From positions 354,372 through 418,371 of the forward strand of contig JALFUR010000004.1 of assembly GCA_022784465.1 (NCBI GenBank): 64,000 bases of DNA. Reading direction: 5' to 3'. Position numbers and translations under genes: made by a program. The stretch's first letter is position 1. Each line of letters opens with the position of its first letter. A model generated the notes under the pieces. The model ran no database searches and was not told the DNA's origin. It saw only the letters and a list, made by a program, of their open reading frames with translations. This stretch comes from Christensenella sp. GTDB lineage: Bacteria > Bacillota > Clostridia > Christensenellales > UBA3700. Shown piece after piece: positions 1 through 64,000 of the stretch.

Positions 1-170
1 TCTAATTTTTCGTAATTTAAATAACCATAGAATGTTATTGAATGTGAAGTTCCAGACATTTGTTGTTCTGGAGCAATTACAAACACTCTATGCTCTTTTT
101 TTAATACATTTGCTAAAGTTATAATTCCTGGTGCATAAATGCTATCGTCATTAACTAATAATATGTTCAT
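1..170 (-). CDS. surE: 5'/3'-nucleotidase SurE, N-terminal part (gene continues past the left edge)
   Basis: Reverse translation from the ATG at 170 gives [46 protein letters not shown]. This matches the SurE N-terminal NDD...APG...SG.S.S pattern. It is absent from the ORF track because it is truncated. Confidence 0.7.
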
Positions 171-205
171 ATCGACATTATAACATACAAATTTTTCTAA
201 CAAAA

Positions 206-877
206 CTAAATTAAAAACATACTACAACAAATCAACAAAATTCCAGAAAAATAAAAAAGTGTATTTACTCTTTGATCTAAAAGTTTTGGCTGTAATGAAT
301 ATACATATTTAACTAAAATATAATCTGATATCATAAATAAGCTAGATCCAATGCTAAAGGTTATAATAAAATTATTTTTTAGAATAAATGCTGCAAATAT
401 CGATAAAAATCCATGAAGTGATACAAAGAACAAATACCCTATTGATAAATTAAAATCTTCTTTTTTTACGGTTTTGCTTTTAATTAAATATTGTTTATAT
501 ATTAAGCAAAGTGCAATGGCAAGTATGATAAAAGGAAAATAATAAACAAAATTAATATGGTTATAATCAAGCAATAATAATTCAAAAATCAAGATTGAAA
601 TATTGCCTATTGTAAATAATCCTGCTCCTATATTAAACTTTACCATAAGCACGATATCGCCCAAGAAAGTAAAAGAAAGACCAACTAATAAAGCAATAAA
701 GAAACTGTATTTATAAGCTTTTGTTGCAAAAGCAATTATAGCTAAGGCTAAATACAATAAAGCTAAGATAATTTTATTCGCTGCTCTATAATAATTGCGT
801 CCTAATTTAACCATATAAATATACGATGCAAACGCTACTAAATATAGACTAATTAAAACAATAATTAATATATCCAT
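206..877 (-). CDS. Polytopic membrane protein, YhhN/lysoplasmalogenase-like
   Basis: 223 aa with about 8 hydrophobic helices. It has FLGD in a mid helix and ISDY near the C-terminus, as in the YhhN family. Assigned by pattern only. Confidence 0.4.
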
Positions 878-914
878 CTAATATATATTAATATTTTTTA
901 ATTTTTTTTGCAAA

Positions 915-949
915 AACAAAAAAAATCCAACCTTCTTCAGATTGGATTT
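915..949 (-). terminator. Intrinsic terminator after the decarboxylase operon
   Basis: Minus strand reads AAATCCAA-11 nt loop-TTGGATTT followed by a T run, starting 22 nt after the stop at 971. Confidence 0.7.
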
Positions 950-970
950 AATTTCTGTTAGTTTTTATGA

Positions 971-2371
971 TTATACAGGAAGAATTCCCTTTGTTGTATC
1001 TCCAAAGTCTCTATCAATTCTAATATTATTAGCTTGACGATACTTGAAATAATTCATAGAAACTTGTGGGAATAATGCATAAGATAATACATCTTCTTCT
1101 TGTTGAATGAATTCTTTGCATTCTTCTCTGTATTTTTCTAATTCAGGAGCAATTAAATCTGCTGGTCTACAAGTAATCATTTCTGGATTATCTCCTAAAA
1201 CCTTTTTAATAACATCCTTATCTGGAGCAGCTGGCAAAGTACCATATTCACCTCTTAATACGCCCTTTGTTTCAGCTGAAGCCATCTTATATCTTTCCCC
1301 TAAAACTACATTAAATACAGCTTGAGTTCCAACGATTTGGCTTGTTGGTGTTACAAGTGGTGGATATCCAAGATCTTTTCTAACATTTGGAACTTCTGCA
1401 AGAACTTCTTCATATCTATCTAAAGCATTCATTTTCTTTAATTGTCCAACCAAGTTTGACAACATTCCACCTGGTACTTGATAAATTAAAGCGTTTATAT
1501 CTGTAGCTAATGATTTATCTGTTAACCAACCATCTTGTTTTAATCTATCTGCAACCTTCTTAAAGAATACTGTACATTCATTGATCTTCTTTAAATCAAG
1601 ACCTGTATCATACTCTGTTCCTTGTAGAATTGCTACCATTGGTTCAGTTGCTGGTTGAGAAGTACCATTTCCTAATGGAGATAAAGCAGTATCAATAATA
1701 TCTACACCAGCTTCAATGGCTTTTAAGTAAGTTTGGTTACCAACACCTGCAGTTTGGTGAGTATGCAAATGAATCATTGTTTCTGGCTTTAATACAGCCT
1801 TCATAGCTTTAACTAATTCGTATGCGTTATATGGAAGTAAAATACCAGCCATATCTTTAATACAAATTATATCTGCGCCCATAGATTCAAGTTTTTGTGA
1901 AAGTTTAACGAAATATTCATTTGTATGAACTGGAGAAGTTGTATAAGAAAATGCAGCTTCGCAAATTCCACCATACTTTTTAGTTGCTTTCATTGCTGTT
2001 TCCATATTTCTAGGATCGTTTAAAGCATCGAAAATACGGATAATATCAATACCATTTTCAATTGATTTCTTTACAAATTCTTCTACTACGTCATCAGAAT
2101 AATGTTTATATCCTAGAATATTTTGACCTCTAAGCAACATTTGAAGTTTAGTATTAGGCATAGCTTTTCTTAATTTACGTAATCTATCCCATGGATCTTC
2201 ATTTAAGAAACGTAAACAAGCATCAAAAGTTGCACCGCCCCAACATTCTAATGAATAATATCCGATTTTATCTAATTTTTCTGCTATTGGAAGCATTTCA
2301 TCAATTCTCATTCTAGTAGCAGCTTGAGATTGATGTGCGTCACGTAATATTGTTTCAGTAATTTTTACCAT
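971..2371 (-). CDS. 5S-type carboxyltransferase (oxaloacetate decarboxylase alpha / pyruvate carboxyltransferase domain), no biotinyl domain
   Basis: The N-terminus ITETILRDAHQSQAATRMR...ECWGGATFDACLRFLNEDPWDRL is the HMGL-like carboxyltransferase of OadA/PycB/transcarboxylase 5S. At 466 aa it ends before any AMKM biotin site. Confidence 0.85.
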   Translation of the reverse strand: MVKITETILRDAHQSQAATRMRIDEMLPIAEKLDKIGYYSLECWGGATFDACLRFLNEDPWDRLRKLRKAMPNTKLQMLLRGQNILGYKHYSDDVVEEFVKKSIENGIDIIRIFDALNDPRNMETAMKATKKYGGICEAAFSYTTSPVHTNEYFVKLSQKLESMGADIICIKDMAGILLPYNAYELVKAMKAVLKPETMIHLHTHQTAGVGNQTYLKAIEAGVDIIDTALSPLGNGTSQPATEPMVAILQGTEYDTGLDLKKINECTVFFKKVADRLKQDGWLTDKSLATDINALIYQVPGGMLSNLVGQLKKMNALDRYEEVLAEVPNVRKDLGYPPLVTPTSQIVGTQAVFNVVLGERYKMASAETKGVLRGEYGTLPAAPDKDVIKKVLGDNPEMITCRPADLIAPELEKYREECKEFIQQEEDVLSYALFPQVSMNYFKYRQANNIRIDRDFGDTTKGILPV

Positions 2372-2397
2372 TATAGTTTACCTCGTAATTTTTTTAA

Positions 2398-3630
2398 TTA
2401 AGCGCCAAATACAGCTAGAAGAACACCGGCAGCAACTGCTGAACCGATAACACCAGCAACGTTTGGTCCCATAGCATGCATCAATAAGTAGTTTTGTGGA
2501 TTTTCCTCTTGACCTACATTATGAGCAATTCTTGCAGCCATTGGAACAGCTGAAACTCCAGCAGCACCAATAAGCGGATTTACTTTTCCCTTTGTAAATA
2601 TATACATTAATTTTCCTATTAAAACACCACCGGCTGTACCAAATGAGAATGCTACAATTCCGATAATTAGAATTAATAGAGTTTGAGTAGATAAGAATAC
2701 ATCTGCTGTTGCTTTAGTACCAACTAATACACCAAGTAAAATTGTAATAATATTAATTAATTCATTTTTTGCTGTATTAGCAAGTCTTGGAACAACACCT
2801 GATTCTTTAAATAAGTTACCAAGCATTAACATACCAAGTAATGGAAGAGCTGATGGAAGAATAATACCTACAATACCAGTAACTGCTATTGGGAAAATAA
2901 CCTTTTCTGTTTTAGAAACTGGTCTTAATTGTTCCATAACTACGCTTCTTTCCTTCTTTGTAGTTAACAATTTCATGATTGGTGGTTGAATAACTTTAAT
3001 TAATGCCATATATGAATAAGCGGCAACGGCAATAGCTGGTAACAAATGAGCAGCAAGTTTAGTTGTTACATAAATAGCTGTAGGACCATCTGCACCACCG
3101 ATAATACCGATAGCAGCAGCTTCTTCACCTGTAAAGCCAATGTTTATTGCAACTAAGAATGTAATAAAGATACCCAATTGTGCAGCAGCACCTAAAATCA
3201 AGCTCTTTGGATTAGCAATAAGTGGTCCAAAGTCTGTCATTGCACCAATTCCTAGGAAAATTAGTGGTGGATAGATAACCCATTCAACACCTTTATATAA
3301 GTAATAGAACAAACCTTCTGAGCCTGGTTGAACAACTTTTGATCCGTGTTCAAGGATAAATGCTCCGGTTTCATCAAGCAATGGAATACCATATAAAGCT
3401 TGATAAGCTCCAGGAATATTTATAATGAACATACCAAAGCCAATTGCAAGCAACAGATTAGGCTCAAATTCTTTAACAACTGCTAAGTAAATAAGAATAC
3501 CGGCAATAACAAGCATTATTAAGTTCTGCCATAGAGGAGTTAATGATGTTACAAAGCCTGTGCTTTCCCATAAACTCTTAAGCGATTCTGCTAAAGAAAA
3601 TGATGGTAATGTTGTAAAAAAGCTAAACAT
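2398..3630 (-). CDS. Na+-translocating decarboxylase beta subunit (OadB/MmdB/GcdB family)
   Basis: 410 aa polytopic membrane protein with typical family stretches such as GIIGGADGPTAIY and GAAGVSAVPMAAR. Confidence 0.9.
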   Translation of the reverse strand: MFSFFTTLPSFSLAESLKSLWESTGFVTSLTPLWQNLIMLVIAGILIYLAVVKEFEPNLLLAIGFGMFIINIPGAYQALYGIPLLDETGAFILEHGSKVVQPGSEGLFYYLYKGVEWVIYPPLIFLGIGAMTDFGPLIANPKSLILGAAAQLGIFITFLVAINIGFTGEEAAAIGIIGGADGPTAIYVTTKLAAHLLPAIAVAAYSYMALIKVIQPPIMKLLTTKKERSVVMEQLRPVSKTEKVIFPIAVTGIVGIILPSALPLLGMLMLGNLFKESGVVPRLANTAKNELINIITILLGVLVGTKATADVFLSTQTLLILIIGIVAFSFGTAGGVLIGKLMYIFTKGKVNPLIGAAGVSAVPMAARIAHNVGQEENPQNYLLMHAMGPNVAGVIGSAVAAGVLLAVFGA

Positions 3631-3642
3631 TTTAATCTCCTA

Positions 3643-4005
3643 TTAAGATAATGTTGCAAGAGTTGCGCCTGTATCTACGTTAGCGCCTTCTTGTGTACTA
3701 TATGAAATAACACCGTCGCTTGGAGCAGAAACTGGAGTATCCATCTTCATAGCTTCAAGAATGATGATTGTATCTCCCTTCTTAACTTGTGTTCCATTAG
3801 AAAAACAAAGTTTTTTAACCAAACCAGGCATTGGAGCTGGTACAGGTTTTCCGCTTCCTGATGGAGCAGCAGCTGGAGCTGGAGTTGGAGCTGCAACTTT
3901 AACTGGAGCAGCTGGAGCTGATGTTGAAACTGTTGAACCGTCAACGATTTCTTCTACTTCAACGGCATATGCTTTACCATTAACATTAACATTAAATTTA
4001 CGCAT
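3643..4005 (-). CDS. Biotin carboxyl carrier protein (decarboxylase gamma/MmdC-like)
   Basis: 120 aa with an Ala/Pro-rich linker, then a biotinyl domain carrying the LEAMKM biotinylation motif. Confidence 0.9.
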   Translation of the reverse strand: MRKFNVNVNGKAYAVEVEEIVDGSTVSTSAPAAPVKVAAPTPAPAAAPSGSGKPVPAPMPGLVKKLCFSNGTQVKKGDTIIILEAMKMDTPVSAPSDGVISYSTQEGANVDTGATLATLS

Positions 4006-4025
4006 AAAATATATTCTCCTAATTA

Positions 4026-4484
4026 TTATCTATTTATTTTTTTAATTGATCTAACTACGAATGAAACATTAGATTCGTACTTGATTTTTTGTTCAGCGTC
4101 ATAATACGCCATTAATGCAGCAGTAATAGCTGCAACGACTTCATCTTCATTCTCTGCAATCTCGTCTTTTACAGTATCTTCTATAACAATTTGTACAGGT
4201 TCTTGTTTTGCAGGCTTTTTCAATTTTAATTGAGACATTTTATTTAATAAAATCATCAAATATTTTAATAAAATAACAAATCCAATTAAAACAAGTAAAA
4301 CAACGAATACTGTAGCGATTCCTAAAAAGGCAACTTGCAGACCAATCCATATTCTTTGTCCAACACTTTGTTGAGCAATATTCAAACTGTCTGGTTCGCC
4401 ATATTTAAGTTCGCATGCGCCAAACATTGCAAAACAAAATACTATTAAAGATATTATTGCAAGTAGTTTTATTTTCTTTGACAT
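4026..4484 (-). CDS. OadG/MmdD-like small membrane subunit with an N-terminal lipobox
   Basis: Central TM segment LGIATVFVVLLVLIGFVILL and C-terminal DEVVAAITAALMAY resemble the OAD gamma family. The N-terminus MSKKIKLLAIISLIVFCFAMFGAC looks like a lipoprotein signal. Confidence 0.55.
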   Translation of the reverse strand: MSKKIKLLAIISLIVFCFAMFGACELKYGEPDSLNIAQQSVGQRIWIGLQVAFLGIATVFVVLLVLIGFVILLKYLMILLNKMSQLKLKKPAKQEPVQIVIEDTVKDEIAENEDEVVAAITAALMAYYDAEQKIKYESNVSFVVRSIKKINR

Positions 4485-4496
4485 TGTTTATACCTC

Positions 4497-5885
4497 TTAG
4501 ATTCCTAAAAGCATTAATAAAGCTGATGCAATATATGGACGAAGATTTGTTGCTTCAATAACATTATCTACGTAACCTTCTTTTGCTGCCTTTAGAGGAT
4601 TTTGAAGCATTTCAGCATATTCTGCAGATAATTTTGCAATATTTTCTTGTCTATTTTCAGCCTTTAATTGATCAGACATCATAGCAATTGATACTTCTTC
4701 TGAAATTGGAGAAATCTTTGATTTTGTAACTGCAAGAGTATAATTAAATCCAATTTCTTTGCTCATTAAAGCTGCATATCCGTAACCGATTGCATTACCA
4801 AAAGCAACACCGATTTTTGGAATAGAAGTAGATGCTATTGTTCCCATTAAAGCATAACTTAAATATGCTGCAGAACCAGAAACCTCATCTTCTAATTTTG
4901 AATCTATTCCCTTTGTATCTACAAGAGTAATTAAAGGAAGACCAAATACTTCAAGTTTATTGATAAATGAAGTAGCCTTTTGTAGTCCATCTAAAGATAA
5001 ATAATCTCCTGATGTAGCTATAACACCAACATTAATACCATTAATCTTTTCAAATGAACAAGAAACATCTTTAGCGTAATCTGCGCAGTATTCAAGTTTT
5101 GAGTTTTCATCAAAAATCATGTTTACAGCATCGATTGCTGAAGCTTTTTCAATATTTGGATTAACATCGTTTGGATCTGAATCTGTATCTTCTTCTTCGT
5201 TAGATAAGATATTGAATAATTTATCTAATTGAGCTTTTAAATCTTTATTTGAATCATAAGTAAATTGAGCTAAATCTGAAGTTGATTTATATGAGTTAAA
5301 TCCTAAAGATTTTTTGTAGTCTACAGGAAGTGTTTTAGAATCTGACAATAAATACATTGGAGAATTAACACTCATTACTGCATCTTTAGACATAAAAGTA
5401 AAGTCTGCAGAAGCAACAAATGTTGTCATCATACCAACGCAAGCTCCATTTACAATACAAATATGAGGAACTTGATCTTCTAAAATTGTGCTCATTCTAA
5501 TAAGCTTTGCGTAGCCTTCCATAATTGATGTACCATCGCCAACTCTTGCACCACAACTATCGATAATAGAAATTAAAGGAGTATCTGAAGAAACTGCTCT
5601 ATTCATACACTTAGCAATTTTATCTGCTTGAGCAGCACTTAAACTTCCCTTTAATACATCTGGATTTTGTGCAAAGATTTGAACTGATCTACCATTTATA
5701 GTTGCATAGCCAGTAACTACAGCTTCACCTAAAGCTTCAACAGAATTATCAAAATTCTTTCCAGACATGAAAACATCTGTTTCTACAAAACTGTTTTCAT
5801 CGACTAAAGAATTAATAAAAGCTTTAACTTTACTTGTAGCCTTATCCATCTTAGCAATATCTGATAAGAGATCTTTATTTTCCAT
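4497..5885 (-). CDS. Acyl-CoA carboxyltransferase (12S / MmdA / GcdA / PccB-type)
   Basis: 462 aa with a two-lobed carboxyl-transferase pattern (GYATINGRSVQIFAQNPDVLKGSL, DSCGARVGDG, NGACVGMM). It is the first gene of the operon, with a GGAGG RBS. Confidence 0.8.
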   Translation of the reverse strand: MENKDLLSDIAKMDKATSKVKAFINSLVDENSFVETDVFMSGKNFDNSVEALGEAVVTGYATINGRSVQIFAQNPDVLKGSLSAAQADKIAKCMNRAVSSDTPLISIIDSCGARVGDGTSIMEGYAKLIRMSTILEDQVPHICIVNGACVGMMTTFVASADFTFMSKDAVMSVNSPMYLLSDSKTLPVDYKKSLGFNSYKSTSDLAQFTYDSNKDLKAQLDKLFNILSNEEEDTDSDPNDVNPNIEKASAIDAVNMIFDENSKLEYCADYAKDVSCSFEKINGINVGVIATSGDYLSLDGLQKATSFINKLEVFGLPLITLVDTKGIDSKLEDEVSGSAAYLSYALMGTIASTSIPKIGVAFGNAIGYGYAALMSKEIGFNYTLAVTKSKISPISEEVSIAMMSDQLKAENRQENIAKLSAEYAEMLQNPLKAAKEGYVDNVIEATNLRPYIASALLMLLGI

Positions 5886-5963
5886 TTAAGAAAACCTCCA
5901 AAATAATTTTTAATTGTAATAAATTATTCATCATAAAAATAACAAAGAATAATAATCATAAGT

Positions 5964-5992
5964 ATTATATTTAGATAACTTATAAATATCAA
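5964..5992 (-). promoter_or_regulatory. Candidate sigma-A promoter of the decarboxylase operon
   Basis: Minus strand reads TTGATA-17 nt-TATAAT about 80 nt upstream of the ATG at 5885. Such hexamers can occur by chance in AT-rich DNA. Confidence 0.4.
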
Positions 5993-6015
5993 GCAAAAAA
6001 AACAAAATTTTTTAG

Positions 6016-6051
6016 CAAAAAAATAAAGTCCTTTTTAAATAAAAAAGACTT
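6016..6051 (-). terminator. Intrinsic terminator after rluB
   Basis: Minus strand reads AAGUCUUUUUU-AUUU-AAAAAGGACUU (one G-U pair) followed by UAUUUUUUU. Confidence 0.5.
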
Positions 6052-6079
6052 CAGAATTATTTAGAATGATTAGATAAAA

Positions 6080-6793
6080 TCAAAATTTTTTTAAATAATC
6101 AATTTCGTAATCATTTAAAACTCTATAACCGCCTCTAGACAATCCACCAAGTTTTAAATTTCCTACAGCAATTCTCTTTAAAAATTCAACTTCATATCCA
6201 ACTGCTTCAAGCATTTTTCTAATTTGTCTATTTCTTCCTTCATGAATAGTTATTTCAAGTTTAGATATTCCATCTTTATATTGAATTAATTTAACTCTAG
6301 CTCTTTTTGTTAAAACTCCATCAATTTTAACACCTTTTCTTAATTGAGCTAATTTATGTTCAGGAATTTCTCCTTCAATTTTTACTAAGTAAGTTTTTGG
6401 AACCTCATGAGAAGGATGGGTCAAGTTATATACCAAATCTCCATCGTTTGTTAATAGCAGTAATCCCTCTGTATCATAGTCTAATCGTCCAACTGGAACC
6501 AAATGAGGAATATTTAATTTTTCTAAATAATCGTATATAGTTTTTCTGCCTTTATCATCCTTAACTGTAGTAACACAGCCCTTTGGTTTATAAAACATAA
6601 TATATGAATAATTCGATATTTTCGAAAGAATTACGCCATCTACTTCCACCTTATCTTTATCAGGATCAATCATAGTAGCCAAGTTAGATATAACTACATT
6701 ATTTACTTTAACTCTACCTTCTAAAATTATTTTTTCTGATTCACGACGAGATGCGACTCCACATGATGCTAAATATTTATTAATTCTTTCCAT
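6080..6793 (-). CDS. rluB: Pseudouridine synthase, RsuA/RluB family
   Basis: N-terminal S4 domain (RINKYLASCGVASRRESEKII) followed by the catalytic GRLDYDTEGLLLLTNDG motif. Confidence 0.85.
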   Translation of the reverse strand: MERINKYLASCGVASRRESEKIILEGRVKVNNVVISNLATMIDPDKDKVEVDGVILSKISNYSYIMFYKPKGCVTTVKDDKGRKTIYDYLEKLNIPHLVPVGRLDYDTEGLLLLTNDGDLVYNLTHPSHEVPKTYLVKIEGEIPEHKLAQLRKGVKIDGVLTKRARVKLIQYKDGISKLEITIHEGRNRQIRKMLEAVGYEVEFLKRIAVGNLKLGGLSRGGYRVLNDYEIDYLKKF

Positions 6794-7952
6794 TATTCAA
6801 ATTAATAATTATGCTATTAAGCTTAACTATATCCTCTCCACTATTAATTGCTTCCATAGTATAGGTTTTTTTAGAAAATAGCAAGCGATTATTCAAGTAA
6901 ACGTCAATAAAACCAACGTGATCATTTTTCTTAAAACAGTTACTAGAATTGATTCTAAACTTATACGATACAGTATTTGATGAATTCTTTTCTACCCCAA
7001 CTAATAAATCCTCTTTTAAATATAATTTAATATTTCCATCATTAATAAAAACATCATTCTTTTTAATAAGTTCTATCAAATCATATTTTGAATATGCATA
7101 ATCTAATAAATTGATTGATGCATTCCACATATCTGGGCAGTTTAATACAACACAAATTAATTGAATTCCTCCCTTAAGAGCGCTTGAAACTAAACATCTA
7201 CCAGCAACCTTTGTATATCCTGTCTTTATACCATTGGCATCTTCAAACTTGGATAAAAACTTATTTTTATTAATAAAAATATCTTCAGTAGAATCCATTA
7301 TATGAACTTTCGTAGAAACAATTTCCCTAAAAATCTTGTTTTTCATAGCATAGGAAGATATAACTGCTAAATCATAAGCTGTTGTATAGTGGTTTTCGTC
7401 ATGTAACCCATGCGGATTTACAAAGTTAGTATTTTCAAGACCAAGTTCTTTTGCTTTTTTATTCATAAGCTGAGCAAAAGATTCTATAGAACCAGAAATC
7501 TCATACGCTAGAGCTTCAGCCGCATCATTACCACTTCTAAGCATTAAACCATAAACTAAATCTAAAATTTTATATTCCTTATCCCCATTCAAATAAATTG
7601 AAGATCCCTCAACTCCAATTGCATTTTTATTAATTTTTATACATTTATTCAAATCTAAATTTTCTATTGCTAAAATGGCAGTCATAATTTTCGTTGTAGA
7701 CGCCATTGGTAACTTTTTATGAATATTCTCGCCACAAAGTACAGAACAATTTGACCCATCAATAACAACATAACTTGCAGCATTTACAGTTAAATTCTCT
7801 CCAAAAACCTTATTATTTAGGTTTTTATTAAATAGAATATAATCGGCTAAAAATAATGTTACTATTATGAAAATTGAAACAATTAAGAATAATTTTAGAA
7901 ATATTATTTCTTTTTTAACACATTTATGCCCGATTTGATTAAATCTATCCAT
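6780..7952 (-). CDS. dacB: D-alanyl-D-alanine carboxypeptidase (S11, DacB-like)
   Basis: N-terminal TM, the ASTTK (SxxK) active site, SGN and KTG motifs. The position after scpAB-ytfIJ is as in other Firmicutes. Confidence 0.8.
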   Translation of the reverse strand: MDRFNQIGHKCVKKEIIFLKLFLIVSIFIIVTLFLADYILFNKNLNNKVFGENLTVNAASYVVIDGSNCSVLCGENIHKKLPMASTTKIMTAILAIENLDLNKCIKINKNAIGVEGSSIYLNGDKEYKILDLVYGLMLRSGNDAAEALAYEISGSIESFAQLMNKKAKELGLENTNFVNPHGLHDENHYTTAYDLAVISSYAMKNKIFREIVSTKVHIMDSTEDIFINKNKFLSKFEDANGIKTGYTKVAGRCLVSSALKGGIQLICVVLNCPDMWNASINLLDYAYSKYDLIELIKKNDVFINDGNIKLYLKEDLLVGVEKNSSNTVSYKFRINSSNCFKKNDHVGFIDVYLNNRLLFSKKTYTMEAINSGEDIVKLNSIIINLNNGKN

Positions 7953-8206
7953 TTGCTGATTCCCTCGTTATTGTTTAATTTAATTTCTTTTATTTCTTCA
8001 TCATTTACCAATAGATAAGACACTGGATCAATACTTATTACACTTACACCAGGTGTAGTATAATCTTGAAAATTTTCTTGATCTAAAATATTCTGTCCTA
8101 AATTTGCTATTGTAATTTTATGCAAAGGAATTAATAAATTTCCGTTTTTTAAAATTACTTCATTTTCTATTTTGTTTATTAATTCTTTAATTGATTCGCT
8201 TTCCAT
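7904..8206 (-). CDS. GerW/YtfJ-like small protein
   Basis: 100 aa. The pattern LLIPLHKITIANLG...GVSVISIDPVSYLLVN resembles the YtfJ/GerW core, but the Gly-rich loop is replaced. Synteny with scpB and dacB supports the call. Confidence 0.45.
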   Translation of the reverse strand: MESESIKELINKIENEVILKNGNLLIPLHKITIANLGQNILDQENFQDYTTPGVSVISIDPVSYLLVNDEEIKEIKLNNNEGISKWIDLIKSGINVLKKK

Positions 8207-8667
8207 AATCTCCTTAGATTTATAAATATCATTTTAAAAATTTCTAAATGAATCACAATTTTCATATTGATTTTCATTTCCCTTTCCTCTATTGGTCCTG
8301 AGCATATCTTTAAATTGTTCAAAATTATATTTTCGTTTGAAACTCTTATTATTCCAATTAAATAATCTATAGCTTTTAGTATTATCAAACTTTCTATAGA
8401 TTTTTCTACAGAGTATGCAATATTTATTTTTGCATTATTTATTTCAATATACGGTTTATATGCAGTATCTATTTTTATTTTCTCTAGCTTTTTAATTTCT
8501 TTTTTATTTATTTGATAATATATTTCGTTGTCATATATAAAAATTACTAATTTTAGCACTAATAAGGCCGACAAAATGTATAGATCTACAACCATTTTTT
8601 GTTGTTTTAAATCTACAAATCCTTTTATTTTAAATCCTATTAATGATAAAAAAAATATGCTCACCAT
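8179..8667 (-). CDS. Hypothetical membrane-anchored protein, possibly YtfI/DUF2953-like
   Basis: 162 aa with an N-terminal hydrophobic segment. It sits where ytfI lies (between scpB and ytfJ). There is no motif I can verify. Confidence 0.3.
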   Translation of the reverse strand: MVSIFFLSLIGFKIKGFVDLKQQKMVVDLYILSALLVLKLVIFIYDNEIYYQINKKEIKKLEKIKIDTAYKPYIEINNAKINIAYSVEKSIESLIILKAIDYLIGIIRVSNENIILNNLKICSGPIEEREMKINMKIVIHLEIFKMIFINLRRLWKANQLKN

Positions 8668-8708
8668 ACTAAATGTATAATGAGCATAATAATATAAATT
8701 ATTCGCTT

Positions 8709-9503
8709 TTATGTTGGCAATTCGTCGCTTTCTTCTTCGATTTCTTCTACAATTTCCGTTTTACTATCTTCATCGCTAATCGTTTCACCAAAATCATCAC
8801 CACTGTATTCTGTATATTCTGTATCTTTCAAGAATTCTGGAGTATCATCGTAATCTTTTAAATAATCCTCAAACTCTTGCGCTTGTTGAATAGCAAAATC
8901 TGACATCTCATCTTCGTCATCATCAACTTTACCATCTTCTCTATATAATTCTCCCTGAACCTTATTAAAGCCCAAAGTGTACATTTTTTGCTTAACTTCA
9001 TCTTGAGATGGCAAATCTGATAAATCTTTTAAATCAAACTTCTTTAAGAAATTATCTGTCGTTACATATAAAATTGGTCTTCCTGGAGCTTGCTTTATTC
9101 CACCAACATCAATTAAGCCTGCTTTTGTAAGCATTGCTAGCGCATAATCGGCGGCAACATCTCCTCTATATTGCTCAATCTCAGCCCTTGTTATTGGTTG
9201 GAAATATGCAATAATAGAAAGAACTTCCATTAAACTTTTAGACAATTCCTTTTCTTTTACAGGTTGCAACACTTCAGATACAACCGTTCCATATTTGTCA
9301 TTTGAACAAAATTGAAACTTATCTCCAAATTGCTGTAATAATATTCCTGAATCTCCGCTATATTTCACTGCAATTTTACTAAGAGCATCATTTAGATTCT
9401 TCTTGCTTATATCCTCAGGCATTTTTGCAAACAACTCTTGTCTGCTCAATGGCATACCGGCTGCAAACAATATAGCTTCTAACATGTTTACTAAATTTAA
9501 CAT
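8709..9503 (-). CDS. scpB: Segregation and condensation protein B with a long acidic C-terminal tail
   Basis: LEAILFAAGMPLSRQEL... plus a second winged helix (ITRAEIEQYRG...PGRPILY) are typical of ScpB. About 80 extra D/E-rich residues follow. Confidence 0.85.
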   Translation of the reverse strand: MLNLVNMLEAILFAAGMPLSRQELFAKMPEDISKKNLNDALSKIAVKYSGDSGILLQQFGDKFQFCSNDKYGTVVSEVLQPVKEKELSKSLMEVLSIIAYFQPITRAEIEQYRGDVAADYALAMLTKAGLIDVGGIKQAPGRPILYVTTDNFLKKFDLKDLSDLPSQDEVKQKMYTLGFNKVQGELYREDGKVDDDEDEMSDFAIQQAQEFEDYLKDYDDTPEFLKDTEYTEYSGDDFGETISDEDSKTEIVEEIEEESDELPT

Positions 9504-9513
9504 CTATTCCTCT

Positions 9514-10350
9514 TTATTCCGAAATAATTGAACTGAAATCAATTTCTTTTCCAATTAAATCAGGTTTTAATTCTATTTCCATTTCACTATGACCCTCTTG
9601 AGTGGCAGTTATCATTTGTTTAGACATCATTCTCAATAATGCTTCAAAAGTTGATATAACCTCACTTCTTGAAACATTCTTACCAAAAAATTCAAAAAAT
9701 CCTCTTTTTGGTTTTTCTTGTAAAAGCGATGCAACTTTTTTAACTTGGCTTTCAAGTGGATATTTATCTGGTTGAACCCTTTTTATTTTAATAGATTCAT
9801 CTTTCTCGTCAATTCTTAATAAAACTTGTCCAAATGCTTCTACCATATTATCTAAATTAAAGTTTTCTATAACGATAATAGCATCAGCATCTGTATATTT
9901 TGGTTTTCTATTAATTCTATATAATTTTTCTCTTGCTTTTAATTTTTCAACATTGCTTTTTACAATGTCGTAAATCATTAATCTTCTACGTAATTCATCT
10001 TCTGCAAATGAATCGTCTTCTTCCTCTTCTACGTCTATTATTTCTGGACGAACTAAAGCGTCTGCTTTTAATTTTAAAAGCAATGATGCAATTTTAATAA
10101 AATCTGAAGCAATTTCCGTATCTAGCTTTTCTAGAGTATTTAAATAAGCCACAAACTGATCAGTTACCAAATGAAGCGGAAATGTTTTTATATTATATTC
10201 AGATCCGTATTTTTCATTGTTTATAATCATGTTATACAATGTAGCAATTGGACCTTCAAAACTCTCAAAACTAATCAAAACATCATCAGATGGATGATAC
10301 TCAAAGATTTTATCTTTATTCTCAATTTGTTTAGCTTTTATTTCTTCCAT
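9514..10350 (-). CDS. scpA: Segregation and condensation protein A
   Basis: N-terminal FEGPIATLYNMI... kleisin motif, about 278 aa, immediately upstream of scpB. Confidence 0.8.
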   Translation of the reverse strand: MEEIKAKQIENKDKIFEYHPSDDVLISFESFEGPIATLYNMIINNEKYGSEYNIKTFPLHLVTDQFVAYLNTLEKLDTEIASDFIKIASLLLKLKADALVRPEIIDVEEEEDDSFAEDELRRRLMIYDIVKSNVEKLKAREKLYRINRKPKYTDADAIIVIENFNLDNMVEAFGQVLLRIDEKDESIKIKRVQPDKYPLESQVKKVASLLQEKPKRGFFEFFGKNVSRSEVISTFEALLRMMSKQMITATQEGHSEMEIELKPDLIGKEIDFSSIISE

Positions 10351-10354
10351 TTTT

Positions 10355-11071
10355 CTATATTGATACGCCTAAGATTAGCCCCCATAATTTATTAAATATT
10401 AATTGGGATAAATCATTAACCATTCCGAACAATGAATATCCTGATACAAGTTGTATTACATAATTTAAACCAATGAATATAATTAATGCATATCTTCCAT
10501 GTCTATACATAAAATCAACATATTTATTATTTGGTGTTGCCAATGTTTCTACAATTCTAAATCCATCTAATGGATACAAAGGCAACAAATTAAACACCAT
10601 TAAAACAATGTTTATTTGCATTGAAAAATAAAAGATATAAAGCACAAACTGCAAGAAATAAAACAATGCGTTTTTAGATGTAAAAGATAGTGGTGCTATA
10701 ATCTTAAGAAAAACAGCTAAGCATATTGATGCTAAAAACGCTTGCACGAAATTACACAAAACTCCAGCTGTTGAAGTCATAATCATACCTTTTTTATAAT
10801 CTTTGAAATTTCTAGAATCTATTGGAACAGGTTTTGCCCATCCAAATCCGCAAAACAATAGCATTAAAAATCCGATTAAATCTAAATGTTTAAGAGGATT
10901 TAAAGATAATCTGCCAGCATATTTTGCAGTCAAATCTCCATTATAATAAGCAGCATAACCATGCGCAATTTCATGTAAAATTATTGCAGACAAAATAGCA
11001 ATTAAATATGAAAACAATAAGACTATTGATTCCATATTTATTCCATTTCTTAAAATTATACTTGTTAGCAT
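10355..11071 (-). CDS. Site-2 protease family (M50) zinc metalloprotease
   Basis: HEIAHGYAAY (HExxH) in a TM helix and NLLPLYPLDG (NxxPxxxLDG) downstream. Confidence 0.8.
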   Translation of the reverse strand: MLTSIILRNGINMESIVLLFSYLIAILSAIILHEIAHGYAAYYNGDLTAKYAGRLSLNPLKHLDLIGFLMLLFCGFGWAKPVPIDSRNFKDYKKGMIMTSTAGVLCNFVQAFLASICLAVFLKIIAPLSFTSKNALFYFLQFVLYIFYFSMQINIVLMVFNLLPLYPLDGFRIVETLATPNNKYVDFMYRHGRYALIIFIGLNYVIQLVSGYSLFGMVNDLSQLIFNKLWGLILGVSI

Positions 11072-12394
11072 TTATTCCATCTCAACTTTTATAATATCGT
11101 TTCTTACCAAATCCTCATAAGTTTGAGGCTTAACAGCGTATCCGCTTTTTCCATTATTAACGAATATAACAGGTGGTAAAACGTTTCTATTATAGTTACT
11201 TGCCATTGAATAACAATATGCACCTGTTGTAAACACAGCTACAATGTCACCTCTATTTGCCTTTGGCAATTCAATATCTTTAATAATAATGTCTCCGCTT
11301 TCACAACATTTACCTGCAATAGTAACTATTTCTTCATTTTTATCGTTAGCCCTATTTGCAAGTATTGCTTCATATTTTGCATCGTATAAAGCCGGTCTAA
11401 TGTTGTCATACATACCGCCATCAATAGCCAAATATTTTTTAACACCTTTTATGTCTTTAATATTTCCAACTGAATATAAAGTTATACCAGCTTCTCCAAC
11501 TATACTTCTACCTGGCTCAATCATTAAATATGGCTTTTTGATATTTTTTGAATCTACTGCTTTTTGTAATGCATCTGCAATAGTCTCAACATATTCGCAG
11601 TATTGTTCAACATTGTATTTTGGATCACTTTCTGTATAGTATACAGCGTATCCTCCACCTAAATTGATTTCATCTACGATTATGTTTTCTTCAACTTGCA
11701 ATTTTTTAATATAATCTGTCATTACATCTACTGCTAAAGCAAATGCGTTTTTATCAAAAATTTGAGAACCAATATGACAATGCAAACCCTTAAATACAAG
11801 ATTCTTTGAAGCAATTACCTTTTTAATAGCTTCTAAACAATCTCCGTTTTTAAAAGAAAAACCAAATTTTGAATCAATTCTTGTTGTTTGAATATATTCA
11901 TGCGTATGAGCTTCAACGCCAGGATTTGATCTAATTAATACATTTTGTTTAACGTTATATTTATCACAAATCTTGTCAATCATATCTATTTCATCCAAAT
12001 TATCAACAACAATTGTTCCAATTCCATTTGAAATAGCTAAATCTAATTCTGATTCATATTTGTTATTGCCATGGAAATGTGCATTTTTTAAATCAAAACC
12101 AGCTTTTAATGCAGTATAAATTTCTCCTCCAGATACAACATCTACATGCATTCCTTCCTCTTGCATTACTGTATAAATTGCAGCACAACAAAAAGCTTTT
12201 GAAGCGTATGCACAATCGCCATATCCATAAACTTTTTTAATAGTCTTTGTATATGCTCGGCAAACGTTTCTTATGTATGATTCATCCATTACATAAAGAG
12301 GAGTTGAGTATTTTTTTACTAAATCTACTGTATCGCAACCACCAATTTCCAAATGGCCTTTTTCGTTAATTTTTAATGTATCCTTATAGTTCAT
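11072..12394 (-). CDS. lysA: Diaminopimelate decarboxylase
   Basis: 440 aa PLP fold-III decarboxylase with YASKAF, HCHIGSQ, EPGRSIVGEAG and CESGD motifs. Confidence 0.9.
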   Translation of the reverse strand: MNYKDTLKINEKGHLEIGGCDTVDLVKKYSTPLYVMDESYIRNVCRAYTKTIKKVYGYGDCAYASKAFCCAAIYTVMQEEGMHVDVVSGGEIYTALKAGFDLKNAHFHGNNKYESELDLAISNGIGTIVVDNLDEIDMIDKICDKYNVKQNVLIRSNPGVEAHTHEYIQTTRIDSKFGFSFKNGDCLEAIKKVIASKNLVFKGLHCHIGSQIFDKNAFALAVDVMTDYIKKLQVEENIIVDEINLGGGYAVYYTESDPKYNVEQYCEYVETIADALQKAVDSKNIKKPYLMIEPGRSIVGEAGITLYSVGNIKDIKGVKKYLAIDGGMYDNIRPALYDAKYEAILANRANDKNEEIVTIAGKCCESGDIIIKDIELPKANRGDIVAVFTTGAYCYSMASNYNRNVLPPVIFVNNGKSGYAVKPQTYEDLVRNDIIKVEME

Positions 12395-12434
12395 TTATGT
12401 TTTGTCCTTATTTTTTATATATAATAACGTAAAT

Positions 12435-12464
12435 ATTTTAACAAATCGCTTACGTTATAGTCAA
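12435..12464 (-). promoter_or_regulatory. Candidate sigma-A promoter for lysA
   Basis: Minus strand reads TTGACT-18 nt-TAAAAT inside the 82-nt ilvN-lysA gap. It overlaps a 9-bp inverted repeat, ATAACGTAA...TTACGTTAT. Confidence 0.4.
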
Positions 12465-12476
12465 TATGAGCCCTTT

Positions 12477-12950
12477 TTATTTAGCTAAAGCTAAAGCTCC
12501 TGCTCTACACATTTCTAATATTCCAAACTTCTTGGCATTTTCAATAAAGTTCTCTACAACAGATTGATCATCAACTATCTCAATAATAATTGTATCTTTT
12601 GTTGAAAAAACTGCATTAGCTTTAAATGATTCTACAAAAGCATCAATATCCTTTTTGTTTGAATAATTCAATTTAATTAGAACATGTTCTCTTAAAACTG
12701 AACTGTTTTCATCTAATAAAACAACGCTTTGAATATCATGCAATTTTCTCAATTGTTGTACAATTTGATTTTTTACATAATCATCGCCTGTTGCTACTAT
12801 TGTCATTCTTGAAAACTTAGGATCATCTGTTTCCCCTACGCTCAAGCTATCTATATTAAAACCTCTTCTAGCAAATAAACCAGAAACTCTATTTAAAACA
12901 GAGAAAATATTACTTACAAGTACACTTAAAATAAATTGATCTTTTTTCAT
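12477..12950 (-). CDS. ilvN: Acetolactate synthase small (regulatory) subunit
   Basis: 157 aa with an N-terminal ACT domain (LSVLVSNIFSVLNRVSGLFARRGFNIDSLSVGET). It lies directly after ilvB. Confidence 0.85.
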   Translation of the reverse strand: MKKDQFILSVLVSNIFSVLNRVSGLFARRGFNIDSLSVGETDDPKFSRMTIVATGDDYVKNQIVQQLRKLHDIQSVVLLDENSSVLREHVLIKLNYSNKKDIDAFVESFKANAVFSTKDTIIIEIVDDQSVVENFIENAKKFGILEMCRAGALALAK

Positions 12951-12954
12951 TTTT

Positions 12955-14616
12955 TTACCTCAACATAATATCATCAATTGTTCCATTTGGTGGAATCATT
13001 GGTAAAACTTGTTCATCCTTATCTAATATACAATCGATAATTGTAGGTCCAGAGATTTCAAAGGCTTCTGTTAAAGCTTTATCTAATTCTTCTTTATTAA
13101 ATACTCTAAATCCCTTTGCTCCAAATGCATCTGCAAGTTTTACAAAATCTGTTTGTCTATCTAATGTTGTTTGAGCATATCTCTTGTCGTAGAAAATTGT
13201 TTGCCATTGACGAACCATACCTAAAACACCATTATTCATAATAACAATAGTTAATGGGATATTTTGCTTAACAGCAGTGGCAACTTCATTTAGATTCATT
13301 CCAAAACTTCCATCACCCGTAAACAAAACTGTTCTTTGTCTATTGTTAGCTATACAGCCACCTATTGCAGCTCCCATTCCATATCCCATCGTTCCAAGGC
13401 CACCAGAAGATAAGAATGTATGAGGTTTTTCAAATTTATAATATTGAGCTACCCACATTTGATGTTGTCCAACATCAGTAGCAATAACTGTGTTTTCATC
13501 AGTATGCTTTTGAACTGTGTCAATTATATCTTTTGCATCAAAAGCATATTCTTTCTTGTATAAATTTGACTCGTTTGCATTGTAATCCTTAATGGTCTTA
13601 ACCCAATCCTCATTACAACGAGCAGTAACCTTTGGAAGCAATGCTTTTAAAATTTGCTTTGTATCCCCTATAACAGATGCATCTGTATTAATGTTTTTAT
13701 TAATTTCAGATGGATCAATATCTATATGCAAAACTTTAGCATGTCTTTTATATGCTTCTTTATTTCCTGTTGCTCTATCACTAAATCTAGCACCTATTGC
13801 AATAATTAAATCAGCATTATCGATAATTTTATTGCAAGCAAAACTTCCATGCATTCCTGACATACCTAAATTCATTTCAAAACTTGCAGGAATACTTGCT
13901 AAACCCATCATAGAACAAGCTACTGGTGCATTTATTTTTTTAGATAAGTCCATTACATATTTTCCTGCATTAGAAATAGAAACACCACCGCCACAATAAA
14001 TAACTGGTCTTTCAGCAGAATTAATCATATTTGCAGCATTTTTTATAGATGTTGAATCAGGCTTTTCTCCTTTTAAAACGCTTGTAAATCTTTCTGGAAT
14101 ATACTCAGCAATTGCTTTTTGAATATTCTTTGGAACGTCAATTAAAACAGGTCCAGGTCTTCCAGATTTAGCAATAGAAAATGCTTCACGAATAGTTGGA
14201 GCTAAATCTTCAACATTCTTTACAATAAAATTATGTTTTGTAATAGACATTGTCACGCCAAATATATCGACTTCTTGAAAACTATCTCTACCTAACAGAC
14301 TCATTGCTACATTACCTGTAATAACAACCATTGGAACTGAATCCAGATAAGCTGTTGCTATACCTGTGACTGTATTAGTAGCACCAGGACCAGAAGTAGC
14401 TATAACTACACCTACATCTCCTGTTACTCTTGCATAGCCATCCGCAGCATGTGTGGCTCCTTGTTCATGAGCTGCTAAAACATGATCTATTCTATCTTTG
14501 TTTCTATACAAAGAATCGTATATATCTAGTACAGCTCCACCAGGATAACCAAAAACGGTTTTACAACCTTGTTCGATTAAAGTTTCAACAATAATATCAG
14601 CGCCTTTAATTTTCAT
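12955..14616 (-). CDS. ilvB: Acetolactate synthase large subunit (ThDP-dependent)
   Basis: KGADIIVETLIEQG..., GYPGGA, the ThDP motif GDGSFGMNLNE and NNGVLGMVRQWQ. I trimmed the start to the ATG at 14616 (MKIKGAD), which follows GAAAGGA. The ORF-track start is an upstream GTG. Confidence 0.9.
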   Translation of the reverse strand: MKIKGADIIVETLIEQGCKTVFGYPGGAVLDIYDSLYRNKDRIDHVLAAHEQGATHAADGYARVTGDVGVVIATSGPGATNTVTGIATAYLDSVPMVVITGNVAMSLLGRDSFQEVDIFGVTMSITKHNFIVKNVEDLAPTIREAFSIAKSGRPGPVLIDVPKNIQKAIAEYIPERFTSVLKGEKPDSTSIKNAANMINSAERPVIYCGGGVSISNAGKYVMDLSKKINAPVACSMMGLASIPASFEMNLGMSGMHGSFACNKIIDNADLIIAIGARFSDRATGNKEAYKRHAKVLHIDIDPSEINKNINTDASVIGDTKQILKALLPKVTARCNEDWVKTIKDYNANESNLYKKEYAFDAKDIIDTVQKHTDENTVIATDVGQHQMWVAQYYKFEKPHTFLSSGGLGTMGYGMGAAIGGCIANNRQRTVLFTGDGSFGMNLNEVATAVKQNIPLTIVIMNNGVLGMVRQWQTIFYDKRYAQTTLDRQTDFVKLADAFGAKGFRVFNKEELDKALTEAFEISGPTIIDCILDKDEQVLPMIPPNGTIDDIMLR

Positions 14617-14683
14617 TAGTATCCTTTCATAATACACTTTGAATTTAACTAGATTTTTATTCTAAGTTAGATGTATCTATATT

Positions 14684-14719
14684 TAAAAAGCCTTGCGGTG
14701 ATTTTTCTTCGCAAGGCTT
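14684..14719 (-). terminator. Leader terminator (attenuator) upstream of ilvB
   Basis: Minus strand reads AAGCCTTGCG-12 nt loop-CGCAAGGCTT followed by TTTTT. It lies between the promoter (14850..14878) and the ilvB start. Confidence 0.65.
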
Positions 14720-14743
14720 GTTTCATTTCATTTCCTTATTCCG

Positions 14744-14821
14744 TTAAATCACCATAGAAGATTTAGACTTATAGACAAGTCCTAAAAACACCTTCACTAG
14801 CACTAGTACAGAATAATTCAT
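14744..14821 (-). CDS. Candidate ilv leader peptide (25 aa, MNYSVLVLVKVFLGLVYKSKSSMVI)
   Basis: AGAGGA lies 6 nt before the ATG at 14821. 9 of 12 consecutive residues are Val/Leu. The stop codon sits inside GGTGATTTAA, which is complementary to AAATCACC in the terminator loop and 3' arm. Confidence 0.45.
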   Translation of the reverse strand: MNYSVLVLVKVFLGLVYKSKSSMVI

Positions 14822-14849
14822 ACTCATTCCTCTTAATTAATTTATATAA

Positions 14850-14878
14850 AATATACTAATAAATAAAATAAAAGTCAA
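14850..14878 (-). promoter_or_regulatory. Candidate sigma-A promoter of the ilvBN leader
   Basis: Minus strand reads TTGACT-17 nt-TATATT about 25 nt upstream of the leader RBS. Confidence 0.5.
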
Positions 14879-14891
14879 GCATTTATCATAC

Positions 14892-15413
14892 TTATACAAA
14901 TAAATCTATTATATTTTTTATCAAAAAATTGTATCCTACAACTATTAAAAAATTTTCAACAATAAAACCCATTAAATAAAAAACTAGGTTGAATTTATAA
15001 TTTTTTGTCTTTATTTTTAATACAATAATTGCATAAATTAACATAAAATAAGCCGCAACTATAACAAGCATAGCATGCTTTACATCAAGTTCAATATTTC
15101 CTAGTAGCGAACTAATTTCTATGAACAATAAAAATGCAATATAGATTAGTGTTATAAAAAATATAAAAGTTCTTACTGTATTACATGATGAAACTAGCCT
15201 TTTTTTCTTGTTTTTTATATCTAATTGTTTAGTGGTTGTCTCTTCAATTAAAGTTATATTTTTTGTTGGCGGTGGCGCAAATTCTTTTTTAGAAAAAGTC
15301 TGCCCTGTAAAAATTTTATTTCCACAATTACGGCATTTTAAAATACCATCTACTCTATCTTCAATTTCTAACTGACCACCACATATTTTACAATTAAACA
15401 TCTCCTCTTTCAT
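14892..15413 (-). CDS. Zinc-ribbon membrane protein (N-terminal CxxC-x18-CxxC, 3-4 TM helices)
   Basis: The N-terminus CKICGG...CRNCGN is followed by a Pro-rich linker and hydrophobic helices. Its start overlaps the upstream stop (ATGA). Confidence 0.6.
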   Translation of the reverse strand: MKEEMFNCKICGGQLEIEDRVDGILKCRNCGNKIFTGQTFSKKEFAPPPTKNITLIEETTTKQLDIKNKKKRLVSSCNTVRTFIFFITLIYIAFLLFIEISSLLGNIELDVKHAMLVIVAAYFMLIYAIIVLKIKTKNYKFNLVFYLMGFIVENFLIVVGYNFLIKNIIDLFV

Positions 15414-15985
15414 TCTTTGTTTTCCTCTTTTTCGTCTGGCCCTTTAGTGTTATCTGTATTATTCGTTTCAAAAATAGCCATTAATTTATCTTCAGACAAA
15501 TCTGTAATGCCATATATTTTCGTATTTTCTAAAAACATTTTTTCTACTTCTACAAATGCATCATCCGCTTCTGTTAATATATCTTCAGTCTTTGTTTTTG
15601 TATTTAATAATTCATTAAGATAAATAGCAAGTTCTTTTTGATTTTTCAAATAATCAAAAGAACTAAGCGACTTAACTTTATTAACAATGATATTATCGTC
15701 GATTGCGTCTTTTAATCTATTCGTAAGTTTTATATTATATAAAACAAACATTCCACGCTTAATTAAACGTACTCTTCTATCATTTTCATTAGTAATCTTT
15801 TTAACCAAGAATATTTTGTCATATGTAGTATCTAATTTTTGACCTTCATCTATCATTGTTTTTATTTGTTCTGAAACTACTTTAATCTCGTCTTCGATTA
15901 ATTTTTCTTCTTTTTCTAATGAACAAATAGCATCTACGATTTCTTCTCTATCAATTTTTTCAAATTTTTTTCTTCTAAAGCACAT
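15410..15985 (-). CDS. Helical coiled-coil protein, possible ESCRT-III/PspA-like
   Basis: 191 aa with a basic N-terminus (MCFRRKK), long heptad-like helices and an acidic C-terminal tail. No catalytic motifs. The call is by architecture only. Confidence 0.35.
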   Translation of the reverse strand: MCFRRKKFEKIDREEIVDAICSLEKEEKLIEDEIKVVSEQIKTMIDEGQKLDTTYDKIFLVKKITNENDRRVRLIKRGMFVLYNIKLTNRLKDAIDDNIIVNKVKSLSSFDYLKNQKELAIYLNELLNTKTKTEDILTEADDAFVEVEKMFLENTKIYGITDLSEDKLMAIFETNNTDNTKGPDEKEENKE

Positions 15986-16323
15986 TATCTTAGCTCCTTG
16001 GCGTTTCTTTCTTTAATCCATATGTTGATTATATCAATCTCTTTTTCTATAATTTCACAGCTACTATTTTCGTCTTTTACTAGCATAATCTTTATATCTT
16101 CAATCTTTTGTTTAATTCTCTCATCTATCTTAGTTACTTTAGGATTCTTATAAGGCGATAAATACTGTAATTGATCTTTTATGTTTAATAGTTTTTCTTT
16201 AATATCCTCATCTTTAGACATTGCAATAAGCACGTCTATTTCTTGCGACGATAAAAGTATTAGTTCTCTATCTTCTAAAACAGACATTTCGTTTTCCTCA
16301 TTTTTTCGTTTAAAAAAGCACAT
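15985..16323 (-). CDS. Small helical protein of unknown function (MCFFKRK N-terminus)
   Basis: 112 aa, charged and helical. Its start immediately follows the SPFH stop (TAAATG), with GGAGGA encoded by the SPFH C-terminal Gly-Gly. Its stop overlaps the next start (TAATG). Confidence 0.5.
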   Translation of the reverse strand: MCFFKRKNEENEMSVLEDRELILLSSQEIDVLIAMSKDEDIKEKLLNIKDQLQYLSPYKNPKVTKIDERIKQKIEDIKIMLVKDENSSCEIIEKEIDIINIWIKERNAKELR

Positions 16324-17334
16324 TTATCCTCCTATTTTTGCTCCGCAATGCTTACAGAACATATCTCCTTTATTAACCAATTTATTGCAATTTGGGCACT
16401 TTTCTTTTTGCTTAAGAAGTTCATATCCACAAACAGAACAAAACTTAACTTCTTTAGTTATTTTAGCGCCGCAATTTGGGCACTCTTTATCATCCCCTGT
16501 AGCACCTTTCTTTTTATCTGCTGGCCACCCAACAACTCTGCAAACTTCTAGATATTTTGCATAATCTTCAACCTGCAATCTTCTCAAATCTAATTCTCTA
16601 TTGAAATTAATTTCATCCATTTTCGCTTTATTTTGAGCTTCTTTCATTCCGCGCTCATATTTAGCTTGTTCATTCTTTGCATCAGAGATCTTTTTAATAT
16701 CTTCATCGGTAATTATTATTCGTGAAATAGTGAAAGAAAAAATTTTTAATCCATAATCTGATTCAAACATTTTTTTGACATGAGGCAACAATTCTTTACT
16801 AATAGGAAGCAAAACCTCTCCTAATCTATCATAAGAGAGTTTTTTATCGTTCATTATATTGGCGATTTGAAATTGAACTTCAGCTAATAATCTACCTTGT
16901 AACCTATTTTTTAATTTTTCTGTATCAAATACTTCTTGGCTTCCTATAAGCTCTAAATATGCTTTTCTAGGATTAGAAATTTGCACCTCAAATTCTCCAG
17001 AAGCACCAAGTTTAATACTTACATTAGTAACGGGATCTCTCATTTCCCATTGAGTTGTAGTTCCCCAATAAATATTTAACTTAGCAGTTTTAGAAATAAA
17101 GATTATTTCGATACTTTCAGCATTACCTATTTCTTTAGCAAACTGGGAATGTTTTTTATCAAAGATATAATGTTTACCACTAGATAACGTGTCAAAAGCA
17201 ATACCATCTTTTATAATAATGGCATTATGAGTATCAGGAACAATAATTGCTGTTGAAGAAGAATAATCATCAACAACAATCTTTTTGAACAAAACATCAT
17301 TTTGTTCTTCACATTTAATTAATCGTACAGCCAT
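16324..17334 (-). CDS. SPFH/band-7 family protein of the YdjI (COG4260) type with two C-terminal zinc ribbons
   Basis: The N-terminal pattern LIKCEEQNDVLFKK...AIIVPDTHNAIIIKDG...GKHYI and IIFISKTAKLNIYWGT resemble B. subtilis YdjI as I recall it. The C-terminus has CPNCG..FCSVCG and CPNCN..FCKHCG. I trimmed the start to the ATG at 17334, which follows AAGGAGA. Confidence 0.65.
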   Translation of the reverse strand: MAVRLIKCEEQNDVLFKKIVVDDYSSSTAIIVPDTHNAIIIKDGIAFDTLSSGKHYIFDKKHSQFAKEIGNAESIEIIFISKTAKLNIYWGTTTQWEMRDPVTNVSIKLGASGEFEVQISNPRKAYLELIGSQEVFDTEKLKNRLQGRLLAEVQFQIANIMNDKKLSYDRLGEVLLPISKELLPHVKKMFESDYGLKIFSFTISRIIITDEDIKKISDAKNEQAKYERGMKEAQNKAKMDEINFNRELDLRRLQVEDYAKYLEVCRVVGWPADKKKGATGDDKECPNCGAKITKEVKFCSVCGYELLKQKEKCPNCNKLVNKGDMFCKHCGAKIGG

Positions 17335-17439
17335 ATATGTTCTCCTTAACATATTAATAGCTTCTTCGATCTGCCCTATTTTTCCCTAGAAAGTGCAAAT
17401 GCACAAAAATTTTCTTACTAGTTAAATAGTATTTAATTT

Positions 17440-18582
17440 CTATTTTTTTGTCAATATCTGGGAAAAATAATCAAATAATCCTTTCTTTTGAATTTCTTTG
17501 CATGTTAAAACATTCACTTTTTCAACATTATCTCCTGTTTTAACTTCAATATATCCAATATTCTGATTCATCAAAAATGGTGCTTCTATATCTTTTGAAT
17601 AGTTATATTGAACATCAGATATTAATTCATTTTCTTTATATAATAAAGAAACATCTTTATCTACATATACGTTTACTTGATTTTCTTTTCCTTTAATTAC
17701 ATTTACTTGATCAATTACTTCATTTTTTCTATAAAGCAATTTTGTAGAATAAGTTGAAAATGCGCGATTAAATAAACTTATAGCTGCATTGAATCTATCA
17801 TCAGAAGACTCTCCTCCAATTACTGTACTAATAACTTTAAAATCATCTTTTTTAGCACCTGCTGAAATACAGAATCCTGCTTCATTTGTATATCCAGTTT
17901 TAGCGCATATACATTTGTTATATCGTTTTAATAATTTATTTGTATTGGTAATTCTTGTAATTCTTCCTGATGGATGAACAAAATCCTCATACCAAATTTT
18001 TGCATAATCGTAGTATTTATCATGTTCCATTAGTTTTTTTGTCGCAATATTTACATCAAAAGCAGTAGAATATTGTTCTTTATTAGAAGGTAAACCTGTA
18101 GAATTTGCAAATAAAGTATTATTCATTCCATATTCTTTAGCTTTATTATTCATTAAATTAATAAAAGAATTTATATCTCCAGAAATTCTTTCTCCTATCG
18201 CATATGCAGCATCATTTGCAGAACATACCACAATACCTTTAATCAAATCTGAAACTTTGTAAGAAGTATTTTTATCTAAAAACATTTGGCTACCACCCAT
18301 TGAAGCAGCATTATCTGAAATATAAACTTCCTCATCTAAAGAAATTGTATTTTTTTCTAATTCTTCAAAAAATATATTTAATGTCATGATTTTAACCATG
18401 CTACCAATTTCATGTTTTTTATGTTCGTTTTTTGCATACAAAATTAATCCAGAAGAATAATCTGAAACACAATATGAAAAACATTTCTCTTCAATAGCTT
18501 CTTCAGCAAAAATTGCATTTACTGGAAATAATAAATATGAAATTAAAAATACCAACAAAAATATAAATATAGATTTTTTCAT
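17440..18582 (-). CDS. D-alanyl-D-alanine carboxypeptidase (second S11 paralogue)
   Basis: Signal/TM segment, then GSMVKIMT (SxxK), SAND(SxN) and KTGYT motifs. Confidence 0.8.
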   Translation of the reverse strand: MKKSIFIFLLVFLISYLLFPVNAIFAEEAIEEKCFSYCVSDYSSGLILYAKNEHKKHEIGSMVKIMTLNIFFEELEKNTISLDEEVYISDNAASMGGSQMFLDKNTSYKVSDLIKGIVVCSANDAAYAIGERISGDINSFINLMNNKAKEYGMNNTLFANSTGLPSNKEQYSTAFDVNIATKKLMEHDKYYDYAKIWYEDFVHPSGRITRITNTNKLLKRYNKCICAKTGYTNEAGFCISAGAKKDDFKVISTVIGGESSDDRFNAAISLFNRAFSTYSTKLLYRKNEVIDQVNVIKGKENQVNVYVDKDVSLLYKENELISDVQYNYSKDIEAPFLMNQNIGYIEVKTGDNVEKVNVLTCKEIQKKGLFDYFSQILTKK

Positions 18583-19144
18583 AACACCTCTTAATAAATT
18601 TTTAGATTAAACATATTATGTAAAAAGTTGAAGAATATATCCAAAATAAGTATTTTATTATAAAAAAAGCAATATTTTAAAATAATTTAGAAAGTATTTT
18701 TCTATAAATGGCATTTTTATAATAATTGATTAAATAATATAAAATAAACTTTATTAATTTAAATTTTTGCTGATTTAAGAAAACAATATATCCAAATCAA
18801 TATAGATGGATGTATGAAAAACTTACAAAATCCTGCAATATAGATAAAATAATTACAAAATTAACCAATCCAGCATTTATATTTATAAAAAAATTACTAA
18901 ATTGTACTAATTTTTATTTTCTGTTTTTTGATTAAAATTCGTGCTAATTAAATTGATATTAAAATCATCAATTTTGATTAATTTGTTTTAAATTTTAACT
19001 TAATTCATAATTATTTAGTCGTAATATGGCTATTTTGTCCAAAATCGTTATTTTTATATGAAAAATCGATATTTTTAAATTTCCAAAATTTTTGATTTAA
19101 AATTTGTCATATTTTATCCATATATAAAATATTAATAAATATAT

Positions 19145-19747
19145 ATGATTCATAATATACATATAAGATTATTTTATTATTTTAAGCAATGTTGCATTTG
19201 CATAAAGAATAACAAACGTCTTTTATTTTGGTATTTATTTTTGTTCGCTTTTGGTGTCATCATAAGCGCTTTAATTTACAAAGATTTTTCCTGCGAAGAT
19301 TCTTCTGGATTATTTTTATCTTGCATTATCCAAGGCGAATATAGTTATATAAAATGCTTCTTTAGATTTTTACTTATATGCCTTTTAGGTTCTATAATCA
19401 GTATATTATCCTGCGTTTTAAAATGCTTTAGATTCTTTAGATGTTTATACCCTATTTTTCTTGGACTTATTTGCTATAAGATTATTTTGCTAGAAATACT
19501 ATGCTCTACTTTACTTGGAATCTTATCTGTTTGCATTTTTATTCTTCCAGCATTTTCTATATTACTATTTTCTTTTTTAATGAATTCTATATACGTAAAT
19601 CCGTATCTAAATTGTTACAAATCAGCCATTGTTGGATGTAATTTTAAAAATATTTTGCTTTTTCATGCAAAATTTTTGCTTCTAATTTGCCCTAGTTTGT
19701 TATTTTTAATTGTTTTATTACCATTTATACTTTCACTGTTTTTCTAA
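19145..19747 (+). CDS. Cys-rich polytopic membrane protein of unknown function (weak SpoIIM-like look)
   Basis: 200 aa with about 5-6 TM helices and 16 Cys. No Shine-Dalgarno before the ATG, so the start is uncertain. It is one of only two plus-strand genes. Confidence 0.4.
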   Translation: MIHNIHIRLFYYFKQCCICIKNNKRLLFWYLFLFAFGVIISALIYKDFSCEDSSGLFLSCIIQGEYSYIKCFFRFLLICLLGSIISILSCVLKCFRFFRCLYPIFLGLICYKIILLEILCSTLLGILSVCIFILPAFSILLFSFLMNSIYVNPYLNCYKSAIVGCNFKNILLFHAKFLLLICPSLLFLIVLLPFILSLFF

Positions 19748-19754
19748 AAAAAAT

Positions 19755-19781
19755 AGCCGGTATGCTTTTGCCATACCGACT
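19755..19781 (-). terminator. Terminator after rny (hairpin shared with the convergent plus-strand gene)
   Basis: CGGTATG...CATACCG stem. On the minus strand it is followed by ATTTTTTTT. On the plus strand the downstream T tract is poor. Confidence 0.65.
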
Positions 19782-19794
19782 ATTAATTTAATAA

Positions 19795-21402
19795 CTACTT
19801 AGCGTATTCTGTTTGACGAACTTCTCTTATAACGCTTACTTTTATTTGTCCTGGATATTCAAGTTCATTTTCAATTTTCTTTGCAATATCCTTAGCAATA
19901 AATATTGTAGCTGAATCATCTACCTTTTCAGGTTTTACAATAACTCTAATTTCTCTTCCTGCTTGAATAGCATAAGATTGATCAACACCTTCAAATGAAT
20001 TAGCAACCTCTTCAAGTTTTTCAAGTCTTTTTACATAATTCTCCAAAGATTCTCTTCTTGCACCTGGTCTTGCGCTTGAAATAGCATCTGCAGCTTGAAC
20101 TAAAACTGCTTCAACAGTTTGAGCTTCAACATCTCCATGGTGCGCTTCAATTGCATGCACAACAGCTCTAGATTCTTTGAATTTTCTTGCTAAATCGACA
20201 CCGATTTGAATATGAGTTCCTTCAAGTTCATGATCAACGGCTTTTCCTATATCATGTAATAATCCTGCTCTTTTAGCAACTTTTACATCAGCACCTAATT
20301 CAGCGGCCATAACACCAGCTAAATAAGAAACTTCCAATGAATGTTCTAAAACATTTTGGCCATAACTTGTACGGAATTTTAATCTTCCAAGGATTTTTAC
20401 AAGTTCTGGATGTAATCCATATACATTAGCATCAAAAGCTGCATTTTCTCCAGCTTCTTTAACTTGATTTTCGATTTCTTTCTTTACTTTTTCAACAGTT
20501 TCTTCAATTTTACCAGGATGGATTCTTCCATCAGCAACCAATCTTTCAATTGTTATTCTGGCAATTTCTCTACGCATAGGATCAAAACTTGAAACCGTTA
20601 CTGCATCTGGAGTATCGTCAATAATTAAATCGCATCCAGTAGCATTTTCAATAGATCTTATGTTTCTTCCAACACGTCCAATCAAACGACCTTTCATATC
20701 TTCACTTGGAAGAGTAACAGTAGAAATTGTTGATTCCGAAGCATGTTCTGCTGCACATTTTTGAATAGCTAATCCAACAATTTTTCTTGCAGTCTTATTT
20801 GCTTCATCTTTAGTTTGTTGTTCAATTTCTTTAATTTGAGATACTGCTTCTTTTCGAGCATCATCTATCATTTCATCCATAAGAATTTGTTTTGCTTCTT
20901 CTTGGGATAATTTAGCAATTTGCTCTATTTCTTGAACCATCTTTTCATGAGCATTCTTAACCTCAATTTCAAGATCTTCAATCTTTTTCTCTCTAGCATC
21001 CAATTCAACTTTCTTTTCATCTAAGATTTCGCTTTTTCTATCTAGCGAACCTTCTCTTTTGTTCAATTGTTCATCTCTTTGATTTACACGTTGTTCGTTA
21101 CGTGCGACTTCAGAACGTTTTTCTTTGATCTCACGATCAACTTCTGCTCTTAGTCTTTGAGTTTCTTCTTTCGCTTCAATTTTTGCTTCCCTTAAGAACT
21201 CTTTTGATTCTGCTTGAGCTTCTTGTCTCAACTTTTCACACTCTTGTTTTACACTTCCAACATTTTTACGTGCCAAAAATCTATATCCAAATACTCCTGC
21301 TGCGCCGCCTATTAACAAAGCAAACACAACAAGAAGTACTAGTGTTACAGTTTCAATATTTGTTCCAAGGAGAAAAACCAAGCTATTTAAATCGCTTGCC
21401 AT
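19795..21402 (-). CDS. rny: Ribonuclease Y
   Basis: N-terminal TM, a long E/K coiled coil, a KH domain ([12 protein letters not shown]) and an HD domain (LLHDIGK). Confidence 0.95.
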
Positions 21403-21494
21403 TTTATACCTCCTATATAGTTGTTAAGCTTCAATTTTATTTATATTTTTATCTAAAATAGATATCCATAAATAGTTTATATTAATTAAGTTTT

Positions 21495-22523
21495 TTAGTC
21501 AACATCCTTAGACTCTGACTCGTTTAATTTTGCCATAATTTTTGCAGTAATTTCCTTTGCTACCTCAGGATTATCTTGCAAATATTGAACAGCTTTATCT
21601 CTTCCTTGTGCAATCTTTTCATCATTATAACTTATCCAAGAGCCACTCTTTAACATAATTCCTTGAGAAATTGCTAAATCTACAATAGACCCTTCTTGAG
21701 AAATACCCTTGCCATAATAGATATCAAACTCTGCAACTTTAAATGGAGGAGCAACTTTATTTTTGATAATCTTTGCTTTTGTTCTATTACCAATTACCTC
21801 GGCTCCATCCTTAATAGCATCTCCTTTTCTAACATCTATTCTTATACTTGAATAGAATTTTAAAGCTTTTCCACCTGGAGTTGTTTCAGGATTACCAAAC
21901 ATAACACCAACTTTTTCTCTTAATTGGTTAATAAAGATAACACATGTATTTGCCTTAGAGATAATACTTGTAATTCTTCTTAAGCCTTGGCTCATCATTC
22001 TTGCTTGTAAACCTATAACGCTTTGTCCTACTTCTCCTTCAATTTCTGCTCTTGGAGTTAAGGCAGCAACGCTATCTACAACAATTAAATCAATAGAATT
22101 TGATCTAACTAAAGTATCTAAGTTGTCTAAAGCTTGTTCTCCTGAATCTGGTTGAATTACATATAGATTATCTATATCTACACCTAAATTCTTTGCATAT
22201 ACAGCATCAAGTGCGTGTTCAGCATCAATAAAAACAACCGTTCCACCTTGAGCTTGACATGAAGCAATCGCATGTAAAGCTAAAGTTGTTTTACCTGATG
22301 ATTCAGGTCCATATATTTCTATAATTCTTCCTTTTGGAAAGCCTCCAACGCCTAAAGCTATATCTAAAGATAGACATTGAGTAGGAATTACATCCATTTT
22401 TGCAATAGACTTATCTCCCAATCTTACAATTGAGCCCTTGCCGTATTCTTTTTCAATTTTTCCAATTGCTTCTTCAATTAAAGCAGTTTTTTCAGTATTT
22501 AAATTTTCTATTTTCTTTGCCAT
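21495..22523 (-). CDS. recA: Recombinase A
   Basis: GPESSGKTT Walker [10 protein letters not shown], and the highly conserved L1/L2 regions. Confidence 0.97.
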
Positions 22524-22534
22524 TTAGCACCTCT

Positions 22535-23242
22535 TTATATATTTTCAATCATATTTATCATTGCGTATAAAGCAATGTTTGTAACCGTTTTTCTAATTGT
22601 TTCTCTATCTCCATTTAAATCAAGTTCAATTGTTTTAACAACATTCTGTGAACCTATACCAACAAAAACCTTGCCAACAGGAGTATTAAACTCATCTGAA
22701 TCAGGTCCAGCACATCCAGTAGTTGATACAGCTATTTGTATTTCTTTATTAGCCAATAATCCTTTTACCATTTGTGAACAAACTTGCTCACTAACAGGAC
22801 CATAAGTTTCTATAGCGGATTCACTTACATGAAGTCTTCTTACTTTAGCCATACTAGAATATGTAACAAAACCTTCATAAAAAACAGCGCTACTGCCTGG
22901 AACGTTGACTAAAGTAGAACTAATCATTCCTCCTGTTAATGATTCTGCACAAGAGATTTTTAAAGCTTTTTCCTTGGCTTTTTTTATAACAACTTTTTCT
23001 AATGTTTCTGCACTATCTGAATAAATTTTGGATTTTAAAAGATCATTGATACGATTAAGCTCTTTATTAAATGTTATCTCATTAGAAGCTTCATTAATAA
23101 TAGAAATTGAATAATCCATATATTGATTATCTATTAAGATTTTTATTCCTTCGCTTGTGTTTTTATCAACACATTCTTTACATTCAGCTTCTGTCAAGTT
23201 GAAGGCTTTTAAAACGCAATAATCTTTATAGTTCTCAATCAT
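22535..23242 (-). CDS. cinA: CinA-family protein lacking the N-terminal MoCF domain (PncC-type NMN amidohydrolase domain)
   Basis: AESLTGGMISSTLVNVPGSS and STTGCAGP are CinA C-terminal motifs. At 235 aa it has only the linker plus the C-terminal domain. Confidence 0.75.
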   Translation of the reverse strand: MIENYKDYCVLKAFNLTEAECKECVDKNTSEGIKILIDNQYMDYSISIINEASNEITFNKELNRINDLLKSKIYSDSAETLEKVVIKKAKEKALKISCAESLTGGMISSTLVNVPGSSAVFYEGFVTYSSMAKVRRLHVSESAIETYGPVSEQVCSQMVKGLLANKEIQIAVSTTGCAGPDSDEFNTPVGKVFVGIGSQNVVKTIELDLNGDRETIRKTVTNIALYAMINMIENI

Positions 23243-23244
23243 TC

Positions 23245-24576
23245 TTAATCCTCCTGTATAATGGTCTTACCAAAACAATCCATATCTTTTACTTTATCAA
23301 TCTTAACTTTATACATTTCACCAATGTCTACCGCAAAATCTGAAGAAAAATATACTTTGCAATCTACATCAGGTGCATCGTATTGAGTCCTTCCATAGAA
23401 CAATTGTTTATCATAATCTATTCCTTCATATATAACATCAAAAACTTTTCCAACTCTATTTTTTAAGTATTTATCAGTCATTTTGTTTTGAAGTTTATAG
23501 AACTTTTTAACTCGATCTTCTTTAATAGACTCGTCTATTTGCCCAGGCAATCTTGCTGCAGCCGTTCCATCTTCACAAGAATACGCAAAGCATCCAGCAT
23601 AATTAATTTTACCTTCTTTAATAAAATCTAAAAGAATATTGAAATCTTCTTCTGTTTCTTGCGGGAACCCTGCTATAAAAGTTGTTCTTATCGTAAAACA
23701 ATTATATTTTTCAATGTTCTCAAACAATGAATCTATTTTTTCTTTATTAACACGTCTACCCATTAATTTCAAAATTCTATCGCTTACGTGTTGTAATGGC
23801 ATATCTAAATATTTACAAATTTTATCATTACTTGCCATGTATTGTAACAATTCATCATTTATGTTTTCAGGATATAAATACAACAATCTAATCCATTCAA
23901 CATTAATATCGCATAGTTCTTTTAAAAGTTCAATTAGATTTACTTTTCCGTATATATCCTGTCCGTATATTGAGACATCTTGAGCCACCAAAATCAACTC
24001 TTTTATCCCGTAATTATCCACTAAATATCGAGCTTCTGAAACAATTTCTTCAATTGGTCTTGATGTGTATTTTCCTCTAATAGAAGGTATAGCACAATAT
24101 GTGCATTTATTATTACATCCTTCAGCTATTTTTATGTACGCATAATGGTAAGGAGTCGACAAAACCCTCTTAGATGAAAAATATCTATCATTGATATCGT
24201 TTTTTAAATATGTTCTTTTATTTGTTTTAATTAATTGTCTAATAAGTTCAGGAAGTTTATGATAATTTGTTGTTCCAATAAATAGATCAACTTCTACTAA
24301 TTCATCATATAACTCTTCCATGTATCTTTGAGAGAGACATCCTGTAACAATAAAATATTTACATTTGCCTGTTTTTTTATATTCTAGATACTCAAATATT
24401 GTATCAATAGCTTCTTTTTTTGCACTTTCAATAAATGCGCACGTATTTACAACTAAAATTTCAGCTTCATTTGGATCCTGAACAAGATAATGTCCATCTT
24501 CTTGTAAATATGCAAGCATATTCTCTGTATCTATTCTGTTTTTATCACAGCCTAATGAAATTACACCTATTTTCAT
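23245..24576 (-). CDS. rimO: Ribosomal protein S12 methylthiotransferase RimO
   Basis: UPF0004 N-domain (ISLGCDKNRIDTE, NTCAFI), radical SAM CNNKCTYC and a C-terminal TRAM. The rimO-pgsA-cinA-recA synteny supports the call. Confidence 0.8.
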   Translation of the reverse strand: MKIGVISLGCDKNRIDTENMLAYLQEDGHYLVQDPNEAEILVVNTCAFIESAKKEAIDTIFEYLEYKKTGKCKYFIVTGCLSQRYMEELYDELVEVDLFIGTTNYHKLPELIRQLIKTNKRTYLKNDINDRYFSSKRVLSTPYHYAYIKIAEGCNNKCTYCAIPSIRGKYTSRPIEEIVSEARYLVDNYGIKELILVAQDVSIYGQDIYGKVNLIELLKELCDINVEWIRLLYLYPENINDELLQYMASNDKICKYLDMPLQHVSDRILKLMGRRVNKEKIDSLFENIEKYNCFTIRTTFIAGFPQETEEDFNILLDFIKEGKINYAGCFAYSCEDGTAAARLPGQIDESIKEDRVKKFYKLQNKMTDKYLKNRVGKVFDVIYEGIDYDKQLFYGRTQYDAPDVDCKVYFSSDFAVDIGEMYKVKIDKVKDMDCFGKTIIQED

Positions 24577-24582
24577 CTTTAA

Positions 24583-25437
24583 TTACTCTTTATTATTCTT
24601 TTTATCAAATTCTTCTTTTTTGCTTTTTAATATGTTAATATCTTCTAAAGTACAAGATAAAACCTTCTTGTTGTTTTCTATCTTAACCAAATCTCTAACT
24701 TCCATCCAGAAACAGATTTTAAACGCTCTAATATAACTTAAATTCAATTTCTTTTGGATATATGACAAAGAATATGTTTTATCGTTAAAACACAATTCTA
24801 AGGCTTCTATGCACTTTTCATCAGGAAATTCAATCTCTTCTTCTTTAATGATTTCTTCTTTAGTTTTCTCTTCAGATAATACTCGTTTGTTTTTTAAAAT
24901 GTAATTTATTCCAGAAACTACTGTAATTACTGTAGCAATACATAAAAATACTATAGCAATCCACCAGAATACTCTACCTGCAACACCTGCAAAAGGAATC
25001 CACATTAGCGCACATAATGAAATCATGGTCGACATTGTTTTTGCTTTTCCTAATTTATCTGCAGCTAATACTATATTTTTTGAAGCAGCTATTGTTCTAA
25101 ATAGAGAAATAATAAACTCTCTTGCCAAAATGATAATAGAACAAATTGAAATCAAAAAAGGAATATTTAATCTATAATCGTTACTTACCATACCAATTAC
25201 TAGTCCTGCAACGACCAAAATTTTATCAGCAATAGGATCTAAAAACTTTCCCAAGGTTGTTACCATTTTGTATCTTCTTGCGATAAAACCATCAACAAAA
25301 TCTGTTACAGAAGCTATTATGTATAAAGCTCCAGTCAAAATAAACATCCAGTCATAAATCGATTCTAAACAAAAACAAACTACGATAATTGGGATTAACG
25401 CAATTCTTGTTATTGTAATTTTAGTAGGTAAATTCAT
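24583..25437 (-). CDS. pgsA: CDP-diacylglycerol-glycerol-3-phosphate 3-phosphatidyltransferase fused to a C-terminal FtsK-gamma-like winged helix
   Basis: The CDP-alcohol phosphatidyltransferase motif DFVDGFIARR...GKFLDPIADK lies in the first ~185 aa. Residues ~190-284 align ungapped with the C-terminus of the adjacent FtsK (28/67 identities by eye). Confidence 0.85.
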   Translation of the reverse strand: MNLPTKITITRIALIPIIVVCFCLESIYDWMFILTGALYIIASVTDFVDGFIARRYKMVTTLGKFLDPIADKILVVAGLVIGMVSNDYRLNIPFLISICSIIILAREFIISLFRTIAASKNIVLAADKLGKAKTMSTMISLCALMWIPFAGVAGRVFWWIAIVFLCIATVITVVSGINYILKNKRVLSEEKTKEEIIKEEEIEFPDEKCIEALELCFNDKTYSLSYIQKKLNLSYIRAFKICFWMEVRDLVKIENNKKVLSCTLEDINILKSKKEEFDKKNNKE

Positions 25438-25468
25438 ATATATAAAAGTCTAAAGACTTTCCTCCATT

Positions 25469-28423
25469 CTAATTATTATCGGAATCATTTGTTCCATTTT
25501 CTAATGCCCTTAATTGATCTACATCTTCTTGAGTAGCGCGTAAAACCTTCTTGACACCATCTAAAGCTACATAGCCGTTTTCCATCATCCAGTCAATTAT
25601 CTTTGCGGATCTAGAATATCCTAAAGAAAACTTTCTTTGTAAAAATGATGTAGATACTTGATTGTATTTAACACATACTTCTAATGCATCAACACATATT
25701 GCATCTGGAAACATTGATAATTGTTGAGGTTTAACAAAATCATCTTCATCAACTTCAGGCTCTGGTTCTTTCATAATGATATTTGATACTTCTTCATCAT
25801 ATTGCGAATCATTGTTATTCTTAACATAATCAACTACCGCATCAACTTCAGGCGTATCAATAAATGCTCCTTGAACACGCTTTAGAACATTTACATTAGG
25901 ATCTAAGAACAACATATCTCCATTACCAAGCAACTTCTCAGCTCCTGCACAATTAAGTATTGTAATACTATCTATAGCACTAGCTACTCTTAGCGCAATT
26001 CTACAAGGCAAATTAGATTTAATTGTTCCATTTACAACGTCAACCGAAGGTCTTTGTGTTGCTAAAACAAGATGAATTCCTGCAGCTCTAGCCTTTTGCG
26101 TTAATCTTTTAATCAACATGTCGAATTGCTTACCAAATGAGCTCAACATAATTTCGTTAAACTCATCAACAATAATAACGATATAAGGCAATTTCATTGA
26201 AGGATCTTTCTTAACATCTTCACGAGCGTTATATTCATCAATTTTTCTTGTTCTTGTAGACTCAAACAATCTATATCTTCTATCCATTTCATCACATGCC
26301 CATTGCAAAGCATTTACCGCTTTATCTGGTTCAGTAATGATGTTTGGAATCATCAAATGTGGCAATCCTTTATATACTGAAAACTCAACAATCTTTGGAT
26401 CGACAAATATAAATCTTAAATCTTGAGGTGTATATCTAAATAACAAACTACAAATCATAACATTTATAGCTATTGATTTACCAGATCCTGTACCACCACA
26501 AATAAGCGTATGTGGAGCTTTTGTTAAATCATAGAAATATGGCCTATTTTCAACATCTTTACCAAAGCAGAATATCAATCCTGTTTGTTTTTTCAAAGCT
26601 TCTTGATATGCATCAGTAAGCATTACCTCTTTAAGACCAACTGTACTTCTAACCTTATTTGGTATTTCAACACCACATTTTGTTGTACCAGGAATAGGCG
26701 CTAATATTCTTAAAGATTCAACTGCTAAAGCAAGTTTTAAATCATCTTCTCTTGCAGTAATTTTGTTTACTTGAATACCTGTTGCAAGTGAAAAATCTAT
26801 ACGAGTAAATGTAGGTCCTTTAATTATTTCTTCAATCTTGATATCAATTTTAAATGAAGCAAGTGCCCTAACAAGCATATCTGCCTTTTCAGAATAATCT
26901 GTAGAGTCGTCATTAGTTTTGTACTCTCTAAGTAAATCATATCCTGGATTAACATATTTCTTTATAATAGGCTTTGGTTTTTCAACCTTTGTTTCTTTTA
27001 TTTCAATTTGAGGCTCTATTGGTTTTGGAGCAATAGGTTTTGGAGGAACAATATTAATCTTTGGCTCTTCCTTCTTTGGCTCTATAAACATATCAAGAGG
27101 CTTGTCCTCTTTCTTTGGCTCTTCAATTTCAATATTAGGAGTCTCTTCTTGTTCTGAAGCATCAATTTCTTCTTCTTTATCTTCGTATTTATTTTCATCT
27201 TTATCTTTATTAAACAAGATATCGTTTGATTGTTTTAAATATGAATTTGCATTATTCATTATTTGAGTAAATGGATCTTCTTCAGGTTTTTGTGGTTCAA
27301 TAGAAGGAGTTGAAGATAAATTAAAATCATCTGTCGAATTAGAATTATTGTCCAATATTCCTGAATAATACGAAGGCATAGGTGGAATTTCATTATTTGG
27401 CTGATTAAGCGCATCTGGCCCATAATTTGAAGCCTTGTCACCTAAAGCTTGCTGTCTTCTATAAGAATTGAAATACAATTTATCCATATCGTCTGGAATA
27501 TAATTTGAAGAAGAAGCTTGTTGTTCTTCATTATTATCACTTGATTGATTATTATTTAAATCCATTTGAGATTGAATTGGAATCTCGGTAGATGCCTCCG
27601 AGAACATTTTTAATCTTTCTCTTGCTAATTGCACTTCTGTATCTATATCCGTTGGATTTATTGAAACACCACTAATAAGAGAATCTTGCTCATCCTCTGT
27701 CATCGTGTTTTGTCCAATCGATTCAATTGGCTCTATTGTAGAATCATCATAATTTCTCTTTCTATTTAATTTTACTTTATCATTACTAAATAGTTTTCCA
27801 TTAACGTCCCCGTTATACATTTCAAGAGTTTGAGTTGTTTGCATATTTGCATCATAAGATGATTCAGTTTTTTCATTAAAACCAAAAATCTTACGTTCTT
27901 TCTTCTTTGAATTATTAAAGAATTTCAAACCAATTTCAAAATCCAATTGATTTACAATTACAAGAGCAAATAAACCCAATAAAACTAAGATAAATAATAC
28001 CAAACTAAATGTGTAAGCTTTACTAAAAGGATACATAATAGCGCCAACAACAACGCCTGCTAATGTATCGTGAGATAGATAAATACTAGACAAATATTCT
28101 GAATAAGACAATTCAGATCCTGCTTTATATGTAACTAAATGTCCAATACAAACAAGTACAAATAAAATTAAAAGATAGTTAAATGTAATTTTTCCTGGAA
28201 CTTTAGGCTTAAATCCAAACAAAATAAAAAATCCAACTAGCGTCATTGCAATACAATAGCCTTTTATAACTTGTCCAAAAACTCCAATCAAAAAGTTTTT
28301 AACAAAATTACCTGCATAACCAAAGACACCAAATAATATTAAATCTAATACCCCAAATATGCCTATGATTATAAGACCTTTAAAAATTGTATCTAGTCTG
28401 CTTTCTTCTCTTTCTCGTCCCAA
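25469..28423 (-). CDS. ftsK: DNA translocase FtsK/SpoIIIE
   Basis: 4-5 N-terminal TM helices, a ~300-aa low-complexity linker, a motor domain (GGTGSGKS Walker A, VIIVDEF Walker B) and a gamma wHTH (STSFLQRKFSLGYSRSAKIIDWM). A TTG start follows AGGAG. Confidence 0.95.
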   Translation of the reverse strand: MGREREESRLDTIFKGLIIIGIFGVLDLILFGVFGYAGNFVKNFLIGVFGQVIKGYCIAMTLVGFFILFGFKPKVPGKITFNYLLILFVLVCIGHLVTYKAGSELSYSEYLSSIYLSHDTLAGVVVGAIMYPFSKAYTFSLVLFILVLLGLFALVIVNQLDFEIGLKFFNNSKKKERKIFGFNEKTESSYDANMQTTQTLEMYNGDVNGKLFSNDKVKLNRKRNYDDSTIEPIESIGQNTMTEDEQDSLISGVSINPTDIDTEVQLARERLKMFSEASTEIPIQSQMDLNNNQSSDNNEEQQASSSNYIPDDMDKLYFNSYRRQQALGDKASNYGPDALNQPNNEIPPMPSYYSGILDNNSNSTDDFNLSSTPSIEPQKPEEDPFTQIMNNANSYLKQSNDILFNKDKDENKYEDKEEEIDASEQEETPNIEIEEPKKEDKPLDMFIEPKKEEPKINIVPPKPIAPKPIEPQIEIKETKVEKPKPIIKKYVNPGYDLLREYKTNDDSTDYSEKADMLVRALASFKIDIKIEEIIKGPTFTRIDFSLATGIQVNKITAREDDLKLALAVESLRILAPIPGTTKCGVEIPNKVRSTVGLKEVMLTDAYQEALKKQTGLIFCFGKDVENRPYFYDLTKAPHTLICGGTGSGKSIAINVMICSLLFRYTPQDLRFIFVDPKIVEFSVYKGLPHLMIPNIITEPDKAVNALQWACDEMDRRYRLFESTRTRKIDEYNAREDVKKDPSMKLPYIVIIVDEFNEIMLSSFGKQFDMLIKRLTQKARAAGIHLVLATQRPSVDVVNGTIKSNLPCRIALRVASAIDSITILNCAGAEKLLGNGDMLFLDPNVNVLKRVQGAFIDTPEVDAVVDYVKNNNDSQYDEEVSNIIMKEPEPEVDEDDFVKPQQLSMFPDAICVDALEVCVKYNQVSTSFLQRKFSLGYSRSAKIIDWMMENGYVALDGVKKVLRATQEDVDQLRALENGTNDSDNN

Positions 28424-28523
28424 AATTTAACTCCTAATTATTAACAAGCAAATTATAGCACACGCACATAATTATTAAAATAATAAAATAACTTTTGTCT
28501 TACAATTTACTCTATTTTTTCTA

Positions 28524-29780
28524 TTAGTTCAAAGCGTTTAACATATCAAGTTTTGTTTTTTGACCAGCATATCCAAGTGAAGCTTTAGACAAATCAAAAC
28601 AATCAAATAATGCCTTATTTATATCATCTACACTAACAGAATTGTACTGTTCAATTTCGTAATCCACATCTAACATTTCATTTTTGAATAAAACTTTCTT
28701 TCCTATAGCTCTCATCATTGAAATTGTACTTTCTTGAGCAAATACATAATTGCTAGTTAATGTCTTTTTGCCTTTTTCAATTTCTGCTAATGTAAAGCCT
28801 TCTTTTCTAGCCTTATTTACTTCTTGTGCAGTAATAGTTAGTGCTTTTTCTATAGACTTTGGATTAGTTCCTATATATATTGAGGATACGCCATTATTAC
28901 AATAAGCACTTATAGTAGAAAATACAGAATAAACAAGACCATTTTTTTCTCTTAATTCTTGGAATAATCTTGAGCTCATTCCTCCACCAAGTAATTCCGC
29001 AACAATACTTAACGCGTAGCAATTGTTATCAAACATTGAATACGATGGCATAGCTAAAGATATATTTGCTTGTTCAATATGTTTAAATGAAAGCAAACTA
29101 TTAGGTTTAGTTAAATGTTTTTCATCAAACCACAATCTATCTTTGTTTGATGCAAATTTTCCCTCAAAATATTTAAGTACAATTTCTTTTGCTTTTTCTA
29201 AAGAAACTCCACCAACTACTGAAATGACAATATTATTCGCAATATAGTTCTCTTTCATGTAGTTTAAAATATCGTTTTTATCAAACTTTTTAACATTGCT
29301 AGCTGGGCCTAAAATCTCTCTTCCTAAAGAGTTATCCCCAAAATAAGCTTTAAAACTATTTTCTATAGAAACGTCCTGATTATCATCTTGAGTCATACTA
29401 ATTTCTTCTAAAATGACTTTCTTTTCTCTTTCCATTTCTAATTCGTCAAATGTTGAATTGAACAAAATATCAGATAAAATCTCTGCACATTTTTCAAATT
29501 CACTACTTAAACTATAAGTGTAATAACAGGTATTTTGTTTAGAAGTAAATGCATTTATTTGAGCACCAATAGATTCAATTTCATTTGCAATTTGAAACGC
29601 GCTTCTATTTTTAGTACCCTTAAAAACCATATGTTCAATAAAATGCGAAATACCATTATTTTCTACAGTTTCATTTTCACTACCTACGCCACACAAAATA
29701 GAAATTCCAACAGACTTGGAATCTCTTTGCATATAAGCAAGTCTAAGACCGCTTTTAAACTCAATTATTGAACTTCTCAT
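28524..29780 (-). CDS. M16 family zinc peptidase (MlpA/YmxG-like)
   Basis: The inverted zinc motif HFIEHMVFKGT (HxxEH) is present. It lies downstream of the pnp-deacetylase pair, as in Bacillus. Confidence 0.8.
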   Translation of the reverse strand: MRSSIIEFKSGLRLAYMQRDSKSVGISILCGVGSENETVENNGISHFIEHMVFKGTKNRSAFQIANEIESIGAQINAFTSKQNTCYYTYSLSSEFEKCAEILSDILFNSTFDELEMEREKKVILEEISMTQDDNQDVSIENSFKAYFGDNSLGREILGPASNVKKFDKNDILNYMKENYIANNIVISVVGGVSLEKAKEIVLKYFEGKFASNKDRLWFDEKHLTKPNSLLSFKHIEQANISLAMPSYSMFDNNCYALSIVAELLGGGMSSRLFQELREKNGLVYSVFSTISAYCNNGVSSIYIGTNPKSIEKALTITAQEVNKARKEGFTLAEIEKGKKTLTSNYVFAQESTISMMRAIGKKVLFKNEMLDVDYEIEQYNSVSVDDINKALFDCFDLSKASLGYAGQKTKLDMLNALN

Positions 29781-29810
29781 AATAATATTATTATATATAA
29801 AATAAATATT

Positions 29811-30530
29811 TTATACAAGAATATTAATATTTGTTGAAACAGTGACGACCCTCAAATTGTTTTTTTCGTAAAAAGACAAAAGTTTATCTAACACATTTAA
29901 AGTGTTTTTTGTAGGATGCATAAGTACTAAATCCCCGCCCTTAGCTTTACTTGCTCTTTGATAAATCAAATTATCGTCATGATCTCTCCAATCAATAGTA
30001 TCAATAGACCACATAATAACCTTCATATCTAAACTTTTTGCTGCTTTAAGTGTAGTTTCAGAATAATCCCCACTTGGAGGTGCAAACAAATTCATTTCAA
30101 CACCACACAAATTTTTAACTACTACATTATTTGACTTTATCTCTGATACATTATCCTCAAAAGATAACCTCGACTGATTTTTATGAAAATATCCATGGTT
30201 GCCTATCTCATGTCCTAAAGATACAAATTTTTTTAAATAATCCATGTTATCATCCGCCCATGAACCTCCAACAAAAAATGTCGTTTTAACATTATGCTTA
30301 CTAAGCGTATCTAAAATTCCATCTAAATATTCATCTCCCCAGTAAACATTAAACATTAAAGAAACATAATTAGAATTAATATCTCCATTAAAGTAGACAC
30401 TATCACTTGCTGCAAATACTTGCATAGATCCATATAGCGAAACACAAGAAACAAGCACTAAAGAAACAACAATAAAAATGATTACAAAATTTGCTAAAAC
30501 GTCCAGTTTGTTAATACTTTTAATTTTCAT
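29811..30530 (-). CDS. Polysaccharide deacetylase (NodB domain; YlxY/PdaB-like)
   Basis: N-terminal TM, then NodB motifs (TFFVGGSW, GHEIGNHGYFH). Confidence 0.8.
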   Translation of the reverse strand: MKIKSINKLDVLANFVIIFIVVSLVLVSCVSLYGSMQVFAASDSVYFNGDINSNYVSLMFNVYWGDEYLDGILDTLSKHNVKTTFFVGGSWADDNMDYLKKFVSLGHEIGNHGYFHKNQSRLSFEDNVSEIKSNNVVVKNLCGVEMNLFAPPSGDYSETTLKAAKSLDMKVIMWSIDTIDWRDHDDNLIYQRASKAKGGDLVLMHPTKNTLNVLDKLLSFYEKNNLRVVTVSTNINILV

Positions 30531-30753
30531 AATAATGTATATGCAAAAAGATTGCTTTATATCACTTTTTAAAGCATTTTATTATGGATTTTTTAATAAT
30601 TCATAAATATTTAGAAACATATCTTCTAAAAATGAAAGATTCTGTGAAATTTGATTCAAAAAGTGAATTTAACTAAAATGCACAATAAATTATTTTTATT
30701 AAACCAATTTTGTCCATATTAATATATATGCCAAAAATTGTTAAAAATGACAT

Positions 30754-30788
30754 AAAAAAAAAGACCTTACGCATTTGGCGTAAGGCCT
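30754..30788 (-). terminator. Intrinsic terminator after pnp
   Basis: Minus strand reads AGGCCTTACGCC-AAA-TGCGTAAGGTCT followed by a T run of 9. Confidence 0.8.
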
Positions 30789-30804
30789 AATTGTTTTGTT
30801 TGAA

Positions 30805-32883
30805 TTATAGAACTTTTAGAAGTTTTAATCCGATACCTTTTTGAGATACTTCAATAACTTCTACAGAAACTTTATCTCCAACCTTAACAACGTCTTCAAC
30901 TTTTTCAACTCTTTCTTTCTTAAGTTTTGAAATATGAATCATTGCGTCTTTTCCTGGAGCAATTTCAACAAATGCACCAAATGGCATAATTCTTACAACT
31001 GTACCAGTAATTTTTTCTCCAACTTCTGGATCATTTACTATTAAGTTAATAATTTGAATTGCCTTTTTGATCATATCAGCATCAACTGCAGATACAAATA
31101 CATCACCAAAATCGTTAATATCAATCTTAACGCCAGTTTCTTCTACAATCTTATTGATTGTCTTTCCGCCTGAACCAATAACGTCTTTAATCTTTTGAGG
31201 ATCAATGCTAATTTGCTCAATCTTTGGAGCATATTTTGACAATTCTTTTCTTGGTTCTGGAATAGTTTGAAGCATCTTGTCTAAGATATATAATCTTCCC
31301 TCTCTAGCTTGAGCTAAAGCTTGACGTAAGATTTTTTCATTAATACCCTTAATCTTGATATCCATTTGAATAGCAGTAATACCATCTTTTGTACCTGTTA
31401 CCTTAAAGTCCATATCTCCTAAGAAATCTTCTAGACCTTGAATATCTGTCATAACAGCAACTTTAGATTTATCTTCGTTTGAAATTAATCCCATAGCAAC
31501 ACCGGCAACTGGCTTTTTAATAGGTACACCTGCATCCATAAGTGCTAGAGTTGATCCACATGTTGAAGCCATTGATGTAGAACCATTAGAACTTAAAATA
31601 TCTGATACCATTCTAATAGCATATGGGAATTCTTCAACTGAAGGAATTACAGGCTCTAAAGCTCTTTCTGCTAAAGCACCATGTCCGATTTCTCTTCTTC
31701 CTGGGCTCTTTAATGGCTTAGCTTCACCTGTTGTATATCCAGGCATATTATATTGATGCATATATCTCTTGCAGCTATCTTCATCCAATCCTTCTAATTT
31801 TTGAACTTCAGAAATGCTTCCAAGTGTACAAGTTGTCAAAGCTTGAGTTTGACCTCTTGTGAAAACTGCACTACCATGAACTCTTGGTAAAATTCCTGTT
31901 TCGCACCAAATTGGTCTGATTTCAGTTAATGATCTTCCATCTGGTCTAATTCCTTCATCAAGAATTTTCTTTCTTACCTTTGCCTTTTTCATGGCATACA
32001 TTGTTTCATAAATATCTCTCTTTGAATCTGGATATTTTTCTGCAAAATGAGCATAAACATCAGCATCCATTGCTTCTTCAGCAACTTCTCTTTCATGTCT
32101 ATCATAGTGAGATAAAACTTCATCCATTTTTGCATCGCAGTATTCTTTAACATCTGCTTCAACATCAGCTGCTGGATGATAAAGATTAGGTATAATCTTT
32201 TCTTTTCCAACTTCCTTTTGGATGTCTTCAATCCAAGCTACTATTTTCTTGATTTCTTCATGACCAAATAAGATTGCGCCAATCATTTCTTCTTCGCTCA
32301 ATTCATTTGCTCCAGCTTCAACCATTAAAATAGCATCTTTTGTTCCAGCAAGATTCAAGTTTAACTTGCTCTTTTCTTTTTGTTCTAGATCTGGGTTTAT
32401 AACATATTGTCCATCAACATATCCAACTACAACAGAACCTGTAGGTCCAGCAAATGGGATATCTGAAATAGTTAATGCAACGCTTGAACCAATCATTGCA
32501 TATACTTCAGGTGGGATATTTGTATCTACAGATAAGCATGTAGCAATAACTGTAACATCATTATAGAAAAACTTTGGGAACAAAGGTCTTAAAGGTCTAT
32601 CTATTAATCTTGAAGTTAAAATAGCTTTATCGCTAGCTTTTCCTTCTCTCTTTTTAAATCCCCCTGGAATTTTACCTACAGCATACATTTTCTCCTCAAA
32701 GTCACAAGACAATGGGAAGAAATCAACGCCATCTCTAGCTTCTTTAGCCATACAAGCGTTAACCATAACAGCAGTGTCACCGCATCTTACGATACAACTA
32801 CCATTAGCTTGACCACAATAAGCACCTGTTTCAACAGTTACTTCTCTTCCACCAATTGTAGTCTTAAAAATCTTCTTTTCCAT
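30805..32883 (-). CDS. pnp: Polynucleotide phosphorylase
   Basis: Two RNase PH domains plus KH and S1. I trimmed the start to the ATG at 32883 (MEKKIFKTTIGG), which follows GGAGGA. The 26-codon ORF-track extension runs through the rpsO terminator hairpin. Confidence 0.95.
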   Translation of the reverse strand: MEKKIFKTTIGGREVTVETGAYCGQANGSCIVRCGDTAVMVNACMAKEARDGVDFFPLSCDFEEKMYAVGKIPGGFKKREGKASDKAILTSRLIDRPLRPLFPKFFYNDVTVIATCLSVDTNIPPEVYAMIGSSVALTISDIPFAGPTGSVVVGYVDGQYVINPDLEQKEKSKLNLNLAGTKDAILMVEAGANELSEEEMIGAILFGHEEIKKIVAWIEDIQKEVGKEKIIPNLYHPAADVEADVKEYCDAKMDEVLSHYDRHEREVAEEAMDADVYAHFAEKYPDSKRDIYETMYAMKKAKVRKKILDEGIRPDGRSLTEIRPIWCETGILPRVHGSAVFTRGQTQALTTCTLGSISEVQKLEGLDEDSCKRYMHQYNMPGYTTGEAKPLKSPGRREIGHGALAERALEPVIPSVEEFPYAIRMVSDILSSNGSTSMASTCGSTLALMDAGVPIKKPVAGVAMGLISNEDKSKVAVMTDIQGLEDFLGDMDFKVTGTKDGITAIQMDIKIKGINEKILRQALAQAREGRLYILDKMLQTIPEPRKELSKYAPKIEQISIDPQKIKDVIGSGGKTINKIVEETGVKIDINDFGDVFVSAVDADMIKKAIQIINLIVNDPEVGEKITGTVVRIMPFGAFVEIAPGKDAMIHISKLKKERVEKVEDVVKVGDKVSVEVIEVSQKGIGLKLLKVL

Positions 32884-32939
32884 TACTAATCCTCCAATAT
32901 TAGTTTCAATATATAAAATAACTTTAAATAATTGTCGAT

Positions 32940-32968
32940 TAAAAGGGGTTATGTTGTGCATAACCCCT
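32940..32968 (-). terminator. rpsO-pnp intergenic hairpin (terminator / processing site)
   Basis: AGGGGTTATG-5 nt-CATAACCCCT followed by TTTTAAT, 7 nt after the rpsO stop. The equivalent position in other bacteria holds the pnp autoregulatory hairpin. Confidence 0.65.
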
Positions 32969-32974
32969 AATTAA

Positions 32975-33241
32975 CTAGTTTCTTAAACCAAGCTTTTCAA
33001 CGATTGAACGATAACGAACGATATCTGTTTTTTGAAGATATTTTAATAAACTCTTTCTTTGACCAACCATTTTTTGAAGACCTCTTCTAGAATGTTTGTC
33101 TTGAGCGTTTAATTTCAAATGCTCTGTTAAGTGCTTAATTCTAGCTGTTAATAAAGCGATTTGAACTTCTGCAGATCCTGTGTCATTCTCATCCTTGCCG
33201 TATTTAGCAATGATTTCCTTTTTTGTTAATTCGTTTTCCAT
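32975..33241 (-). CDS. rpsO: 30S ribosomal protein S15
   Basis: 88 aa with [28 protein letters not shown], typical of S15. Confidence 0.95.
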
Positions 33242-33330
33242 TTTTTTACCTCCTTCTGTGGAAAATTAATACACCATGAACTACGTAATACATCGGAGTT
33301 TTTGTAAAACCTAGCCCAGGTAACATGAGT

Positions 33331-33359
33331 ATAATAACAAAAATATAATTTTCAGGCAA
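33331..33359 (-). promoter_or_regulatory. Candidate sigma-A promoter for rpsO, followed by an ~85-nt leader
   Basis: Minus strand reads TTGCCT-17 nt-TATTAT. The leader before the GGAGG RBS is long enough for an S15 autoregulatory structure, which I did not fold. Confidence 0.4.
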
Positions 33360-33369
33360 CTAAAATATA

Positions 33370-34806
33370 TTAAATATTAAAGAAAAAATTGTCTTTATCT
33401 TTAAGCAAAGCATCTTCTCTTTGCAAATAAACATCCAATCCTTTTGGATTTGCCAATCTTTCTAATCTATTGTCTTTTAAAAACAATCTTTTTGAAATAG
33501 CACCAGCACCATTTGCAATAATAGATGTTGTTTCTTCCATAATATCCACATTATATATGCAAGCCTTGTCTTTTTTACAATATCCAACATTTTCCAAGTT
33601 TCCAGAAACATGTTTTTGCTTGTACATATAATATGGCTCATAACCATTCTCTAACATAGATTTCATCGCATAATCCACCATTTTTGAAGGCAATAAATCG
33701 CTTGTGTTATCATAATTTGATTCATGCAATTTTGATCCACGTTTTAAAGCTAGTGTATGAATGGTAATATTCTCTGGATTTAGTTTTAATGTTTGATTTA
33801 CTGAATATTTAAAATCTTCAAATGTTTCATTTGGAAGCATCGCAATTAAATCCATATTTATATCAAAAGAAAAACGTCTCGCCATCTCATAAACTTTATA
33901 AATTTCATCTACAGTATGTTTTCTGCCAATTAAATCCAGCGTTTTTTGATTAAAGCTTTGAGGATTAATAGAAATTCTTGTTACGCCACATTTATCCATT
34001 ATCTTTAGTTTGTTTTCCGAAATAGTATCAGGTCTTCCAGCCTCAACAGTAAATTCTGAAGCATTAAAATTTAACGAAGATATAATTCTATAAAAATTTT
34101 CATCATCAATAGATGTTGGAGTTCCACCACCTACATATATACTTCTAACAATTAAACCTTCACGTTTAATTATTTGCTTTGTAGTTTCAATTTCCTTTAA
34201 AAGCAAATCAGTATAAGGTGTTACTAATTTTTTGACTTTATCTAACTCGGCCGATATAAAAGAACAATAACTACATCTTGAAATACAAATTGGGATATTG
34301 ACAAATACATCAATTTCCTTTTCATTTTTATTGTAAATATTTGTTTGGTTTTTACAAATAGTTTCAATTAATTTTACTTTTTCATCAGACACAAAAAGTA
34401 CATTTTTAAAATAATCAGAAGCATCAACGCCTTTGCTTGTCAAATCATGAAAAAGTTTTGTTGGCCTTATTCCAGTTAATGAACCATAAGGCAATTTCCT
34501 TGATAAAAGCTTAGACAATATTTCATACAAGAAAATTTTAGAGTATCTCTTTTTTAGACTTTTTCTTTCTATTTCGGTTAAAGATTCTTCTAATTTAAAT
34601 TGCTTTTCATAATGCATAAGACAATTATTGTCTATTTCTATAATTGTGTTATATTCGTTATCTGCAGTGTTTATAAGAGATAATTCAATAAGTATTCCAT
34701 TTTCTTGGAAAACTGTAAATGGAGAAAAAGCTCTAATGATATCTTGATAATCATTTTTAAAGCTTTCTTCATTTGTCCTAAAATTTACATAATCTAAATT
34801 AATCAT
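33370..34806 (-). CDS. Radical SAM protein of the HemN/HemZ (oxygen-independent coproporphyrinogen-III oxidase-like) family
   Basis: CISRCSYCSF (CxxxCxxC), GGGTPT and a C-terminal HemN-like region, about 480 aa. The position after relA-dtd-MBL is as in clostridia. Confidence 0.7.
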   Translation of the reverse strand: MINLDYVNFRTNEESFKNDYQDIIRAFSPFTVFQENGILIELSLINTADNEYNTIIEIDNNCLMHYEKQFKLEESLTEIERKSLKKRYSKIFLYEILSKLLSRKLPYGSLTGIRPTKLFHDLTSKGVDASDYFKNVLFVSDEKVKLIETICKNQTNIYNKNEKEIDVFVNIPICISRCSYCSFISAELDKVKKLVTPYTDLLLKEIETTKQIIKREGLIVRSIYVGGGTPTSIDDENFYRIISSLNFNASEFTVEAGRPDTISENKLKIMDKCGVTRISINPQSFNQKTLDLIGRKHTVDEIYKVYEMARRFSFDINMDLIAMLPNETFEDFKYSVNQTLKLNPENITIHTLALKRGSKLHESNYDNTSDLLPSKMVDYAMKSMLENGYEPYYMYKQKHVSGNLENVGYCKKDKACIYNVDIMEETTSIIANGAGAISKRLFLKDNRLERLANPKGLDVYLQREDALLKDKDNFFFNI

Positions 34807-35414
34807 ATAAGCGCTGCAAGGTTGTTCGTTTTTTCTCTTAATATTGTTGTCTTTTCTCCATGCCCAGGATAAACAATAATATCCCCGTTTAGTTTGTACA
34901 ATTTTAATAACGAGGAAACCATTTTATCTGGAGAGGAATCAAAAAAGTCCACTCTACCAAAGCTGTCTTTGAACAATGTATCTCCTGAAAATAAATTGTT
35001 TTCTATTAAATAACATACCCCGCCCTCTGTGTGTCCTGGAGTATATATAACTTGAATTGAAAAATCTTCAATGTTTATTGTTTCTTCATTTTTTATTACT
35101 TTATCTACAACAAATGGTTGCACACTTATGCCAAGCATTGAAGCCATAGAGTCTGATTGATTAATTTTGAATAAATCTTTTTCATGCATATAAATTTTAG
35201 CACCTAAATTTTGAACTTCATGCGCTCCAGCTATATGATCAAAGTGGCCGTGGGTCAATAAAAGCGATAATAAAGTTAAATCATTTTCTTTTATATACTT
35301 AAAAGCAGCACTCATATCTGAGGCCGTATCTATCATAATTGCTTGTTTTTGATTATTTGAAATAATATAAATATTATTATCTAAAGGTCCTGAACTAATC
35401 TGCTTTATTATCAT
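34803..35414 (-). CDS. MBL-fold metallohydrolase (glyoxalase II-like)
   Basis: THGHFDH zinc motif. The likely start is MIIKQISSGPL (ATG at 35414). Confidence 0.8.
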   Translation of the reverse strand: MIIKQISSGPLDNNIYIISNNQKQAIMIDTASDMSAAFKYIKENDLTLLSLLLTHGHFDHIAGAHEVQNLGAKIYMHEKDLFKINQSDSMASMLGISVQPFVVDKVIKNEETINIEDFSIQVIYTPGHTEGGVCYLIENNLFSGDTLFKDSFGRVDFFDSSPDKMVSSLLKLYKLNGDIIVYPGHGEKTTILREKTNNLAALI

Positions 35415-35853
35415 TATTTTTCTCCACAATAATCATAACAGGACCATCATTAGACATTTCAATATGCATATGCTCGCCAAATACACCTGTTGCGATATTC
35501 CCTAATTGCGCCCTAAATACGCTTAAAGCATATTCGTACAACGGATAAGCAACATCATATTTTGCAGCTTTAGAAAAATCTGGTCTTCTATTTGTAGCAG
35601 TATTTGCATATAAAGTGAAATTAGAAACTACCATAACTTCGCCATTTACATCTTTTAGCGTTTTATTAGTCTTTCCATTTTCGTCTCTAAATAGCCTCAT
35701 TTTGCATACTCTGTCTACCACATAATCAACAATCTTTTTATCATCATTATGCGTAAAACCAACTAAAACTAAAAAGCCTGCACCACATTGTGATACAAGT
35801 TCTCCATTCACTGATAATTTTGCATAATTTATACGTTGGATAACTGCTTTCAT
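35395..35853 (-). CDS. dtd: D-aminoacyl-tRNA deacylase
   Basis: MKAVIQR...GFLVLVGF..SNFTLYA..GRRP-type motifs, 152 aa. Confidence 0.9.
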   Translation of the reverse strand: MKAVIQRINYAKLSVNGELVSQCGAGFLVLVGFTHNDDKKIVDYVVDRVCKMRLFRDENGKTNKTLKDVNGEVMVVSNFTLYANTATNRRPDFSKAAKYDVAYPLYEYALSVFRAQLGNIATGVFGEHMHIEMSNDGPVMIIVEKNNDNKAD

Positions 35854-38027
35854 TATTTTGATTTCGCTCTTTTTACTTCAGTAATACCTTTTATTTGTTT
35901 TAATTTGTTTATAAGAACTGTAATAGACTCCATATCAGAAATTTCTACAGTAATTTTCGCAAGGGCTTCATTTCTATCTGTTTTTTTCGCTTCCATACTA
36001 AGCATTGGCAATTTTAAGCTGGCAACTACAGAGGCTATATCTATTACAAGCCCTGGTCTATCTTCAGCAACGATATCTATGATTACATCGAATTTTCCAG
36101 TAATATCTAATGGCCAATCTGCTTGAACAATTCTTTCTTTTTCTAAAGATGCAACGTTTGGACAATCCGCTCTATGTACCATTACACCTCTTGTTCTAGA
36201 AATATATCCTATTATCTCATCTCCAGGAAGCGCCGTACAACATTGAGAAAAATGAACTTTCATTCCTGGCATACCATTAATCAATATACCAGTATCTGAA
36301 CTCTTTTTTTTGCCAACAGGCACTTTTGCAAGAATTTGCTCTTCTTTTACTCTTCCTTCGCCAACATCCTTATTTCTACACTCTAATAATTTAGATAATA
36401 CTTGATAAGCTGTAAGTTCTCCATAGCCAACCATAGCCAAGATTTCATCGGAATCATTGACAGAATATTTTGTTTTTATATATTCTTTCCAAGAAGGTAA
36501 TTTGAATAATTCTGAAGCTTCATAACCTTTTTGTCTTGCAGTTCTTTCTACGCTATCTCTACCAATCTTAATATTTTCCTCTCTCATTTCCTTTTTAAAG
36601 AAGGATTTTATCTTAGATTTAGCAGATGGAGTTATTACAAATTTTAACCAGTCTCTTGATGGACCTTTTGAAGCATTTGATGTAATTACTTCAACAACAT
36701 CACCATTATTTAGTTTTGTAGCCACTGGAACCATTCTATTATTAATCTTTATTCCAACACAATGATGGCCAACTTGAGTATGAATAGCATAAGCAAAATC
36801 TATACCAGTTGATCCATTTGCCAAGTTAAATACGTCACCTTTTGGCGTGAAAACAAACACTTGGTCGGCATAAAGGTCAATTTTTATATTATCTAGATAT
36901 TCTTTCGAATCTCCAGATTCATTTTGAAGTTCCATAACACTTCTAATCCATGCCAATTTTTTATCGTCTAAAGATTGATTAGAAGACGTATCTCCTTGCT
37001 TGTACTTCCAATGCGCAGCAATACCATATTCTGCAATTTTATGCATTTCCTTAGTTCTAATTTGAATTTCAAAAGGAGAACCATAAGATGGAATTACAGT
37101 TGTGTGCAATGATTGATACAAGTTGCCTTTTGGAACAGATATATAATCTTTAAATCTACCAGGAAGTGGCTTCCATTTATTATGGACAGCACCTAAAACA
37201 GCATAACAATCTTTTACGCTATCTACAATTATTCTTACTGCTATTAAATCATAGATTTCTTCGAATGCTTTGCCTCTTTTTAACTTTCTATATATGCTAT
37301 AGAAATGCTTTGGCCTTCCATTAATTTCGCCTTCAATTCCTAAATCATCAAGGATTACTTGTATATCATTTGTAATTTTTTGAACAAATTCTTTTCTTTC
37401 ACTCTTTGTTTGTGCAATTTTTTCAGCTATATAGAAATAATCTTCAGGATATAAGTATCTCAAACACAAATCTTCAAGTTCACCTTTTATGCTTGAAATT
37501 CCCAATCTTGCAGCAATAGGAGCATAAATCTCAAGAGTTTCTTTAGCAATTCTCTTTTGAGAAGCTTCATCCTTAAAAGCAAGAGTTCTCATATTATTAA
37601 GTCTATCTGCTAATTTAATAATGATTACTCTTATATCATTTGACATCGCAAGGAACATTCTTCTTAGATTTTCCGCTTGTTCCTCTTCTTTTGTCTTAAA
37701 ATTCAATTTATCTAATTTGGTTACACCTTGAACAAGTAATACAACTTCACTTCCAAATTCATCGGAAATTTCATAATCTTGAACTTGTGTATCCTCAATA
37801 ACATCATGAAGTAATGCTGCAATTATAGTATCAGCATCCATTCCTAAATCTACTAAAATATCCGCAACAGAAAGTGGATGAATGATATAATCTTCACCTG
37901 ATTGTCTTTTTTGGCCTTTATGAGCAGTTTTTGCAAAAAAATACGCTTTCTCAATTCTTTGAGCGCCATTTTCAGCATACGAAGTATGAATTTTTAATAA
38001 AAAATCATTTTCGACTGATAAATCCAA
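35853..38027 (-). CDS. relA: Bifunctional (p)ppGpp synthetase/hydrolase RelA/SpoT homologue
   Basis: HD hydrolase domain (HPLSVA, LLHDVIEDT), synthetase domain (YQSLHTTV), then TGS and ACT domains. Confidence 0.95.
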   Translation of the reverse strand: MDLSVENDFLLKIHTSYAENGAQRIEKAYFFAKTAHKGQKRQSGEDYIIHPLSVADILVDLGMDADTIIAALLHDVIEDTQVQDYEISDEFGSEVVLLVQGVTKLDKLNFKTKEEEQAENLRRMFLAMSNDIRVIIIKLADRLNNMRTLAFKDEASQKRIAKETLEIYAPIAARLGISSIKGELEDLCLRYLYPEDYFYIAEKIAQTKSERKEFVQKITNDIQVILDDLGIEGEINGRPKHFYSIYRKLKRGKAFEEIYDLIAVRIIVDSVKDCYAVLGAVHNKWKPLPGRFKDYISVPKGNLYQSLHTTVIPSYGSPFEIQIRTKEMHKIAEYGIAAHWKYKQGDTSSNQSLDDKKLAWIRSVMELQNESGDSKEYLDNIKIDLYADQVFVFTPKGDVFNLANGSTGIDFAYAIHTQVGHHCVGIKINNRMVPVATKLNNGDVVEVITSNASKGPSRDWLKFVITPSAKSKIKSFFKKEMREENIKIGRDSVERTARQKGYEASELFKLPSWKEYIKTKYSVNDSDEILAMVGYGELTAYQVLSKLLECRNKDVGEGRVKEEQILAKVPVGKKKSSDTGILINGMPGMKVHFSQCCTALPGDEIIGYISRTRGVMVHRADCPNVASLEKERIVQADWPLDITGKFDVIIDIVAEDRPGLVIDIASVVASLKLPMLSMEAKKTDRNEALAKITVEISDMESITVLINKLKQIKGITEVKRAKSK

Positions 38028-38031
38028 TTAC

Positions 38032-40326
38032 TTATTCATCTCCTTTAATTAGCTTGTATAGCTTACTATTTGAAATTGGATTTTTCACATTTGGAATTAT
38101 TTTAAACTTATTATCCTCATACTTTATTAGCCCTAAATCCAAAAAAACAAACATAGCTATTACAAAATTATTATAATTTACATTTAGTCTTTTTTCAATA
38201 TCAATATAAAGCAAATAAAGTTCAATATAAGGATTTTTTCTAATTGTTTCAACTGCTTGAATATATATTTTTCCTAAAGAAGAATAATCTAATAAATAAT
38301 CTTTTAATTCATTTGCTGGCGCATAGTTTTCAACATAATACACCTCGCAATCTTTATCTAGTAACAACATATCTATATAGCCTAAAGAAATTGGCCTATC
38401 TAAGAATATTAACTTCTTATAATTACTCAAGTTTTCTAGATTATTTAATGAATAAGCAATTATATTATCTGGACATCTAGAATCTAAAAAATACGACAAA
38501 TGCTTAACCTGAGGCATATTTTCTATTGCTTTAAGATAAGTGTCTTTTGAAAAGCATATATATGCGCAACCATACAAGCACTCTTTTGAAATATTAATTG
38601 CCTCTTCAAAAGAAATCTTTTTAGGATAAAAAATGCTTTTATCTTCATATAGCGAAGTATTTAAATAATTCTCTGCATTTATATGATCATAATCTTCGCT
38701 TTTTATATCACTAATTTGAGCTTGAATATAGCTTGTATTTCCATATTCAGCTTCTTCAAGTGTAAAGAATATTGATTTTACAATATCACTGTTTATAAAA
38801 GATAATTTATTCGCATAATAAAATCCTACCATTTGAAAGTTTCCTTTCTTGTATAGAATATGAGGAGAATTCATTTTTAATTGCTTAAAATTAATATTTT
38901 GAATTTTATCGTAAAATACAGGCTTTTCGTTACCCTCGCCAAATGGCTGCAATTTATTAAGCTCAAGCATCAATTTATTTAGATTTTTAATTTCTCTAAA
39001 ATTATATAAATTTGTCTCTTGTTGCTCAATTATCTTTCCAATGTATGCTTCTTTATAATACTCATTTATTCTTAATTTAAAATCTTCAAACAAATCTTTT
39101 TTAATAGTTATGCCGCAAGCTTGTGGATGACCGCCAAATTTGTCCAAAATTTCATTTGCGCTGTTTACACATTCAAATATGTTAACTTCAGGAATAGAAC
39201 GCCCTGAGCCCTTTAAAACATCGCCATTTTGAGTAAATACTATTGCAGGACGATTATATGTATTCACAATTTTTGCAGCAACAATTCCCAAAACGCCTTC
39301 ATCCCATTTTTCGCCTTTTACTACAATTATTGGATACTTTTCAAAATTATATTTTTTTAACGACTCATCTACGCTATCATAAATTAATTTTGTTTGATTT
39401 TGTCTTTTTGTATTTATTTCATTTATATCTTCAATCAATGAAGAAATAACAAATGGATCTTCATCATACTTGAATAAATCTAAAACTTTAGTGGCATTTT
39501 CCATTCTGCCAACAGCATTAATTCTTGGAGCAATTCTAAAAGCTACATCTATTGAACTAATCTTAGATAACTTTAAAGAGTTTTTCAATTCCTTAAATGC
39601 AGCTCTTGGCTTAGAATTGATTAGATTTAATCCTCTAATAACAATCTTTCTATTATCCTCAACAAGTGGCACAATATCTGCAATTGTAGCAACCGCAGCT
39701 AAATCATAATATTTAAAGCTCTCTTCCTTGCCGCCCAAGCCTTCTATAAGCCTTAAAACAACCCCAGCTCCACATAAATTAGCAAAACCTTTATCTGATA
39801 AATGCGGATTAAATATTGGGCAATCAGGAAGAATCTCTTTAGGACTATGGTGATCTGTTATTACAACATCAAATCCTAATGCTTCTTGGATATATAAAAC
39901 TTCATCAACACTTGTTATTCCGCAATCTACGGTAATTAATAAGTCAGGAAAATATTCTTCAGCAATTTCTTCAAGCGCATTTTCGTTCATTCCATAGCCT
40001 TCAGAATGTCTATCTGGAATATAATAATTAGCATTTACTCCTTTTGAGATTAAAAAAGAATAAAGCATAGCAGTAGCACATAAGCCATCACAATCGTAAT
40101 CGCCATAAATTACTACAGTTTCTTTATTATCTATCGCTTGTTGAATTCTTTCTTTTACTCCCTTATAGCCTTTGTAATCATTTAAATCAGAAAGTAAATC
40201 TAAATTTGGAGAAAGAAAATCCTCGCACTCTTCAATTGTGGTAAAACCACAATTTACAAGGCATTGCGCGGTGATTCTTTCTATATTTAATTTTTCTGAA
40301 AAAAATTCTACTAATTTATTATCCAT
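38032..40326 (-). CDS. recJ: Single-stranded-DNA-specific exonuclease RecJ
   Basis: DHH motifs (IYGDYDCDG, VDCG, ITDHH) and DHHA1 (GGHPQACG), with a long C-terminal extension. Confidence 0.9.
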   Translation of the reverse strand: MDNKLVEFFSEKLNIERITAQCLVNCGFTTIEECEDFLSPNLDLLSDLNDYKGYKGVKERIQQAIDNKETVVIYGDYDCDGLCATAMLYSFLISKGVNANYYIPDRHSEGYGMNENALEEIAEEYFPDLLITVDCGITSVDEVLYIQEALGFDVVITDHHSPKEILPDCPIFNPHLSDKGFANLCGAGVVLRLIEGLGGKEESFKYYDLAAVATIADIVPLVEDNRKIVIRGLNLINSKPRAAFKELKNSLKLSKISSIDVAFRIAPRINAVGRMENATKVLDLFKYDEDPFVISSLIEDINEINTKRQNQTKLIYDSVDESLKKYNFEKYPIIVVKGEKWDEGVLGIVAAKIVNTYNRPAIVFTQNGDVLKGSGRSIPEVNIFECVNSANEILDKFGGHPQACGITIKKDLFEDFKLRINEYYKEAYIGKIIEQQETNLYNFREIKNLNKLMLELNKLQPFGEGNEKPVFYDKIQNINFKQLKMNSPHILYKKGNFQMVGFYYANKLSFINSDIVKSIFFTLEEAEYGNTSYIQAQISDIKSEDYDHINAENYLNTSLYEDKSIFYPKKISFEEAINISKECLYGCAYICFSKDTYLKAIENMPQVKHLSYFLDSRCPDNIIAYSLNNLENLSNYKKLIFLDRPISLGYIDMLLLDKDCEVYYVENYAPANELKDYLLDYSSLGKIYIQAVETIRKNPYIELYLLYIDIEKRLNVNYNNFVIAMFVFLDLGLIKYEDNKFKIIPNVKNPISNSKLYKLIKGDE

Positions 40327-40327
40327 A

Positions 40328-40355
40328 ATAAAAAGGGGCTGCCGTAAGCAACCCC
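40328..40355 (-). terminator. Hairpin plus T run after secF, abutting the recJ start
   Basis: Minus strand reads GGGGTTGC-TTACG-GCAGCCCC then TTTTTATTATG, where ATG is the recJ start codon. Confidence 0.55.
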
Positions 40356-40364
40356 ATTCAATTT

Positions 40365-41546
40365 TTATTTAGCGCCTACATATTTTGGCTTTGAAGCTGC
40401 TGCTTCTTGAAGTTTCTTTTCTTTTCTCTTTTGTTTATTCTTTTCATGTGCTGTTACTAAAATATAGTACAAAGCTGGAGCAATAAACATTGATGAATAG
40501 AAACCAGCAACTAAACCAAATATTACAGGTAATGCAAATTCATTTACTGTTGAAGAACCAAAGATTGCAAAGATTACTATAGTAACCATTGTAGTTAATG
40601 TAGCATTAATAGATCTTTGTAAAGTTTGTTTAATAGATACATCTATTAATCTTGAGATATCATATTTTGCATTTAGTTTCTTTTCGTTCTTAACATTTTC
40701 TCTTAATCTATCAAATACAACGATAGTATTGTTAATTGAGTAAGATACAATTGTTATAATCGCAGCAACAAATGAACTATTTACTTGTATATGGAATACA
40801 ATTGTCAATGATACTAAGATTAAAACGTCATGAATCAATGCAACAACAGCTGCAATACCACTCCAAATTTCGAATCTTATAATAATATAAACTAAGATGA
40901 TAGCAAGAGAGATTGCTAAACACATTAATGCAGTTTTAATCAAATCTAATGAAGCTGTTGCACCAATGTTTTCATAAGTGATCATATCTTTAATTTCATC
41001 ATATTGAACATCTGTCAATTTTTCTTGTAACGCAGCAACAACGCTTTCTTTAATTAATTCATTTCTCTTTGCTGAAAGTGTATTATCTGCATCGTATGTT
41101 GTAGATACGTTGTCATATTTAAATACGATTGCATATTCATCATCACTTCCTGAAGATTGAGAATAAGTTATTGTAGCTTTTCCTGCGTTTGCATTTGGAA
41201 GTACAATTGTATTATCGTTATATCTTTCTTTGTATTCGTCAGACACACCATATTCAAGTACTTCTTGTCCGATTGACTCTTTTTCAATTGCGTCTCTTAT
41301 TAACTCTTCATATTCATCATAATTTGAATCATTCAAATATGTTCCTAAAGTAACAGTCATAATAGAACCACCGGCAAAGTCAATACCAATGTTCATACCT
41401 TTCTTTACGTCTTTATATACTCCGCAGTATACACCGAACATTATTCCTGCTAAAACAATAATGACAAGAGGAAGAATTATCCAATATTTCATATTCTTAG
41501 CAATAGGTAAATTAAAGTGTTTTTCCAAATTTATCATATTACTCAC
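40365..41546 (-). CDS. secF: Protein translocase subunit SecF (enlarged extracytoplasmic domain)
   Basis: GIDFAGGS motif and the conserved C-terminal TM bundle. About 160 aa separate TM1 and TM2. Confidence 0.9.
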   Translation of the reverse strand: MSNMINLEKHFNLPIAKNMKYWIILPLVIIVLAGIMFGVYCGVYKDVKKGMNIGIDFAGGSIMTVTLGTYLNDSNYDEYEELIRDAIEKESIGQEVLEYGVSDEYKERYNDNTIVLPNANAGKATITYSQSSGSDDEYAIVFKYDNVSTTYDADNTLSAKRNELIKESVVAALQEKLTDVQYDEIKDMITYENIGATASLDLIKTALMCLAISLAIILVYIIIRFEIWSGIAAVVALIHDVLILVSLTIVFHIQVNSSFVAAIITIVSYSINNTIVVFDRLRENVKNEKKLNAKYDISRLIDVSIKQTLQRSINATLTTMVTIVIFAIFGSSTVNEFALPVIFGLVAGFYSSMFIAPALYYILVTAHEKNKQKRKEKKLQEAAASKPKYVGAK

Positions 41547-42924
41547 CCTCCTTTACCATTTCTGTTTCTTTATTTGGCTCTTCAATCACTGGAGCCTCCT
41601 CTTCTCTAAACAATGCATAGTATGCAGCGTCTTGCTCTCTTGTAAATGACATAATGCAAGCCAAAACAAGTCTTGTAACAAGAAGAGATGAAATTAATGA
41701 CATAATAATACCAATTAACAATGTAATACCAAAACTCTTTAATGTTGAAGTACCTGCAACGATTAACACTACAGCACCGATAATTGTTGTAATGTTACCG
41801 TCAAGTATAGCTCCCATTGAACGCTTAAATCCTGTTGAAACAGCAGTTCTTATAGTCTTTCCTGAAGCATATTCTTCTTTGATACGTTCAAATATAATAA
41901 CATTTGCATCAACAGCCATACCTATTGCTAGTAGAACACCGGCAATACCAGATAATGTCAATTGTACCCATGGGAATACAGCTAAGAAGAATAAGAATGT
42001 CAATGAATACCACCATAGTGTTATACTTGCAGCTACACCCATCAATCTATATAACAAAATCAAATATAGCATAATAAGAATAACGCCTACGATACCTGCG
42101 ATAACACCGGCTTTTATTGCATTTTCTCCTAATGTAGCTGAGATTGTGCTACATGATGCCATCTTTAATGTTAATGGGAAAGAACCCGCTGTAATTTGAA
42201 CAGCTAAGTCATATGCATCATCATATGAATAGTTACCTGAAATACTACATGTACCAGTTGTAATTGCTGTATTTACTGTAGGGTGAATGATTTCTTGATC
42301 GTTGATATAAATAGCTAATTGTTTTCCTACTAATGCTGTTGTAGCATCACCAAACAATTTTGTTCCCTCTGTTGAGAATTGTAATACTACTTCATAATAG
42401 CCTGATTCACTATTATATTGAACACCAGCATTAACAATATCGTCACCAGTTAATTTTCTAGATAACTTAACAGAACCTGTTTCATCGTTTAAAGATAAAT
42501 CGTTTGTTCCATCAACATATTCTTTAAATTCCAAATTAGCAGGATTACCAATTAATTCGAAAATTCTTTCTGGATCATCGACATCTGGAATTTCTACACG
42601 AATTGAAGTTCCACTAACTGTAACTTGAGCTTCTGTATATCCCTTATTGAAAAGCAATTGAGACATTGCTTCTTGAGTTCCTTCTATAGCAGCCTTTTTT
42701 TGATCATCACTTAAGCTTGTATACTCTTCTGTAGTTGTATCTACATCATATACGGCATAGATACCACCGCTTAGATCAAGGCCCAAACTAATCTTTTTTG
42801 GAAATGCATTGTAATTGTATAGCCCAAGTTCACCATTATCTAGCGAAACAAAAGCAAATACCGTTCCTAAAATTATTAGAGTGCATAAGATTGACAAAAT
42901 CGTTATTGATTTGTACTTTTTCAC
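41539..42924 (-). CDS. secD: Protein translocase subunit SecD
   Basis: LGLDLSGG motif and an RND-like TM bundle (AVDANVIIFERIKEE). It overlaps the secF start. Confidence 0.9.
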   Translation of the reverse strand: MKKYKSITILSILCTLIILGTVFAFVSLDNGELGLYNYNAFPKKISLGLDLSGGIYAVYDVDTTTEEYTSLSDDQKKAAIEGTQEAMSQLLFNKGYTEAQVTVSGTSIRVEIPDVDDPERIFELIGNPANLEFKEYVDGTNDLSLNDETGSVKLSRKLTGDDIVNAGVQYNSESGYYEVVLQFSTEGTKLFGDATTALVGKQLAIYINDQEIIHPTVNTAITTGTCSISGNYSYDDAYDLAVQITAGSFPLTLKMASCSTISATLGENAIKAGVIAGIVGVILIMLYLILLYRLMGVAASITLWWYSLTFLFFLAVFPWVQLTLSGIAGVLLAIGMAVDANVIIFERIKEEYASGKTIRTAVSTGFKRSMGAILDGNITTIIGAVVLIVAGTSTLKSFGITLLIGIIMSLISSLLVTRLVLACIMSFTREQDAAYYALFREEEAPVIEEPNKETEMVKEGE

Positions 42925-43009
42925 CTTAAATGTGCCTCCTAGTCATTAATAATAATATTATAAATATATAAAATAAAATATGTCAATAACAATTAACCCA
43001 AAAGTAGGA

Positions 43010-44371
43010 TTAATACTGAGCAGAATCCTCTATAGCTTTTATCGCTAAAGATAAATCCATTCTCTTTCTTTCAAGTTGACATGTAATATTGTATGGTTTA
43101 TTCATAGAACCTGCATAATTCAAGTTATTTGCAATGCAGCCACCCGAACAATAATACTTAGCTGGACAAAGTGTACAATCCGGCTTATTTGTTACAATAT
43201 TTTCAGCAAATTTTTTAGATATTTCAAGATTTATGTTTTTATCAAAAACATTACCCATGTAATAGTCCTTGTTTTCAGCAAATTGATGGCATGGGAAAAT
43301 ATCTCCTGTTGGAGTAACTGCTAGATACTCACATCCGCTTCCACATCCTGTCAATCTTTTTACAACACATGGACCACTTTCTATATCTATCATAAAATGG
43401 AAGAAATTAAACCATTTGTCAGTTTTTCTTCTATCTAAATAAACTTCTGCTAATTTTTCGTATTCTCTTAGTATAGTTGGAACCATTTCCTCTGTTATTT
43501 TCAAATCTTCAATATCAGTAACAACTGGCTCCATAGAAATCTGATCAAAGCCTTGGTCGTTTAAGAATAAAACATCATTAGTAAAGTCTAGATTTTTCGC
43601 AGTATATGTTCCTCTAACGTAATATTGTTTGCCATTTCTAGCATTTTTTACTTTCAAAGCATTTTTCAATACTATGTCAAATACACTTTTTCCGTTTACA
43701 GATTTTCTTACATTGTCATTTACTTCTTTTCTTCCATCTATGCTTAGTACAAAATTGTTCATTTCTTTATTAAGCCATTCAATGTTTTCATCGTTAAGTA
43801 AAATGCAATTTGATGTCATTGTAAAAGAAAACTTTTTCCCTACTTTTTCTTCAATGCTTCTTGCATATTCAACAATTTGCTTAACAACATTAAAGTTCAT
43901 CATTGGCTCACCACCAAAGAAATCCACTTCTAAATTTTTTCTTTTACCAGAATATTTAACAAGAAAATCTATTGCGTTTTTGCCTACTTCAAATGACATA
44001 TGAGCGCGCGATCTTGTATGATACGTTCCCTCATCTGCAAAACAATATTGACATTTTAAATTGCAATCATGACAAATATGCAAACATAGCGCCTTTATTT
44101 CCCCTATCTTTTTTGCTTTAGCAAAAGTTGTGCATGGAGATTCTAAGACGCCTTCTTTTATTAGTTCATCTAATTCTGAATTAATTTCATCAATATCACT
44201 TTGAGAAATCTGTTTTAATTGAGCTTGTTGCTCTATAGATAAATCATGTTCAAATCTATCTTTAGCAACTAAAAAAGTGACAAAATCTACATTGTGTAAA
44301 CTGCCACTTTCACTATCCCACATAAAATAATAAGCTCTATCGTGATAAGTAAAGCTAAATGAATGTGTCAT
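43010..44371 (-). CDS. Radical SAM/SPASM maturase of the SCIFF peptide
   Basis: CNLKCQYCF (CxxxCxxC) and a Cys-rich C-terminal SPASM region (CGSGCEY..., CTLCPAKYYCSGGC). It lies directly downstream of a SCIFF precursor ORF. Confidence 0.85.
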   Translation of the reverse strand: MTHSFSFTYHDRAYYFMWDSESGSLHNVDFVTFLVAKDRFEHDLSIEQQAQLKQISQSDIDEINSELDELIKEGVLESPCTTFAKAKKIGEIKALCLHICHDCNLKCQYCFADEGTYHTRSRAHMSFEVGKNAIDFLVKYSGKRKNLEVDFFGGEPMMNFNVVKQIVEYARSIEEKVGKKFSFTMTSNCILLNDENIEWLNKEMNNFVLSIDGRKEVNDNVRKSVNGKSVFDIVLKNALKVKNARNGKQYYVRGTYTAKNLDFTNDVLFLNDQGFDQISMEPVVTDIEDLKITEEMVPTILREYEKLAEVYLDRRKTDKWFNFFHFMIDIESGPCVVKRLTGCGSGCEYLAVTPTGDIFPCHQFAENKDYYMGNVFDKNINLEISKKFAENIVTNKPDCTLCPAKYYCSGGCIANNLNYAGSMNKPYNITCQLERKRMDLSLAIKAIEDSAQY

Positions 44372-44382
44372 TATATTTTATA

Positions 44383-44559
44383 TTAGAATAAAGGTTTTTT
44401 TGGAGTATTATTAATCTTTTCTTCTTTATGTTGACAAGATTGATTTCCTACTGTGCAAGATGTTTTACATGCTGATTGGCAAGATGATTGACATTCTCCA
44501 CAACCAATATTTCCTTCTTTTTTCATTCCGTTTTTAACAATTGAATTAATATGTTTCAT
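44383..44559 (-). CDS. SCIFF (six-Cys-in-forty-five) ranthipeptide precursor, 58 aa
   Basis: Not in the ORF track because it is under 60 aa. GGAGG lies 6 nt before the ATG. Translation is MKHINSIVKNGMKKEGNIGCGECQSSCQSACKTSCTVGNQSCQHKEEKINNTPKKPLF, and the GCGECQ.SCQSACKTSCTVGNQ core is the SCIFF signature. Confidence 0.85.
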   Translation of the reverse strand: MKHINSIVKNGMKKEGNIGCGECQSSCQSACKTSCTVGNQSCQHKEEKINNTPKKPLF

Positions 44560-44659
44560 ACATAACCTCCGAAGTAATCTATATATATATTATTATATTT
44601 TAAAAAACATTTCAACTACTTTATTTTAACAAAAAAGTAAGATTTAATTATTTGATATC

Positions 44660-45040
44660 TTAAGACTCTTTTTTAATATTTACTTTAAAAATACCAGCAA
44701 CAATTCCGCTTATAAAACAAGAAATAATGTCGCAAATTGTAAATGTTGACAAAGAAAAATCTTTATTTACTATTGAATAGATTAAATATGTAAATAAAGC
44801 ATATATAATCCCTACAACAAGACCTTTAATCATTCCTTTTTTCATTTCTTTAAAAGCCATAAAAACGCCAATAAATATACTCAACATTTTAATTACAATA
44901 TTTAAAGCAATAACTCCCTTTTCTCCAATAGATGAGAACATGATTATTACTGCAAGTATTGCTATTAATACAGCGCTGAATATTAAAGAATATATAGATG
45001 CTAAAATAACATCTAAGTAACTTCGATTAACTCTTTCCAT
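44660..45040 (-). CDS. Small 4-TM membrane protein (TIGR04086-like, commonly between yajC and SCIFF)
   Basis: 126 aa with four hydrophobic helices. The assignment rests mainly on position. Confidence 0.45.
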   Translation of the reverse strand: MERVNRSYLDVILASIYSLIFSAVLIAILAVIIMFSSIGEKGVIALNIVIKMLSIFIGVFMAFKEMKKGMIKGLVVGIIYALFTYLIYSIVNKDFSLSTFTICDIISCFISGIVAGIFKVNIKKES

Positions 45041-45085
45041 AAATTACCCCATAAAATCTTATGAGAAAAAATCATATGAAATTAC

Positions 45086-45117
45086 AAAAAAATGGATGCT
45101 TCACCTAAGAAACATCC
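45086..45117 (-). terminator. Intrinsic terminator after yajC
   Basis: Minus strand reads GGATGTTTC...GAAGCATCC followed by TTTTTTT. Confidence 0.7.
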
Positions 45118-45142
45118 AAATTATTTTTTACAAAATTAATTA

Positions 45143-45559
45143 TTAGTTATCTTTTTTCTCTTCTTTTTCTTCTACTACAGGAGCAACATCATCTTTTGCT
45201 AATTCTGGTTCATCTTTAACTTCTTCTAATGTTCCATCAGCAGCTGGTTGCATAACTGTATAAACAGCGCTTCTATCTATAGCAACGATTTGAGATCCAT
45301 CTAATTTAGCACTTAAATCTAAAGTAATAACTCCTGCTTGTGCATCTATAGTTTTGATTTCTCCAATAAAACCACCAATAGTTTTAATTTTTGTACCAGG
45401 TTTTAAACTTTCCATCATCTTTTGAGTTTCTTTTTGACGTTTCTTTTGTGGAACGATTGACATAACAATCATAAGAACAAACAAAACGCCTAAAACAACA
45501 AGCATAATCCAATTGTTTCCGCTAGTTGAATCTGCTGCAATATTTACTAATATATTCAT
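45143..45559 (-). CDS. yajC: Preprotein translocase subunit YajC with an acidic C-terminal extension
   Basis: Single TM, then QKKRQKETQKMMESLKPGTKIKTIGGFIGEI, the YajC core. About 45 extra residues follow. Confidence 0.85.
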   Translation of the reverse strand: MNILVNIAADSTSGNNWIMLVVLGVLFVLMIVMSIVPQKKRQKETQKMMESLKPGTKIKTIGGFIGEIKTIDAQAGVITLDLSAKLDGSQIVAIDRSAVYTVMQPAADGTLEEVKDEPELAKDDVAPVVEEKEEKKDN

Positions 45560-45674
45560 AAATCAAATCTCCTTAAATTTAATTTCGCTTTTAATAATAT
45601 AATAAAAATCTATTTTATGCAACTTTTATTATATTAGATACTCTATCTCAAAAAAGTTGAGGTGGTTTTATAAC

Positions 45675-47881
<2,207 letters not shown>

Positions 47882-48916
47882 TTAAATCCATTGAAAGTTG
47901 TTCAACATAATTTGGAACTTTTCTTCCTAAATGCTTATAAGCATCTGGTAAACAAATACGACCTCTTGGTGTTCTTGCTATGAATGTAATTTGCATTAAA
48001 TATGGCTCATATACATCTTCGATAGTAGATGCATCTTCTCCTATAGAAGCCGCAAGTGTATCTAATCCTACAGGGCCACCATTAAACTTATCTATCATAG
48101 TAAGCAACAAGCGTCTATCTATTGAATCTAATCCTAATTCGTCAATTTCCATTTTTTTCAATGACCAATCAGTTATTTCTCTATCTATATAACCTTCGCC
48201 TTTGACCTCGGCAAAATCTCTAACTCTTTTTAATAATCTATTTGCAATTCTTGGTGTTCCACGACTTCTTTTTGCAATTTCATTTGCCCCGTCTTCTGTT
48301 ACATCAATATTCAATAATCCTGCAGATCTTTTTACAATTATAGCTAACTCCTCAGGTTTATATAATTCCAATCTGCAATGAACGCCAAATCTATCTCTAA
48401 GAGGACTAGATAAATTTCCAGCTTTTGTTGTTGCACCAATTAGCGTGAACTTTGGAAGCGCCATTCTCATAGATCTTGCAGTAGGTCCTTTACCTATTAC
48501 GATATCTAGAGCAAAATCTTCCATTGCTGAATATAAGATTTCTTCAACATTGCGATTTAATCTATGTATTTCATCTATAAATAAAACATCATTTTCTTGC
48601 AAATTTGTCAAAATTGCAGCAAGATCAACTGCCTTATCTATTGCTGGTCCTGATGTGATTTTAATTTGACTATCCATCTCATTTGCAATAATAAAAGCTA
48701 AAGTTGTTTTACCAAGTCCAGGAGGACCAAATAGCAAAATATGGTCAAGTGACTCATGTCTTTTTTTAGCGGCTTGAATATATATTTCAAGATTCTCTTT
48801 AATTTGATCTTGTCCTGTATAGTCAGCCATAGTTTTTGGACGAAGTTTGTTGTCGTTATCTACATCAACAACACTTTCCATAGATGACATAAATCTTTCT
48901 TCTTCTGAAAAATCCA

Positions 48917-49507
48917 TTATTTCATACTCCTAAATACTAAACTAATTAACTCTTCTGTTGTACTTGCCTTAGGTCTATATAAAGAAACCTGTCTAGTTGC
49001 TTCACTCTTACTCATTCCTAAAGAAGAAAGTGCAAGAATTGCATCTTGAGAAATAGGATCGTCAATTTTTGGAATAGGTGTATCACTTAAACTTTCAAAA
49101 TCTTCCTCTTCTAATTTCTCTTTTAATTCCATAATTATTCTCATTGCAGTTTTCTTGCCAATTCCCTTTATTTTTGCTAGTGCCTTATAATCTGAATTAA
49201 CAATGTTAAGCGCAAGAGTTTTTGGATCAATTCCTGACAAAATTTGAAGTGCTGTTTTTGGTCCAACTCCACTTATTGATGTCAATTTTATAAACATAGC
49301 TTTCTCTTCTTTTGTGCTAAATCCATAAATTTTGATAACATCATCAGCAATTTTAACACAAGTAAATACAGTAATTGTTTCACCTATGTGTCCAAATGCA
49401 TTTAAAGTATTGTTAGAAACTAAAATATCAAAACCGATATTGTTGCAATCTACAACGATCCTTCCTTCTTCAAAAAATATAACTTTACCAGTAATCGAAT
49501 AATACAT
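48917..49507 (-). CDS. ruvA: Holliday junction DNA-binding protein RuvA
   Basis: OB N-domain, two HhH motifs ([19 protein letters not shown]) and C-terminal domain III. Confidence 0.9.
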
Positions 49508-49574
49508 ATATTTATATTAAATTATAAAAAATATAAAGTCAATTAAATGCAAAAAATCCAATAATAATACTAGA

Positions 49575-50066
49575 TTAAATTCTAAATAAACCACCTAATC
49601 TTGCAGATTGTGCATGAGTTAAAGCAAGAGCAAGTGCATCTGCTGCGTCGTCAGGCTTTGGAGGCTTAGACAACTTCAACATTTTTGTAACCATATATTG
49701 AATTTGTTTTTTTTCTGCTTTTCCATATCCTGTCATAGCTTGCTTAACTTGAAGAGGTGTATATTCAAACAAATTGTTACACTTATTCATACAAGCAAGC
49801 AAAATTACGCCTCTAGCTTGCGCAACATTAATTCCTGTTGTTGTATTTGTATTGAAAAATAATTCTTCAAGCGCAATAGAATCAGGTTTATATTTGTCTA
49901 ATAAGGCATTCATACCTTCATAAATAAGTTTTAATCTTTGCGGAACTTTCAATTCTTTTGGAGTATTTATTACGCCATAATCAACAACAGAAGAATTGCC
50001 TCTTTCTACACTGATAACACCATATCCTACTATTGCCAATCCTGGGTCAATACCTAAAATTATCAT
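49575..50066 (-). CDS. ruvC: Holliday junction resolvase RuvC
   Basis: ILGIDPGLAIVGYG and the C-terminal DAADALALAL. Confidence 0.9.
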   Translation of the reverse strand: MIILGIDPGLAIVGYGVISVERGNSSVVDYGVINTPKELKVPQRLKLIYEGMNALLDKYKPDSIALEELFFNTNTTTGINVAQARGVILLACMNKCNNLFEYTPLQVKQAMTGYGKAEKKQIQYMVTKMLKLSKPPKPDDAADALALALTHAQSARLGGLFRI

Positions 50067-51304
50067 TCTCTTATTTGTCCCATTCCATCAATAATATATT
50101 TTTCACTTGTAAGTTGTTTTAGTCCAAGCGGTCCTCTTGCATGAAGTTTTTGAGTAGATATACCAATCTCTGCACCAAAACCAAATTGGAAACCATCCGT
50201 AAATCTTGTTGAAGTATTTACATACACACATCCCGAATCCACTTTTTTCTTAAATATATCGATTACATCTTTATCTTGAGCAATAATTGCATCAGAATGC
50301 TTTGTATTGTTGTTGTTAATTTGATCTATTGCTTGCATATAATTATCTACGATAGACACTGTCAAAATGTAATCTGAATGTTCTTTTTTATATTCAGCTT
50401 CATCGCATAACGTAGCAGCTGAAATAATATCGCATACTTCTTGAGAACCATTAATTTTACAGCCATCCATAATTAAAGGTAGCAAAATAAGTGGCAACTT
50501 ATTTGCAACTTTTCTATCTATAATTAATTGCTCAAGCGCATTGCAAGTACTAGGTCTACTCATCTTAGCGTTATATACAACCTTTTCAGCAATTCCCATA
50601 TTTGCACTTTCGTGAATATATGTGTGGCAAACTCCACCTGCTGATGCTATTACTGGCATAGTCGCATTTTCAAGCACAAAGTGCTTTAATCCATCTCCGC
50701 CTCTTGGTATAACAACGTCAACACAATCTCCTTGTTTTAAAAGTTCTAATGAAGATTCTCTTGTGATGTCATCAATAAAATTAACAACGTTTTTATCAAA
50801 GCCATTACTCTCTAATGCATTTTGCATTATTTCATATAATTTTCTATTTGAATTAATAGCTTCTTTTCCACCTCTTAAAACAACACAGTTACCACTTTTT
50901 ATACATAAAGCAGCAACGTCAATTGTTACATTAGGTCTTGATTCATAAATAACGCCAATAGTTCCAAGTGGAACACGAACTTTTGTAAACTTTAATCCAT
51001 TTTTTGTTTTCCATGAATCGGTAATCTCTCCAATTGGATCTGCAAGTTTTGCAACTTGTTTAACACCCTCTATCATGGTATTAAGTCTACTATCATTAAG
51101 TGTAAGACGATCTATCATAGCGCTAGATAGGCTAGATTTTGCTTCTTCGATATCTTTTTCATTTGCTTCAAAAATATCTTTTTTAGAAGCAATTAATGCC
51201 TGAGCAATACACTCAAGCATTAGATTTCTTTCTTTATTAGTTGTTGCTGCAAAAGAAAACGCTGCTTTTTTAGCATTTAAACAAATCTCTCTTACACTAC
51301 TCAT
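50063..51304 (-). CDS. proA: Gamma-glutamyl phosphate reductase
   Basis: Aldehyde dehydrogenase fold with IYESRPNVT and the catalytic-Cys region PSTCNALE. 413 aa. Confidence 0.9.
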   Translation of the reverse strand: MSSVREICLNAKKAAFSFAATTNKERNLMLECIAQALIASKKDIFEANEKDIEEAKSSLSSAMIDRLTLNDSRLNTMIEGVKQVAKLADPIGEITDSWKTKNGLKFTKVRVPLGTIGVIYESRPNVTIDVAALCIKSGNCVVLRGGKEAINSNRKLYEIMQNALESNGFDKNVVNFIDDITRESSLELLKQGDCVDVVIPRGGDGLKHFVLENATMPVIASAGGVCHTYIHESANMGIAEKVVYNAKMSRPSTCNALEQLIIDRKVANKLPLILLPLIMDGCKINGSQEVCDIISAATLCDEAEYKKEHSDYILTVSIVDNYMQAIDQINNNNTKHSDAIIAQDKDVIDIFKKKVDSGCVYVNTSTRFTDGFQFGFGAEIGISTQKLHARGPLGLKQLTSEKYIIDGMGQIRE

Positions 51305-51306
51305 TA

Positions 51307-52050
51307 TTAATCTTCTTCCTCTTCCTCAACTAATTCAGCATTATGATAAACGTTTTGAACATCGTCATCTTCTTCAAGTACATCAATAAGTTTTTGAACT
51401 CTTGCTGAAGCTTCTTTATCTAGTTCAATTGTACTTTGAGGAACCATAGTAACTTCACCTGATATTACTTTAAATGATGAATCTGCTGAGATTGCATCCA
51501 TAACAGCTGCAAAGTTTTCTGGAGTAGTTCTAATTTCAAATACGTCTTCATCGTCAATTACGTCATCTGCCCCAGCATCTAAAGCTGCCATCATAACGTC
51601 GTCTTCAGTTAAATTACCTTTTTCAACAATGATAACACCCATTCTATCAAACAAATATGATACGCATCCTGTTGTACCTAAAGAACCACCATTTTTGTCA
51701 AAATAAGATCTAACATTACCAATTGTTCTATTTGGCTTATCTGTTAAAGTGTTTACTATCATAGCAACTCCACCTGGAGCATATCCTTCATAAACGTTTT
51801 CAGAATAATTGATTTGTCCAAGTTCTCCAGATGCTTTTTTAATACCTCTTGCAATATTATCATTTGGCATATTAGCAGCTTTAGCTTTAGCAATAACTGC
51901 TCTTAAAGAAGCATTAGAGTTTGGATCTGGACCGCCTGCTTTTACTGCAACTGCGATTTCTCTTCCAATTTTAGTAAATACTTTTGCTCTTGCAGCATCA
52001 GTCTTACCTTTTTTCATTTGTATATTGTGCCATTTGCTATGTCCTGACAT
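51307..52050 (-). CDS. yebC: YebC/PmpR family DNA-binding regulator
   Basis: The N-terminus MSGHSKWHNIQMKKGKTDAARAKVFTK is diagnostic. Confidence 0.9.
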   Translation of the reverse strand: MSGHSKWHNIQMKKGKTDAARAKVFTKIGREIAVAVKAGGPDPNSNASLRAVIAKAKAANMPNDNIARGIKKASGELGQINYSENVYEGYAPGGVAMIVNTLTDKPNRTIGNVRSYFDKNGGSLGTTGCVSYLFDRMGVIIVEKGNLTEDDVMMAALDAGADDVIDDEDVFEIRTTPENFAAVMDAISADSSFKVISGEVTMVPQSTIELDKEASARVQKLIDVLEEDDDVQNVYHNAELVEEEEED

Positions 52051-52111
52051 AATGATTTCTCCTTGTTTTTTTCTTATTTTATTTTATTATTAAATAAATG
52101 CTAATTCAAGT

Positions 52112-52861
52112 CTAATTAGCAAAAGATAAATGATATAAAGCAACGGACAATGAAACCGCTGCATTTAAGCTCTCAATATCTCCTATCATAGGCAAAGACA
52201 AAGTTGTTGTACAGCTATTTTTAATTTCACTGCTAACACCATGTGCTTCATTGCCCACTATTAGTGCAAATGGAGATTTAACATTCTTTGTTGAATATAT
52301 GTTTTCTCCACCCATATCTAAAGTTATGAGATTATATCCATTCAATTTTTTATAAATATTTTCAAACGAATCTAATACAATATTTACTCTAAATATACCA
52401 CCCATAGAAGAACGAACAACTTTCATAGAATATGGATCAACTGTATCTATTGCAAAGATAGTTTTTATTCCACATGCTACGCATGTTCTTATAATTGTTC
52501 CAAAATTTCCTGGGTCTGATACTCTATCTAAAATTACTACATTTCCCCCATCAAAATTAGATTTAGGCTTTACTGCAGTGCACAATAATCCACATGGAGT
52601 TTGTGTATCTGATAAAGTTTTCATGACTTTATCTGAAACAACACAAATCTTGTCTTGGTCATATTTTTTTATTATGTCACTATAAGTATCTAATTTAGAT
52701 TTTTCAACAAACAAATATTGAACACTAACACTATCTGGTAAATCCTTAATTATATTAGCGCCTTCAACTATAAATTGACCAAGTAAATCTCTTTCTTTTT
52801 TATCCTTGAGCTTTTTTACTTGCTGTATTATTGAATTGGAAAGTGAAGTAATCTCTTTCAT
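52112..52861 (-). CDS. TrmH/SpoU family RNA 2'-O-methyltransferase
   Basis: SPOUT motifs (DRVSDPGNFGTIIRT, GNEAHGVS, SLNAAVS). I trimmed the start to the ATG at 52861. The ORF-track TTG start lies inside the rplT terminator hairpin. Confidence 0.8.
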   Translation of the reverse strand: MKEITSLSNSIIQQVKKLKDKKERDLLGQFIVEGANIIKDLPDSVSVQYLFVEKSKLDTYSDIIKKYDQDKICVVSDKVMKTLSDTQTPCGLLCTAVKPKSNFDGGNVVILDRVSDPGNFGTIIRTCVACGIKTIFAIDTVDPYSMKVVRSSMGGIFRVNIVLDSFENIYKKLNGYNLITLDMGGENIYSTKNVKSPFALIVGNEAHGVSSEIKNSCTTTLSLPMIGDIESLNAAVSLSVALYHLSFAN

Positions 52862-52864
52862 CTT

Positions 52865-52893
52865 AAAAAGAGGCAACCGTTTTTGGTTGCCTC
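52865..52893 (-). terminator. Intrinsic terminator after rplT
   Basis: Minus strand reads GAGGCAACC-AAAAAC-GGTTGCCTC followed by TTTTT. Confidence 0.8.
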
Positions 52894-52902
52894 AAAGTTT
52901 AA

Positions 52903-53247
52903 TTACTTTTTAGCTGTTTCACACAATGCTGTAAAAGCTGCTGGATCTGTAACTGCAATATCTGCAAGTACTTTACGATTTAAATCTACTCCATTCTTCT
53001 TTAAACCATGCATTAATGTGCTGTAATTTAGACCATTCATTCTAGCTGCTGCATTGATACGAGCAATCCATAAAGATCTAAATTGTCTCTTCTTTTGCTT
53101 TCTACCAACAAATGCATATTGGCCAGATTTCATAACTGCTTCACGAGCAATTCTATATAACTTAGACTTAGCACCGAAGTAACCCTTGGCTTGTCTCATT
53201 ATTTTTCTACGTTTTTTAACGCCATTTACGCCTCTTTTAATTCTCAT
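52903..53247 (-). CDS. rplT: 50S ribosomal protein L20
   Basis: [16 protein letters not shown]...[10 protein letters not shown] is typical of L20. Confidence 0.97.
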
Positions 53248-53263
53248 TTTAGTGTTCCTCCGA

Positions 53264-53452
53264 TTAAATCAAATTCTTAATTGTCTTTTCTTGTGTAGAA
53301 TCTACATATGCTGTTTTTCTTAAAGCACGCATTCTCTTTGGTGCTTTCTTTGTTAAGATGTGTCTTCTGTTCATCTTAGCTCTTTTAACCTTGCCGCTTC
53401 CTGTTAATTTAAAACGCTTTTTAGCGCTACTTTTTGTTTTTTGCTTAGGCAT
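53264..53452 (-). CDS. rpmI: 50S ribosomal protein L35
   Basis: [24 protein letters not shown] is typical of L35. Confidence 0.95.
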
Positions 53453-53479
53453 GATTGTATACCTCCGAATATATATATT

Positions 53480-53995
53480 TTATTTTTTCTCTTGTTTAGG
53501 CACAAGCATCATTGAAATCTCTCTACCAGTTATTGTTGGCTTTGCATCAACTTGTGCAACTTCTTGTAGCAATTCAATAAACTTTTCCATGTTTCTCATT
53601 CCAAGTTCAGGTCTTGCATTTTGTCTTCCCTTAAGTCTTATTGAAACCTTTACTTTATTGCCATCTTGTATAAACTTTGTTGCTTGTTTTGCTCTAGTAT
53701 TCATATCGCCTACATCAATAGATGCAGATAGCATTACTTCTTTGATTTTTACGACTTTTTGGTTCTTTTTGTTTTCTTTATCTTTTTTGATCATGTCGTA
53801 TTTGTATTTAGAATAATTCATTAACTTGCATACAGCAGGCTCAATTGAACCATTCATTAATACTAAATCTAAATCTTGATCATACGCTACTTTCTTAGCA
53901 TCATTTAGTGTCATTTCACCAAGTTGAGTGCCATCGTTTCCAATCAATCTGACCATCTTTGCTCTGATTTGGTCGTTAATAAGTAACTCTTTAAT
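53480..53995 (-). CDS. infC: Translation initiation factor IF-3 (ATT start)
   Basis: The ORF track begins at an internal Met (MVRLIG). The frame stays open upstream to an ATT at 53995, 7 nt after GGAGGA, giving IKELLINDQIRAKMVRLIG, the normal IF-3 N-terminus. infC classically uses a non-canonical AUU start. Confidence 0.85.
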   Translation of the reverse strand: MKELLINDQIRAKMVRLIGNDGTQLGEMTLNDAKKVAYDQDLDLVLMNGSIEPAVCKLMNYSKYKYDMIKKDKENKKNQKVVKIKEVMLSASIDVGDMNTRAKQATKFIQDGNKVKVSIRLKGRQNARPELGMRNMEKFIELLQEVAQVDAKPTITGREISMMLVPKQEKK

Positions 53996-54131
53996 AATTA
54001 AATCCTCCTTGCTTTACAAGCATAAAAATATGGACAACTTAAGCATACAAGTTGTCCATAGAAAATTATCTTATATTCTATTACCTCATCGAACCTTTGT
54101 TGACGGGTGAGACTACTGTCTACTTAAATGT
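53996..54131 (-). ncRNA. L20-type ribosomal leader with attenuator hairpin upstream of infC-rpmI-rplT
   Basis: The minus-strand leader contains TATGGACAACTT-8 nt-AAGTTGTCCATA (54029..54060) followed by TTTTT, about 25 nt before the infC RBS. This matches the L20-controlled termination known in Firmicutes. Only the terminator was inspected. Confidence 0.55.
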
Positions 54132-54137
54132 AAGACA

Positions 54138-54167
54138 ATAATAGCATCTAAATAAATAGTTAGTCAA
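54138..54167 (-). promoter_or_regulatory. Candidate sigma-A promoter of the infC operon leader
   Basis: Minus strand reads TTGACT-18 nt-TATTAT. Confidence 0.45.
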
Positions 54168-54196
54168 ATAAAAACCTAACATTTCAAATATTTTTT

Positions 54197-55909
54197 CTAA
54201 ATATTAATCGAACCATCAATGCATTCTATTTTGCAACTATTAATATTTTTATTCCATTCTGTAGCTTTATCTATATTGCTCCACTCTTCCTTTGTTCCAT
54301 TAAATTTAATATTTGATAGATTTTCGCATCCATAAAAAACATTTTTTCCAAGATATTGTATTTCTTTTGACAATGAAATAGTATTTAATTTTTTACAATT
54401 AAAAAATGCTTCATCTCTTATATATTTAATACTATCTGGCAATTCTATTTTATCTAAAGTGCAACAATCGTAAAATGTTCTAGAATCTATAGTGTCTACA
54501 TTTTTTGGGATTTTTATATTTTTTAAACTCTTACATCCATTAAATGCATCCTCCCCGATTCTTGTTACACTTTCTGGGATTGTTATACTTGTTAAATTAC
54601 TACATTCTCTGAATGCATACTTTCCTATACTTATTACACTATCTGAGAGTATTATACTTTCTAAACTACTACAGTCCCAGAATGCACCTTCTTCTATACT
54701 TATTACACCATCTGGGATTGTTATACTTTCCAAACTACTACATTCAATAAATACTCTTTCTCCTATACTTGTTACACTATCTGGTATCGTTATACTTGTT
54801 AAACTACTACATTCAAGGAAAGCCATATCTCCTATACTTGTTACGCCGTCTGGGATTGTTATACTTTCCAAACTACTACATTCTCTGAATGCATGCTTTC
54901 CTATACTTGTTACACTATCCGGAATTGTTACACTTTCTAAACTACTACATCTAGCAAATACACAATATTCTATTTTTGTTACACTATCTGGAATTGTTAT
55001 ACTTGTTAAACTACTACAACCAGAGAATGCACAACCTCCTATACTAGTTACACTATCCGGAATTGATATACTTTCTAAACTACTACAATCAGAGAATGCA
55101 TAATCTCCTATACTTGTTACATCGTCTGGGATTGTTATACTTATCAAACTACTACAGCCGTAGAATACCCCATTTTCTATACTTGTTATACCATCTGGGA
55201 TTGTTATGTTTGTTAAATTATTACATCCAGAGAATGCATAATCTCCTATACTTGTTACACTATCTGGAATTATTGTATTTTTGCATCCTAATACTAATAA
55301 ATTTGATGATGTTTCTATTATCGCATTACAATTGTTTCTACTATCATATTTAGAATTATTCTCATCTACCACGATATTTTCTAAACTACTACAGCATTCG
55401 AAGGCATATTCTCCTATACTAGTTACGCTATCTGGAATTGTTATACTTTCTAAACTACTACATTCTCTAAATGCATGCTTTCCTATACTTGTTACACTAT
55501 TCGAAATCGTTATACTTGTTAAACCACTACATCCTATGAATGCATAATTTCCTATACTTGTTACACTGCTTGGAATGAATGTGTTTTTACATCCTACTAT
55601 CAATGTATTTGATGATGTTTCTATTATCGCATTACAATTGTTTCTACTATCGTATTTAGGATTATTCTCATCTACTACTATACTTGTTAAACTACTACAT
55701 CCAGCGAATGCATGATCTGCTATATATGTTACACTATCTGGAATTGTTATACTTGTTAAACTACTGCATTCAAAGAATGCTCTTTCTCCTATACTTGTTA
55801 CTTCTTTATTATTAATTAATTGGGGAATATTTACTTCCCTAGACCTACCTACATAATTTGTTATTTCGTAAGTTTCATCTTTTTTTAATTTAAGTTTAAA
55901 ACCTATCAT
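54197..55909 (-). CDS. BspA-type leucine-rich repeat (LRR_5-like) protein, no signal peptide
   Basis: 570 aa made almost entirely of ~23-aa units (SLxSITIPDSVTSIGxxAFxxCS). It also has a ~93-aa duplicated block (VVDENNxKYDSRNNCNAIIETSSN). There is no N-terminal hydrophobic segment, LPXTG or lipobox. Confidence 0.8.
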   Translation of the reverse strand: MIGFKLKLKKDETYEITNYVGRSREVNIPQLINNKEVTSIGERAFFECSSLTSITIPDSVTYIADHAFAGCSSLTSIVVDENNPKYDSRNNCNAIIETSSNTLIVGCKNTFIPSSVTSIGNYAFIGCSGLTSITISNSVTSIGKHAFRECSSLESITIPDSVTSIGEYAFECCSSLENIVVDENNSKYDSRNNCNAIIETSSNLLVLGCKNTIIPDSVTSIGDYAFSGCNNLTNITIPDGITSIENGVFYGCSSLISITIPDDVTSIGDYAFSDCSSLESISIPDSVTSIGGCAFSGCSSLTSITIPDSVTKIEYCVFARCSSLESVTIPDSVTSIGKHAFRECSSLESITIPDGVTSIGDMAFLECSSLTSITIPDSVTSIGERVFIECSSLESITIPDGVISIEEGAFWDCSSLESIILSDSVISIGKYAFRECSNLTSITIPESVTRIGEDAFNGCKSLKNIKIPKNVDTIDSRTFYDCCTLDKIELPDSIKYIRDEAFFNCKKLNTISLSKEIQYLGKNVFYGCENLSNIKFNGTKEEWSNIDKATEWNKNINSCKIECIDGSINI

Positions 55910-56147
55910 TTTCCACCTCTATTACAATAAATAATACATTCTACTTTTAACCTTTTCAACATAAATATGTTGAACTTTCTGATTATGTCTTAATAATAGA
56001 ACTTTGAAGAAAAACAAGATTAGTTTAATGTTTGCGAATTGTTTCATATCTAGTTTTGTAAAGTATTATTCTATTTATGATTAATCAAAACTTATATATT
56101 TCTTTAATTTCATCTAACAAAAATGAAGCACAAAATTGAGGCATGGA

Positions 56148-56235
56148 TGTATAAAATTACACATTATTCTTCGTAAAATGTAAAAAATTACACAAAACGA
56201 AGACGTAAAATGTAAAAAATTACACAAAACGAAGA
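56148..56235. repeat. 32-bp tandem direct repeat (2 exact copies plus 1 degenerate), each carrying a TGTAA-N4-TTACA palindrome
   Basis: CGTAAAATGTAAAAAATTACACAAAACGAAGA occurs at 56172..56203 and identically at 56204..56235. A degenerate copy with TGTATAAAATTACA lies at 56148..56161. The palindromes are spaced 31 and 32 bp apart. Confidence 0.9.
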
Positions 56236-56263
56236 TTTTGCTAATTTTTGACTATTTTTTTCA

Positions 56264-56303
56264 AACAAAAAAAGAGGTGCTAAAATATTCTTTTTAACAC
56301 CTC
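56264..56303 (-). terminator. Intrinsic terminator after thrS
   Basis: Minus strand reads GAGGTGTTAAAA-AGAATA-TTTTAGCACCTC (12 bp with one G-U pair) followed by TTTTTTTG. Confidence 0.8.
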
Positions 56304-56326
56304 AAAACTATATTTTTTATATCTTA

Positions 56327-58264
56327 TTAATCTAATCTAAATGTTGAAATATCATTTAATACTTTATCTATAAATTCAGATAGTGGCATTTGTCCTAAAT
56401 CGCCTTCTCCTCTACGTCTTACTGAAACAACATTAGCTTCAACATCTTTATCTCCAATAATTAACATATATGGAATCTTTTCTTGTTGAGCGCCACGAAT
56501 CTTGTATCCAATTGTTTCGCTTCTAGAATCAACTTCACATCTAATTCCTGCAGCTTTTAATTTCTTAGCAATATCTTTACATACTTCAACATTTCTATCT
56601 GTCAATGCAAGAATCTTTACTTGTGTTGGAGAACACCAAACTGGGAATGCTCCAGCAAATTTTTCAATCATTAATGCCATTGTTCTTTCATAGCATCCAA
56701 TAGAACTTCTATGAATAATATATGGACGTCTCTTTTCGCCTTTTTCATCAATATATGTCATATCGAATCTTTCTGCTAAGAACATATCTACTTGTATTGT
56801 AATTAATGTATCTTCTTTTCCATATACATTCTTAATTTGAATATCTAGTTTTGGTCCATAGAAGGCTGCTTCGTCTATTCCAATTTTATAATCTACTCCT
56901 AAATCCTTCAAAATCTTTTCCATTGTGCTTTCTGCTTCTTCCCATTTTTCAGGATCATCAATGTATTTTTCCTTATTATTTGGATCCCATTTAGAGAATC
57001 TAAATGAAGCATCATCGATTAATCCTGTTACCGTAAGCATTTTCTTTGCAAGAGCTAAACATCCTGCAAACTCTTCCTCTAATTGATCAGGTCTAACAAT
57101 TAAGTGTCCTTCAGAAAGTGTGAATTGTCTTACACGAATAAGACCATGCATTTCTCCTGAAGCCTCATTTCTGAATAATATAGAAGTTTCACCATATCTC
57201 TTTGGTAAATCTTTATAAGATTTAAGTCCATTGTTATAAATTGTATATTGGAATGGACATGTCATTGGACGAAGTGCAAATACTTCACTATCTTTTTCTT
57301 CATCCCCTAAGACAAACATTCCCTCTTTATAATGATCCCAGTGACCAGATATTTTATACAAATCTGATTTAGCCATATATGGAGTCTTAGTTAAAACGTA
57401 ACCTGCTTCCTCTTCTGTATCCTCTACGAATCTATTTAAAATTTGGAACAATTTAGCGCCCTTTGGCATTAATAAAGGAAGTCCTTGTCCAATTTTTTCA
57501 TCAGTCATGAATATACCAAGTTCTCTACCAAGTTTATTATGGTCACGTTTTTTTGCTTCTTCTAATTGTTGCAAATGTTCTTGTAAATCGCTCTTTTTAT
57601 CAAAACAAGTACCATAGATTCTTGTTAACATCTTATTCTTTTCGCTTCCTCTCCAATATGCACCTGTTATACTTAACAATTTAAATGCTTTAATATAACC
57701 AGTACTTGGCAAATGTGGTCCAGCACATAAATCTGTAAATCCGCCTTGTTTATAGAATGAAATTGTAGCATCTTTTGGAAGATCGTTTATAAGTTCTACT
57801 TTATAATCTTCTTTATATCCTTTCATTAGTTTTAATGCCTCTTCTCTTGGAAGCTCAAATCTCTCAAGTGGATAATTAGCTTTGATAATACTCTTCATTT
57901 CAGATTCTATGTTTGCCAAATCTTCTACAGCAATAGGTGTTTTAAAATCAATATCATAATAAAAACCATCATCAATTGCTGGTCCAATTGCAAGTTTACA
58001 TGTTGGATAAATATTTTTTATCGCTTGCGCTAAGATATGTGAACAGGTATGACGATATATTCTCTTTCCCTCGTCATCTTTAAAGGTCAAAATTTCAAGA
58101 GTGCAATCTTTATTTAGCACTTGATTTAATTCAACAACTTTGCCATCGACTTTAGCGCCTACAGCAACTCTTGCTAAGCCTTCAGATATGTCCTTAGCAA
58201 TATCCATTACTCTTAATCCATCTTGGTACTCTTTATAGCTACCATCTTTTAAAGTAATCTTCAT
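56327..58264 (-). CDS. thrS: Threonyl-tRNA synthetase
   Basis: TGS domain, editing-domain HTCSH motif and class II core. I trimmed the start to the ATG at 58264 (MKITLKDGS), which follows GGAGGA. The ORF-track extension reads through the T-box terminator. Confidence 0.95.
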   Translation of the reverse strand: MKITLKDGSYKEYQDGLRVMDIAKDISEGLARVAVGAKVDGKVVELNQVLNKDCTLEILTFKDDEGKRIYRHTCSHILAQAIKNIYPTCKLAIGPAIDDGFYYDIDFKTPIAVEDLANIESEMKSIIKANYPLERFELPREEALKLMKGYKEDYKVELINDLPKDATISFYKQGGFTDLCAGPHLPSTGYIKAFKLLSITGAYWRGSEKNKMLTRIYGTCFDKKSDLQEHLQQLEEAKKRDHNKLGRELGIFMTDEKIGQGLPLLMPKGAKLFQILNRFVEDTEEEAGYVLTKTPYMAKSDLYKISGHWDHYKEGMFVLGDEEKDSEVFALRPMTCPFQYTIYNNGLKSYKDLPKRYGETSILFRNEASGEMHGLIRVRQFTLSEGHLIVRPDQLEEEFAGCLALAKKMLTVTGLIDDASFRFSKWDPNNKEKYIDDPEKWEEAESTMEKILKDLGVDYKIGIDEAAFYGPKLDIQIKNVYGKEDTLITIQVDMFLAERFDMTYIDEKGEKRRPYIIHRSSIGCYERTMALMIEKFAGAFPVWCSPTQVKILALTDRNVEVCKDIAKKLKAAGIRCEVDSRSETIGYKIRGAQQEKIPYMLIIGDKDVEANVVSVRRRGEGDLGQMPLSEFIDKVLNDISTFRLD

Positions 58265-58277
58265 ATATATCCTCCAT

Positions 58278-58500
58278 AAAAAAATCCTTATGCCTAAGCA
58301 TAAGGACGAAATAATTCGCGGTTCCACCTTATTTATAACGCAATGCGTTATCTCTTAATTATCCAAAATACGTTTGGTACGTGCTTTACAACTGGTGGTA
58401 CTTGAAAAAGTTATTGCACATCTTCTCAGCTACCGATGTTCTCTGTAACAAATCGCTTTTTTAGCTTGTCCTGTTGTCGACATTTCTGTCTCGCAATATA
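58278..58500 (-). ncRNA. T-box riboswitch (Thr, ACC specifier candidate) controlling thrS
   Basis: The minus strand has the T-box sequence AAGGTGGAACCGCGA (58317..58328 core) and an AGAGA element in stem I. It also has the GTACCACCAG candidate specifier and the terminator TCCTTATGC-TTAG-GCATAAGGA plus T7 (58278..58306). Confidence 0.8.
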
Positions 58501-58508
58501 GTAATGTC

Positions 58509-58538
58509 ATTTTATGACAAAGTGTATTTTTTTGTCAA
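58509..58538 (-). promoter_or_regulatory. Candidate sigma-A promoter of the thrS T-box leader
   Basis: Minus strand reads TTGACA-18 nt-TAAAAT, 7 nt downstream of the ABC gene stop. Confidence 0.5.
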
Positions 58539-58544
58539 TAAAAT

Positions 58545-60485
58545 TTATTCTAATTCAAAAGCTCCTGTATATAATTGATAGTATTTTCCTTTCTTTTCAA
58601 TTAATTCTTCATGGCTTCCTCTTTCTATAATTCTACCATTTTCAAGAACCATAATAACATCGGCATTTTGTACAGTAGATAGTCTATGAGCTATAACAAA
58701 TACTGTCTTGCCTTTCATTAATTGATCAGTACCCTTTTGAACTAAAGCTTCAGTTCTTGTATCTATTGAGGATGTTGCTTCATCCATGATCATAACTGGT
58801 GCATTTGAAACAGCAGCTCTAGCAATGGATATAAGTTGTCTTTGTCCTTGAGATAGATTTGCTCCATCTGCAGTTAGCATTGTGTCATATCCATTTGGCA
58901 ATCTTGTTATAAAATCATGTGCATTTGCTATTTTTGCAGCTTCTATAACATCCTCATCTGTTGCGTCTAATCTACCATAACGAATATTGTCTTTAACTGT
59001 ACCTGTAAACAAATTTGTGTCTTGTAAAACAATACCTAAAGATCTTCTTAAATCCGCTTTTCTTATCTTATTGATATTGATATCGTCATATCTGATCTTT
59101 CCATCGGCAATATCGTAGAATCTATTAATTAGGTTTGTTATTGTAGTTTTACCTGCACCTGTTGCACCTACAAAGGCAACTTTTTGACCAGGCATTGCAT
59201 ATAAAGTAACATCATGTAAAACTATCTTTTCTGGATTATATCCAAAATCCACTTCATGCATTTCAATTTTTCCTTGAAGTTTCGTATAAGTAATAGTTCC
59301 ATCAGCTTGATGTGGATGTTTCCAAGCCCACATTCCTGTTCTTTCTTCTGTTTCAATTATATTGCCTTTATCGTCATATTTAGCATTTACTAATGTAACA
59401 TAACCATCGTCATGTTCTGGAACTTGATCCATTAATTCAAATACTCTGTTTGCACCTGCAAGACCCATAACAATTGAGTTTACTTGGCTAGCAGTTTGTC
59501 CAACATTGTTTGTAAATCCTTTTCCAAGTCCTAAGAACGCAACAACAGTACCTATTGTTAATTGATGAACGCCAATTATAGAAACATTTTTAACATTCAA
59601 TACCATTAATACAGCACCAACAACGGCAAGCATTACGTAAATTAAATTACCTAAATTTCCCATCATTGGCATTAAAATATTCGCATATTTATGAGCGTTT
59701 GTAGCATCATGGAATAATTCGTCATTAACTTTATTAAAATCTTCATGCGCTTCTTCTTCATGGCAGAATACTTTAATAACTTTTTGACCATTCATCATTT
59801 CTTCAATAAAGGCCTCTGTCTTAGCTATTGATCTTTGTTGTCTCATAAAGTATTTTGCACTTCCACCACCTATTTTTGTAGTGATAAAATACATAGCAAC
59901 AATGCCAACTATAATAACTAGTGTTAACCAGAAACTAAAATATAACATTATGCAGAACATTCCAATCAAAGTTAATACTGAACTAAATATTTGAGGAATT
60001 GATTGAGAAATCAATTGTCTTATAGCATCAACGTCATTTGTATAATAACTCATGATATCTCCATTAGAATTATTATCAAAATAACTAATTGGTAAAGACT
60101 GCATTTTATTAAACATATTTTGTCTTAGGTGGTTCAAATATCCTTGTGTAACAATTGCCATTATTCTATTAAATGTAAAGCTTGATGCAACGCCAATTAA
60201 ATATACGCAAATCATCAAAATCATAATTTTTGAAAGTTCTGGCCAAATATGATTAAATCCTTCAAGATTTGTCATTCCGTTATCTACCATACTTTGCAAA
60301 GTAGGGGTTAATAGCGAATCGACAATTCTTTGTAAAAATAAAGAACCACACATTAAAGCAATTGAACTAAATACTATACAAATTGCTACTAAAATAAGTT
60401 CCCATTTATAGTATCCAAAAAGAGATTTTAGTAATCTTTTCATAGTATTGCTTTTAGTTTGTTTAACTTTATTAGAATTAGTCAT
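58545..60485 (-). CDS. ABC exporter, fused permease/ATPase (heterodimer partner 2)
   Basis: 6-TM domain, Walker A GATGAGKTT, signature LSQGQRQ and Walker B IMDEATS. An ~60-aa insertion lies before the NBD. Confidence 0.85.
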   Translation of the reverse strand: MTNSNKVKQTKSNTMKRLLKSLFGYYKWELILVAICIVFSSIALMCGSLFLQRIVDSLLTPTLQSMVDNGMTNLEGFNHIWPELSKIMILMICVYLIGVASSFTFNRIMAIVTQGYLNHLRQNMFNKMQSLPISYFDNNSNGDIMSYYTNDVDAIRQLISQSIPQIFSSVLTLIGMFCIMLYFSFWLTLVIIVGIVAMYFITTKIGGGSAKYFMRQQRSIAKTEAFIEEMMNGQKVIKVFCHEEEAHEDFNKVNDELFHDATNAHKYANILMPMMGNLGNLIYVMLAVVGAVLMVLNVKNVSIIGVHQLTIGTVVAFLGLGKGFTNNVGQTASQVNSIVMGLAGANRVFELMDQVPEHDDGYVTLVNAKYDDKGNIIETEERTGMWAWKHPHQADGTITYTKLQGKIEMHEVDFGYNPEKIVLHDVTLYAMPGQKVAFVGATGAGKTTITNLINRFYDIADGKIRYDDININKIRKADLRRSLGIVLQDTNLFTGTVKDNIRYGRLDATDEDVIEAAKIANAHDFITRLPNGYDTMLTADGANLSQGQRQLISIARAAVSNAPVMIMDEATSSIDTRTEALVQKGTDQLMKGKTVFVIAHRLSTVQNADVIMVLENGRIIERGSHEELIEKKGKYYQLYTGAFELE

Positions 60486-62289
60486 TACTATTACCTCCTT
60501 TTGTTATTTTATTTTGAGAATAATATACATCTTGATATATCTCATTTCTCTTAATCAATTCTTCATGTGTTCCGCAATCGGCAATCTCGCCGTTATTCAT
60601 AACTACGATTTTATCTGCATCTTGGATGGAAGCTATTCTTTGAGCAATTATAATTTTAGTTGTATCAGGAATCTCTTCTTTTAGAGCTTTTCTTATCAAT
60701 GCGTCAGTCTTTGTATCTACTGCGCTTGTTGAGTCATCTAAAATCAAGATCTTTGGCTTTTTAAGCAAAGCTCTTGCTATACATAGTCTTTGCTTTTGTC
60801 CTCCTGAAAAGTTTGCTCCTCCTTGTTCAACTACATGATCATATTTATCTGGATATGTTTCAATAAACGAATCAGCTTGAGCAAGTTTTGCAGCTTTTTG
60901 AATTTCTTCATCAGTTGCATCTTTATTACCCCACAATAAATTTGATTTAATAGTTCCACTAAATAGGATATTCTTTTGAAGAACAACAGATACTTGATTT
61001 CTCAAAACTTCCATATCGTATTTTTTTACATTTTCGCCGCCTACGATAACTTCTCCCTCTGTTACATCATATAGACGTGATATTAAATTTACTAAAGAAG
61101 ATTTAGCGCTTCCTGTTCCTCCAATAATACCTATTGTTTCACCAGATTTTATACTCAAATTGATATTTGTTAAAGCATTTTTTTCCGCTTTTTCAGAATA
61201 TTTAAACGATACATTTTTAAACTCTATAGAACCATCTTTAACATCCATAATAGGATTTTCAGGATTCTTTAATGTGCTTTCCTCATCAAGAACTTCTGCA
61301 CATCTTTTTATACAAGCTGAAGACATAGTTATCATAACCATAATCATAGCAAGCATCATCATATTCATAAGCATTTGCATTGTATATTGGAACAAAGATG
61401 ATAATTGTCCTGTTGACAATTCTCCCCAAGCAAATGTATAAACACCATTTTCAAATACGGAGCCAGGAACATTTAATGTTTTTACAATAATTACTGATCC
61501 TAAAATAGTTATAATCGTCATTGCTGAAAAAACTGCAAATTGCATTGCTGGCATAGATAATGCTATTATCTTTTCCGCTTTTACGAAATCCCATCTAACA
61601 TCATTAGAAGCTTTAGCAAACTTTTTCTTTTCGTAGTCTTCTCTTACATAAGATTTTACAACACGCATTCCCTTAACATTTTCTTGGACTGATTCATTTA
61701 ACGCATCATATTTTTTAAACACCCTATCAAATATTGGGAATACATATAATACTCCTCCAATCAAGAACGCACCAAGCAATGGAACTATAACGAGTAAAAC
61801 AAGACCTATCTTCCAGTTTATAGAAAATACCATTATCATTGAGAATATAAGCATAAATGGAGCTCTAACAGCATTTCTAATAATCATCATATAAGCCATT
61901 TGAATATTAGTAATATCTGTAGTTAATCTTGTTACTAAACTTGATGTTGAAAATTTATCAATGTTAGCAAACGAAAACATTTGAACTTTATTAAAAATAT
62001 CTTCTCTAAGGTTTTTAGCAAAACCAGCTGAACCACGAGCAGCATAAATACCAGATAATGTTCCGCATGCAAAAGAAGCAAGCGCCATTGTAATCATGAC
62101 AACACCATAAATTATCAAGTTTCTAAAGCCTGATGTTTGAACAACATACATCTCGTCAATAAGTTTTGCCATAACAAGAGGTAAAAAACATTCAAATACA
62201 ACTTCAAGCGCAACAAAAAGTGGTGCCAAAAATGCATCTAATTTGAACTGTCTAACACTCTTTAATATCTTTTTTATATTATGTTTCAT
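60478..62289 (-). CDS. ABC exporter, fused permease/ATPase (heterodimer partner 1)
   Basis: 6-TM domain, Walker A GGTGSAKSS, signature FSGGQKQ and Walker B ILDDSTS. It overlaps the downstream partner by 8 nt. Confidence 0.85.
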   Translation of the reverse strand: MKHNIKKILKSVRQFKLDAFLAPLFVALEVVFECFLPLVMAKLIDEMYVVQTSGFRNLIIYGVVMITMALASFACGTLSGIYAARGSAGFAKNLREDIFNKVQMFSFANIDKFSTSSLVTRLTTDITNIQMAYMMIIRNAVRAPFMLIFSMIMVFSINWKIGLVLLVIVPLLGAFLIGGVLYVFPIFDRVFKKYDALNESVQENVKGMRVVKSYVREDYEKKKFAKASNDVRWDFVKAEKIIALSMPAMQFAVFSAMTIITILGSVIIVKTLNVPGSVFENGVYTFAWGELSTGQLSSLFQYTMQMLMNMMMLAMIMVMITMSSACIKRCAEVLDEESTLKNPENPIMDVKDGSIEFKNVSFKYSEKAEKNALTNINLSIKSGETIGIIGGTGSAKSSLVNLISRLYDVTEGEVIVGGENVKKYDMEVLRNQVSVVLQKNILFSGTIKSNLLWGNKDATDEEIQKAAKLAQADSFIETYPDKYDHVVEQGGANFSGGQKQRLCIARALLKKPKILILDDSTSAVDTKTDALIRKALKEEIPDTTKIIIAQRIASIQDADKIVVMNNGEIADCGTHEELIKRNEIYQDVYYSQNKITKGGNSND

Positions 62290-62770
62290 CTATTTCACCT
62301 AAATTCTTTTTCACTTTATCTAACAATCTATATAATTCTACCTTCTCTTCTTCAGAAAAATCTTTCATCATTAAATCATTAGCAAACTTTATATTTTGAT
62401 AAATCATTATATGCTCTTTTTTTGCATGTTCAGTCAAAACAATCTTTTTTAATCTTGCATCATGATTTACAGATTCTTTTTTAATAAGATTATTCTTTTC
62501 CATTAATTTAAGAATCTCTGTTGCTGTTGACCTACGTATCATAAAATGTTTTTCTAAGTCTTTTTGAAAAACATCTTCATCATTTGCTTCTTTATCAAAG
62601 ATGTATCCAATAAATAGTCCTTGCATTGGCGTTGGCTTTTTCTTATCCTTGTTATTCTCAGGATCAAATGGAATTGGCAATCCCTTTTCCTTTCCATTAA
62701 CTGTCATAGCCCTCGTAACTAAATTAGATATCAATCTCAATTCTTTCATCAGCGGTATATTATATTTCAT
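62279..62770 (-). CDS. MarR family transcriptional regulator
   Basis: 163 aa with a winged-HTH core (RRSTATEILKLMEKNNLIKKE..DARLKKIVLT). It is the first gene of the ABC exporter operon. Confidence 0.75.
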   Translation of the reverse strand: MKYNIPLMKELRLISNLVTRAMTVNGKEKGLPIPFDPENNKDKKKPTPMQGLFIGYIFDKEANDEDVFQKDLEKHFMIRRSTATEILKLMEKNNLIKKESVNHDARLKKIVLTEHAKKEHIMIYQNIKFANDLMMKDFSEEEKVELYRLLDKVKKNLGEIDET

Positions 62771-62787
62771 TCTTACCTCTTATTTTT

Positions 62788-62821
62788 GTTAGTACGCTAA
62801 CATTATAGTTAGCCCCCTAAC
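62788..62821. promoter_or_regulatory. Two 14-bp palindromes, GTTAG-N4-CTAAC (candidate MarR operators)
   Basis: GTTAGTACGCTAAC at 62788..62801 and GTTAGCCCCCTAAC at 62808..62821, centres 20 bp apart. They flank and overlap the -10 of the marR promoter. Confidence 0.6.
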
Positions 62822-62831
62822 ATTAAGTCAA
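62802..62831 (-). promoter_or_regulatory. Candidate sigma-A promoter of the marR-ABC operon
   Basis: Minus strand reads TTGACT-18 nt-TATAAT. One palindrome fills the spacer and the other lies just downstream of the -10. Confidence 0.6.
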
Positions 62832-62846
62832 GAGAAATAAAAAATA

Positions 62847-62875
62847 TTGATAAAAATTATATAATATTCTACAAT
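62847..62875 (+). promoter_or_regulatory. Candidate sigma-A promoter for the MscS-family gene
   Basis: TTGATA-17 nt-TACAAT, about 30 nt upstream of the AAAGGAG RBS. Confidence 0.5.
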
Positions 62876-62908
62876 GGTTTTGAAATACTATAAAGGAGAA
62901 AAAAAATA

Positions 62909-63721
62909 ATGGATTGGAAAACATTATTGGAAAACATTGGTAATTGGATTACCACTGAAGGTTTAAAAGTAGTTATATCAATCATAATTTTGTATATTGC
63001 ATGCAAAATTGTTGATTTTATAGCCAAAAAAGTTGATAAAAAACTTGAATCACGTCATATGGATGAAACTTTAAGAAAAGTACTTGTTCCAACAGTAAAA
63101 AGAGTAATTAAAGTTCTTCTATTTGTATGCGTTATTGGATATCTTGGATTTGAAACATCTTCAATATCTGCAGCTATCTTATCTATTGGTGCTACAATAG
63201 GTCTTGCTCTACAAGGTTCTTTATCTAACTTTGCTGGTGGTATTTTAATCATTACATTAAGACCATATAAAATTGGTGATTATATTGTAGTTGATGGCGT
63301 AGAAGGAACTGTAACAGAAGTTGCCCTATTCTATACTTATTTAGCTACTCCAGATAATAAAGTTATTATAATCCCTAACTCAAAAGCTTCTAGCTCAAAT
63401 GTTGTTAATGTTTCTAAAAACCCAACAAGAAGAGAAGATATGAAATTCACTATTTCATATAATCAAGATTTTGAAAAAGCAAAAGAAGTAATTATGGAAG
63501 TTATCAATAAATGCGACTGCATCTTAGCCGATCCAGCACCTTTTGTTAACGTTTCTGAACATGGAGACAGCGCAATTGTTATATTAGCTAGATGGTGGAC
63601 AAAGAGCGAAGATTACTGGACTGCTCATTGGTATATGCTTGAAGAAGTTAAAAAAGCATTTGATGCAAACAACATCGAAATACCTTATCCACAAATGGAT
63701 GTTCACATGAAAAATAACTAA
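62909..63721 (+). CDS. Small-conductance mechanosensitive channel (MscS family)
   Basis: 3 TM helices, then LRPYKIGDYIVVDGVEGTVTEVALFYTYLATPDNKVIIIPNS, the MscS beta domain. Confidence 0.85.
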   Translation: MDWKTLLENIGNWITTEGLKVVISIIILYIACKIVDFIAKKVDKKLESRHMDETLRKVLVPTVKRVIKVLLFVCVIGYLGFETSSISAAILSIGATIGLALQGSLSNFAGGILIITLRPYKIGDYIVVDGVEGTVTEVALFYTYLATPDNKVIIIPNSKASSSNVVNVSKNPTRREDMKFTISYNQDFEKAKEVIMEVINKCDCILADPAPFVNVSEHGDSAIVILARWWTKSEDYWTAHWYMLEEVKKAFDANNIEIPYPQMDVHMKNN

Positions 63722-63741
63722 TTATTTTTTGTAATTAAATT

Positions 63742-63775
63742 GCCCCGGCTTAATGACAAGTCGGGGCTTTTTTTT
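63742..63775 (+). terminator. Intrinsic terminator after the MscS gene
   Basis: GCCCCGGCTT-loop-AAGTCGGGGC followed by T8. Confidence 0.8.
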
Positions 63776-63783
63776 GAATTGTT

Positions 63784-64000
63784 TTATGCAAATAATCTAA
63801 TTAATTGTTGTCTAAGTTCTAAAGGTCCTTTATTGTTTAATACTATGTAAGTTGCCATCTTTTCGTATTCTTCATTGCTAGTTTGGGATGCAATAATTTT
63901 TTTGACATATTCTTTTGAATATCCACTTCTTGCCATTACCCTTTGTATTCTAAATTTTACATCTGAAGAGACAAACAAGATTTTATCTAAATAATTTTTC
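63784..64000 (-). CDS. coaE: Dephospho-CoA kinase, C-terminal part (gene continues past the right edge)
   Basis: The frame is open to the window edge (..KNYLDKILFVSSDVKFRIQRVMARSGYSKEYVKKIIASQTSNEEYEKMATYIVLNN). This matches the CoaE C-terminal pattern (R...R....e....i..Q....e....AD.vi.N). Confidence 0.6.
   Translation of the reverse strand, partial: KNYLDKILFVSSDVKFRIQRVMARSGYSKEYVKKIIASQTSNEEYEKMATYIVLNNKGPLELRQQLIRLFA

Follow-up and report, generated by a model that had tools for sequence, protein, structure and literature searches.

A four-gene SPFH operon of Christensenella sp. as a possible reduced form of a bacterial SPFH/ESCRT-III-like/Vps4-like module

The four genes on the minus strand at positions 14892-17334 of the window (the whole 64-kb stretch of Christensenella sp. 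DNA analysed here) may well encode a sub-membrane scaffold that works in a PspA-YdjI-like manner, as a reduced, ATPase-less form of a bacterial SPFH/ESCRT-III-like/Vps4-like module. Judged from sequence, this reading has a probability of about one half. A role in membrane integrity or membrane remodelling had already been proposed in a preliminary description of the same DNA, and it is still the best reading of the protein domains, the co-conservation of the genes and the Snf7- and Vps4-like genes found in relatives.

Results

The ORF listing of the window confirmed four ORFs, designated g1 to g4 in reading order, and no further gene within the operon. The junctions were read as TAAATG between g1 and g2, TAATG between g2 and g3 (an overlap of 1 nt, with AAGGAG upstream), and ATGA between g3 and g4 (an overlap of 4 nt). 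The GGAGGA ribosome binding site of g2 (16327..16332, minus strand) is made up of the last two glycine codons of g1, directly before its stop codon (...AAA ATA GGA GGA TAA ATG). Translational coupling, a ribosome binding site hidden in the C-terminal Gly-Gly codons of g1, and a location between ilvBN and dac had each been claimed in the preliminary description, and all three agreed with the sequence; the neighbours are ilvB/ilvN and an S11 D-Ala-D-Ala carboxypeptidase. A consensus scan gave a candidate sigma-70-type promoter (17426..17454, minus strand; TTGACA, 17 nt, TACTAT) that matches at 10 of 12 positions and overlaps the 3' end of dac. Sites of this kind are no more frequent here than expected from shuffling, and the candidate is no evidence of function. 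The operon carries neither a Snf7-family gene nor an AAA gene, RuvB being the sole weak AAA match in the 64 kb.

The first gene, g1 (16324..17334, minus strand), encodes a soluble SPFH protein of the YdjI/SamI type, 336 aa in length. Its start was assigned to the ATG at 17334, which has AAGGAG 7 nt before it, while the alternative ATG at 17352 has no ribosome binding site. The protein matches the Pfam family Band_7_1 (PF13421) with 43.5 bits (E = 3.8e-11, cut-off 24) over aa 74-217 (nt 16684-17115), whereas the general Band_7 model gives only 14 bits. A coiled-coil linker separates this core from two C-terminal CxxC..CxxC zinc ribbons (nt 16417-16488 and 16333-16404), built from eight cysteines in four CxxC pairs (Cys 285/288/299/302 and 313/316/327/330) and matching Zn_Ribbon_1 with 51.8 bits and DZR with 36.6 bits in Pfam. 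A hydrophobic-window scan found no hydrophobic segment in g1, consistent with a soluble SPFH type.

At the other end of the operon, g4 (14892..15413, minus strand) encodes a membrane protein of 173 aa. Its N-terminal zinc ribbon (one CxxC..CxxC, Cys 8/11/27/30, about nt 15315-15398) is predicted to be cytoplasmic; after it come a PPP/basic linker with the stretch KNKKKR and about three transmembrane segments (about nt 14895-15185; hydrophobic stretches at about aa 77-109, 109-136 and 141-173). Pfam ribbon matches were weak and all sub-threshold. For both outer genes the architecture given in the preliminary description, a YdjI-type SPFH protein with two C-terminal ribbons and an N-terminal ribbon joined to membrane helices, was recovered.

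The two middle genes encode g2 (15985..16323, minus strand), a charged protein of 112 aa, and g3 (15410..15985, minus strand), a helical protein of 191 aa. They had been described as fitting no recognised family, and neither returned a family match in Pfam, NCBIfam, PADLOC or PHROGs or a PDB sequence match. Despite these absent matches, conservation indicates that both are real, conserved families. They had also been described as lacking motifs, which was wrong: both carry conserved motifs, and the N-terminal M-[C/G/W]-[F/L]-F-K/R-K/R is common to the two. In g2 there is an N-terminal MCFFKRK, a conserved Y-x-S-P loop and a C-terminal ERNAKE. A word-seeded search found only three close homologues of g2, but positional orthologues are present in all related loci, with a transmembrane helix in place of the N-terminal motif in L024 and L026. 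A natural g2-g3 fusion occurs in P0096/L018, P0096 being found on four contigs. The claim that both middle proteins are all-helical agrees with an AlphaFold2 model for g3, and for g2 can only be suggested from its sequence.

The model of g3 places helices at aa 13-50, 54-107, 116-126, 134-157 and 165-178, that is, a long alpha1/alpha2 hairpin (aa 13-107) and then three shorter helices. It is only a moderate model, with a pLDDT of 68 overall, 80-90 across the hairpin and below 60 over most of the C-terminal half, and in this predicted form the topology fits the ESCRT-III order of a hairpin and shorter helices. An N-terminal motif of the ESCRT-III hydrophobic-basic type (MCFRRKK, nt 15962-15985, minus strand), a conserved C-terminal helix (...IYG..(E/D)D.L(L/M)A.FE, about nt 15461-15499, minus strand) and an acidic tail complete the features of g3, which we propose as a divergent ESCRT-III-like subunit. 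The family comprises 97 representatives at the 50% identity level, and none of 58 members matched Snf7 or PspA_IM30 in Pfam. Neither g2 nor g3 of the window matched PspA_IM30 even at E-values up to 1, and a g3 profile searched against PDB sequences found no ESCRT-III chain. The Foldseek list for g3 against the PDB places CHMP2A/3 fourth, CHMP1B sixth and Asgard ESCRT-IIIB ninth, with a best E-value of 0.36 and TM-scores reaching 0.43-0.50 against CHMP2A/3 and Asgard ESCRT-IIIB. Against BFVD, a giant-virus Snf7 protein ranked second (E = 0.097; best E in the list, 0.07).

Deeper-branching relatives have a long form, in which g1-g2-g3 are followed by a protein of about 195 aa (B) and then by an AAA ATPase. 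Among 38 metagenome loci fetched via B, the order g1-g2-g3 was seen in 25 and the ATPase lay downstream in 25; g3 was upstream of B in 32 of the 33 informative loci. B belongs to the Snf7 family. Snf7 is its top Pfam family and was matched by 4 of 31 members; the best scores are 28.2 bits in L059, above the cut-off of 27.3, and 26.1 bits in L015. The ten best Foldseek PDB matches of the B model are all ESCRT-III superfamily proteins, including CHMP1B, CdvB, Vipp1 and Asgard ESCRT-IIIB (E 0.025-0.38). The ATPase is Vps4-like, with MIT-like, AAA and Vps4_C domains. Vps4_C exceeds its Pfam cut-off in four ATPases (22.9-27.4 against 21.3), Vps4 is the best single-AAA PDB match, and the two best PDB matches of the N-terminal profile are MIT domains (2mpk, E = 0.014; 2w2u, the Sulfolobus Vps4 MIT, E = 0.4). 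B carries a C-terminal ...ELE.LRKKI motif that we take to resemble MIM1.

The helices of g3 correspond in order and length to those of B (aa 7-48, 52-110, 112-146, 159-174 and 180-198), and an N-terminal M-[G/C/W]-[L/F]-F-K-x-K start is common to g2, g3 and B. An hhalign comparison of g3 (75 sequences) with B (65 sequences) aligned 164 collinear columns end to end, taking in the N-terminal motif, the tip of the hairpin and the C-terminal helix, with a score of 27.9 and P = 0.0023 but a probability of only 12%. Single-reversed controls scored 15.5 and 16.4, and block shuffles reached the g3-B score in 0, 2 and 4 of 100 trials at block sizes 7, 14 and 25. With smaller alignments the link did not rise above block-shuffled controls. 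No relation of g2 to g3 or B was detected.

The four-gene short form is co-conserved, which answers the question of neighbourhood conservation raised in the preliminary description. L001/2, L005/6 and L007-L011 have the same genes in identical order, again overlapping or abutting at their junctions. In all, eight distinct short-form lineages carry the set, always at a single housekeeping locus flanked by rny/dac and ilvBN/lysA/M50/scpAB. Every related locus starts with a g1 orthologue, and g3 is invariably found beside g1 and g2, also at loci lacking B and the ATPase. Every short-form locus has a g4 orthologue, and another closes the L003 operon. In the comparison with L005, g1 and g3 have a dN/dS of about 0.08 and g4 one of about 0.3, values that are rough because dS exceeds 1; on these estimates g1 and g3 are under purifying selection, and g4 is the fastest-evolving of the four genes. 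In the g3 tree, the short forms make up one derived clade nested inside the long forms and sister to L003, where the ATPase is present and B is absent. The window operon is best read as a reduced form of a larger bacterial system, lacking its Snf7-like gene and ATPase.

Discussion

The preliminary description had classed the operon as a PspA-YdjGHI-like module, while observing that it holds no recognisable pspA. The observation was correct, PspA_IM30 being absent from g2, g3 and the 58 g3-family members, but the classification is not supported in that form: the operon is not a member, as it has no PspA_IM30 protein and no equivalent of the TPM-domain protein YdjH (none of the four window proteins matched the TPM domain in Pfam), and g4 is unlike YdjG. 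What is shared with the pspA-ydjGHI (samGHI) operon of B. subtilis is a soluble Band_7_1 SPFH protein with a C-terminal zinc ribbon, as in YdjI/SamI, encoded beside a zinc-ribbon membrane protein and a helical protein, the latter of the ESCRT-III superfamily in Bacillus and proposed to be so for g3. In the Bacillus model, the membrane proteins SamG/SamH recruit the SPFH protein YdjI/SamI, which in turn recruits the polymer-forming PspA. YdjG combines two ribbons and an NTF2-like domain with a single membrane helix (PMC11237479), whereas the 173 aa of g4 comprise one ribbon, a short linker and about three membrane helices; the two are set apart by description, and g4 may still be a functional analogue. 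The window operon differs further in that g3 is a separate unannotated family, in the extra small protein g2, in the reversed gene order with the SPFH gene first, and in the Snf7-type protein and Vps4-like ATPase of its relatives, which have no counterpart in the Bacillus system.

Since most lineages also encode the Snf7-family protein and the Vps4-like ATPase, the closest parallel is not the Psp module of Bacillus but an ESCRT-III/Vps4 module of the archaeal type that has an SPFH-zinc-ribbon partner. Archaeal Meth_adaptin ESCRT loci encode an SPFH, coiled-coil and zinc-ribbon protein (Makarova et al. 2024, PMC11188069), and the long forms resemble them in placing one or two ESCRT-III-type proteins beside a MIT-AAA Vps4 ATPase and such a protein. 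FHA, kinase and phosphatase genes at some loci (L018) are shared with the archaeal 'Main' and 'Halo_FHA' systems. Unlike these, the present modules belong to bacteria, namely uncultured Clostridia. They showed no adaptin-appendage, winged-helix (ESCRT-II-like), GOLD or ProX components, no archaeal counterpart of g2 or g3 has been described, and the window form is without the Vps4 and Snf7-like genes. With the eukaryotic and Asgard ESCRT-III and Vps4 proteins the system shares an N-terminal hydrophobic-basic, MGLFGK-type motif, a predicted alpha1/alpha2 hairpin with shorter helices and an acidic tail behind it, adjacent genes for two different subunits and, in relatives, an ATPase with MIT-like and Vps4_C domains; it differs in that g3 has no significant sequence or fold match, that there is no ESCRT-I, ESCRT-II or ubiquitin link, and that the window has no ATPase. 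Flotillin/NfeD-type operons (YuaG-YuaF, YqiK-YqiJ) likewise combine an SPFH protein with a small membrane partner and are thought to organise membrane regions, but g1 is soluble and of the Band_7_1 subfamily, the partner is not of the NfeD type, and there are two extra helical proteins.

In a scaffold of this kind, g4 would be anchored in the membrane and expose its zinc ribbon to the cytoplasm as a docking site, to which g1 could be recruited as a soluble SPFH oligomer, parallel to the recruitment of SamI (YdjI) by SamG/SamH. The short N-terminal hydrophobic-basic motif may allow g2 and g3 to bind the inner leaflet, where g3, as a very divergent ESCRT-III-type hairpin protein, would polymerise on the membrane. 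Such a polymer could stabilise, seal or reshape stressed membrane, much like PspA acting after YdjI. The long form would be ancestral, and there the Snf7-family subunit and the MIT-like/AAA/Vps4_C ATPase encoded behind g3 presumably remodel or disassemble the polymer. The window lineage would have lost both, and turnover would have to be passive or use another factor.

The main rival sees in the module an anti-phage or conflict system, or a descendant of one, in which the core together with giant TIR membrane proteins, a trypsin-like protease and a BrxL-like ATPase senses phage and responds at the membrane, leaving the window operon as a remnant or minimal membrane-protecting arm. The accessory genes of the long forms invite this view, as they differ among lineages in the manner typical of defence islands. 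L003/4, L012, L024/25, L047, L053 and L059 encode a BrxL-like ATPase (633 bits to PADLOC BrxL); TIR_2-domain proteins of 747-1352 aa, which also contain TPR, GLUG repeats and a membrane helix, are encoded in or beside some of the operons; a zinc-ribbon/trypsin-like protease in some matches PADLOC protease models; and integrases flank L013 and L026. The module ATPase also matches PADLOC IetA with 138 bits, but only through the generic AAA core and about as well as it matches Pfam AAA. The core itself looks different: neither g1-g4 (E<0.01) nor B has a PADLOC match, searches of phage, plasmid and IMG/VR collections gave no homologues, and several long forms (L016, L031-L034, L039-L048, L061) consist of the five core genes only. 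The short form keeps to its one fixed locus in all eight lineages with no mobile or defence genes nearby, and strong purifying selection on g1 and g3 is inconsistent with a decaying remnant. We consider a defence role or origin rather unlikely. An involvement in cell division, chromosome partition or sporulation-type membrane fission seems far less probable again. The locus does lie near ftsK, scpA/scpB, dac and an M50 protease gene, ESCRT-III drives division in some archaea, and in one variant (L013/14) a TPR plus FtsK_gamma protein after B replaces the ATPase. However, this neighbourhood is probably ordinary conserved Firmicutes backbone, comparable to the lysA-scpAB-dacB region of Bacillus, other lineages carry the module at unrelated loci (L018 near relA/dtd, L024 near an ABC transporter and MarR, L016 near gcpE), and there is no link to ftsZ or other division genes inside the operon.

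It could also be that g2 and g3 have nothing to do with ESCRT-III and serve the SPFH protein as lineage-specific coiled-coil adaptors or regulators, setting the size or location of its assembly or linking it to g4 in the way of NfeD or YdjH-type partners, with a resemblance to ESCRT-III that any long helical hairpin would show. The absence of a significant ESCRT-III or PspA match by sequence or structure speaks for this, as do the low hhalign probability for g3 and B and the failure of this link to exceed controls with smaller alignments, the unrelated helical bundles (syntaxins, designed bundles and BAR-like proteins) mixed into the g3 Foldseek lists, the lack of a relation between g2 and g3 or B, and the persistence of g1, g2 and g3 together where B and the ATPase are missing. 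Against it, g3 adjoins the Snf7-family gene and the Vps4-like ATPase in almost every long-form locus, its alignment with B is full-length, collinear and above the single-reversed and most block-shuffled controls, and the N-terminal motif is common to g2, g3 and B. In P0065 a g3 homologue and the ATPase's C-terminal beta domain form a single fused protein, and archaeal systems as a rule pair ESCRT-III paralogues beside Vps4. We regard a pure adaptor role as unlikely, and the reading of the operon as a reduced SPFH/ESCRT-III-like/Vps4-like scaffold as the best explanation.

To our knowledge, ESCRT-III and Vps4 machinery is usually described as restricted to archaea and eukaryotes, and the long-form bacterial set of g1-g2-g3 with a Snf7-type protein and a Vps4-like ATPase is apparently undescribed. 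A bolder proposal, which we advance tentatively and at somewhat less than even odds, is that uncultured gut Clostridia own a genuine ESCRT machinery for ATP-driven remodelling or scission, consisting of the Snf7-type protein, the MIT-Vps4-type ATPase and an SPFH-zinc-ribbon scaffold, with g2 and g3 as new core subunits and g3 as an extremely divergent second ESCRT-III paralogue. If true, this would mean that ESCRT carries out ATP-driven membrane remodelling or scission in bacteria, and that the g1-g2-g3 core, as in the window, can persist and work without the ATPase, given a dedicated membrane anchor in g4.

Operon layout and genomic setting

Four linked genes were recovered exactly as the preliminary description had given them, with the same ORFs, the same start for the first gene and the same three junctions. 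They run head to tail on the minus strand: g1, encoding an SPFH/zinc-ribbon protein (16324–17334), g2 (15985–16323; 112 aa), g3 (15410–15985; 191 aa) and g4, encoding a zinc-ribbon/membrane protein (14892–15413). The ORF finder began g1 at 17352, but the alternative ATG at 17334 is considered correct because AAGGAG lies 7 nt before it and orthologue alignments begin at that residue. The g1/g2 junction is TAAATG, with the last two Gly codons of g1 forming a GGAGGA sequence, while the g2/g3 and g3/g4 junctions are TAATG and ATGA, respectively. A promoter-like site (TTGACA-17 nt-TACTAT) was located at 17454–17426 on the minus strand, although shuffled sequence yields such sites at least as often. 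Around the operon we found no Rfam elements and no convincing terminator, the single terminator-like hairpin, within g1, being at chance level.

The operon is flanked by genes for IlvB, IlvN, a lysA-type decarboxylase, an S11 D-Ala-D-Ala carboxypeptidase and RNase Y. A protein identical to g3 is on record from a MAG labelled Christensenella sp. and is present on at least 23 contigs, where the operon occupies a housekeeping setting (ftsK and recA, then rny and dac, the operon, and then ilvBN, lysA, an M50 protease and scpAB). A 200-aa ORF (19145–19747) on the plus strand, opposite to its neighbours, separates dac from rny; it is Cys-rich, very hydrophobic and without a Pfam family. Gene callers retain it in the identical contigs (L021, 6240–6842), and a 196-aa counterpart adjoins rny in the related locus L003.

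The g1 protein matches Band_7_1 at 43.5 bits (cut-off 24) and carries two CxxC..CxxC zinc ribbons and no hydrophobic segment, the architecture reported for B. subtilis YdjI/SamI. The g4 protein has a single N-terminal CxxC..CxxC ribbon, with sub-threshold ribbon matches in Pfam, followed by a PPP/basic linker and three hydrophobic stretches. Compared with the related locus L005, dN/dS was ∼0.08 for g1 and g3 and ∼0.3 for g4; for g2, dS was saturated.

Two protein families without database matches

The middle genes had been described as fitting no recognised family, and our searches agree: neither g2 nor g3 gave anything usable against Pfam, NCBIfam, PADLOC, PHROGs or the PDB sequences, the best Pfam matches (E ∼0.01) being to unrelated families. 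Despite this, both are real families. For g3, 51 close homologues were found, and a profile search of 1.8 billion representatives returned 97 clusters, 68 of them at E ≤ 1e-10. Full-length members are mostly ∼190–215 aa, and the conserved blocks of g3 are YNI.L...LKDAIDD, DQK.LA.FLN, EDvLT.ADD and IYG..DD.LLA.FE. The g2 family evolves faster, and just three matches were obtained by word-seeded search; its positional orthologues nonetheless align well, having in common a Y-x-S-P loop, an ID.KI..K..DLKL stretch and a C-terminal ERNAKE. The idea that g2 is a truncated g3 paralogue was rejected (BLASTP E = 0.69; only 18 columns aligned by hhalign).

Two natural fusions tie g3 to other components. 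P0096 (L018, 7001–7930; NCBI assembly GCA_028748545.1) is a 309-aa g2-g3 fusion present on four contigs. In P0065 (361 aa), a g3 homologue continues through a proline-rich linker into a beta-rich domain at the C-terminus. The Vps4-like ATPases described below end in a homologous domain, which weakly matches Pfam DUF7862.

Related loci and reduction of the operon

The co-conservation of the gene set, proposed earlier as a check, was evident in related loci. The short form, g1-g2-g3-g4, recurs with its tight junctions preserved in L001/2, L005/6 and L007–L011. Long forms, which house more distant g3 homologues, mostly add to g1-g2-g3 an ATPase and a ∼195-aa protein, here termed B, that lies between g3 and the ATPase. 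The order g1, g2, g3, B, ATPase occurs in L012, L015, L016, L018, L019/20, L024/25 and L026/27, while L003/4 carries g1, g2, g3, a 475-aa AAA ATPase, a BrxL-like ATPase and g4. Retrieval by B alone yielded 38 metagenome loci, 33 of which had enough upstream sequence to be judged: g3 lay upstream of B in 32, the complete g1-g2-g3 order was present in 25, and an ATPase followed in 25. The sole informative locus without g1, g2 and g3 upstream, L063 (2424–3095), encodes a distant B-like protein (35% identical). As this locus stems from another sample series (Ga0102854), the B family may reach beyond the SPFH module. Some loci are abundant, one member of the locus family being indexed in 211 blocks of the collection.

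In a neighbour-joining tree of g3, midpoint-rooted and without support values, all short forms made up one clade, sister to L003 and nested within the long forms. The form in the window is therefore most simply read as a reduction, in which B was lost first and the ATPase second.

The long forms show further variation. Several have an extra ∼117-aa gene, TPR-like by eye and absent from the window, between g2 and g3; it lies at 7026–7379 in L026, and g2-g3 gaps of ∼350 nt occur at this position in L032, L034, L039–L044, L048 and L054. In L013/14, B is followed by a TPR/FtsK-gamma protein: in L013 (4464–14071) this 641-aa protein takes the place of the ATPase and combines TPR repeats with an FtsK_gamma/Csa3-like DNA-binding domain at its C-terminus. 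An LRR protein comes next, and the phage-type integrases on both sides suggest mobility. In L018, genes for an FHA protein, a PP2C phosphatase and a Ser/Thr kinase follow the ATPase, reminiscent of archaeal phosphorylation-linked ESCRT loci. The gene call at L019 4073–6205 gives a 710-aa product in which the Vps4-like AAA domain is joined to an entire RuvB (RuvB_N, lid and RuvB_C), reflecting either a read-through or assembly artefact or the position of ruvB directly downstream in that lineage.

A Snf7-like protein and a Vps4-like ATPase

The B proteins share ∼40% mutual identity and belong to a family of at least 279 clusters, all unnamed, from uncultured Clostridia. Their top Pfam family is Snf7 (PF03357), with scores of 28.2 bits in L059 (cut-off 27.3) and 26.1 bits in L015; 4 of 31 members matched it. 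The ten best PDB matches to an AlphaFold2 model of B, itself of modest quality (pLDDT 61), all belong to the ESCRT-III superfamily, among them CHMP1B, CdvB, Vipp1 and Asgard ESCRT-IIIB, with a best E-value of 0.025 and none at E ≤ 0.001. The B profile found no ESCRT-III match among PDB sequences, and no signal linked B to g2.

The ATPase belongs to the classical AAA proteins. Vps4_C scored above cut-off in four members, and the closest single-domain PDB relative is Vps4. The two best PDB matches to a profile of the N-terminal domain are MIT domains (E = 0.014 and 0.4), one of them from Sulfolobus Vps4; the Pfam MIT match is sub-threshold at 16.6 bits. A resemblance to the defence ATPase IetA was put down to similarity shared by AAA proteins in general.

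An N-terminal M-[G/C/W]-[L/F]-F-K-x-K motif is common to g2, g3 and B, and is similar to the MGLFGK-type start of CHMP proteins. In the window's clade, g2 and g3 start with an invariant Met-Cys, which was considered as a possible modification site; since the second position is C, G or W in the wider families, this start more likely belongs to a hydrophobic-basic membrane motif. In two long forms (L024, 4652–5065; L026, 6637–7029), g2 opens with a full transmembrane helix (MPVYVYVIIGAAAGAVIGLIVSLL... and MYVYIAIAVIIVGLAIFFLV..., respectively) in place of the short MCFKKKK motif, which supports a role for the motif as a membrane anchor.

Is g3 related to ESCRT-III?

An AlphaFold2 model of g3 (pLDDT 68 overall, 80–90 over residues 11–90) has helices at 13–50, 54–107, 116–126, 134–157 and 165–178, which match those of B in order and length. 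ESCRT-III entries recurred among its top structural matches, with TM-scores of up to 0.5, none significant. Alignment of 75 g3 and 65 B sequences by hhalign was collinear from end to end (164 columns, score 27.9, P = 0.0023, probability only 12%). Single-reversed controls scored 15.5 and 16.4, and a score of 27.9 was reached by 0, 2 and 4 of 100 block shuffles at block sizes of 7, 14 and 25, respectively; with smaller alignments, the score fell inside the shuffled range. None of 58 g3 family members matched Snf7 or PspA, the g3 profile found no ESCRT-III chains among PDB sequences, and the g3 HMM did not match the B proteins. Against an approximate human CHMP4B sequence, the g3 and B profiles gave short, non-significant hhalign alignments only; that of the g3 block IYG..DD.LLA.FE with GFGEEFDEDELMAELEE (E = 0.07, non-significant) is a lead only. 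Weighing the model, the N-terminal motif, the g3-B alignment and the fusions against these negative results, we consider it likely, with a probability of about two in three, yet unproven, that g3 is a very divergent ESCRT-III paralogue.

Proposed role and comparison with known systems

SamG and SamH (YdjG and YdjH) are B. subtilis membrane proteins that recruit SamI/YdjI, a soluble SPFH protein that in turn brings PspA to the membrane, and archaeal Meth_adaptin ESCRT loci encode one protein with SPFH, coiled-coil and zinc-ribbon domains (PMC11188069). By analogy with both precedents, g4 would act as a membrane receptor and g1 as a scaffold, g2 and g3 would bind the membrane via their N-terminal motif, and g3 would be the effector that forms the polymer. 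Although the window's form has no ATPase, its g3 retains the conserved C-terminal helix. This helix probably serves subunit packing or partner binding and not only ATPase recruitment. The preliminary description had interpreted the operon as an uncharacterised, PspA-YdjGHI-like membrane module around a YdjI-type SPFH protein, which is broadly right. The system is not a member of the PspA-YdjGHI group, however, and its relatives look like a bacterial ESCRT-III/Vps4 system.

The company kept by the long forms raises the possibility of a membrane-based defence role. Many add a BrxL-like ATPase, a zinc-ribbon/trypsin-like protease and giant TIR proteins, a composition typical of defence systems (L024, 3574–16421; L012, 1414–11854; L026, 5836–13376). 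The giant proteins (747–1352 aa) contain a zinc ribbon, TPR, TIR_2, a membrane helix and GLUG repeats, and the BrxL-like ATPase is short, with BrxL_N and BrxL_ATPase domains and no Lon protease domain. Together, these accessory genes look like a sensor/effector layer, possibly for defence. However, no defence model was hit by the core proteins, the short form has a fixed place among housekeeping genes, several long forms contain nothing beyond the five core genes, and no phage or plasmid relatives were found; for the window, we therefore rank defence below membrane maintenance. A defence role may still apply to the family as a whole. An origin from phages, plasmids or viruses is unsupported, homologues of g3 and B being absent from phage records and IMG/VR, and the plasmid matches to g1 amounting to one distant SPFH gene.

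Bacteria, with their ESCRT-III relatives PspA and Vipp1, have been stated to be without a Vps4-like ATPase (PMC11188069, PMC7619361). Ravi et al. (PMC11237479) reported only sporadic bacterial pairings of Snf7 with AAA+ proteins, and transfers of Vps4-like proteins into bacteria in which snf7 was replaced by another gene. No description of a clostridial SPFH, Snf7 and Vps4 module was found in the full-text literature searched, although one may still have been published. The window's operon belongs to a family of loci from uncultured gut Clostridia that bring together an SPFH-zinc-ribbon protein, two unannotated families, a Snf7-family protein and a Vps4-like ATPase. If this reading is true, g2 and g3 would be two new families in the ESCRT-III/SPFH membrane toolkit, and bacteria would allow a test of the ancient connection suspected between SPFH proteins and ESCRT-III polymers. 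The locus series would then be a natural experiment, in which some loci have the full system, some lack the Snf7-like gene and some lack both this gene and the ATPase, and could reveal how an ESCRT-III-like core behaves when its ATPase is present or missing.
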